Of a stretch of DNA of 31,897 nt, positions 1-31,897 are shown piece after piece. The stretch's first letter is position 1. Each line of letters begins with the position of its first letter. This stretch comes from a virus. The translations under genes were made by a program, and so were the position numbers. Location: positions 1-31,897 of the IMG/VR virus record IMGVR_UViG_3300000973_000001; one strand, given 5' to 3'. Below the pieces are notes generated by a model, which saw only the letters and a program-made list of their open reading frames with translations, had not been told where the DNA came from and did no database searches.

Positions 1-49
1 CCTTGTAAGGTTAGTGTAGCCGTTGTAATATTTCCTGTCAAATGGAAAA
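1..49. repeat. Terminal overlap copy 1 (identical to 31849..31897)
   Basis: Direct comparison shows ccttgtaaggttagtgtagccgttgtaatatttcctgtcaaatggaaaa at both ends. Confidence 0.95.
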
Positions 50-287
50 AACTAGCACTTGCACAATTAAGGTTTTGACTACCTGTTGAACTACTACTTG
101 CTTTACCCTTGTACCTGTCTGATAACTCTGCGTTGTCAACAATGTCATCACTTAACATAGCGTTGGTTACAAAGTTGTTACCATAAATCTCATTAAAGTT
201 ATCATTAATGAAACCGAATGCGTCTCGTAATGGTGAACCTGTACCATCGTTTGCTGACGTTCCTAAATCTACTAATTGCTTTGCCAT
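1..287 (-). CDS. Tail-fibre-like protein, N-terminal part of a gene crossing the circular junction (continues at 31848..31623; about 170 aa in total)
   Basis: ATG at 287..285. Hand translation MAKQLVDLGTSANDGTGSPLRDAFGFINDNFNEIYGNNF... stays open to nt 1 and is in frame with ORF 31623..31889 through the 49-nt terminal overlap. The ANDGTG..LR.AF...N.NF N-terminus is typical of phage tail fibres. Confidence 0.6.
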   Translation of the reverse strand, partial: MAKQLVDLGTSANDGTGSPLRDAFGFINDNFNEIYGNNFVTNAMLSDDIVDNAELSDRYKGKASSSSTGSQNLNCASASFFHLTGNITTATLTLQ

Positions 288-291
288 ATTT

Positions 292-507
292 TTATACTAA
301 TGATTTATCTGCTGTTAAAATTGCACTATCTGCTTTATATCTTATATCGTCTGATGTTATTGCTAACGTTTCTATTTGTCCTGCTATTAAACTACCTAAA
401 AAACAATTAGGCGAACTTATCGCAGGTATAGACTCGGCAATAGTGTTGTCTTCATCACCGAACTCTGTATAACAATATATAATACCCCAGTCAATACTAT
501 TTGCCAT
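292..507 (-). CDS. Hypothetical small virion-module protein (71 aa)
   Basis: ORF in the minus-strand array directly upstream of the fibre-like gene. No recognisable motif. Confidence 0.5.
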   Translation of the reverse strand: MANSIDWGIIYCYTEFGDEDNTIAESIPAISSPNCFLGSLIAGQIETLAITSDDIRYKADSAILTADKSLV

Positions 508-573
508 TTTTTACTTTTTTTAAATAAGCCTTCAACTTCTGCACATTAACGACTTTTGGTTTGTATGTCTTTA

Positions 574-1074
574 CTACAGTACCCATCCTTGATATGTTGC
601 GTCTTTGTCGGGATATACATCCTCATTATTGTTCGTATTATACTCTGGAAACTTACCTATATTAAATGTAACGTAATCAATCATCCTTCTTGTATAATAT
701 TCTGCAAAATCTCTCTCTTTATTTACAAGATAGTCTATCTCGTTCTTTTCGATACTCTCTGCATTCTCACTCTGATGCTTGTAAACCCCACCATTTTTAA
801 TCTGATACGCTGCAAAAGGCAAGTAATCTGACATAGCATAGTGGATCAACATTGGCTGTACGTATTTATTCACTAATGTAAGGTAATCACCCGTTAGAGT
901 GTCCGCTATAATGTCTGCACTTATCTTATCATACAACTTTGTACCTAAGTAATTTTGTATATGTATCTCTTGAGCGATCTTAATGAACTGTATAAACTTA
1001 TCTGTATCTACATTACCATCAAGAATCGTATTCTTAACTAAGTCCTTTCGTGATATGAATAGTGCTGTTGCCAT
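574..1074 (-). CDS. Head-tail adaptor/connector-like protein (166 aa)
   Basis: Start abuts the portal stop (shared nt 1074). The N-terminal pattern (...IKIAQEIHIQNYLGTKLYDKI...) resembles gp6-type head-tail connector proteins. Confidence 0.4.
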   Translation of the reverse strand: MATALFISRKDLVKNTILDGNVDTDKFIQFIKIAQEIHIQNYLGTKLYDKISADIIADTLTGDYLTLVNKYVQPMLIHYAMSDYLPFAAYQIKNGGVYKHQSENAESIEKNEIDYLVNKERDFAEYYTRRMIDYVTFNIGKFPEYNTNNNEDVYPDKDATYQGWVL

Positions 1075-2846
1075 TATTTTTTCTTACGTGGTTTAATGAA
1101 CCCTTCATTGGGCATATCTTTTGGTTTCATCGATACCTCTTTCGGGTTTCGTACTCTTGCACCCTCTCTTTCTGCTTTATTTGTACTTACGGTCGGTGCT
1201 AAGGGACTTTTTGTATCTCCCTTACCTTCGGGCAACCCTGTAAATCTAAATGTCTTTCTGACCCATTTGTGATGACATCCTCCACCTCCTTTGAACTTCC
1301 AAATTGAGTATGTGTCTGCACCGCCTTTACCCCAACCTGCGTTTACAGGCATAGTATCCATTCGTACAATATCTTCTTTTCTATACAATTTGTTTGCAGA
1401 TACCATTTTCTTACAAAAATCTCTACTGTTTGCTTGAGTCTTTAATGGTGAGTACTGATACCTTACCTTAAATTGTACTCCATCGATATATTGATCTTGC
1501 TCTGACTTTGAATTAGGATTAGCACTACCTGTACTAGCTAAACCGATCATCTTGTCTAGTTTATCTTCCATATCGTAATCTACATCCATCTCATCAACTA
1601 ATTCCCAACCCTCTAACGTATCTTCTGTCTCACCGAGTCCGATAAGATCATCCGCAATACTTTCGATGTTAGGTGCGCTCTGTGTGTCCGCATTAAAGCG
1701 TCTACGTGATACTCCTGTCTCTTCTTCTTTAGTTTCATCGTCAATATCCACATTGTCGTGATCTATAAACTCTAATGGTTGTAATGTTTTGAAGTACAGG
1801 TTAAGTGAAATACCGTTGTACGCTAAGATTTGATCTAACGCATCAATGATAAGATTTTGAAACGGTTTTACTACAACATTGTCTGTTAGTATAGAAGCTG
1901 TCTTAATTTCATCCGCATTGTTACCAAGACCCGTTTGGTCTTTAATCCCAAATAACATCGGACTGACAATCCTGTGTGATACGAGAATCTTTTTGCTTGA
2001 TTCTGTAGATAAGAATTCGTACTGGTTGTGTGCATCTGATAATTGTACAGGTTCTATATTAGCTTGTGCATCGGCATTATCGTTAAATGCAAGTATAAAC
2101 TTACCTGCATTACTTGTACCGCTAAATTTGTCTTGTATTCTTCGCTCGATCAATGAACGTTCTTCCTCGTTAGGGATACCGTTGTTAAAGTTGATCAACA
2201 TACTAGGTGCTAACCCGTTCTTAATGTTGTTAAGGTGATAATTAGCAACCTCTTCTTCTAGTTCTGCATATTGTAAACCACCTTGATAATCCACAGGGGA
2301 GTAGTAATAGTACCCTGTTTTGTATGGTTTAATGCACATAATCTCGATGGACTCATTACTTGTACCAAATGCAGGTATGCGCTTAGGCTGTTCGTGTGGT
2401 TTAATCTTCGTCCAGTCCTTGTGATAGTAATATCCTTCGATGTCTCCATCTTCATTACACTTTTCGAGTCTTAACGTCTCAACAGGAAAGTGTTCTACTT
2501 GTGCAATCTTTTTTCTGTCTTTTGAGTATATGATTTGTATAGTCGCTTGTCCCATTAACTTGAGATCAAAGACTACTTTACGCATACAATCCTTTGTAAA
2601 CAATGATACCATTTGTGCATATTCATCAGGTCTGCGATTAGCATCTGTTGCTGCAAGACCTTTACCGTATATCATCTCTGCAATACCGTTTACAATAGCG
2701 TTGTTTGTAGCACTTCCGTTAAATCGGTCTATTAGGTATTGGTAATAGTTGTTGTCATCACCGTACTCAACCCAATCCTTGTTCTTACGTTCAGTAATCT
2801 TCGGAGTGCTATAGGTCGCTAAATTAACTATTCTTACGTCTCTCAT
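1074..2846 (-). CDS. Portal protein with a C-terminal MuF/SPP1-gp7-like head-morphogenesis domain and a basic tail
   Basis: 590 aa. N-terminus WVEYGDDNNYYQYLIDRFNGSATNNAIVNGIAEMIYGKGL is portal-like. C-terminal SRDFCKKM...YRKEDI...WKFKGGGGCHHKW resembles the MuF/gp7 motif. Confidence 0.7.
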   Translation of the reverse strand: MRDVRIVNLATYSTPKITERKNKDWVEYGDDNNYYQYLIDRFNGSATNNAIVNGIAEMIYGKGLAATDANRRPDEYAQMVSLFTKDCMRKVVFDLKLMGQATIQIIYSKDRKKIAQVEHFPVETLRLEKCNEDGDIEGYYYHKDWTKIKPHEQPKRIPAFGTSNESIEIMCIKPYKTGYYYYSPVDYQGGLQYAELEEEVANYHLNNIKNGLAPSMLINFNNGIPNEEERSLIERRIQDKFSGTSNAGKFILAFNDNADAQANIEPVQLSDAHNQYEFLSTESSKKILVSHRIVSPMLFGIKDQTGLGNNADEIKTASILTDNVVVKPFQNLIIDALDQILAYNGISLNLYFKTLQPLEFIDHDNVDIDDETKEEETGVSRRRFNADTQSAPNIESIADDLIGLGETEDTLEGWELVDEMDVDYDMEDKLDKMIGLASTGSANPNSKSEQDQYIDGVQFKVRYQYSPLKTQANSRDFCKKMVSANKLYRKEDIVRMDTMPVNAGWGKGGADTYSIWKFKGGGGCHHKWVRKTFRFTGLPEGKGDTKSPLAPTVSTNKAEREGARVRNPKEVSMKPKDMPNEGFIKPRKKK

Positions 2847-3208
2847 AATACAATAAAGTCGTTGTCGTATGACGTATCACTTGTGTACACGTCTTTGTTT
2901 ATGGTGTAGTAATCATTTGTGGTTTGATCAACAGTTTGTGCTGTGCAAAAAACCTTGTCTTTGTAAATTACTGTACCGTCTGTTTTTGTGATTAACATAT
3001 CATAATACCTACCCTCCTTCAAACTCAAAGCTTGTGAGAAAGACAAGTAATTACGATCCGTTGTAGGAGATACACTATAAGACGATGTTGTGTTTGTAGT
3101 ATCGTCTGTTAATTTAAAGGTCGCTGATGTAACGTATTCCCTTGGTATCACCTTTATGGTCTGTGCGTCTGTACTTGTAGTAAGTAGTTTCATACAAATA
3201 TAACGCAT
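2843..3208 (-). CDS. Hypothetical structural-module protein (121 aa; the start could be the ATG at 3193)
   Basis: ATGA stop/start overlap with the portal gene (2843..2846). Thr/Ser-rich beta-type composition. Confidence 0.5.
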   Translation of the reverse strand: MRYICMKLLTTSTDAQTIKVIPREYVTSATFKLTDDTTNTTSSYSVSPTTDRNYLSFSQALSLKEGRYYDMLITKTDGTVIYKDKVFCTAQTVDQTTNDYYTINKDVYTSDTSYDNDFIVL

Positions 3209-3225
3209 AAAGTAAATCTTTTTGT

Positions 3226-3250
3226 AAAAAGAGAGGTGGCTTTTGCCACC
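3226..3250 (-). terminator. Rho-independent terminator after the DUF3846-like gene
   Basis: Gene-sense GGTGGC-AAAA-GCCACC followed by TCTCTTTTT, 18 nt after the stop. Confidence 0.65.
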
Positions 3251-3268
3251 CCCCTGTAACCGATAGTG

Positions 3269-3580
3269 TTACTCTGTAACTTTGTCGGCTTTTTGATTCG
3301 CCATAAACGTTTCTCTAACTACGTCTTTGTACGATTTCATATCCTCATCTGATACTAACAACACATCACCTACTATCGGCTGTCCTGCTATTTTTGAGGC
3401 TACGTGGTTTAACGGTAACTTCTGTAATAATCCCTCTTCGTTTGCCCACATATACCTATCATCTGATAACCATACTCTTTCAATCAATCCGCCTACGGCT
3501 TCTTGTTTTTTCTCTAACCCATCAAACGTACCTAATTCTACGTTGTTGTTCGTCTTAATGTAAAAATACTGCTCTGTCAT
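3269..3580 (-). CDS. DUF3846-like protein (103 aa), insulated moron-like cassette
   Basis: Motif GGLIERVWLSDDRYMWANEEGLLQKLPLNHVA...GQPIVGDVLLV matches the DUF3846 pattern (GG.iE.v.l.d...W.nEEG.l..LplN...ivG). It has its own promoter (3704..3734) and terminator (3226..3250). Confidence 0.6.
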   Translation of the reverse strand: MTEQYFYIKTNNNVELGTFDGLEKKQEAVGGLIERVWLSDDRYMWANEEGLLQKLPLNHVASKIAGQPIVGDVLLVSDEDMKSYKDVVRETFMANQKADKVTE

Positions 3581-3703
3581 AATCGTGTGTTTTTAATTTT
3601 GTCATTCATATTACTCTCATCCCGTGAACAACTTACGGTGTCATACACTTTTCGCCTGTGTACTCGGTCTTGGTACCTTTTGGTTTTACCCTCAACAACA
3701 ATA

Positions 3704-3734
3704 CAAATATACAATACTTATTGAATTATCCAAA
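3704..3734 (-). promoter_or_regulatory. Bacteroidota-type promoter P1: TTTG-N19-TATATTTG
   Basis: In gene sense it reads TTTGGATAATTCAATAAGTATTGTATATTTG. CAAA is at 3731..3734 and CAAATATA at 3704..3711 on the plus strand. Confidence 0.6.
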
Positions 3735-3760
3735 ATTTTTGATAAAAAACTTTAATGCAC

Positions 3761-3789
3761 AAAAAAAGAGGGACATTACGCCCCCCTCT
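3761..3789 (-). terminator. Rho-independent terminator after the tube-like gene
   Basis: Gene-sense AGAGGG-(11 nt)-CCCTCT followed by TTTTTTG. Confidence 0.6.
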
Positions 3790-3807
3790 CTATAAAATCC
3801 ACAATGA

Positions 3808-4353
3808 TTATGAATTTGTACCCGATGTAACTGTAGGACTTGTTGTTAATCCTGCAAATGGATCAGCTTCTGTCGCTCCCTCAAGGAAGTTAGCAGGAAC
3901 TTGCTCCTGTGCGTTTAGTGTTAATGTGTATCCGCTAAGATCACCCATCGCTGCACCTGTTACAATCGTACCACCTGTCACTTCGCAACCGTGTTCAGTA
4001 CCCATCAAGAATGCATTACCGTTATAGTCGTGTACTACAACGTGTGGTCTCCCGTAAGAAAGCAACTTAATCTCTTTGTGATCCTCTTTTGTTAATTTAG
4101 TTAACGTGAGGTTTAATGTTTGGTCAAAGAAGGTTGTACCGTTTTCTCGGGATGAAGTGATCGCCTGTTCAAATGAACTGTTACCTTTCACTTCGTACTT
4201 AAAAGCTGTAATCGATCCTAAATCGTCAATTACATCTGTATCTGTTGAATCGTATGTCGCTGTTGCACCGTAATTGATGAAGTAAATAGCTTTAATGCCA
4301 CCTACAACGTCTTTACAAGGTACTTTGCGCCCTAATGTTAAATCACAAGCCAT
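3808..4353 (-). CDS. Abundant virion protein, tail-tube-like (181 aa)
   Basis: Follows the capsid gene and is itself followed by a strong terminator. The N-terminus (MACDLTLGRKVPCKDVVGGIKAIYFINYG) resembles tube proteins of Bacteroidota siphophages. The assignment is tentative. Confidence 0.4.
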   Translation of the reverse strand: MACDLTLGRKVPCKDVVGGIKAIYFINYGATATYDSTDTDVIDDLGSITAFKYEVKGNSSFEQAITSSRENGTTFFDQTLNLTLTKLTKEDHKEIKLLSYGRPHVVVHDYNGNAFLMGTEHGCEVTGGTIVTGAAMGDLSGYTLTLNAQEQVPANFLEGATEADPFAGLTTSPTVTSGTNS

Positions 4354-4365
4354 ATTTTATGTATT

Positions 4366-4399
4366 AAAAAAGGGTAGGCAGATACAAAACCACCTACCC
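4366..4399 (-). terminator. Rho-independent terminator after the major capsid gene
   Basis: Gene-sense GGGTAGG-(14 nt)-CCTACCC followed by TTTTTT. Confidence 0.7.
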
Positions 4400-4422
4400 C
4401 TTTTGATTATATTAATCTATTC

Positions 4423-5376
4423 TTAGTTTGCAGAGTTTGTGATACCGTATGTTACGATGTCATCTACAATACCGTACTGTACACCTGCAGTAAATCGCAT
4501 TACTACACGTACATTCTGTGAACCATCAATGTCAGCCATATCGATAACTTTCACTTCGTTGTGGTCTGCTAATAAACCTGTACCAAAGAATAAGTTAGAC
4601 TTTTCTGCTGCAATCGCTTTGTTGTCTCCTAATCCGTTAGCTACAAATAACTTCACTCCATCAAAAGATAATGATCCGTTATTCCACCATTGTGTACCTT
4701 GTGCGTTAGTACCTGCAGCACCTAGTCCAGACGCTCCAAATCCACCTAATGCACGTACATATGCACGAGCAATGTTCTGTGATACATAGATGTTTAAGTC
4801 TTCACTTCCGTATAATGCAGAAGGAATAGCATCAACGATCTTCCCTAACTCTGTGATAACGTTAGAAGAAGTAACTGTTGCTCCTGTAACCTCTTGTCCG
4901 CTTGGTAAGTCAGCGTCTGCAGCAACGATTGTGCTTAACCCGTCAAACTCTCCATTGTTTGCAGTTGATCCACCCCAAATAGACTGCTCTGTTTTCTGTG
5001 CTACTTTTGCAGCAACGTGTGAAATTAAGAAATCACTAAATTTAGGAGGTAAACTTTGGAATGCAGATACTCCCATTTGTAACGCTTCCCAATCTGATTG
5101 GAAGTCTTTTTTACATAATTGTAAGTTCACTTGTTGAAACTCTGGTTGTAACACACGCTCTGTAAGTGTGATAGTAGAAGTAGGATCGAAATCACAAGTA
5201 GCGTCTTTAACGATAGCGTTAGTATCCACTTTCTTGATAACCTCTTTGAACTTCACATTTGGTTTTACAGTAATACCACCGTTATCGATAGTAGAACCAG
5301 ACAAAAGTGCTGCAGAGATGTATTCACCTGCAAACTCTCCTGCGTAAGTAGTAGTAATTGATGTTGTAGTTGCCAT
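4423..5376 (-). CDS. Major capsid protein (317 aa)
   Basis: Immediately downstream of an acidic scaffold-like gene and followed by a strong terminator. The N-terminus (TTYAGEFAGEYISAALLSGSTIDNGGITVKPNVKFK) is typical of HK97-fold capsid proteins of flavobacterial phages. Confidence 0.8.
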   Translation of the reverse strand: MATTTSITTTYAGEFAGEYISAALLSGSTIDNGGITVKPNVKFKEVIKKVDTNAIVKDATCDFDPTSTITLTERVLQPEFQQVNLQLCKKDFQSDWEALQMGVSAFQSLPPKFSDFLISHVAAKVAQKTEQSIWGGSTANNGEFDGLSTIVAADADLPSGQEVTGATVTSSNVITELGKIVDAIPSALYGSEDLNIYVSQNIARAYVRALGGFGASGLGAAGTNAQGTQWWNNGSLSFDGVKLFVANGLGDNKAIAAEKSNLFFGTGLLADHNEVKVIDMADIDGSQNVRVVMRFTAGVQYGIVDDIVTYGITNSAN

Positions 5377-5384
5377 TTTTATTC

Positions 5385-5996
5385 TTAGTTATTAATATTA
5401 GAAATTTTGTTTAGTACTCTGTCAAAAGTAGTAACCGCTCTACCTTGTGCATACAAGTTTTGCTTACGCTTTGTAGTAGCCTCTGGACTGTGTTTCATTG
5501 GCTCTGCAGCAGGTTTAGACAATTCCTCTTTTAACTCTTCTTCTTCTGTTGGCTGTACTGCTTCGGCTTCCACCTCAACTTCTGCCGCTTCAACAGGCTC
5601 TTCCTCTTTCGGTGCGCCCATCTCTTCGATCATAGCCTTAATCTCTTCTACAACGCTCTTAACCTCGTTAAGTTCTTCTTTTGTAGCGTAACCCATTTCT
5701 TGTTTTTCTTCTTGTGGGTCTTGTTCTAGGTTTTCTGACATATCCTCTTGTATTGATTTGATTTCATTAATAATCCCTTCATCCACTACCACAAGTTGTC
5801 TGCCGTCTTCTAATTCATACAGTCCTTCGGGTAATGGTACTTTCTCATCTTCGGTCTTGATAAACACCTCTTCGTCTGCGTGAAAATGTTCAGACTCCAA
5901 TAGTGTACCGTTCGCAAGTTTCATCTCTTCTAACTTTACCTCTGTCGATAAGTTGAGCATATCTGTAATGCTGTTAAGTATTTCTGTTGCTTTCAT
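5385..5996 (-). CDS. Scaffolding protein (203 aa, Glu-rich)
   Basis: Highly acidic, helical low-complexity sequence (EEEPVEAAEVEVEAEAVQPTEEEELKEEL). Positioned between the protease and the capsid gene. Confidence 0.6.
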   Translation of the reverse strand: MKATEILNSITDMLNLSTEVKLEEMKLANGTLLESEHFHADEEVFIKTEDEKVPLPEGLYELEDGRQLVVVDEGIINEIKSIQEDMSENLEQDPQEEKQEMGYATKEELNEVKSVVEEIKAMIEEMGAPKEEEPVEAAEVEVEAEAVQPTEEEELKEELSKPAAEPMKHSPEATTKRKQNLYAQGRAVTTFDRVLNKISNINN

Positions 5997-5997
5997 A

Positions 5998-6405
5998 TTA
6001 CACTCCTTGTATTGCTTGTTGCGCTCTTGTAATTGCAGTCATTCCTGCTTCTGCTTCCTCCATTATATTATCACAAGCCGATACAACATTAGTGATCTCT
6101 AATAGTTTCTTGTCTAACTGTGAAGGATCTAAGTCCATTTCACGTAACGTGTCTTGTGCATCTTCTATTTGACCTCGCATTTTTTGCGCTGCACGTAAAA
6201 TGCCTTCTGCATCATTGTTTGCTTTTTCTAAGCCAACTTGTATTCCACCTAATTCATCGAATACGCTATCCAATTCGCCTATATCCATTCTTAAATCAGA
6301 CTTTACGTCATCAATTTCGCTTTGTAAGTTTTTAGTGTCAAACTTAGCTAACATAACACTTTCGCTACTTAGCTTTTCTAGGATTCTCTTTACGTGTGGT
6401 TTCAT
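5998..6405 (-). CDS. Coiled-coil hypothetical head-module protein (135 aa)
   Basis: ORF abutting the scaffold gene, with heptad-like helical sequence. Confidence 0.5.
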   Translation of the reverse strand: MKPHVKRILEKLSSESVMLAKFDTKNLQSEIDDVKSDLRMDIGELDSVFDELGGIQVGLEKANNDAEGILRAAQKMRGQIEDAQDTLREMDLDPSQLDKKLLEITNVVSACDNIMEEAEAGMTAITRAQQAIQGV

Positions 6406-6441
6406 ATAGTATTAACGTTTATTGATTATAAATTTGCATAT

Positions 6442-7128
6442 TTAACTTGATATTTGAGACAATGCGATCTCTTTTGTAACTGAAGAGTCTTTAACCGATG
6501 TAATAATTAATGTCTCTGTAATTGTAGAACCTGTATCGTTTACCTGCAACGGTGCAAGTTGTGCGTTGGTTAAACCATCTGTTGAAGCGCTTGTAACACT
6601 TACACTAAAGTTGTTCAATGTATTAATAGTGTAGCCGTTTGTACCTGTTGTGAATATATCAATAGAAATTGAAACAATGTTTGTGGGTAATTGAAATGAA
6701 GTAACAGGCGTTCCTAAATCATAATGATATACAGTAATAGGATCTGTAACTGTATCTCTTTTTACATCTCCTTGACATTCCGCACAATCAGCGTAACTAA
6801 ATGCTCTTTCCCACTCGTGTCCTGACGTTTCATCATCTCTATTTATAACCTCGTAACAACCGTCTTTTGCATCGTGTTCAGAATCTACATAGTATATATT
6901 ACCTACAGTTAGCTCTGTATCACCAAAGAAATGATGTGTTTTACTATGTCCACAAAGTTGCATTTTATATCCGTACTGTCCATTACTCGGTGTGATTGCT
7001 GTAGATGTAATGTTACCTATCCCTTGATTATAATAATCACCACCGCAACAGTTTGCACTATACGTGCCATTTCTACATAAACAAGCTCGTTTACCGTTAT
7101 GTGGTACTGGTGTTCTTCTATCCTTCAT
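6442..7128 (-). CDS. Cys-rich structural protein (228 aa)
   Basis: N-terminus KRACLCRNGTYSANCCGGDYYNQGIG, further Cys pairs (CAEC), and a Thr/Ser-rich beta-type C-terminal half. Start abuts the protease stop (shared nt 7128). Confidence 0.5.
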   Translation of the reverse strand: MKDRRTPVPHNGKRACLCRNGTYSANCCGGDYYNQGIGNITSTAITPSNGQYGYKMQLCGHSKTHHFFGDTELTVGNIYYVDSEHDAKDGCYEVINRDDETSGHEWERAFSYADCAECQGDVKRDTVTDPITVYHYDLGTPVTSFQLPTNIVSISIDIFTTGTNGYTINTLNNFSVSVTSASTDGLTNAQLAPLQVNDTGSTITETLIITSVKDSSVTKEIALSQISS

Positions 7129-8177
7129 TATTTCTTAGGTACGCAATTAGGCACTTTTTTGCCGTTTTTCATTTTCCATCCTACCATTTCGTATCCATCC
7201 CAACAAGGTGCTTCTAACTTAACGTCATCTGCAATACCCTCAAAGGCTTTTATCTTGCTCTCTGCCCAACCTTTGGCTGTTTTACCACCCCACAATAGGT
7301 ATGAGATATAACCACAGTCCTCTGGAGTGCCTTGATCGTAATAAGTCTCTGCACGTGATAAATATGAAAACATACGTTTAATCGTATCCATACTCACCGC
7401 TCTTCCTGCTGCCAAATCCGCTGCACGTACTTTCCCAACTTGTGTAGCACACTTGTTTCCTACCTTCTCGTTCAATTCCATACCACGCTTTGCGTTGTTT
7501 TTTACGGAATCAGGATAATCGCTAAACGACTCCATTTCCACACGCTGTCCGTCCTTATAACGTTTGTCCTTACGTATGATACCTTTGATCGTTGATAGTA
7601 AAGACTCTGCCTCTAACTCCTCTATTGCACTCAAGTCCTCTGATAAACCTCGATCACTAGGAGTTTCCATTTTATCTGCAAAGTAGCCTTCTATTGAGAA
7701 TCCTTTAACCTTACCTGTCTTAACGTAATTATTCCAAATATCGTCATTCTCCACTTTAACAGTACCCATCCACGTTCCTAATGGTACGTCCATACCGTAT
7801 AACACGCTTTTATCCTTCTCTTTATCTTCTACAATCCAAGACTCTACTAATGTAAGTCCTTGTATAGACTCTTCGTGTTCTAATGTACTGTTGTGTTGGT
7901 TATTTCTTTGCAAATACAGTTGTGATGCCTTACGTACAGTATCACGTGAAAAGTAAATGTAGTATTCATCTTCACCGTTACGTCTGTATATAGGTTTGTT
8001 AGGGGTGAGTAACGCTCCAATAAGAATCTTCTTGTCCTTATCTACTTCTGCAAATTGTACTTGTTGTGATTTTAACGCTACAAAATCCTCTTCGATTGCA
8101 GGGTTTTCTACAATACTGATAGCCTCTATGCCGTTGTACTCGTCTGTTTCGTCTATTACTAATTCAACTATTCTCAT
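7128..8177 (-). CDS. XkdF-like prohead protease with a C-terminal extension
   Basis: N-terminal half (GIEAISIVENPAIEEDFVALK...ILIGALLTPNKPIYRR...STLEHEE...LVESWIV...GFSIEGYF) matches the XkdF/S78-type phage protease pattern. The C-terminal CWDGYEMVGWKMKNGKKVPNCVP motif is common in marine phage head proteins. Confidence 0.7.
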   Translation of the reverse strand: MRIVELVIDETDEYNGIEAISIVENPAIEEDFVALKSQQVQFAEVDKDKKILIGALLTPNKPIYRRNGEDEYYIYFSRDTVRKASQLYLQRNNQHNSTLEHEESIQGLTLVESWIVEDKEKDKSVLYGMDVPLGTWMGTVKVENDDIWNNYVKTGKVKGFSIEGYFADKMETPSDRGLSEDLSAIEELEAESLLSTIKGIIRKDKRYKDGQRVEMESFSDYPDSVKNNAKRGMELNEKVGNKCATQVGKVRAADLAAGRAVSMDTIKRMFSYLSRAETYYDQGTPEDCGYISYLLWGGKTAKGWAESKIKAFEGIADDVKLEAPCWDGYEMVGWKMKNGKKVPNCVPKK

Positions 8178-9934
8178 TATCCTATACTTGCTGTTTCTAC
8201 TATGTTTCTATCTAATGCCTGTGCATTTGTTACATCATTTGATACAACGTATGCTTTTACAGGTTGTCTATCTCTTTGTCCTATTGCCTGTGCTAATTGA
8301 TTTTCGGGTGATGCTCCTACAACATTAAACGCAGGTGCTTGTTGTGGTGCTGATGCTTGACCTCTCATAGACGGTGCTTGTGCGCCTGCACTCTTCTTAT
8401 TTGACTTTAAATCCGATATAGCCTTTGCTGCACCCGCTACACTACCTGCAATCGATACTCCTGCCATTACGTTGTTTATACCAACCCAAGGCATACCACC
8501 TGTTAATGGTGAGGCTGCAATAGACTTTGCATTTGCTACTGCTGTGTTCGATATGATTTTACTAATTGCACCTACTTGCTCTGTAACAATACCTGCTATT
8601 GCTAGTGCTTTACCCTCTTTACCAAACGCTTCTGCTACTTGTTGTAAATTACCAAAGAACTCCTGTGCCTTAGCAACCTGTGATTGACGTTCTTCCTCTG
8701 CAATTTCGATCATTGAAATTTTGTGTTCTGTACGTGCTTTTGATATTAACTTGTTACGCTCATCCTCATTTGTTACCTCTTGGTTTATAAAGCGCATTTG
8801 TTCTTCCAATTTAGCATCGTTTTCCATACGTTGCCTTTCAAACTCACTTGCACCGATCATAGCCAATTCATTACCTATCTCGATACGTTCCTTGTCAAGT
8901 GATAAATCGTTAGACTTCTGTTCAGCCATCATACCTGTTACACGTGCATTAATTGCTAGTAACTCGTTTTCTGCTCGTATAAACTCCAACCTATCTTCAT
9001 CAAGACCACTTAACTCGTATTGTGCTTTTGCTGCGTCTCGTATCTTCTCTGCATTTTTGGTCATTACCTCTGCCTGTTCCTCTAATATACCCTTGAGTTT
9101 ATTATTGGCTTCTATCCTTGCTGCAATACCCGAACGCTCATCGTCTCTTATCTGTCTCTGTTCCTCTGCTAATATATCGTACTGCTCGATAAGACCTTGG
9201 TTAATTGCTTCTGACCTTTCTGCTTCTTTATTAAGAGTAACCACTGCCTTAGCCTGTTGGTACGTCTTTGTAGTATAGTCTGTAACCGCTGATACAACCT
9301 TTGAAACAGTCTCTTTAACCTTGTTAAGCGAATCGTCTTGTCCTGTCAATACATCAACCGACTCCTTACCTGCTTCTTTTAATGAATCTACTGCACCCGA
9401 AAAATCACCCTTAAAGAACTTAACCGCTGCTTGACCTAATAACCCCAGTACTTCTTTAGCTTGTTCTATACGATCGTAAAACCCTTCTTTTATTGCATTA
9501 CCTAGATCATATACAGACTGTTTTGGATCTTCAAATATAGACTTAAAAAACTGCTGTACCTTGCCAAAGTTATTGAACACAAAGTTCGTAAAATCTGTGA
9601 TCACCTGCGTTGCCATTGTACCCGCTACTTGAAATGCATCTAAATACGTTTGGTTATTCTTAAAAGCTTCTGCAAGTGCATTAAATAGTTCGTTCGCAAT
9701 AAAGAAAACACCCGAAGCCTTAAACAGGTTTCCAATAGATGTAAGTTGCTTGAACATATTCTTCAAACCCTTCGTGCCTTTTGTCGCACCCTTACCTACA
9801 TCTGCTAACTCCTTACCGCCTTTGCTTGTGTCATCTAATTTATCTACTATTGTACCTAATAGGTCAACGACATCTTTAAGGTCTTTTTCGGACTTACCTG
9901 TTTTTACTTCAAGTTCTATTTCTCTTCTTTCCAT
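8177..9934 (-). CDS. Tape-measure-like coiled-coil protein (585 aa)
   Basis: Long helical, Ala/Glu/Lys-rich sequence with a hydrophobic Gly/Ala segment (PWVGINNVMAGVSIAGSVAGAAKAI) near the C-terminus. Confidence 0.45.
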   Translation of the reverse strand: MERREIELEVKTGKSEKDLKDVVDLLGTIVDKLDDTSKGGKELADVGKGATKGTKGLKNMFKQLTSIGNLFKASGVFFIANELFNALAEAFKNNQTYLDAFQVAGTMATQVITDFTNFVFNNFGKVQQFFKSIFEDPKQSVYDLGNAIKEGFYDRIEQAKEVLGLLGQAAVKFFKGDFSGAVDSLKEAGKESVDVLTGQDDSLNKVKETVSKVVSAVTDYTTKTYQQAKAVVTLNKEAERSEAINQGLIEQYDILAEEQRQIRDDERSGIAARIEANNKLKGILEEQAEVMTKNAEKIRDAAKAQYELSGLDEDRLEFIRAENELLAINARVTGMMAEQKSNDLSLDKERIEIGNELAMIGASEFERQRMENDAKLEEQMRFINQEVTNEDERNKLISKARTEHKISMIEIAEEERQSQVAKAQEFFGNLQQVAEAFGKEGKALAIAGIVTEQVGAISKIISNTAVANAKSIAASPLTGGMPWVGINNVMAGVSIAGSVAGAAKAISDLKSNKKSAGAQAPSMRGQASAPQQAPAFNVVGASPENQLAQAIGQRDRQPVKAYVVSNDVTNAQALDRNIVETASIG

Positions 9935-10071
9935 AATTGTCTGCGTAACAATTTAACACCCTCTTTCATTGTGTGTGGATACTTATGAATACCAAGTGCT
10001 ATATCAATATAACGACCACGTACCTTATTTTTCTTTATTACATCCAATAATTCTAATATATTCTCTATCAT
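9916..10071 (-). CDS. Small ORF (51 aa), absent from the supplied ORF track
   Basis: Hand translation MIENILELLDVIKKNKVRGRYIDIALGIHKYPHTMKEGVKLLRRQLWKEEK. TAATG overlap with the upstream stop (10071) and a 19-nt overlap with the next gene. It fills an otherwise empty 136-nt gap. Confidence 0.5.
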   Translation of the reverse strand: MIENILELLDVIKKNKVRGRYIDIALGIHKYPHTMKEGVKLLRRQLWKEEK

Positions 10072-12248
10072 TACACTCTTTCTATATCGTTATCTGCTGT
10101 TACTTTCGTTGTGTCTGCCGTTGCTACATCACTATCTACTGTTTTTGTAAGATCATTCTGATTATCTACAATATCAGCAGTCAAATTACGTGCTTCAAAG
10201 CTAGATACCTCATTAATTAACTCTAAATCACTTAACCCTGTCTCAAAGTTAGTCTTTATACTGTTAATCTTATAAAGATTTGTGAATACTATTAGCTTGT
10301 CTTGTAATTTTAGGTTTAACAGCACCTTCATTGGTAAGTATGCTTTAAACTTTGACAATCTTCTATCGACACTAAACGTGTCTAATATGTATGTGCTGTA
10401 AAACTCTTGAAATAAACTCTGCTCAAATACAGTACCTGTGTACTCGCTTAACTCTGCGTTGAAGTTTATACTATTTGTGCTTGACGTTGGATCAACAGCG
10501 TTACTCGGTATGTGATATGTTGTAATCGCTTCTTTTGCTGATGTAGTCTTTCTAACAGATAAAGCATCACCACCCGTTACCTTGTGTGGGTAGAATAATA
10601 ACGGTAGTCCTTTGTAAGGGTCTTGATTGTCATCCACCGACCACCCCCATTGTATAGTCGTACCTGCATTACTAGAACCTGCGTCTAATAACCTCTCAAA
10701 TTTATGGTGTTCAAATGGTAACTCAATCTTGTAAGTACCGCCTTCGTATATCCCTTTGTTATTAAAATGTGCTGTACCCCAATCAAGGTTTGTAAGTTCT
10801 CGATGTTGGTTAGAGAATATTGTCTTGTTACCTTTATACCCTAATGTAATCTCACTATAAGGCATAATTGAATTAACCTCACTCGTTGTTTTATCTATAA
10901 AGTCTGTAACGTCATACGAGTTTGTACTACTTTCGTAAAAGCTATCTAAGGTTCTAATAATTATCTCATCATCTTCTTGATACGCTGTTAGGTTAAACAT
11001 CTTAAATAACCCTGTAAGAAAGTCAAGTACTTTTATTTCAGGTATCTGATTGGTTGCAACTATATCAATATCTGTTGTAGTTGTTAAAGACGAATCAGCA
11101 TATCCTATTTCATTTGTCCAATAACCTATCCTTTTAACGTGATGTTTGATAAATACTTTACAATTAAACGAAGCACTATCTTCTGTTGCTATATGAAACG
11201 TGTACATATCCTCTCCTGCCTCAAACCTGTAATCAGTTTTAAAATCTAGGAATGAGTCATAACCTGTACTCACAAATCCATCTTCTCTAAAATACTCTTC
11301 ACCGTTTTTCTTTACTATGAAGTCATATACCGTTCCTGCTGCTACTCTAATGTAACACTTTATAACTCTTCTAACATCGTTTGGATGATGTTTATAGTTT
11401 TTGTATCCTAAACTTGTGAACCCACTATATGCGTTTCTATCACCACCTAAATCACTAAAGGTTGTAAACTGCTTTTCCCTTTTATTATCGTCATCTTCAA
11501 GTACTCCACCCTTCTTTCTGTGCATCCACATATAAAGGTTATAGAACGGCTCATTGGTCTTGTTGAAAAAGTCCTTACTAAATTTTAAACCATACTGCTT
11601 TTCTATTGCTCGTGTAATCGCATACACTCTAATTGCAGGTTTAAGTTCTTCAAACTTTACTCCTTTAGCAGTACTACCATTGTGAACGTTACCGCTTAGT
11701 GCATCATCTTCTGTACTGTTGTAATAAAGCCTTTGAGTATGAGTAATTAAAGGTACAAGTAACGCATCGGTAAAAGTCTCACCGCTACTGTTTACTGTCT
11801 TTGGAGTCTGCATAAGGTTTATGATACTGTCTGCATCATACTGAATACCAAAATCCGATAACATAAACAACGCATCTAACTTATCCTCACCTAATAAGTC
11901 TTTAAGGTTTACTGCCTTTCCGAAAAACGTAAGTCTGTAATTTACAGGTTCATTGTTAGACATCTGTACTCCTTCTAACTTGATCTTACCCTTTTTAAAC
12001 GGTTTGTAATTTAACAGCAACTCTGCATCCTTCTTGTTACGTGCATCGAAACCTACAATGTTATGATTATAGAAGTGCTTAAATATACGATTATTGACTT
12101 TTGAAGCAGGTACATTAAACGTTTGTGTAAAGTCTGTAAATATCTTTTGTATATCTCTGACGTTCTGCAACGTCTGTGTGAGTGTTACGCTCTCATTATC
12201 GTGCAACTCGACTTGTTCACCCTCTATAAATAATTGTAGGTCTAACAT
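10071..12248 (-). CDS. Large tail/baseplate-hub-like structural protein (725 aa)
   Basis: Size, position in the tail module, and N-terminus (LQLFIEGEQVELHDNESVTLTQTLQNVRDIQKIFTDFTQTFNVPASKVNNRIF) resembling phage distal-tail/hub proteins. Confidence 0.4.
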   Translation of the reverse strand: MLDLQLFIEGEQVELHDNESVTLTQTLQNVRDIQKIFTDFTQTFNVPASKVNNRIFKHFYNHNIVGFDARNKKDAELLLNYKPFKKGKIKLEGVQMSNNEPVNYRLTFFGKAVNLKDLLGEDKLDALFMLSDFGIQYDADSIINLMQTPKTVNSSGETFTDALLVPLITHTQRLYYNSTEDDALSGNVHNGSTAKGVKFEELKPAIRVYAITRAIEKQYGLKFSKDFFNKTNEPFYNLYMWMHRKKGGVLEDDDNKREKQFTTFSDLGGDRNAYSGFTSLGYKNYKHHPNDVRRVIKCYIRVAAGTVYDFIVKKNGEEYFREDGFVSTGYDSFLDFKTDYRFEAGEDMYTFHIATEDSASFNCKVFIKHHVKRIGYWTNEIGYADSSLTTTTDIDIVATNQIPEIKVLDFLTGLFKMFNLTAYQEDDEIIIRTLDSFYESSTNSYDVTDFIDKTTSEVNSIMPYSEITLGYKGNKTIFSNQHRELTNLDWGTAHFNNKGIYEGGTYKIELPFEHHKFERLLDAGSSNAGTTIQWGWSVDDNQDPYKGLPLLFYPHKVTGGDALSVRKTTSAKEAITTYHIPSNAVDPTSSTNSINFNAELSEYTGTVFEQSLFQEFYSTYILDTFSVDRRLSKFKAYLPMKVLLNLKLQDKLIVFTNLYKINSIKTNFETGLSDLELINEVSSFEARNLTADIVDNQNDLTKTVDSDVATADTTKVTADNDIERV

Positions 12249-13237
12249 TATCTAACGTTGTTTATCTTGTTAAATGCAAACTCAAACTCTACTGTATAAT
12301 TAATGAGTTTATCATTAAGGCTTGTTTTAAACGTCATACTCTTTGTCTTTGGTATAATCGGTAATGTTTTACCATCCCATCTTATCCATACATTTTCTGA
12401 CAAAAACAATTCCTCTAATGCACTATTAAAATCCTCTTTTACAAACCCTGTGTTTAATGTTAAATTAGTAATTGCATTAACGTTGTACCTCTGTTGCTGT
12501 CCACTATACGTTTTATAATCTAAGGTTGCTGTATTAACACTATTCCTCTTGTACGTTTCATCTGTTACGCTAAAACTCTCTACGGTCTTTTTAAAGAAGT
12601 ATATATCTTGATATGCACCGTACTTATTAACAAATGTTACCTTATGTTCTGTGTACTTTGGATCACAAATATTGTTTACCGTGATCGTCTGCAATACTGT
12701 TGTATCATCCGTGTCATATATCTCTACCTCATCTGAATCAGCAGGTATTGTAATGTACTGTATCTTTTGATTACTGTTTCCGTTATCTGTTATCTGTGTA
12801 TCTGTGCTATCAATAGAGACTTTACCTACTCCTTCTGCGAATATAGGTATCTTTCCTGCTGTACCTTCGGGTAAATAAACGTTGCTTGTAGTCATTAATA
12901 GGTTATCGCTCAATGCAGGGTTTATCTCATCTTCAAAGTACCCGAACCCGTCAAATGCTAAGTAGTGTGATGTCTGTGTTCCATTTGAATCGTACACTTG
13001 ATGTGTGTCTGAATCAATGTAGTTCTCTATAATTGTTACCCATACCGTTGTGCTTATGTAATCGTCATTAAAAGTAATGTTTATATAATCTCTTACTAAC
13101 TGTGATATTTCTAACACAATATTGTCTTGACTCGACAAACGGTCTTTTGATAAAGTGTATTTAAGGTCTGTATCCTCATACGTGCCTTTTGTACCTGTGT
13201 AGATGTATATATCTAAGTCTATTCTTTCTAATGCCAT
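12248..13237 (-). CDS. Tail structural protein (329 aa, Dit-like position)
   Basis: Stop abuts the start of the 725-aa gene (shared nt 12248). Beta-rich composition. Confidence 0.35.
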   Translation of the reverse strand: MALERIDLDIYIYTGTKGTYEDTDLKYTLSKDRLSSQDNIVLEISQLVRDYINITFNDDYISTTVWVTIIENYIDSDTHQVYDSNGTQTSHYLAFDGFGYFEDEINPALSDNLLMTTSNVYLPEGTAGKIPIFAEGVGKVSIDSTDTQITDNGNSNQKIQYITIPADSDEVEIYDTDDTTVLQTITVNNICDPKYTEHKVTFVNKYGAYQDIYFFKKTVESFSVTDETYKRNSVNTATLDYKTYSGQQQRYNVNAITNLTLNTGFVKEDFNSALEELFLSENVWIRWDGKTLPIIPKTKSMTFKTSLNDKLINYTVEFEFAFNKINNVR

Positions 13238-13247
13238 AATTTATTTT

Positions 13248-14756
13248 TTAACTTAAAATGTCTCCATCACCGCCACTTGTACTGCCATCAGCACAATTAT
13301 ACGTGTCAATCTCTTGTACGATACCCGAATCATCAATTCTTATATATTTCCAGTAACCGTAAGCACCGCCAACGGCTACCCCACTTGTTGCAGCGTAACC
13401 ATAAACTATTGAACCACCTGTGAAATCACCGCCATCCTCTCTACATATCTTATCACCTACTGCCATAAAATCAAAAGCAACTGCCGTGCTGTATAACTTT
13501 GTATATGTTGTGTGATTAAGTCCACAAAGACCTGCAGGGTCTGCTGCTTGTGCATAGGTAATGTAAAACGCTGTCTCACCACACTCTTCACCTGTACCAG
13601 GCTGTGTTACTGGTATATCGCAAGTAATATCATCACCGCCTGAGTTACTATAATTTGTTGAAGGTGGAGTAATTGTTACAGTAATTGTTCTTGGTGTGTC
13701 ATTTTGTACTGGAAAAAACCCTTGTGGAGCCCAGCTAACTAATGTACCGTTATAAGAAGTAGGTGCTGCAACTGTTCCTTTTTTTGATATTACAATTCCA
13801 CTAATAGCTGCTTCTGCACAATCAAACTCATTCGGGTCATCTGACGATGGCTGTGTGAAAGGTCTATCACAATCTAGTGTTGCACCTACCGAATAATTAT
13901 TATAACCTTGTGGAATATACATTCTGTATGTTATGTTCTTGGTAACAGGACTTCCACTTGTATTAGCACCTACATTGTAGGGTGATGTTATAACATTTCC
14001 GTTATATAACAGTTCCTTTAACCTCCACCCTGCTTTAAACGCTGATAAAGAGTGGTCGCCATTTTGGTAAACCTTACCACCTAAGAATTGCACATCATCA
14101 CAATCTGCATCTTCCGTACAAGGTGTGCTAAAGTTGAAAGTGTTTGAATTAGCTGTACAAGCATCATTAGAGTTTCTTGCAACTACAACAAAGTCTGCAT
14201 TTAAACAGTTATAAGGGCTTGATATTGTCATTGTACTGCCTGTAATATCGTATGTTATTAACGTGCTACCTGTTTGCTTAACCACGTAATTACTAATAGT
14301 CGCACCGCTACCTGCCGTGAAATATGTAGATAGGTTTATTGTTGTGCTTGTGCTATTTGTTACGTCTGGAATTCCATCATCATCGGGGGGATCTGTTGCT
14401 CCAAAAGTAGGACAGTTATCGTTTTGGTCAGGGTCTTCTTGTGCTGTTTGACTCGGTTGGTCAAAATCTAAATCACATTGGTAAGTACTATCATCATAGT
14501 TTGAGTAGCCTACTGGTATCTGTAAAGTGTATGTAACTGTTCTTGGTATATCACTACCTGTTGTGTTTTCAGGAAACTCTGTATGTGAACGGTCTATAAT
14601 GTATCCTATCTGTGGAGTAGGCTCTGTAATAAGACCTGAACTACTAATCGAGAAGTTTCTTAAATTAGCAACATCACAATCGTATGTACCTAATGATGGT
14701 GTAGGTTCTTGAAACTCTAGGAAGTATGGACTTCTAACATTAATCTTTGTACTCAT
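13248..14756 (-). CDS. Structural protein with three Cys-bracketed internal repeats (502 aa)
   Basis: Repeat cores are PRTVTYTLQIPVGYSNYDDSTYQCDLDFDQP, VTKNITYRMYIPQGYNNYSVGATLDCDRPFTQP and PRTITVTITPPSTNYSNSGGDDITCDIPVTQP. Each module begins with xDC. Confidence 0.6.
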   Translation of the reverse strand: MSTKINVRSPYFLEFQEPTPSLGTYDCDVANLRNFSISSSGLITEPTPQIGYIIDRSHTEFPENTTGSDIPRTVTYTLQIPVGYSNYDDSTYQCDLDFDQPSQTAQEDPDQNDNCPTFGATDPPDDDGIPDVTNSTSTTINLSTYFTAGSGATISNYVVKQTGSTLITYDITGSTMTISSPYNCLNADFVVVARNSNDACTANSNTFNFSTPCTEDADCDDVQFLGGKVYQNGDHSLSAFKAGWRLKELLYNGNVITSPYNVGANTSGSPVTKNITYRMYIPQGYNNYSVGATLDCDRPFTQPSSDDPNEFDCAEAAISGIVISKKGTVAAPTSYNGTLVSWAPQGFFPVQNDTPRTITVTITPPSTNYSNSGGDDITCDIPVTQPGTGEECGETAFYITYAQAADPAGLCGLNHTTYTKLYSTAVAFDFMAVGDKICREDGGDFTGGSIVYGYAATSGVAVGGAYGYWKYIRIDDSGIVQEIDTYNCADGSTSGGDGDILS

Positions 14757-15244
14757 AATATATCGTCTATGTCTTTTAAAAATGCACTTACAACGTCATC
14801 ACCGAAACGTGCATAAGCTAGGTTAAATGGTCTTGTAAAAAACAATGATGGCTTTATACCCTTCTTGTAAATACTGTTTTGTAATATGAACCCTATCGTT
14901 TTATAGTTTCCCTTTGCATACCTACCTTTCTCATCACGTAATCTAAACCGTCTTGCCTTTGCCCACTCCATTAGTGGTTTCATTGGTGGCTTCTTGTTTG
15001 TAAATGCGTATGGTGTGCTGTATCTCTTCTCTTTACCGCTTACCCCTTTATCTACAAACTTACCGTAATCATTCATATCAAAGGATACCTTGATACCATC
15101 CTCTGTATCTTCTACAATGTATTGTAATGAATCGTATAACGATCCCGATAGCGTTTTCTTCTTTCTTGTTAATGCGCTTCTACTCTGTGTAACAACGTAC
15201 TGACCGAACTGCTGTAATACTTCACGTGTTCTTTTTAATCGCAT
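14753..15244 (-). CDS. Head-tail joining protein, HK97 gp10-like (163 aa)
   Basis: 4-nt overlap with the downstream gene. The pattern ...SGSLYDSLQY...YGKFVDKGV... resembles the gp10 family. The assignment is tentative. Confidence 0.35.
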   Translation of the reverse strand: MRLKRTREVLQQFGQYVVTQSRSALTRKKKTLSGSLYDSLQYIVEDTEDGIKVSFDMNDYGKFVDKGVSGKEKRYSTPYAFTNKKPPMKPLMEWAKARRFRLRDEKGRYAKGNYKTIGFILQNSIYKKGIKPSLFFTRPFNLAYARFGDDVVSAFLKDIDDIL

Positions 15245-15708
15245 ATGTCAATATCGTTTTGAATAAGCACATCGAACGTACAAGACCACCCTGTTAGTAA
15301 ATGTTCAAACCTATCTACAAATGGCTCACACGAAGGCGTTCCATCTACTTGATACTTGTCTGTGTATAGAGTACCTCTTGACAATTTAGATAACAGTAGA
15401 TTAAGAACTGCTAATTGTGTATTGAGTACGTCTTGCTCATTCGTGTTACCTGTGAATATATCTGTTGTTTCGTCTTTAGACACATCCACAATATCCATAC
15501 AGAGTACTGATACGCTTAACCTCCAATGGTTAGTATTAAACTGTGCGCTGTTTACAATAATGTGCGCAAGAGGAAATATCGTCTGTTTAGATAAGTCTAC
15601 ATCTGAAATGTCTCCTGTTGTAACTGTATTGACATTAACATCATCTAGTAATGTATCTCTAAGTGTCTTAGTTATCTGATAATATCCTCTTACTCCTTGA
15701 TTGCTCAT
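15235..15708 (-). CDS. Neck/tail-completion-like protein (157 aa)
   Basis: Position in the neck region and overlap with both neighbours. Weak resemblance to tail-completion proteins (..TTGDISDVDLSKQTIFPLAHIIV..). Confidence 0.3.
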   Translation of the reverse strand: MSNQGVRGYYQITKTLRDTLLDDVNVNTVTTGDISDVDLSKQTIFPLAHIIVNSAQFNTNHWRLSVSVLCMDIVDVSKDETTDIFTGNTNEQDVLNTQLAVLNLLLSKLSRGTLYTDKYQVDGTPSCEPFVDRFEHLLTGWSCTFDVLIQNDIDICD

Positions 15709-15962
15709 CTTGTATTGTGTTTAATCTGCTTTGCTTCGTACTCGTTCTTTTCTTTTAGAAAGACTAACATTGTTAGGCATTCGTGCATTGTCATTTTTGT
15801 GATATGTTCAAATCTTGTAATATCTCCTTGAGCGAGTGCATATATGCTTTGATACCACCCCCATTTTCTTCCAAAATTTGCTTCAACTCCGAGTCCATCC
15901 CCTCCATTTCCAAACAATTCATCGTAACGTTCACTAATTCCTTGTTTAAATGATAAAAAAAA
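15705..15962 (-). CDS. -1-frame extension, giving a predicted fusion of about 246 aa with 15791..16444
   Basis: The -1 frame is open from about 16000 to 15705. After a slip at the U9 run it reads ...AYVFF/LSFKQGISERYDELFGNGGDGLGVEANFGRKWGWYQSIYALAQGDITRFEHITKM... Confidence 0.45.
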   Translation of the reverse strand, partial: FFLSFKQGISERYDELFGNGGDGLGVEANFGRKWGWYQSIYALAQGDITRFEHITKMTMHECLTMLVFLKEKNEYEAKQIKHNTR

Positions 15963-16444
15963 ACATAGGCACCTAACGCTACATCTAGTGGCATATCCAA
16001 ATAATCATTGGCTTTATCCGTACCCTTGTAAGGTTCTATGTCGTAACGATCGTCTTTGGAGTGTGTTATAGGTCTAAACAGAACCGCCATAGCCTTGTGC
16101 ATATTGTTTGGGTCTGATAAGTAGTTATCGAGATCAATGTACTCTCCTAAACTAATGTCATCTAATACAGGGATAAATCCGTACTCTGTACCGTGCATTG
16201 TGAATCGGTTAATGAATTTGCTTTTATGCTTGAATAACCCTTGTATATGCTCTACTGTATCTACTAGGCTCTTGTATCTAATGTTTGCTACATCCTTTAA
16301 GTCTATACCACAGAATATCTCTACTAACTTCTGCATATAGAATGGTGTTGCTAAATCTACATCTTGATCTAGACGTACAAACTTCTGATACTGTTTTAAG
16401 GTAACTTCACTAAGACTTGATGGTACAAGAATACTCGCTTTCAT
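15791..16444 (-). CDS. Chaperone-like protein, 0-frame product (217 aa)
   Basis: First gene after terminator 16477..16504. It contains the U9 slippery run and overlaps the -1-frame ORF 15705..15962. Confidence 0.55.
   Translation of the reverse strand: MKASILVPSSLSEVTLKQYQKFVRLDQDVDLATPFYMQKLVEIFCGIDLKDVANIRYKSLVDTVEHIQGLFKHKSKFINRFTMHGTEYGFIPVLDDISLGEYIDLDNYLSDPNNMHKAMAVLFRPITHSKDDRYDIEPYKGTDKANDYLDMPLDVALGAYVFFYHLNKELVNVTMNCLEMEGMDSELKQILEENGGGIKAYMHSLKEILQDLNISQK
15955..15963 (-). other. U9 slippery run (U UUU UUU in the 0 frame), candidate -1 programmed frameshift or transcriptional slippage site
   Basis: A9 on the plus strand. In gene sense it reads GTT TTT TTT TAT, so the heptamer T TTT TTT is correctly phased (X XXY YYZ). 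Confidence 0.45.
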
Positions 16445-16476
16445 ATTAACATAACGTTTTAATGGTACACTTTTGC

Positions 16477-16504
16477 ATACAAAAGGGCATCATTTCTGAC
16501 ACCC
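16477..16504 (-). terminator. Rho-independent terminator closing cassette B
   Basis: Gene-sense GGGUGUCA-GAAA-UGAUGCCC (8 bp including 2 G-U pairs, GNRA loop) followed by UUUUGUAUG. Confidence 0.55.
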
Positions 16505-16538
16505 CTCTGATCCAATCAACTATAAACACAAACAAAAA

Positions 16539-16922
16539 TTATATCCTTTCTTCGATCGACTCTCTAATTGCCGCTCTTTTGCAACTGGTCGAACAAAACT
16601 TATCTTCTATATCTTCAACTGCATTCCCACAATGTTCGCATCCGAAATGGTGGTAATCATTGATAATGTGTTCTGCAATCTCATAATAATTTACTGTCGA
16701 CACAAAAGCATTTGCATAATCTAACGCTAACCCTTCTCCCTCTATTTCTAAAATCGAGTACACGTGATCACTTAACGCTTCTGCCATATCGCTTTGGTCT
16801 GTGCCGTGCTCATCGTACCACGTTTGACCATCGCCATCAAAAATCTCTAACGCAACTCTCCACGTTGCATAATTTGTCCATCCGTTGTATTGTGTGTTTT
16901 TCATACTTTGTGTGTTTTCCAT
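16539..16922 (-). CDS. Acidic protein with an NGWTNYATW motif and a C-terminal Cys4 zinc-ribbon-like tail (127 aa)
   Basis: Motifs YNGWTNYATWRVALEIFDGD and CEHCGNAV...CSTSC. Second gene of the insulated cassette and followed by terminator 16477..16504. Confidence 0.55.
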   Translation of the reverse strand: MENTQSMKNTQYNGWTNYATWRVALEIFDGDGQTWYDEHGTDQSDMAEALSDHVYSILEIEGEGLALDYANAFVSTVNYYEIAEHIINDYHHFGCEHCGNAVEDIEDKFCSTSCKRAAIRESIEERI

Positions 16923-16931
16923 ATCTTAAAT

Positions 16932-17234
16932 TTACAAAATTCTTGTGTTACTACCAAATTGGTTACGCCATTCGTGTGCGTCTTGTATCGTCTTGTGCTT
17001 GTCTCCTAAAACCTTACCACATATTGGTACTAATTCTGTGAGGAATAAACCTTTGAACTTTACTTGACGTGTGGCTTTGTGTCCTACCACATCTAAACGT
17101 TCCATCTTACGACCTTGATAACCGTGTGGTCTATCCTCATCGTCAAACGCTAAATCAATACTACCTAAATACTTTTTTGTCTCTGGGCATATCACATCTA
17201 ATTGATAACCCATAATTTCAAATCTTGTGTCCAT
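16932..17234 (-). CDS. Hypothetical protein (100 aa from the ATG at 17234)
   Basis: The track start at 17270 is a TTG that lies inside the promoter -7 box. The first ATG (MDTRFEIMGYQ...) is 22 nt downstream of the predicted transcription start. Confidence 0.5.
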   Translation of the reverse strand: MDTRFEIMGYQLDVICPETKKYLGSIDLAFDDEDRPHGYQGRKMERLDVVGHKATRQVKFKGLFLTELVPICGKVLGDKHKTIQDAHEWRNQFGSNTRIL

Positions 17235-17259
17235 TGTGTGTTGTTTTTCTATTACTCTG

Positions 17260-17291
17260 TAAATATACAAGGTTATTTTTAATTATCCAAT
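17260..17291 (-). promoter_or_regulatory. Promoter P2: ATTG-N20-TATATTTA, sharing two exact 10-mers with P1
   Basis: In gene sense it reads ATTGGATAATTAAAAATAACCTTGTATATTTA. The ATG at 17234 follows about 22 nt after the predicted start. Confidence 0.5.
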
Positions 17292-17349
17292 TTGTTTAAT
17301 AACTTTTTTTGTCGTATCTTAGTAGTAAGTTTAATTAACACACACAATT

Positions 17350-17577
17350 ATGAAAGAAACATTTAAAAACGCTCACAAGGAATGGTTAGATTATGTAACC
17401 GAAAATGACCCAGAGTTTACAGAAACAGGATACGTTTTGTGGGAAATTGAAGAAGGTGATTGTTTATGGATATGTTACACAGACTCAAACGACAATAACG
17501 GAATCAAGGTTGCACAGTTATGGAATGAGTACGGTGCAAATTATTTCGATATTTACAAGCACGAAAGAGAGTTTTAA
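17350..17577 (+). CDS. Small strongly acidic protein (75 aa), the only plus-strand gene
   Basis: No competing minus-strand ORF in 17271..17573. ATG preceded by an AATTAACACACACAATT leader. By my count 17 D/E against 6 K/R. Confidence 0.55.
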   Translation: MKETFKNAHKEWLDYVTENDPEFTETGYVLWEIEEGDCLWICYTDSNDNNGIKVAQLWNEYGANYFDIYKHEREF

Positions 17578-18737
17578 CGAATAGCGTATCGACCGAAGTT
17601 CGGTTTGGATAGCTTAGAGTAACACGCATAACGTATCGCATCAGTCGTATGGTTATACATATCGATCGGTACGTTTAGCACATTCCCGTTCTTATCCTCT
17701 TTCCATTTGTAGTTCCTAAACTCCTTGATCACATTATCACTTCTCTTTGTAACAAACAAATGATACCTCTTTAACATATCAATACCGATGTTAATACTGT
17801 CTCTACCCTTCTCACTAGGTTTAACATTCCAACCCATTTGCCTTAACTCCACTATACTCTTTGGCTCTGCACTATCAGCAAATATCTCTGCTCTCCTGTC
17901 GATCTCAAGAGTACGTAACTCATTACCAATGTCTCTATTGGTCATACCCGTTCTATAAATGAGTTCATTAAAGTAAAGGTTGTTATCCTTCTTATGTACA
18001 GATACAAGTGTAGTAGGGTCATTAGAATATCCAAAGTCCATACCGTATGATATTAGCTGTGCATCTTGTGGTATCTTCTCTATAGGAGTGTAGTTAAATA
18101 TGAGTGTCTTACCTATACCTACCTCACCAAGACCGTAAACCCTCCAGTAGTTTTCATCTGTCTCCTTGAGTAACTCGATCTCATCCTTAATCGACTGTGG
18201 TAAGAATGGATTGTTCTTATATGTGGTTATGTGAAACTCTGCATCCGCTCGTGTTTTAACCTTCTCATATATCCAATGGAACTCGTCTGACGGGTTGTAA
18301 TCAAGGATAATTCTTCCAGTAGTACGGAATACCAACTGTTGCCAATCTTCCCAATGTAACTCGTTAGCTTCGTTTATAAACAGTAAATCCCTTTTACGAC
18401 CCCTCACCTTTTGCGGTTGGTCTAAGGATATAAACTCTATAAGGTTGCCATTAAGTATGTACTCGGCTGATGACTTGTTGTGATACTTATCGTCATACAA
18501 TTCATAGTCTTGTAATATCTGTATGAAATCTCTCATAGCAGAAGTACGTAAAGCAGGATAAGTCTTTCGACATATTGTAACAACCTTCTTCTTGTTATTT
18601 AACGCATACCCAAAGATTAACCACATTAGTATATTGTAGGTCTTACCTGATCGAGTACCACCCTGCTCAATGACTATCCTCTTGTCTGTCTTTTCGAGGT
18701 GTCTAAATACTATGTTACTCCGAATCTTCCTCATCAA
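17574..18737 (-). CDS. terL: Terminase large subunit
   Basis: Walker A GGTRSGKTY, Walker B LLFINEANE and nuclease motif YGMDFGYSNDPT. PBSX/XtmB-type layout. Confidence 0.85.
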   Translation of the reverse strand: MMRKIRSNIVFRHLEKTDKRIVIEQGGTRSGKTYNILMWLIFGYALNNKKKVVTICRKTYPALRTSAMRDFIQILQDYELYDDKYHNKSSAEYILNGNLIEFISLDQPQKVRGRKRDLLFINEANELHWEDWQQLVFRTTGRIILDYNPSDEFHWIYEKVKTRADAEFHITTYKNNPFLPQSIKDEIELLKETDENYWRVYGLGEVGIGKTLIFNYTPIEKIPQDAQLISYGMDFGYSNDPTTLVSVHKKDNNLYFNELIYRTGMTNRDIGNELRTLEIDRRAEIFADSAEPKSIVELRQMGWNVKPSEKGRDSINIGIDMLKRYHLFVTKRSDNVIKEFRNYKWKEDKNGNVLNVPIDMYNHTTDAIRYACYSKLSKPNFGRYAIR

Positions 18738-19068
18738 TAGTATCTACAATCTCTACTCTAAAGTGATTGTCTGTACCCATATCTACTTCTTGACGTTCTA
18801 CATATCCACGTTCTTTACCTCGTGTCTTTAAGTAAAAGATAATACTGGTCTCTCTGTTCTCCTTGATATTCTCAAACAACTTACTCTCTGCAAAGTCAAG
18901 ACAAACGTTATGTATTGAGTCTACCTCTTTACGATACTCTTCATCTTCATTATACCAAGCGTAATGTGTAGATCGATGTATCCCTGCATTTTGTGCTGCA
19001 ACAGATACTATCCCTAGATTTTTCTCTAAAGATTGTATCATCCTTTTTTTAGTGTCGGATGTGTTCAT
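18715..19068 (-). CDS. terS: Terminase small subunit (HTH)
   Basis: 117 aa directly upstream of and overlapping terL. The pattern LGIVSVAAQNAGIHRSTHYAWYNEDEEYRKEV...IFYLKTRGKERGY is typical of small terminases. Confidence 0.6.
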   Translation of the reverse strand: MNTSDTKKRMIQSLEKNLGIVSVAAQNAGIHRSTHYAWYNEDEEYRKEVDSIHNVCLDFAESKLFENIKENRETSIIFYLKTRGKERGYVERQEVDMGTDNHFRVEIVDTIDEEDSE

Positions 19069-19069
19069 A

Positions 19070-19618
19070 CTACTCTACCTCACTTTTCTTAATCTCAAAC
19101 TCTTCCATACAATGTGGGCATATCAATTCTACTGTTTCAATGTGTGTCGCTTCTGCACTAAATCGGTCTTCTAAGTCTGTACGTTTCTTAGTTACCTCTT
19201 CTTCTGTGATCGGCTTAACGTTAAACCCTACACTTTCGTCTAACCAACTTGTTAAATCTACATTTTGGAAATAGGTTTGCATTTCTTCAAACTGTCCTAT
19301 CTCTCGTAACTCTACAACAAGTTCGTCATTATCCCACATAGTCATTTCGTGAGTCTTGTTATCTGCTATACGATACGCTTTTGCTTTACGATCATCTAAG
19401 TCTGTGATAATACAGGGTGCTGTCTCATATCCTAATTGCATTAGTGCTTTAAACCTTGCGTGTCCCGTAATGATAACATTGTTCTTGTCTAATACTAATG
19501 GCTGATTAAAGCCGTAATCCTTAATAGACTTCTTTAACGCTTCTACCGTTGTATCGTTCTTACGTGCATTTCTCCAATAGGGTTTTACCTGTGTAAGCTT
19601 AATCTCTTGTACCTTCAT
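19070..19618 (-). CDS. ParB/Srx N-terminal-domain protein with a C-terminal CPHC zinc-ribbon-like tail (182 aa)
   Basis: VKPYWRNARKND...LKKSIKDYGFNQPLVLDKNNVIITGHARFKALMQLG is the ParB-N/sulfiredoxin-fold signature. Confidence 0.6.
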   Translation of the reverse strand: MKVQEIKLTQVKPYWRNARKNDTTVEALKKSIKDYGFNQPLVLDKNNVIITGHARFKALMQLGYETAPCIITDLDDRKAKAYRIADNKTHEMTMWDNDELVVELREIGQFEEMQTYFQNVDLTSWLDESVGFNVKPITEEEVTKKRTDLEDRFSAEATHIETVELICPHCMEEFEIKKSEVE

Positions 19619-20255
19619 AATACTTCTTTTTTACTTGTATCTGTTTTTTAGACTCCCACGCCTTCTTATACTCTGCGTCTGCAAATAGTTTACTAAATCC
19701 TGTGATATGTTTCAAACGTAGCAGTTCTTCTGCTTCCATACCTAGTTCTTCACAAATATCGTGATCTTCCCATCCATTGTCAAGCATACCGAACACAATG
19801 CTACTCATTCCTTTAATTGAGTGCTTACCTCTTGCTCGGTTATGTCTCACCGTTGATGCCATACGATCATTGATGTCTTTATCTAAGACTACAATAGGCA
19901 ACTTACCGTGATTTCTTTCACGTATATCATCGTGTGTCTTACAGGTTAAGTACCTATGGAATCCATCTATAATAACGTATTTATCAATGTTTTTATCATA
20001 AATTGTTACTACAGGCTGTGTATAGCCATCGTGTTTGATCGAAGTGTATAGTAATTTCATCTCGATCGTTGCTACACTATTAGGGTTATAGTCATTTGCC
20101 TGCACCTTATCTACGTCAACCCAATGTATTCTGTTTACGGGTTGTGTCTTTAAGGGAGACATTTTATCTAACTCCTCCTTTACACGTTCGATGTACTCAA
20201 TCTTATCTAAATCAGATACATCATCTCTTGTTAAATACTCTCTAATCTTATCCAT
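19599..20255 (-). CDS. IbrB-like ParB-domain protein (218 aa)
   Basis: ANDYNPNSVATIEMKLLYTSIKHDGYTQPVVTIYD...YVIIDGFHRY, the ParB-like nuclease-domain pattern seen in partners of PAPS-reductase-type proteins. Confidence 0.6.
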   Translation of the reverse strand: MDKIREYLTRDDVSDLDKIEYIERVKEELDKMSPLKTQPVNRIHWVDVDKVQANDYNPNSVATIEMKLLYTSIKHDGYTQPVVTIYDKNIDKYVIIDGFHRYLTCKTHDDIRERNHGKLPIVVLDKDINDRMASTVRHNRARGKHSIKGMSSIVFGMLDNGWEDHDICEELGMEAEELLRLKHITGFSKLFADAEYKKAWESKKQIQVKKKYYEGTRD

Positions 20256-21387
20256 ATATATACTTGTTACCTTTTGTCCATTTCGTTGTTATACCTTTCT
20301 TCCACTTCTTCCAATTCAATATGTCGGGTTTCTCTGTAAAGTTTCTAAGCTTTGCCATATCCACATCGTTTGTAAGTACAGTATTAATCTGCGCTCTATG
20401 CAAATCCTGTATGTGTTTCATATCCTCATACTGCTTATCCTGTTTCTCCCACGTTTTAAAGAACCTTTTCTTGTGATCCTCATTTTGCACTAGGTTTTCT
20501 GTAAGGTAATCCCTGTATTCTCGCCAGTCCTTAAACATAAACGGTAACTCCTTAACAAAGAAATCCTTTTTCATCTTACCTGCTGTATTGATACCGCTCA
20601 TTCTCTTAGTTAGTGCTACCCACGTCTCTTGCTCTACCTCCTGCAAATATTCCATTACCTGTAACGCTGTCTCGTGATGTAAATTAGACACACGCATACT
20701 TCTTATTGGAACACCGTGCATATACTGATAATCATATACCTTAGTGTATGGCCAGTCGTTATCGTGTATAGCCTTCCACACGTCAGTATAAGACCAATCA
20801 TAAATAGGATAAAACGTAAAATGCTCTTCTTTCTTACTAAGTCTTTTACCCCACGTAATATCTTTATACGTCAATGCTTCTGTCATTGCTAAGTATCTTC
20901 GTGGACTTTCCTCTGCCCGTACTCCACCTAAGAAGCACATACGCTCACCTTTGTAATGGTGTGCAGGTATTGCAGAGAATAGATCATAAAACCTATCAGT
21001 ACCATAAACGTTTTCTGTAAGAGCCATAGGGTTTCTAGGTCTCATAGTCTCTACTCCCTCTTCCCACGCTGTAATCCATTGTTTGATATTAGACGATGCG
21101 TTGAATATCTTGAATGGTATCTGTAACCACATTGGATCTATACGTGGATCAGAAAACACATCCTCCATATAATCTATAACCGCTTGCCACTCTGCTTCTT
21201 GATCTAAGAACATCACCTTTAACGGCAACCTATTCTTTTCTTCTGCAACAATAAGAGCAAGGTATAGGGTAACAGTAGAATCCTTTCCCCCACTAAATGA
21301 TACCACTACATTTTCAAACTCATCGAACAGGTATCTCATTCGATCTAATGATTCGTCAAATACATTTTGTTTCTTATAAATCCGCAT
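20248..21387 (-). CDS. IbrA-like PAPS-reductase/PP-loop ATP-pyrophosphatase family protein (379 aa)
   Basis: PP-loop VVVSFSGGKDSTV near the N-terminus. The long C-terminal extension (..SMRVSNLHHETALQVMEYLQEVEQETW..) resembles the DUF3440 region of IbrA. Confidence 0.7.
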   Translation of the reverse strand: MRIYKKQNVFDESLDRMRYLFDEFENVVVSFSGGKDSTVTLYLALIVAEEKNRLPLKVMFLDQEAEWQAVIDYMEDVFSDPRIDPMWLQIPFKIFNASSNIKQWITAWEEGVETMRPRNPMALTENVYGTDRFYDLFSAIPAHHYKGERMCFLGGVRAEESPRRYLAMTEALTYKDITWGKRLSKKEEHFTFYPIYDWSYTDVWKAIHDNDWPYTKVYDYQYMHGVPIRSMRVSNLHHETALQVMEYLQEVEQETWVALTKRMSGINTAGKMKKDFFVKELPFMFKDWREYRDYLTENLVQNEDHKKRFFKTWEKQDKQYEDMKHIQDLHRAQINTVLTNDVDMAKLRNFTEKPDILNWKKWKKGITTKWTKGNKYIYG

Positions 21388-22150
21388 ACATCTTATGTAA
21401 TTTATGTGCCTTCTCTGTAAGATTCTTTGAGGTTGGCATATGATAATTATTATTCTTGTGTGGGTAAATCTCTGTTGTTGGGTGCATATCGATCAAACGC
21501 TCATCTAACAAACACATCTCTTGCTCTTTGTATAGTGTTTTAATACCACCGTTCATTACTGCATTGTGTTCTATAATACTCCCAAGATACCTGTAATTCT
21601 TGTAACCACTTATGTACGCATTAAGAGACAACATTATATCGTCATATAAATAAGGCTTAATAACCTTACCTAATACACTATCAGCTACATCGTGTCTAAA
21701 TATTAAACCACCACCTGTATTGACTAGGTTCTGTTTAAGAAACTTATGCTCGTATCTCTTACGTGCCATCATCTTCTCTGTATTAACCCTAACCCAATTT
21801 GTACTAATCATACCTGCATTTCTATTCTCTAACAAAAACTCAACAGGTGCTTCATAGTTTACCTTGTCCATCATAATAGCGTCATCATCGTTCATACAAT
21901 ATATGTCGCTTGGATACGCTTTCATCAGTTCGCAACGTGCAACATAAGGTGCTACACGTTTACTACTAACAATTGATCCCGAGATCATATGACCATAATT
22001 GTTCATTAAATATGCGTGGTCGCTATAACTGTAACATTGTAAATATACATATATGTTCCAATCCTTGATCACCTCAAGAGTCTGTATAGAATTTAACAGC
22101 TTGTATAACGACTGTGGTCTTACGCTTGGTATATATAACCCTTTTCTCAT
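21374..22150 (-). CDS. GT-A-fold glycosyltransferase-like protein (258 aa)
   Basis: N-terminal LYIPSVRPQSL and acidic CMNDDDAIM (DxD-like) patch. The assignment is tentative. Confidence 0.35.
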   Translation of the reverse strand: MRKGLYIPSVRPQSLYKLLNSIQTLEVIKDWNIYVYLQCYSYSDHAYLMNNYGHMISGSIVSSKRVAPYVARCELMKAYPSDIYCMNDDDAIMMDKVNYEAPVEFLLENRNAGMISTNWVRVNTEKMMARKRYEHKFLKQNLVNTGGGLIFRHDVADSVLGKVIKPYLYDDIMLSLNAYISGYKNYRYLGSIIEHNAVMNGGIKTLYKEQEMCLLDERLIDMHPTTEIYPHKNNNYHMPTSKNLTEKAHKLHKMYADL

Positions 22151-22980
22151 TTTGTTACTATATAATAATTATTAAACTCTATAACATTGCTTTCACAAAA
22201 CAACATCTCTAAGAACTCTCTTGTATGCTTGTGATGGTATATCTGTTTCTTCACACGCTCATACGTTACGGGTTCATAATCCTCTTTGTAAAACATTAAG
22301 AAGTGGCTGTCTGCATACTCACCTACTCTTGTAAGATACTGCGGTATGACGTAATTCATACTGCCGTATAACGATACTACTACTGTGGGTTTATCCTTGT
22401 GTATCATTGTTCGGTATGTCTCGAAACGATCTATATTAAATCGCTTACCCTTGTGTCTTTCACGTGCGATCTCTATCATTCTTCTACTTGGATCAATACC
22501 ACAATAACCTTCAAACCTATCTCTGTCGATTAAAAACACATTTGACATATCTAAAAATAAACCTGTTCCACATCCAATATCATACACGTGCTTACCCTCT
22601 ATATATCTTTCTAACATCTCCCACACCCTTCTATTCTCTTCCCAATCTTTATCTTCGTTGAAGAGCATATCGTAATAATCTGCAATATCATTGTACTGTG
22701 TATGTGAGAATGATTTATTAATGAGTATCGTCTCGTCTATTGGCGCACCCATTGTCCAATACTTCCAACCCTTGTGTTCCCATACTGTAAACGGCTTTCT
22801 CCAAAAATACTCTGTCTTACCCTCTTCACGTATCGCTATTACAATCTTATCAAACTCAGGGTCATCTCCCCATTTCTCACGTAACGTGTACCAGTGTGGT
22901 GCTTTGTGTGCATACGTCTTTGCAAACTTCCAATCCTTAGCTTCTAAGAGATCGAACATATCATCGTAACTATAACGCAT
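22147..22980 (-). CDS. Class I SAM-dependent methyltransferase fused to an N-terminal domain of about 95 aa and unknown function
   Basis: Motif I VYDIGCGTGLF and post-I CGIDPSRRMIEIA. The N-terminus has WKFAKTYAHKAPHWYTLR...ILINKS. Confidence 0.55.
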   Translation of the reverse strand: MRYSYDDMFDLLEAKDWKFAKTYAHKAPHWYTLREKWGDDPEFDKIVIAIREEGKTEYFWRKPFTVWEHKGWKYWTMGAPIDETILINKSFSHTQYNDIADYYDMLFNEDKDWEENRRVWEMLERYIEGKHVYDIGCGTGLFLDMSNVFLIDRDRFEGYCGIDPSRRMIEIARERHKGKRFNIDRFETYRTMIHKDKPTVVVSLYGSMNYVIPQYLTRVGEYADSHFLMFYKEDYEPVTYERVKKQIYHHKHTREFLEMLFCESNVIEFNNYYIVTK

Positions 22981-23443
22981 ACAACTTCTCTTCTTCTTTA
23001 CGTTTCTTATCCTCTTGTATCTTCTCTTCGTTCTTTAAACTCGTTAAACGAAAAGCCTCTGCCATACAATTATCTACGGCATCGTAAAACTCGGGATCGA
23101 TATACTTTAGCTTTGTCTGTAACGAACTTAGCTTAATAGAATTATCATCTACCATATCCGATAACACTTGCATCGTGTTCATTAACTCCTTGTCATAAAA
23201 ACAATACTGCTCGAACATTCTCTCTGCGTGTAGTACCGTTGCGTGATCGTATGACTTTTTGCCATTGTCTCTGTAAAACTTACCTATTCTTTCTAACGAC
23301 CATCCTAAGTTCTTTCTACACATTACAACGTGCAACGATCTGTATGTAACAATCTCTCTTCTTCTTGTGTTTTCAAACACGTTATATCCTGTGGTCTTTC
23401 GTATTGACCTTGCCCACGTTTGAGCCTTAATTTCACTTCTCAT
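22970..23443 (-). CDS. DnaA domain-IV-like DNA-binding protein (157 aa)
   Basis: TRRREIVTYRSLHVVMCRKNLGWSLERIGKFY....YDHATVLHAERMFEQ aligns with the DnaA C-terminal HTH pattern (R.R.v..R......SL.eIG..F...DHtTVlHA). Confidence 0.65.
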   Translation of the reverse strand: MRSEIKAQTWARSIRKTTGYNVFENTRRREIVTYRSLHVVMCRKNLGWSLERIGKFYRDNGKKSYDHATVLHAERMFEQYCFYDKELMNTMQVLSDMVDDNSIKLSSLQTKLKYIDPEFYDAVDNCMAEAFRLTSLKNEEKIQEDKKRKEEEKLYAL

Positions 23444-24228
23444 AGTATATCTTCAAAATAATAATTGTTAATGAACTCTGTAACCTCTTCGGTTTCTTTG
23501 CCTTGTATATTGTTTTTGTATGCGCTTAACACGTTTTCTACTTTCATCCTACCCGACTCCCAAAACTCCTTACTACATTTGTAAACCCCTATATCTAACG
23601 ACTTCTTGTCTATTGCTATAAACTCAAAATCATTGTAACTCTTATTCCACAACTGTCCATAAATATACGTTTGTATATCATATCCTAGTGCATATGCATC
23701 CTTGCGGAAATTGGATATGTTTTGACACGTCTTAAGGTCTATTATCTTACCTGTGTCTGTTATTATATCTGCTTTACCTCTAAACGGTATGTCGTCTATA
23801 ACTCCAAACATCGGTACTTCAAATTTGCTGTTACGTAATGCACCCATCGCTTTTTGGTTTACTGTAAACGCTCGTGCTAAACGCTCGGCATCTTGCTTTT
23901 CCTTTTGCGTGTAAACATTACCCTTGCCGTGTACCTTTTCCAACTCTTTAAAGGCAACACCTTTTGTAAGTGTCTTTGCGAATACTTGTGCATCAAATAC
24001 GTGTGGCTCAAGGATCGCTGCGTGAAATAACCATCCGTCTCTTAGCGGTTGTTCACTTGTTTGATACTTGTCAATGTAATAATACGACTTTGGACTCTTA
24101 GCCATTGTCTTAACCTTAGAACTACTAAACATCGCTTTTGAGCAATACCCATAATAAAATTCATCATCGTGCATATGGTCGAGCAACTGATCCTCTTCCC
24201 ATACATCTCCATTTAATAGTGTAATCAT
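23440..24228 (-). CDS. PD-(D/E)XK exonuclease, RecE/DUF3799-like (262 aa)
   Basis: GWLFHAAILEP and FRGKADIITDTGKIIDLKT motifs. Confidence 0.5.
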   Translation of the reverse strand: MITLLNGDVWEEDQLLDHMHDDEFYYGYCSKAMFSSSKVKTMAKSPKSYYYIDKYQTSEQPLRDGWLFHAAILEPHVFDAQVFAKTLTKGVAFKELEKVHGKGNVYTQKEKQDAERLARAFTVNQKAMGALRNSKFEVPMFGVIDDIPFRGKADIITDTGKIIDLKTCQNISNFRKDAYALGYDIQTYIYGQLWNKSYNDFEFIAIDKKSLDIGVYKCSKEFWESGRMKVENVLSAYKNNIQGKETEEVTEFINNYYFEDIL

Positions 24229-24461
24229 TATTTCTTCTCTTTTAAATACTTAATATAATTATCCTTAACGTGTTCGTACATTGTTGGGGTAAATGTATCT
24301 AACCAATCTTCGGGAGTGAACATTAGATGTACTTCCTCGCCATTGACAAAACGCTCTGCGATCACAAGTATCTCTTGACTATCTCCCTTGTTCGGGACTA
24401 TCGTGTGGCATTCTCTAATGTACATTGTGGTCGGTGTCTTTTCCGAAATACTTTTCTTCAT
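24228..24461 (-). CDS. Hypothetical early protein (77 aa; possibly starts at the ATG at 24425)
   Basis: ORF in the array. Its stop abuts the start of the exonuclease gene. Confidence 0.45.
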   Translation of the reverse strand: MKKSISEKTPTTMYIRECHTIVPNKGDSQEILVIAERFVNGEEVHLMFTPEDWLDTFTPTMYEHVKDNYIKYLKEKK

Positions 24462-24756
24462 ACTGTGTTAATTTTGTTACTGCTTCCAACGCTTGTTGCT
24501 GATATTTCAACTTATCCTTACGATACTGTGAGACAATCTTCTCATACGAATCCTGTTCCATCTGCATACTCGCTACATATATACCTATCTCTGCGAGTGC
24601 TTGTCCTAAAACCTTCAATACATCATTCTCGGGTTTGGCTTTTTTCCATTGGATCAACTGTTCGCTAATCACTTGAAAATTGTTAAGGTACTCTAACTCT
24701 TGTATTGTGCGAGTCTTTGCCCTGTATATCGATTGACCGTGTGAATCCTTATCCAT
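24415..24756 (-). CDS. Hypothetical coiled-coil early protein (113 aa)
   Basis: ORF in the array, overlapping both neighbours. Confidence 0.45.
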   Translation of the reverse strand: MDKDSHGQSIYRAKTRTIQELEYLNNFQVISEQLIQWKKAKPENDVLKVLGQALAEIGIYVASMQMEQDSYEKIVSQYRKDKLKYQQQALEAVTKLTQYEEKYFGKDTDHNVH

Positions 24757-24958
24757 TGATAAAATCCTTTAAACGTTTCATAGCCTCTCTCTTTGTGCTA
24801 TACAACTGATCCCACTCTTCACAAAACCTTAAAACGTCATTGTGATTTTCACTTTGTACTGCCCACTTACAATCTCCTACAATCGTATCATCGTGGACAA
24901 CAAACCATTGGGTATTCGGCACCTTGTACCATCCCCTACGAACTTTAATTGTTTTCAT
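24749..24958 (-). CDS. Hypothetical early protein (69 aa)
   Basis: First ORF after the 24959..25010 gap. Leader is AATACACAATAT-ATG. Confidence 0.45.
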   Translation of the reverse strand: MKTIKVRRGWYKVPNTQWFVVHDDTIVGDCKWAVQSENHNDVLRFCEEWDQLYSTKREAMKRLKDFING

Positions 24959-25010
24959 ATATTGTGTATTACTTTACACGCAATATACAAAATATTTAAT
25001 AAACTACAAG

Positions 25011-25418
25011 TCAATACTTGTTTATTATTGCAGCACTATTCTCGTTAAGCATATAACAAGGCTTGAGTACTTTCTTCTTTGTCCATAAGGTTGTATCAGG
25101 ACACCACATATCTTGTGCCTTAGGCATTTTAATATCGTTCAGCCAAAACAGGTAGTTTCCTTGTGGATCGTTTACAAAGTAAAGTTTAACCTCTTGGTCC
25201 ATCTCCATTAACCTATCGTACTTATACTTCTCAAGCATCTTAGTCTCATAATATGTCTTACGAAACTTCATCTCCATTGCACACGTGTTACCTTTAGGTG
25301 TTAATCCTATTGCATCACAATGCGCACTATTTTCGCCTGTCCAATTCAATTCCCATCCATCAATCTGTAACAACGCTATTACTGCTTGTTCAAGCTGATG
25401 TACTGTTTTTATATCCAT
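25011..25418 (-). CDS. Possible PD-(D/E)XK-fold nuclease (135 aa)
   Basis: HCDAIGL...CAMEMKFRK gives a D...ExK arrangement. The assignment is tentative. Confidence 0.35.
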   Translation of the reverse strand: MDIKTVHQLEQAVIALLQIDGWELNWTGENSAHCDAIGLTPKGNTCAMEMKFRKTYYETKMLEKYKYDRLMEMDQEVKLYFVNDPQGNYLFWLNDIKMPKAQDMWCPDTTLWTKKKVLKPCYMLNENSAAIINKY

Positions 25419-25602
25419 TATCCCAAATGTCGTTTAGTTGTGCTATCCATTGTTTCCAAGTTTTTCCGCTACAACTACAAGGCTTAAAGAACTGATGACT
25501 AAAATACTTTGCGTGTAACCCCGCTATAATGTCTTGGTTTTCGGGTGTTAGTTTTTTCTGATCTCGTACATTCTTATATAAGTAGTACTCCTTTTGTGTC
25601 AT
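25390..25602 (-). CDS. Hypothetical early protein (about 70 aa from the ATG at 25602)
   Basis: The track start at 25623 is a TTG. The ATG at 25602..25600 forms an ATGA overlap with the stop of small ORF 25599..25772. Confidence 0.45.
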   Translation of the reverse strand: MTQKEYYLYKNVRDQKKLTPENQDIIAGLHAKYFSHQFFKPCSCSGKTWKQWIAQLNDIWDNGYKNSTSA

Positions 25603-25772
25603 TTGTTCCATCGCTCTTCCCAATCTATTTCAATTTCATTTAACTTTGCCTGTCGCTCTTTGCAACCGCAAGACTCATAACCTAGTAAATCTATTACTAT
25701 TAGGTTTACAAGCCACTTGATCCCTGTAACTCGAAAGAGCCACTCTAAACGATCTCCTAATCTTAGTCTCAT
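25599..25772 (-). CDS. Small ORF (57 aa), absent from the supplied ORF track
   Basis: Hand translation MRLRLGDRLEWLFRVTGIKWLVNLIVIDLLGYESCGCKERQAKLNEIEIDWEERWNK. ATGA overlaps at both ends. The GD.L....TGIKW...CGC..R pattern recurs in small marine-phage proteins. Confidence 0.55.
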   Translation of the reverse strand: MRLRLGDRLEWLFRVTGIKWLVNLIVIDLLGYESCGCKERQAKLNEIEIDWEERWNK

Positions 25773-26254
25773 AAATACTCCTTTAAATGATTATACACTT
25801 TCTTATATGTATTATACAACGTATAGTACGGTATTGTGGTTTTCCTTGACAAATCACTAATCTTTACACCATCGCTAACTATTTCAAATACCTTTTGATC
25901 AAACCAATACAGTTTTTCTAACTCGCTTACTATACGATCGTGTGTTTCTTCGTAATCAGGTGTGTCTTCAACCTGTATATGATACGCTTCTATTTCATAA
26001 TCTATGTTTACACTCTGTTTTTCCTTACGTGTCTTATCAATAAATATAGACTTGAGTGTCTTTAACACGTAATATGTGTTTACTTCTGTATCATTATACA
26101 TAACATTCTTACCCGATGATATAACCTTGTGCATTTTTAAATACATATCCTGTACGATATCCTCTGCCGTATCTTCATTACAGCCAAAAGCACGTACTAA
26201 ATACACCCACTCATCGTGTCTATCGTGTATGATCTCTAATACTCTTCGTACCAT
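25769..26254 (-). CDS. Sigma-70 family (ECF-like) RNA polymerase sigma factor (161 aa)
   Basis: Region-2-like AEDIVQDMYLKMHK...IFIDKTRKEK and a region-4-like HTH, ISDLSRKTTIPYYTLYNTYKKV. Confidence 0.6.
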   Translation of the reverse strand: MVRRVLEIIHDRHDEWVYLVRAFGCNEDTAEDIVQDMYLKMHKVISSGKNVMYNDTEVNTYYVLKTLKSIFIDKTRKEKQSVNIDYEIEAYHIQVEDTPDYEETHDRIVSELEKLYWFDQKVFEIVSDGVKISDLSRKTTIPYYTLYNTYKKVYNHLKEYL

Positions 26255-26418
26255 CTAGTAATAATTAAACCAAAGAAACCAAACATAAACTGATAACGCT
26301 CTTCGTAATCTATTGGGTAGTCATCTAAATCATAATCATCATCCATTAAACGATCATAATACAGGAATCCTACGCTGAATCCCTGTAACCATACTAACTG
26401 TAAATGTGTTTCCATCAA
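26236..26418 (-). CDS. Hypothetical small protein (60 aa)
   Basis: ORF bridging the helicase and sigma genes, overlapping both. Confidence 0.4.
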   Translation of the reverse strand: MMETHLQLVWLQGFSVGFLYYDRLMDDDYDLDDYPIDYEERYQFMFGFFGLIITRWYEEY

Positions 26419-27332
26419 AACGGTAACTCTTTTATACTAAACTCTTCTTTTTCTCCTATCGGGTTTATACCACCGATCTCGAACCCTACATTATTGATCA
26501 CGCTACGTAAACGTATTGGATCATCCATTGACGTGGGTCTTCCACCTGTATCTGTGTCTTTGACTTTTCTAACGTGGATATGCGACTGCATCCAATCTGT
26601 TGGGTGCTGTGTGTATCTGTGTATTACTAAAAAATCATCTGCTCTATTAACGAACTTCCCCCCTCCTTCTACATCTGCTGCCATTGGGGGGATTGGGTGT
26701 TCGCCATACTCGTGATTAATTCCGTGCTTAAATCTAAGTGCTGCCGTGTTTGCGTGTGTGTTCAACCATATTGTACATTTGTTTGACTTACAAAACAATC
26801 TAAACTCACTTGTTGCTGTATAATCATATTCGTGTCCATTTGAACTATTAGGGTGATCCTTGTCTTTTATAAGGCTGTTGTACGGGTCAATCATAAACCC
26901 TTGATAATTCCATTGTTTCTTTACTGTCCTTGCTAACGACAATAACTCTCTGTACGAATACAAACGGTCTGTGTCCACAAACTTAAAGTGCTTGTATATC
27001 CAATCGGACTTTTCGTCTAACTCTTGCTGTGGTATTCTATTGAGTGGCTTAATTGTCATAAACTCCAATAACTTGCGTATGATCGTGTACGGTTCATTCT
27101 CTGACGAAAACACTAACCATTTAACATCGTGCTTTAAACTATATAATAACATCATATACAATATTACTGTCGTCTTACCTACGTTTGCGTGTCCAAGGAT
27201 AACATTGAAATTTGTGAACTTGAACCTAAAATGTTCGTCTATCTCTGGTATCCCTAACCTTAATCCTTCCTTTAACTTACCCGAACGTATATCATTAATC
27301 TTCTTTAATTGGTCTTTAAACTCTACTATCAT
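26415..27332 (-). CDS. DnaB-like replicative helicase, RecA-type ATPase domain only, ending in KELPF
   Basis: Walker A ILGHANVGKTT and Walker B-like GFMIDPYNSL. 305 aa with no N-terminal primase-interaction domain. Confidence 0.7.
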   Translation of the reverse strand: MIVEFKDQLKKINDIRSGKLKEGLRLGIPEIDEHFRFKFTNFNVILGHANVGKTTVILYMMLLYSLKHDVKWLVFSSENEPYTIIRKLLEFMTIKPLNRIPQQELDEKSDWIYKHFKFVDTDRLYSYRELLSLARTVKKQWNYQGFMIDPYNSLIKDKDHPNSSNGHEYDYTATSEFRLFCKSNKCTIWLNTHANTAALRFKHGINHEYGEHPIPPMAADVEGGGKFVNRADDFLVIHRYTQHPTDWMQSHIHVRKVKDTDTGGRPTSMDDPIRLRSVINNVGFEIGGINPIGEKEEFSIKELPF

Positions 27333-27348
27333 TGTGTGTTAATTCAAT

Positions 27349-27371
27349 AAAAAAGGGGGCATAAAACCCCC
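27349..27371 (-). terminator. Rho-independent terminator after the SSB-like gene
   Basis: Gene-sense GGGGG-TTTTATG-CCCCC followed by TTTTTT. Confidence 0.7.
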
Positions 27372-27382
27372 TTGCTGTTAAT

Positions 27383-27685
27383 CTAAAATGGTAAATCTGC
27401 ATTACTATCACGGTCTGGACTGTGATCCTTTGCCGTAACTTTATCACCACTTTTCGGCTTGTACGTGTTTACTTCTCCATAAAAACGACTTGGGTCTTTC
27501 ATCGATCTCTTCAAATCGAACTGCATATAACCCTTGTCATTCACGTACTGTTTACTCTTGTCTAAAAAACTCTTAAAATCTTCCACGTGTATCGAGCATC
27601 TTGACACTATAAACTCTCTTTGTCTATCGGTTTCTGCCTGTTTACCGAAAAAACCATCTGTATATACTTTATCCATTGTTGACAT
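27383..27685 (-). CDS. SSB-like protein with an acidic C-terminal tip DSNADLPF (100 aa)
   Basis: The C-terminus mimics the bacterial SSB tip (DDDIPF). Followed by a strong terminator. Sits in the replication module. Confidence 0.45.
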   Translation of the reverse strand: MSTMDKVYTDGFFGKQAETDRQREFIVSRCSIHVEDFKSFLDKSKQYVNDKGYMQFDLKRSMKDPSRFYGEVNTYKPKSGDKVTAKDHSPDRDSNADLPF

Positions 27686-28070
27686 ATTGTTCTATTTGAC
27701 GTGCTAACTCTAACACCTCTTGAGTGTCTGCGTTGCGCTGTTGAAAAAATTGTGCTGCCGTTGCTGCACTACTTTGTCTGATAATATACTGTTGTGTCTT
27801 ATCATCACGTGTGTTCTTTAAACCAAACTTCTGCGGTGTGAACTGTGGTCTTTGCTCTTGGATCAACTTTGCGGTCTTGTGCTGTTCGTTTTTGACCTCA
27901 TACGTTGCATCCTCACCTACTTGCTTTCTAAACTCACCACGTGCTAAAAACGTGTACTGATCGCCATTGGCAAATCTTACCTCGTAACGATTAAATACTG
28001 ATCCATCTTTTGGATTCGCCCACGTTGGTGGGACACTTTGGAATACTTCCGATACTTTACTTGTCTTCAT
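27669..28070 (-). CDS. Hypothetical replication-module protein (133 aa)
   Basis: ORF overlapping the SSB-like gene by 17 nt. No firm motif. Confidence 0.45.
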   Translation of the reverse strand: MKTSKVSEVFQSVPPTWANPKDGSVFNRYEVRFANGDQYTFLARGEFRKQVGEDATYEVKNEQHKTAKLIQEQRPQFTPQKFGLKNTRDDKTQQYIIRQSSAATAAQFFQQRNADTQEVLELARQIEQYVNNG

Positions 28071-28191
28071 TTCTAAATAATTCTAATTGTGATTCATAAA
28101 CTTCTACCCGTGCTTCTAATTCTTGCACTTTGCTACGTAACGCTTCAATTTCTAGGTTACGCAATCTCAATACGTCTGCTGAGTGTGTCAT
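28057..28191 (-). CDS. Possible small coiled-coil ORF (44 aa), absent from the supplied ORF track
   Basis: Hand translation MTHSADVLRLRNLEIEALRSKVQELEARVEVYESQLELFRNEDK. It covers the gap 28071..28156 and overlaps both neighbours. Confidence 0.35.
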   Translation of the reverse strand: MTHSADVLRLRNLEIEALRSKVQELEARVEVYESQLELFRNEDK

Positions 28192-28393
28192 TGATCTTCT
28201 GATTGTGTGTTCTTCTCATCAACTCTCTACGAGCATCCGCACGTTCTGTATCTAACAACTCTGTGTCGTACATTGTACGTCTTAATTGGGCATCTGATCT
28301 GTTTGACCAATACCATTCTTCGTAATCGCTCTTCCAAAAACGATCGTGTTTACTTGTCCAAAACTTCATATCTGTGTGTTTTAAATTATACAT
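28157..28393 (-). CDS. Hypothetical early protein (78 aa), possibly translated from a leaderless mRNA
   Basis: The ATG at 28393 lies 4 nt after the consensus -7 box TATATTTG. Confidence 0.45.
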   Translation of the reverse strand: MYNLKHTDMKFWTSKHDRFWKSDYEEWYWSNRSDAQLRRTMYDTELLDTERADARRELMRRTHNQKINDTLSRRIEIA

Positions 28394-28397
28394 ATAT

Positions 28398-28429
28398 CAA
28401 ATATAATAAAAAATATTGAATAAAACAAA
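28398..28429 (-). promoter_or_regulatory. Bacteroidota-type promoter P3: TTTG-N20-TATATTTG, 4 nt upstream of the ATG at 28393
   Basis: In gene sense it reads TTTGTTTTATTCAATATTTTTTATTATATTTG-ATAT-ATG. Confidence 0.55.
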
Positions 28430-28457
28430 CAGGGCGCAGATCGAAACCTACACCCCG
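28418..28457 (-). terminator. Possible weak terminator after the ninG-like gene
   Basis: Gene-sense CGGGGUG-(14 nt)-CGCCCUG (includes wobble pairs) followed by UUUGUUUUAUU. Confidence 0.35.
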
Positions 28458-28511
28458 TTACATATTGGAAGAAATAATAACACACAATTAAAGTAATTGT
28501 AGTGCTAATAT

Positions 28512-28531
28512 ATGCAATTAAATGCAATTAA
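28512..28531. repeat. Exact tandem 10-mer ATGCAATTAA twice, directly after the ninG-like stop codon
   Basis: 28512..28521 is identical to 28522..28531. Confidence 0.8.
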
Positions 28532-28533
28532 CG

Positions 28534-28959
28534 TCATTTATAACTGTGCATTTTTATCTTCTCTGTATAATGATCGATCATCTCTTGTAATTCGTATGTC
28601 GAAAACTTAACGATCTCTTGAGATTTTTTGTGCATTAGATCACTTGTGGCTTTTCCTAAGTACAGAGAGTAACGGTATTGTTCACCTTGATTATACATAT
28701 TGCACTTAACGCATTGAGGTTTTACGTTATCCTCATCCCACCTTGTGCTATAATGTTTACGGCTCATAAAGTGTCCTGCTTGTATCCCACCGTTTTTCCA
28801 ATGTCCTTGCTTACCGCACGTAACACAGGTGCATATACCTCTCTTATCGGCATTAGACAGTCTAATATACTGACTAAAGACTACATCTAACTTCTTTACA
28901 AGTTTGGATCGTGTAGGTTTTTTTGCTGTTTTTGGCATTGTTTTTCTTGGTTGTTTCAA
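28534..28959 (-). CDS. ninG: NinG/Rap-like recombination endonuclease (the track start is a TTG; the first ATG is at 28938)
   Basis: FSQYIRLSNADKRGICTCVTCGK...IQAGHFMSRKHYSTRWDEDNVKPQCVKCN matches the lambda NinG pattern (FIR.RD...C.SCG...DAGH.R....RFDE.N...QCV.CN). Confidence 0.7.
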   Translation of the reverse strand: MKQPRKTMPKTAKKPTRSKLVKKLDVVFSQYIRLSNADKRGICTCVTCGKQGHWKNGGIQAGHFMSRKHYSTRWDEDNVKPQCVKCNMYNQGEQYRYSLYLGKATSDLMHKKSQEIVKFSTYELQEMIDHYTEKIKMHSYK

Positions 28960-28984
28960 AATAACTCATATATTATACAATGTA

Positions 28985-29078
28985 CATTAATAGTACATAT
29001 ACTATAATAGTACATATACTATATATATACTATATACTATACTAATATAGTACAATAATAGTACATAGTCTATTAATG
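28985..29078. repeat. AT-rich element bounded by 9-bp inverted repeats (CATTAATAG / CTATTAATG) and packed with GTAC-centred iterons
   Basis: CATTAATAG at 28985..28993 and its exact reverse complement at 29070..29078. ATAGTACA-type motifs recur at 28992, 29009, 29047 and 29058. Confidence 0.8.
28988..29023. repeat. Tandem direct repeat, period 17 bp: TAATAGTACATATACTATA twice
   Basis: Exact 19-mers at 28988..29006 and 29005..29023. Each contains the inverted arms ATAGTA/TACTAT around CATA. Confidence 0.85.
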
Positions 29079-29082
29079 AATG

Positions 29083-29553
29083 TTACTTATGATACTTATT
29101 ACCGAAAACCTTCTCCGTGCCTCTACTCCCAAAGTACCCAATAAAAACGATTTGGAGTAGTTCTTTGACGACTTCTAACTCTTGGAGACCATAACCCCAC
29201 CCCACTACAAAAGCTACTGTTAGAAACGTTAATGTTAATGGTCTTACATTTTGTGCTAACCACGATTGAGAACGTGAATCAGCTACCCATCGCTTTGTAA
29301 TGCCATCGAACTCATTAATTTCTTGCTCAAGTTTTTTAAAGGCAATCTCTTTATCTGTATCAGTAAGTTCGCTACCACCGATAATAGCACGTACAACATT
29401 ACCAATGGGAGTGTCATCAGCGATACTGCCAACAACTGACGGTATTTTTTCCAATAGGAATTTTCCAACATCTGTGTCTTTAAATTTTTTCTTAGTAGCC
29501 AAAACAAGATTCCTGTTTATTAGGATCGTTATCGACGTGTATAAAGTTTCCAC
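29083..29553 (-). CDS. Holin-like membrane protein with a soluble N-terminal half and C-terminal TM segments (GTA-holin-3TM-like); the start is uncertain (GTG at 29553 or TTG at 29502)
   Basis: No ATG anywhere in the ORF. C-terminal SWLAQNVRPLTLTFLTVAFVVGWGYGL and LLQIVFIGYFGS are hydrophobic. Immediately downstream of the endolysin gene. Confidence 0.45.
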   Translation of the reverse strand: METLYTSITILINRNLVLATKKKFKDTDVGKFLLEKIPSVVGSIADDTPIGNVVRAIIGGSELTDTDKEIAFKKLEQEINEFDGITKRWVADSRSQSWLAQNVRPLTLTFLTVAFVVGWGYGLQELEVVKELLQIVFIGYFGSRGTEKVFGNKYHK

Positions 29554-29860
29554 TAAAGGAAATACCTACTCTCACAAACCCTACAGCATACAACGCTCTT
29601 AGTATCTTTGATCTGTGTAATCCGTTAGGTGTAGCAATGTCGGCAGCGTGTCCTATAATGTGTGAAGAATTAGGTACACTATTTTTTAGACTATCGTTAT
29701 GCTCTTTTGTCCTGTATCCGCTTGTAATATGAAATGGTACTCCTGCCAATCCACGTGCTTCGTCTAACATACGTAAAAATGTATGATCCATATTCACTCC
29801 TGATCCTTGTAAAGACGGACAGTCAAACTCTGACAATTCAAAATGCAATAAATCTACCAT
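29492..29860 (-). CDS. Endolysin, peptidase M15 (VanY/L-Ala-D-Glu peptidase-like) family
   Basis: FHITSGYRTKEHNDSLKNSVPNSSHIIGHAADI ... FIHVD, the zinc-ligand pattern H..G.A.D / H.D. Confidence 0.75.
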   Translation of the reverse strand: MVDLLHFELSEFDCPSLQGSGVNMDHTFLRMLDEARGLAGVPFHITSGYRTKEHNDSLKNSVPNSSHIIGHAADIATPNGLHRSKILRALYAVGFVRVGISFSGNFIHVDNDPNKQESCFGY

Positions 29861-30174
29861 TACCTACGTCTATAATTACCTCGTACTTCTCTTTCAAAGT
29901 CCTTTAGGTTGTCCATATTCTCCTTAGCTTGTATTGACACCTTATCGATCTTTAAATCTACTTCACGTACAACTGCGTCAAGATCACTTTTAGATACTTC
30001 ACTCTTAGGCATCTCCATAGCCTTTTGCACTTCCTTTTCTAGTATATCGATCTTACCTTTTGTAGTATAGTAGCTGCCCACAATACTAGCAAACATAACA
30101 AATATAGTAATGATATTTGCAACCGATAAAGTAATGTCGGGTTTTCCATCCCCATCTATGTCAATCTTTGCCAT
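29860..30174 (-). CDS. Type-II membrane protein with a coiled-coil ectodomain (104 aa); spanin- or holin-accessory-like
   Basis: N-terminal DIDGDGKPD, TM segment ITLSVANIITIFVMFASIVGSYY, then a helical charged region. Its stop abuts the endolysin start. Confidence 0.5.
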   Translation of the reverse strand: MAKIDIDGDGKPDITLSVANIITIFVMFASIVGSYYTTKGKIDILEKEVQKAMEMPKSEVSKSDLDAVVREVDLKIDKVSIQAKENMDNLKDFEREVRGNYRRR

Positions 30175-30313
30175 TTAATAACTGATATATTTTTATACCT
30201 GTGTAAACTATCGTAAGCAACAATACAATAGTCTGTAAGGTTGGGTTAATACTATTTACTGCACTAAAAATTATTGCTCCTATATTCAATCCGTATATTC
30301 TCAAATCCTGCAT
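30161..30313 (-). CDS. Small hydrophobic ORF (50 aa), holin-like, absent from the supplied ORF track
   Basis: Hand translation MQDLRIYGLNIGAIIFSAVNSINPTLQTIVLLLTIVYTGIKIYQLLNGKD. TAATG overlap with the upstream stop and a 14-nt overlap with the next gene. Two hydrophobic stretches. Confidence 0.5.
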   Translation of the reverse strand: MQDLRIYGLNIGAIIFSAVNSINPTLQTIVLLLTIVYTGIKIYQLLNGKD

Positions 30314-30690
30314 TATACTGTTGGTATGTCCTCACAATTAATCCATTGCTCATTATCCTCATCCCATTCACACATTTGATTGTTTGGAGGGTGTGCGACA
30401 GGTGCTTCCCATCTACAGGTAGTTTCGTTTAGTACCCAACTATCATAAGGCTTAGGTGGTATAAAAGCATCTCTTGTACTATCGTAAGTATATCCTTTAC
30501 GAGCAAAATTCTTTCTAAAGTTATTATTGTAAGAAGTCTGCTTCCAAGTAGCCGTACCGTGTAATGAGTTGAGAAACTGCTTACCTTTTAATTCACTTTC
30601 TGTATTGTCTGCTTTTAAGATAACATCATTAGCCACCTTATGAACTTTTATAACGATGTTGTTAGAATCTAGCTTTGCAAAATGTGCCAT
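30313..30690 (-). CDS. Conserved hypothetical phage protein (125 aa)
   Basis: The MAHFAKLDSNNIV...WKQTSYNNNFR...GYTYDSTRDAFIPPKPYDSWVL...W pattern recurs in many phages near fibre genes. Function unknown. Confidence 0.55.
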   Translation of the reverse strand: MAHFAKLDSNNIVIKVHKVANDVILKADNTESELKGKQFLNSLHGTATWKQTSYNNNFRKNFARKGYTYDSTRDAFIPPKPYDSWVLNETTCRWEAPVAHPPNNQMCEWDEDNEQWINCEDIPTV

Positions 30691-30693
30691 ATT

Positions 30694-31596
30694 TTATGCC
30701 GTATAAGAACCGTCTCCAGTCCATTTTATAATTGTATCTGTTCCGTGTGTTGTTACTGATGGACTTCCTGCAACAGTTCCTGTATAACTAGCGGTTGGGA
30801 CTCTTAAAATAACTACCCCATCTGCACCTGCCTTAGCCATATACGCTCCACTACTATAAACGTGTGAATGCTCTGAACCACCACATCCACCGCTTCCTGT
30901 GTTTGCCGTAGGTGCTGCAGGCATTGAGGGTGTTATTCGGTTAGGTGCGTCACCACCTTCTGCATAAGTTACAGGACTACCTGTAATTGATGAAGATAAT
31001 CCATTACCACCTGCTGCAAAACCTGAATAAGTAGCACAAGAACTAGGTGAGCCACCTGATGTCATTGCTCCACCACCTGCGCCACCACCACCGTAGCCAC
31101 CACTTGCTGCGGCGCATCCATCACCACCGCCACGACCTTGATTTGATTCCCCCCTACCTGGACTTCCACTAGCAAATGCAGATGCTCCTGCACCACTTCC
31201 TCCATCCATTAATCCATAAGAAGGAGGCGTTGTAGCAGAACTTAGACTCATTCCACCACCTCCACCTTCGGAGACTATGTTAGTAATATCTGAACCTACA
31301 ATTGAACTATCTTCTCCTTTCTCACCATCTTCTACATAGACTTGACTAGAAAAAGCAGGAACGTTTCCGCCATTCCCTACTGATATTGTATAGGTAGTGC
31401 CAGGAGTTAATGTTAATGGACTTTCAGCTGAACCTGCACCTCCAGATGCTGAACCATAAGAAGTCCTTAAACCTCCTGCTCCACCCCCAGAACCACGTCT
31501 CATACCCCCAGAACCACCTCCTGCAACGACTAAGAAGTCTGCTGTATATGATGATGCTACTGCTGCTGCTTGAAAGAATCTTCTACTAAAACCCAT
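30694..31596 (-). CDS. Glycine-rich-domain protein (300 aa), fibre/receptor-binding-associated
   Basis: ADFLVVAGGGSGG...GGGAGG and repeated GGxGG tracts. Located just downstream of the fibre-like gene. Confidence 0.6.
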   Translation of the reverse strand: MGFSRRFFQAAAVASSYTADFLVVAGGGSGGMRRGSGGGAGGLRTSYGSASGGAGSAESPLTLTPGTTYTISVGNGGNVPAFSSQVYVEDGEKGEDSSIVGSDITNIVSEGGGGGMSLSSATTPPSYGLMDGGSGAGASAFASGSPGRGESNQGRGGGDGCAAASGGYGGGGAGGGAMTSGGSPSSCATYSGFAAGGNGLSSSITGSPVTYAEGGDAPNRITPSMPAAPTANTGSGGCGGSEHSHVYSSGAYMAKAGADGVVILRVPTASYTGTVAGSPSVTTHGTDTIIKWTGDGSYTA

Positions 31597-31622
31597 AATT
31601 TATGATTTTAATTTGTACTAAT

Positions 31623-31897
31623 TTAAGGTGTATCATCTACTGCAATGGTCGCAATAGAATAAGCTATTTTTGCACTACTGTCATTATCATCTAAACAAGT
31701 TACTTGGATAAGGTTACTATCACTTGTGTCTAAATCGTTACCCCCTACTTTATAAAAAGTATCTGTAGCGAAATCTGTATCCAATGTTATTACTGCACTT
31801 GTTAAAGTTCCTGTAAGCAATATATCTATTGATTGACCTGCTTTTAGACCTTGTAAGGTTAGTGTAGCCGTTGTAATATTTCCTGTCAAATGGAAAA
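31623..31897 (-). CDS. Tail-fibre-like protein, C-terminal part (same gene as 1..287; nt 31849..31897 duplicate nt 1..49)
   Basis: The reading frame is continuous with 1..287 across the terminal overlap. The track start at 31889 is an internal TTG. Confidence 0.6.
   Translation of the reverse strand, partial: FHLTGNITTATLTLQGLKAGQSIDILLTGTLTSAVITLDTDFATDTFYKVGGNDLDTSDSNLIQVTCLDDNDSSAKIAYSIATIAVDDTP
31849..31897. repeat. Terminal overlap copy 2 (identical to 1..49); marks circular closure or terminal redundancy
   Basis: Exact 49/49 match to the window start. Confidence 0.95.

Follow-up and report, generated by a model that had tools for sequence, protein, structure and literature searches.

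The viral genome analysed here, a 31,897-nucleotide IMG/VR record (IMGVR_UViG_3300000973_000001; hereafter the window), contains the Ndom-methyltransferase plus glycosyltransferase variant of a modular phage cassette that is widespread in phages and undescribed until now. The conserved core of this cassette consists of IbrA, IbrB, one or more small ParB proteins and, though only usually, a domain here called Ndom. The glycosyltransferase (GT) and methyltransferase (MTase) are interchangeable with a second GT-like family and with GNAT, AdoMetDC-like and PvlArgDC enzymes. As the best reading we infer that the cassette would decorate phage DNA ahead of packaging, by an ATP- and adenylation-dependent, post-replicative hypermodification with variable tailoring; we give this reading of chemistry and substrate an even chance of being right.

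The five genes of the block all lie on the minus strand as described in a first-pass annotation of the same DNA, whose coordinates, overlaps and quoted motifs were all found again in the ORF listing. They encode a small ParB paralogue, ParB2 (19070..19618; 182 aa, ParB_N and, after it, a short C-terminal tail whose last residues are CPHC), an IbrB/YbdM-family ParB/Srx protein (19599..20255; 218 aa), an IbrA/YbdN-family PP-loop ATP pyrophosphatase (20248..21387; 379 aa, PAPS_reduct plus a DUF3440-like C-terminal domain), a predicted GT-A-fold glycosyltransferase (21374..22150; 258 aa) and a single protein combining Ndom with a class I SAM methyltransferase (22147..22980; 277 aa). Overlaps at the junctions are 20, 8, 14, 4 and 11 nt (at 19618, 20255, 21387, 22150 and 22980), and this range of 4-20 nt indicates translational coupling. 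Outside the cassette proper, ParB2 is separated by one base from the small terminase subunit TerS (18715..19068, minus strand; weak PHROG TerS matches, 2e-6), which overlaps the large subunit TerL (17574..18737, minus strand; Terminase_3 and Terminase_3C, ~1e-22). Directly upstream lies a DnaA-C-like HTH gene (22970..23443, minus strand; Bac_DnaA_C 7.5e-7, below the gathering score), an occasional neighbour rather than a core component, adjoining 7 of 43 IbrA cassettes in IMG/VR. The block had been called one operon; the gene overlaps stand, but the operon inference itself carries little weight, because the minus strand holds all genes of the window genome and a search for promoter- and terminator-like sites found no enrichment.

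Recurrence of the cassette was assessed from two anchors. An IbrA-anchored census of IMG/VR comprised 43 non-redundant viral loci, with IbrB in all 43, ParB2 in 39 and Ndom in 31. At least one tailoring gene was present in 31 loci (GT-like in 19, GNAT in 10, MTase in 9, pyruvoyl decarboxylase in 8), so that 24 had no GT, and the 12 loci without any tailoring gene kept IbrA, IbrB and ParB. For the GT-anchored census, 30 GT clusters at <90% identity were taken, and those flanked on each side by at least 3 kb, 15 in all, were counted: IbrA and IbrB were adjacent in 15/15, with ParB2 in 14, Ndom in 12 and MTase in 6. Since gene order is shuffled, terminase families differ and GC content ranges from 30% to 68% across loci, shared descent alone does not explain the linkage. 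The placement beside the terminase remarked on in the first-pass annotation recurs in 29 of the 43 IbrA loci, and TerS lies immediately 3' of the cassette in many loci. The gene-neighbourhood survey suggested there, now carried out, finds the cassette across loci, and strict cross-lineage co-occurrence together with domain fusions upholds the view that the five proteins belong together. Two further claims did not survive: the five genes are not a fixed unit but a core with swappable tailoring genes, and the association of IbrA/IbrB with a GT and an MTase is not unusual, given the GT-like and MTase counts in this IbrA clade and the same layout in cultured Microbacterium phages.

Locus comparison distinguishes two GT-A-like families among the tailoring enzymes, and GNAT alternates with MTase across cassettes. 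The decarboxylase genes embedded in the eight cassettes match AdoMet_dc (7e-23) and PvlArgDC (2.5e-40); phage AdoMetDC homologues are arginine/ornithine decarboxylases (PMC9992855, PMC10407285), and their independent explanation as polyamine genes (PMC9992855) counts against DNA as the target. Cultured Microbacterium phages (Leaf, Hendrix) carry the cassette; that of Leaf has two GTs of the Gly_transf_sug type, along with a Stealth-like protein, a GNAT and an MTase. Type IV-B-like csf cassettes enclose parts of the cassette at two distinct viral sites: the GT family in L006/L007 and IbrA/IbrB in L126, each beside a CysH-like gene. This link points indirectly to nucleic acids.

IbrA matches PAPS_reduct (4e-17), DUF3440 (1.8e-4) and phrog_2302 (3.6e-80) and is 26% identical to E. 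coli YbdN (E 1e-29), while IbrB matches phrog_2159 (3.1e-76) and is 43% identical to YbdM over its full length (E 3e-59). Judged by sequence, the two are true homologues of YbdN and YbdM, and the family matches of IbrA, IbrB, ParB2 and the MTase are far beyond chance. The motif VVVSFSGGKDSTV is found in the IbrA translation, and the PP-loop SGGKDS (aa 32-37; 21277..21294, minus strand) is invariant in an 11-sequence alignment (A5) and kept in at least 90% of 114 homologues, which bears out the earlier call of a PP-loop enzyme. Virome papers usually read a phage 'PAPS reductase' as a sulfur AMG, here a CysH-type enzyme boosting host sulfate assimilation, and both the Pfam match and the usual annotation of phrog_2302 agree with this. 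We consider it extremely improbable: CysH has a catalytic C-terminal Cys, whereas no Cys column reaches 50% among the 114 IbrA homologues; scores against CysH/CysD models are 21-45 bits, with cut-offs of 154-413; and IbrA carries a DUF3440 domain and has ParB as an obligatory partner. Because IbrA lacks a conserved cysteine, the sulfur reading is rejected as effectively refuted, although PAPS reductase is the usual annotation for such genes (PMC12323421).

With the PP-loop present and redox cysteines absent, adenylation chemistry by IbrA is a reasonable expectation. In the PP-loop enzymes TilS, QueC and NAD and GMP synthetases, an oxygen is adenylated and the AMP-bearing group is then displaced by an amine; by analogy, the conserved PP-loop, the missing cysteine and the embedded decarboxylases point to adenylation with subsequent attack by an amine. 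The nearest named relatives of IbrA with ParB partners or DNA substrates, by profile matches, are DndC, BrxP and SspD. Both ParB/Srx assignments of the first-pass annotation are upheld by profiles. IbrB contains NDYNPNSV, DGYTQPVV and IIDGFHRY, with DGFHR (aa 97-101) and T-x-RHNRARG-x-H (aa 135-145) conserved. ParB2, present in one to three copies in other cassettes, contains GFNQPLVL, IITGHARF and CPHC and matches ParB_N (2.1e-9, above the gathering score), phrog_620 (1e-45) and Noc/ParB models; it resembles the ParB domain at the N-terminus of proteins in which ParB is fused to a DNA methyltransferase (phrog_498 5e-34; PADLOC MTase_II 8e-24). These resemblances of ParB2 and IbrA are indirect indications of a nucleic-acid target, and a position immediately before the terminase genes is characteristic of late enzymes that modify phage DNA after replication. 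On the other side, the ParB/Srx fold includes protein- and small-molecule-directed kinases (Srx; weak SerK and SbnI matches of IbrB), and in E. coli the ybdNM genes lie on the chromosome and share their regulation with citrate genes (PMC9068703); both observations speak against DNA.

In the 277-aa protein, the class I SAM MTase domain (aa 96-277; 22150..22695, minus strand) is an optional tailoring enzyme, with motif I (VYDIGCGTG) and matches to Methyltransf_12/25/23/31 over aa 123-211 (~1e-6). The protein has 329 homologues and an AF2 model with pLDDT 95, and its Foldseek neighbours are the small-molecule and NDP-sugar MTases AzeJ, CalS10, CmoA and TylM1, the closest likeness being to amino-sugar/small-molecule enzymes such as CalS10 and TylM1. 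The DNA-MTase motifs [DNS]PP[YFW] and PC-Q are absent from its sequence, and by its fold it is a small-molecule/NDP-sugar type rather than a DNA methyltransferase. This domain is a gene of its own in L011, L012, L024-27 and L031 and is missing from many cassettes. The unfamiliar N-terminal domain noticed earlier is Ndom (aa 6-95; 22696..22965, minus strand), an undescribed ~90-aa alpha/beta domain with the motif W-x-F-A-K-T-x(3,4)-P-H-x-Y ... K-Y-W-T-M-G ... I-N-R, in which P28, H29 and N88 are invariant in the alignments. It had no Pfam or PHROG match, and its sequence found nothing significant in the PDB. Numerous loci encode Ndom as a free-standing ORF, and BFVD A0A516LRX9 (TMt 0.85) is a further stand-alone copy. 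In L076 its fusion partner is an AdoMetDC-like enzyme; we propose that Ndom is an adaptor tethering tailoring enzymes to the core.

These fusions bear on the idea that there is no covalent modification, with IbrA, IbrB and ParB handling DNA, for example in pac-site/concatemer recognition for the terminase or late-transcription co-activation, and the GT and MTase as unrelated passengers. ParB proteins are DNA clamps, IbrAB, which switch on eib genes in E. coli, are named as activators of prophage genes, the terminase is a frequent neighbour, and the genome ends of Leaf lie within the cassette. The SEED label naming IbrAB as activators is quoted in PMC5874904 and PMC4490671. We nevertheless hold this to be distinctly unlikely: the PP-loop catalytic motif is kept, the GT family is essentially absent from sites that lack a neighbouring IbrA or CysH-like gene, Ndom fusions are not a passenger-gene pattern, and IbrA of Streptococcus phages lies in the replication module, not beside the terminase.

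The GT had no match in Pfam, PHROGs, NCBIfam or PADLOC; it has 15 homologues among 5.8e9 proteins, and its family counts 204 cluster representatives among 1.84e9. Its GT-A assignment had depended on two short motifs, IPSVR and NDDD, both present in the translation. The AF2 model (pLDDT 83, pTM 0.84) matches GnT-I, GalNAc-T2, TarS, TarP and SpsA in the PDB (Foldseek E ~1e-8, TM 0.5-0.6). The predicted DXD metal/NDP-sugar-binding motif, DDD at aa 88-90 (21881..21889, minus strand), is invariant in alignment A1, with D89 and D90 invariant in A2, and comes after strand 83-86 in the model, the arrangement seen in GT-A enzymes. The modelling confirms the protein as a GT-A glycosyltransferase; its family is rare and has no Pfam model. 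Of the paired findings named beforehand as damaging to a joint role on DNA, small-molecule/glycan-type GT and MTase folds were indeed seen, and missing co-occurrence is clearly false.

The closest structures to the GT act on proteins, teichoic acid and glycans, and this, like an MTase unlike DNA MTases, speaks against DNA. The GT, MTase and GNAT might instead build a capsid or tail glycan, or glycosylate another protein, with IbrA/IbrB spending ATP to phosphorylate or adenylate a protein side chain and so activating the acceptor residue or the donor. The structural neighbours include protein O-GalNAc and GlcNAc transferases, the MTase is sugar-MTase-like, giant-virus GT-MTase fusions are found in BFVD, packaging and structural genes adjoin the cassette, and the Leaf enzymes resemble a glycan-building set, again against DNA. 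Proteins on the Srx side of the ParB/Srx fold act by phosphorylating a protein residue, glycosylated mycobacteriophage virions exist, and actinobacteriophage virion glycosylation is known. Virion glycosylation is still unlikely in our view, and it cannot be the core function because tailoring genes are lacking altogether from 12 of 43 cassettes; the closeness of ParB2 to DNA-associated ParB domains and the csf link also count against it, and phage virion-glycosylation operons are not known to contain ParB or PP-loop genes.

We see a similarly low likelihood for a soluble small molecule (a modified nucleotide, amino-sugar or polyamine conjugate) serving host takeover or anti-defence, with IbrB as kinase, IbrA as adenylyltransferase, perhaps making an ADP-linked GT-A donor, and the other enzymes tailoring. 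The PAPS-reductase superfamily has true sulfate/phosphate adenylyltransferases (IbrA-related profiles include CysD and FAD synthase), IbrB has its weak kinase matches, a set of GT, GNAT, MTase and decarboxylase is typical of natural-product clusters, the nucleoside GT AvpGT is among the structural neighbours of the GT, and the MTase neighbours small-molecule enzymes. However, the DNA-MTase-ParB-like paralogues would have no role and the csf link no explanation, the Pfam list of the window genome contains no transporter or precursor genes, and supplying an ADP-sugar donor cannot be the general job of IbrA, as 24 of 43 loci have no GT.

DNA hypermodification would proceed as follows. The cassette would be expressed together with the packaging genes, and ParB-family proteins would clamp or bind replicated phage DNA and bring in IbrA, which, using ATP, would adenylate a DNA position (base carbonyl or phosphate). 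An amine is the probable nucleophile that would then displace AMP to give a primary adduct; in some phages the cassette's own decarboxylase would make it. The GT-A enzyme would add a sugar from a host NDP-sugar, and the MTase, positioned by Ndom, would methylate the appended group; the invariant DXD, the CalS10/TylM1-like MTase and the GNAT alternation point to such a tailored sugar or amine. A modified Watson-Crick carbonyl would disturb base pairing, which counts against DNA. Pathways for precursors such as hydroxymethyl-pyrimidines or deazapurines are also missing from the Pfam list of the window genome, so canonical DNA would offer no obvious glycosyl acceptor unless IbrA installs one. If the proposal is true, the virion DNA would be hypermodified and resistant to host nucleases.

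The five open reading frames that the first-pass annotation had outlined are present in the window, all on the minus strand and with every motif it had quoted: a methyltransferase carrying an N-terminal domain (Ndom-MTase, 22147-22980), a glycosyltransferase-like protein (GT, 21374-22150), IbrA (20248-21387), IbrB (19599-20255), and the small ParB paralogue ParB2 (19070-19618). The junction overlaps were also confirmed, at 20, 8, 14, 4, and 11 nt, and they indicate translational coupling of the cassette genes. The terminase gene TerS (18715-19068) begins one base past the end of the last cassette gene and overlaps TerL (17574-18737). The coupling stands, but the label 'one operon' tells little, because all genes of the genome lie on the minus strand and promoter- or terminator-like sites were not enriched in a scan of the window. 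An exact 49-bp overlap is shared by the two ends of the window (1-49 and 31849-31897), which therefore represents a phage genome that assembles as a circle and is probably complete, at ∼31.85 kb (about 31,848 bp). The contig was assembled from several marine samples, no tRNAs were found in it, and its TerL is nearest to those of Flavobacterium phages (42% identity). Downstream of TerL, positions 16539-16922 encode a 127-aa protein with a weak DUF7249 match and a C-terminal zinc-finger-like motif (CEHC...CSTSC); this protein recurs in two related phages (loci L005 and L020).

The association of the IbrA/IbrB pair with a glycosyltransferase and a methyltransferase had been regarded as unusual; it is instead recurrent. 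Loci around GT homologues were collected, and their open reading frames were labelled by jackhmmer profiles seeded with the window proteins. The homologues formed 30 clusters below 90% identity, and the 15 flanked by 3 kb or more on each side were counted. IbrA and IbrB were each found in 15/15, a small ParB in 14/15, Ndom in 12/15, and the MTase domain in 6/15. Three of the 30 clusters (L015, L035, and L044), each with a flank of at most ∼520 bp on at least one side, showed no IbrA, IbrB, or small ParB. A second census, anchored on IbrA, took the best 80 IMG/VR loci and retained 43 that were non-redundant with at least 2.5 kb of flank. These 80 are the loci most similar to the window IbrA, and the frequencies hold for this clade only: IbrB was present in all 43, a small ParB in 39, Ndom in 31, and any tailoring gene (GT, MTase, GNAT, or pyruvoyl decarboxylase) in 31. 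GT-like genes occurred in 19 (the window GT family in 6, and a second GT-like family, GTb/GTb2, in 15), GNATs in 10, MTases in 9, and pyruvoyl decarboxylases in 8, with a terminase adjacent in 29. Pfam matches support these assignments (GNAT, 1e-5; AdoMet_dc, 7e-23; PvlArgDC, 2.5e-40), and amine-producing decarboxylases and GNATs alternate within the cassette. Gene order varies: the GT may precede IbrA, separate it from IbrB, or follow the ParBs. The loci also have different terminase families, and GC content ranges from 30% to 68%. The linkage is thus kept by selection and is not residual synteny, and the cassette genes form a co-selected unit. Of the 43 IbrA-anchored cassettes, 7 have a gene for a DnaA-C-like HTH protein upstream; the window copy (22970-23443) shares 11 nt with the beginning of the MTase gene.

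A non-catalytic packaging or regulatory role for a cassette so often placed beside the terminase is, in our judgement, quite improbable; its IbrA has a PAPS_reduct domain (PF01507, 4e-17, 63 bits against a cut-off of 22.5) with the PP-loop SGGKDS, which is at least 90% conserved in 114 homologues and invariant in an 11-sequence alignment. Residues D62, E64, E160, R164, P194, and D197 are also at least 90% conserved in the 114 homologues. The C-terminal region is conserved in the 11-sequence alignment; DUF3440 (PF11922) scores below its cut-off of 25 in the window protein (1.8e-4, 21.8 bits), is 'weak' in the L005 homologue, and reaches 42.7 bits in that of L126. IbrA aligns with E. coli K-12 YbdN over aa 1-270 (26% identity, E 1e-29, BLASTP). 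It fails the test for an assimilatory CysH, with 17-22 bits to cysH models that have cut-offs of 154-254 and without the conserved catalytic C-terminal Cys (ECGLH-type). It likewise fails as a DndC (TIGR03183, 28.6 bits against 290), having no conserved Cys for 4Fe-4S ligation, and no DndA, DndD, or DndE partners were found among six PADLOC-scanned proteins or in the Pfam list of the genome. Because no Cys column reaches 50% in the 114 homologues, CysH-type reduction and DndC-type Fe-S/persulfide chemistry are ruled out, which leaves a predicted ATP pyrophosphatase (adenylation) activity. Virome papers label this IbrA clade a 'PAPS reductase' sulfur AMG (e.g. PMC12323421). We rejected that reading for want of a conserved Cys and give it next to no credence; the label misleads for this clade because the Cys is missing and the ParB partner is obligatory. 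Of 50,697 cultured-phage records, 222 carry IbrA-like genes, and IMG/VR holds at least 246 IbrA matches.

IbrB matches YbdM over its full length (43% identity, E 3e-59) and keeps the motifs DGFHR and T-x-RHNRARG-x-H, with Pfam ParB_N under its cut-off (22.5 against 26.3); its gene adjoins and overlaps that of IbrA. Given the similarity of IbrA to YbdN and of IbrB to YbdM, the window pair is classed by sequence as a true IbrA/IbrB (YbdN/YbdM) pair, and the core of the cassette (IbrA, IbrB, small ParBs, and usually Ndom) is assigned to this known but uncharacterised kind. IbrA/IbrB of the E. coli ECOR-9 island and their K-12 paralogues YbdN/YbdM show the same two families, adjacency, and gene overlap, and YbdN shares the architecture of PAPS_reduct plus DUF3440, the latter sub-threshold in the window IbrA. 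The K-12 chromosome has the core pair ybdM and ybdN (L127, 3748-5570), where the ybdNM pair is repressed by CitR (PMC9068703). In contrast to the E. coli pair, the phage cassette lies at the terminase and includes small ParBs, Ndom, a GT-A protein, an MTase, and further tailoring genes.

ParB2 is short (182 aa) and passes the ParB_N cut-off (37.7 bits against 26.3). It is matched best by the ParB domains at the N termini of phage ParB-DNA methyltransferase fusions (phrog_498, 5e-34; PADLOC MTase_II, 8e-24), with which aa 1-148 align. Genes for such fusions also sit upstream of terminases. Unlike the fusions, ParB2 has no methyltransferase domain, and its catalytic partners are separate proteins of the cassette. 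It does not have the architecture of a partition ParB, being only 182 aa long and scoring 37 bits against 58 for TIGR00180, and there is no ParA in the Pfam list of the genome.

The GT had no match in Pfam, PHROGs, NCBIfam, or PADLOC, and none by profile against PDB sequences. Fifteen homologues were found among 5.8 billion proteins and 204 cluster representatives among 1.84 billion; a third round of searching with a broader alignment added one protein. The AF2 model (pLDDT 83) has a Rossmann-like alpha/beta/alpha, GT-A fold. Of the 355 matches that Foldseek returned against the PDB (E≤1e-3), the highest-ranking are all GT-A enzymes, with GnT-I, GalNAc-T2, TarS, TarP, and SpsA as neighbours at E ∼1e-8. 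DDD88-90, a DXD motif after a central strand, is invariant, and together with G147, G148, H195, and H252 belongs to the residues that are at least 90% conserved. On its modelled fold, the protein is clearly a predicted DXD GT-A glycosyltransferase. The family is absent from cultured phages by tblastn, and a DNA-level search of cultured phages gave no relative of the region beyond a 288-bp ParB match. By hhalign, GTb and GTb2 form a single family (probability 100%), and a distant alignment of this family to that of the GT (probability 79-87%) brings the DXD motifs into register. GTb proteins are Pfam-less, ∼220-260 aa long, carry a QDD motif, and are often in tandem (e.g. L012, 5012-6380; L030, 7765-8535; L016, 8418-9657; L106, 3456-4773). 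Synthesis by IbrA of an ADP-sugar donor for the GT was considered and demoted, since 24 of the 43 cores have no GT.

The protein at 22147-22980 has two domains (AF2 pLDDT 95). Its C-terminal part is a class I SAM methyltransferase, with motif I GxGxG and the Rossmann MTase fold. It fails the test for a DNA (N6/N4/C5) methyltransferase, with neither a [DNS]PP[YFW] (DPPY) nor a PC-Q motif, and matched neither N6_N4_Mtase nor any other DNA-methylase Pfam model. The top 50 PDB fold matches are all small-molecule, sugar, or RNA methyltransferases, and the domain resembles AzeJ, CalS10, CmoA, and TylM1 (small-molecule and NDP-amino-sugar methyltransferases). The enzyme is thereby shown to be of the small-molecule type, unlike DNA methyltransferases. 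Such neighbours would suit a cassette for small-molecule synthesis; we nevertheless hold this explanation to be improbable, the same cassette having a ParB2 related to the ParB domains of DNA methyltransferase fusions.

Ndom comprises residues 6-95 of this protein and is found in several architectures. It occurs as a free open reading frame of ∼100 aa, which in most cases directly precedes the GT (L008, L009, L028, L031, L032, and L038-41), fused N-terminally to the MTase (the window, L005, L017, L020, and L029), fused C-terminally within one frame to an AdoMetDC-like pyruvoyl decarboxylase with the motif ETSHIVLHMW (L076, 6309-7001), and with other N-terminal extensions (L024 and L036). P28, H29, and N88 are invariant. 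Searches of Pfam, PHROGs, and PDB sequences gave no significant match for Ndom; in Foldseek searches with the whole protein the MTase domain dominated the matches, and BFVD holds a free-standing viral copy (TMt 0.85). Against PDB sequences the Ndom profile reached only insignificant ETS-domain matches (E 0.2-0.6), which were rejected because the predicted secondary structure is one long helix and four or five strands, unlike a winged HTH. Since it occurs in GT-less cassettes and is fused to two unrelated tailoring enzymes, the distribution of Ndom suggests an adaptor role, in which it would dock tailoring enzymes onto the core or the substrate. A GNAT lies between Ndom and GT in MTase-less cassettes (L008, 6615-7001; L009, 2868-3242; L015, 4931-5494). 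That this small enzyme takes the place between the two where the MTase is absent suggests that one same group is decorated alternatively by methylation or by acetylation.

Among cultured phages, only the Microbacterium phages Leaf and Dewdrop have Ndom. The right end of Leaf (L001, 88196-95340) encodes a Stealth-like protein, two Gly_transf_sug GTs, a hypothetical protein, a GNAT, an Ndom-MTase matching the window protein across both domains (E 5e-11), and IbrA. Its left end (L045, 1-9000) encodes three ParB proteins, an HTH protein, and the terminase. Leaf carries the same cassette, divided by the genome ends, which places the physical termini of its packaged DNA between IbrA and ParB. Flavobacterium phage FCL-2 and mycobacteriophage Bernardo have the core only, adjoining the terminase.

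The cassette is also linked to type IV-B CRISPR-Cas. A type IV-B-like cassette in a phage-like contig (L006, 696-4801; also L007) has a GT homologue, P0015 (35% identity, E 1e-21), between csf2 (TIGR03115, 4e-10) and a CysH-like gene of 263 aa, which is followed by csf3 (TIGR03116, 3e-10); csf1-like (Zn protein) and cas11-like frames precede csf2. A glycosyltransferase inside a type IV-B cassette appears to be undescribed. At L126 (4305-10083, 58% GC), homologues of the L006 csf2 and csf3 are followed by a 309-aa frame, IbrA with PAPS_reduct and DUF3440 (42.7 bits), IbrB, a 263-aa frame with a faint N6_N4 DNA-methylase match, and a CysH-like gene. The csf genes of L126 are assigned by homology to L006 proteins only, Pfam giving no match, and on this assignment the locus links csf and Ibr genes a second time, independently. 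The IbrA profile also recruits the CysH-like proteins (6e-53). Among the studied loci csf1, csf2, csf3, and cas11 were found only in L006/L007 and L126, and not in the window. CasCysH of type IV-B is PAPS-reductase-like and lacks the catalytic Cys, as does IbrA, and its role is an acknowledged open question (PMC8175902). Compared with the window IbrA, the CasCysH proteins are shorter (263 aa) and without DUF3440.

What the cassette acts on is judged from several likenesses. DndB/DndC phosphorothioation, and likewise type 4 BREX BrxP and SspD, pairs a ParB-superfamily protein with a PAPS-reductase-superfamily PP-loop ATPase acting on DNA, a pairing repeated in the cassette; IbrA has weak matches to DndC (6e-7 in NCBIfam and 4.5e-8 in PADLOC) and BrxP (5e-7 in PADLOC). 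In contrast to Dnd, the tailoring genes encode glycosyl, methyl, acetyl, and amine enzymes and no sulfur enzymes. Hypermodification of thymidine from 5-hmdU is post-replicative and proceeds by ATP activation, nucleophile substitution, and tailoring. By analogy, the cassette would follow the logic of these and the Dpd clusters, in which a DNA position is activated by ATP, a nucleophile is added, and variable tailoring, including decarboxylases, follows; its enzymes are, however, unrelated. The ParB-like ATPase DpdB takes part in Dpd/7-deazaguanine modification (PMC12839542). We hold with middling confidence that the cassette performs nucleic-acid modification. The case for DNA as the target is indirect, built on the homology of ParB2 to the ParB domains of DNA methyltransferase fusions, the DndB/DndC and DpdB analogies, the csf link, and the terminase-adjacent position.

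Several observations count against a DNA target. The genome is without a hydroxymethyl-base or deazapurine pathway, its Pfam list containing no hmU/hmC synthesis, TGT/DpdA, or preQ0 genes. The enzymes structurally closest to the GT and MTase have proteins, glycans, or small molecules as substrates, the gene set of Leaf resembles a glycan-building set, and phage decarboxylases already have a polyamine explanation (PMC9992855). Actinobacteriophages encode sets of GTs and MTases for capsid glycans, and the base-J glucosyltransferase JGT is a GT-A-like enzyme able to glycosylate a DNA base. To our knowledge, neither the virion-glycosylation operons nor JGT is associated with IbrA, IbrB, or ParB, and by Pfam and PHROG matches no sequence similarity of the window GT to the virion-glycosylation GTs or to JGT was detected. 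We consider glycosylation of a protein, for which the GT neighbours and the Leaf gene set could be cited, an unlikely function of the cassette.

If nucleic-acid modification is the function, ParB-family proteins would bring IbrA to replicated DNA, where IbrA would adenylate a DNA position. An amine would then displace AMP, for which the PP-loop enzymes TilS and QueC and the NAD and GMP synthetases are precedents. TilS adenylates a nucleobase carbonyl oxygen, and an amine displaces AMP; it may thus serve as a chemical precedent for IbrA acting with a decarboxylase-made amine. The likeness is mechanistic only: matches between IbrA and TilS are faint (0.02-0.06), and TilS differs in belonging to another PP-loop family, in its RNA substrate, and in having no ParB partner. 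The GT, MTase, or GNAT would decorate the adduct before packaging. As a tentative and rather doubtful proposal, IbrA, IbrB, and ParB would make up a hitherto unrecognised machine that adenylates canonical DNA through the PP-loop to yield an amine-derived adduct, interchangeable Ndom-docked enzymes would glycosylate, methylate, or acetylate it, and the type IV-B CysH-like protein would carry out the same chemistry.

The combinatorial tailoring cassette around the IbrA/IbrB core appears to be newly recognised here, as do the Pfam-less GT-A family found only in cassette context, the second GT-like family GTb, the putative Ndom adaptor, and the physical link of the cassette to type IV-B cassettes. 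The literature searched contained no mechanistic IbrA/IbrB study and no description of the cassette; most subscription journals lay outside its scope, and an earlier account, for example in comparative genomics of DNA modification, is possible.

'PAPS reductase + ParB' pairs of the IbrA/IbrB type, present in many phages and on the E. coli K-12 chromosome and routinely mislabelled as sulfur-metabolism genes, can now be seen as the fixed core of a combinatorial sugar/methyl/acetyl/amine cassette, which narrows the likely chemistry to adenylation followed by tailoring. Two undescribed components, the GT-A family and the putative Ndom adaptor, are named. Tractable systems are offered by the Microbacterium phages Leaf and Hendrix with the full cassette, by Flavobacterium phage FCL-2 and mycobacteriophage Bernardo with the core, and by E. 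coli ybdNM. Type IV-B CRISPR-Cas has an unexplained CysH-like gene, to which the cassette is physically tied; if that gene does the same chemistry, type IV-B would be an RNA-guided nucleic-acid modifier. If DNA is the target, the cassette would represent a new class of phage DNA hypermodification, with a bearing on restriction evasion, phage therapy, and sequencing bias.
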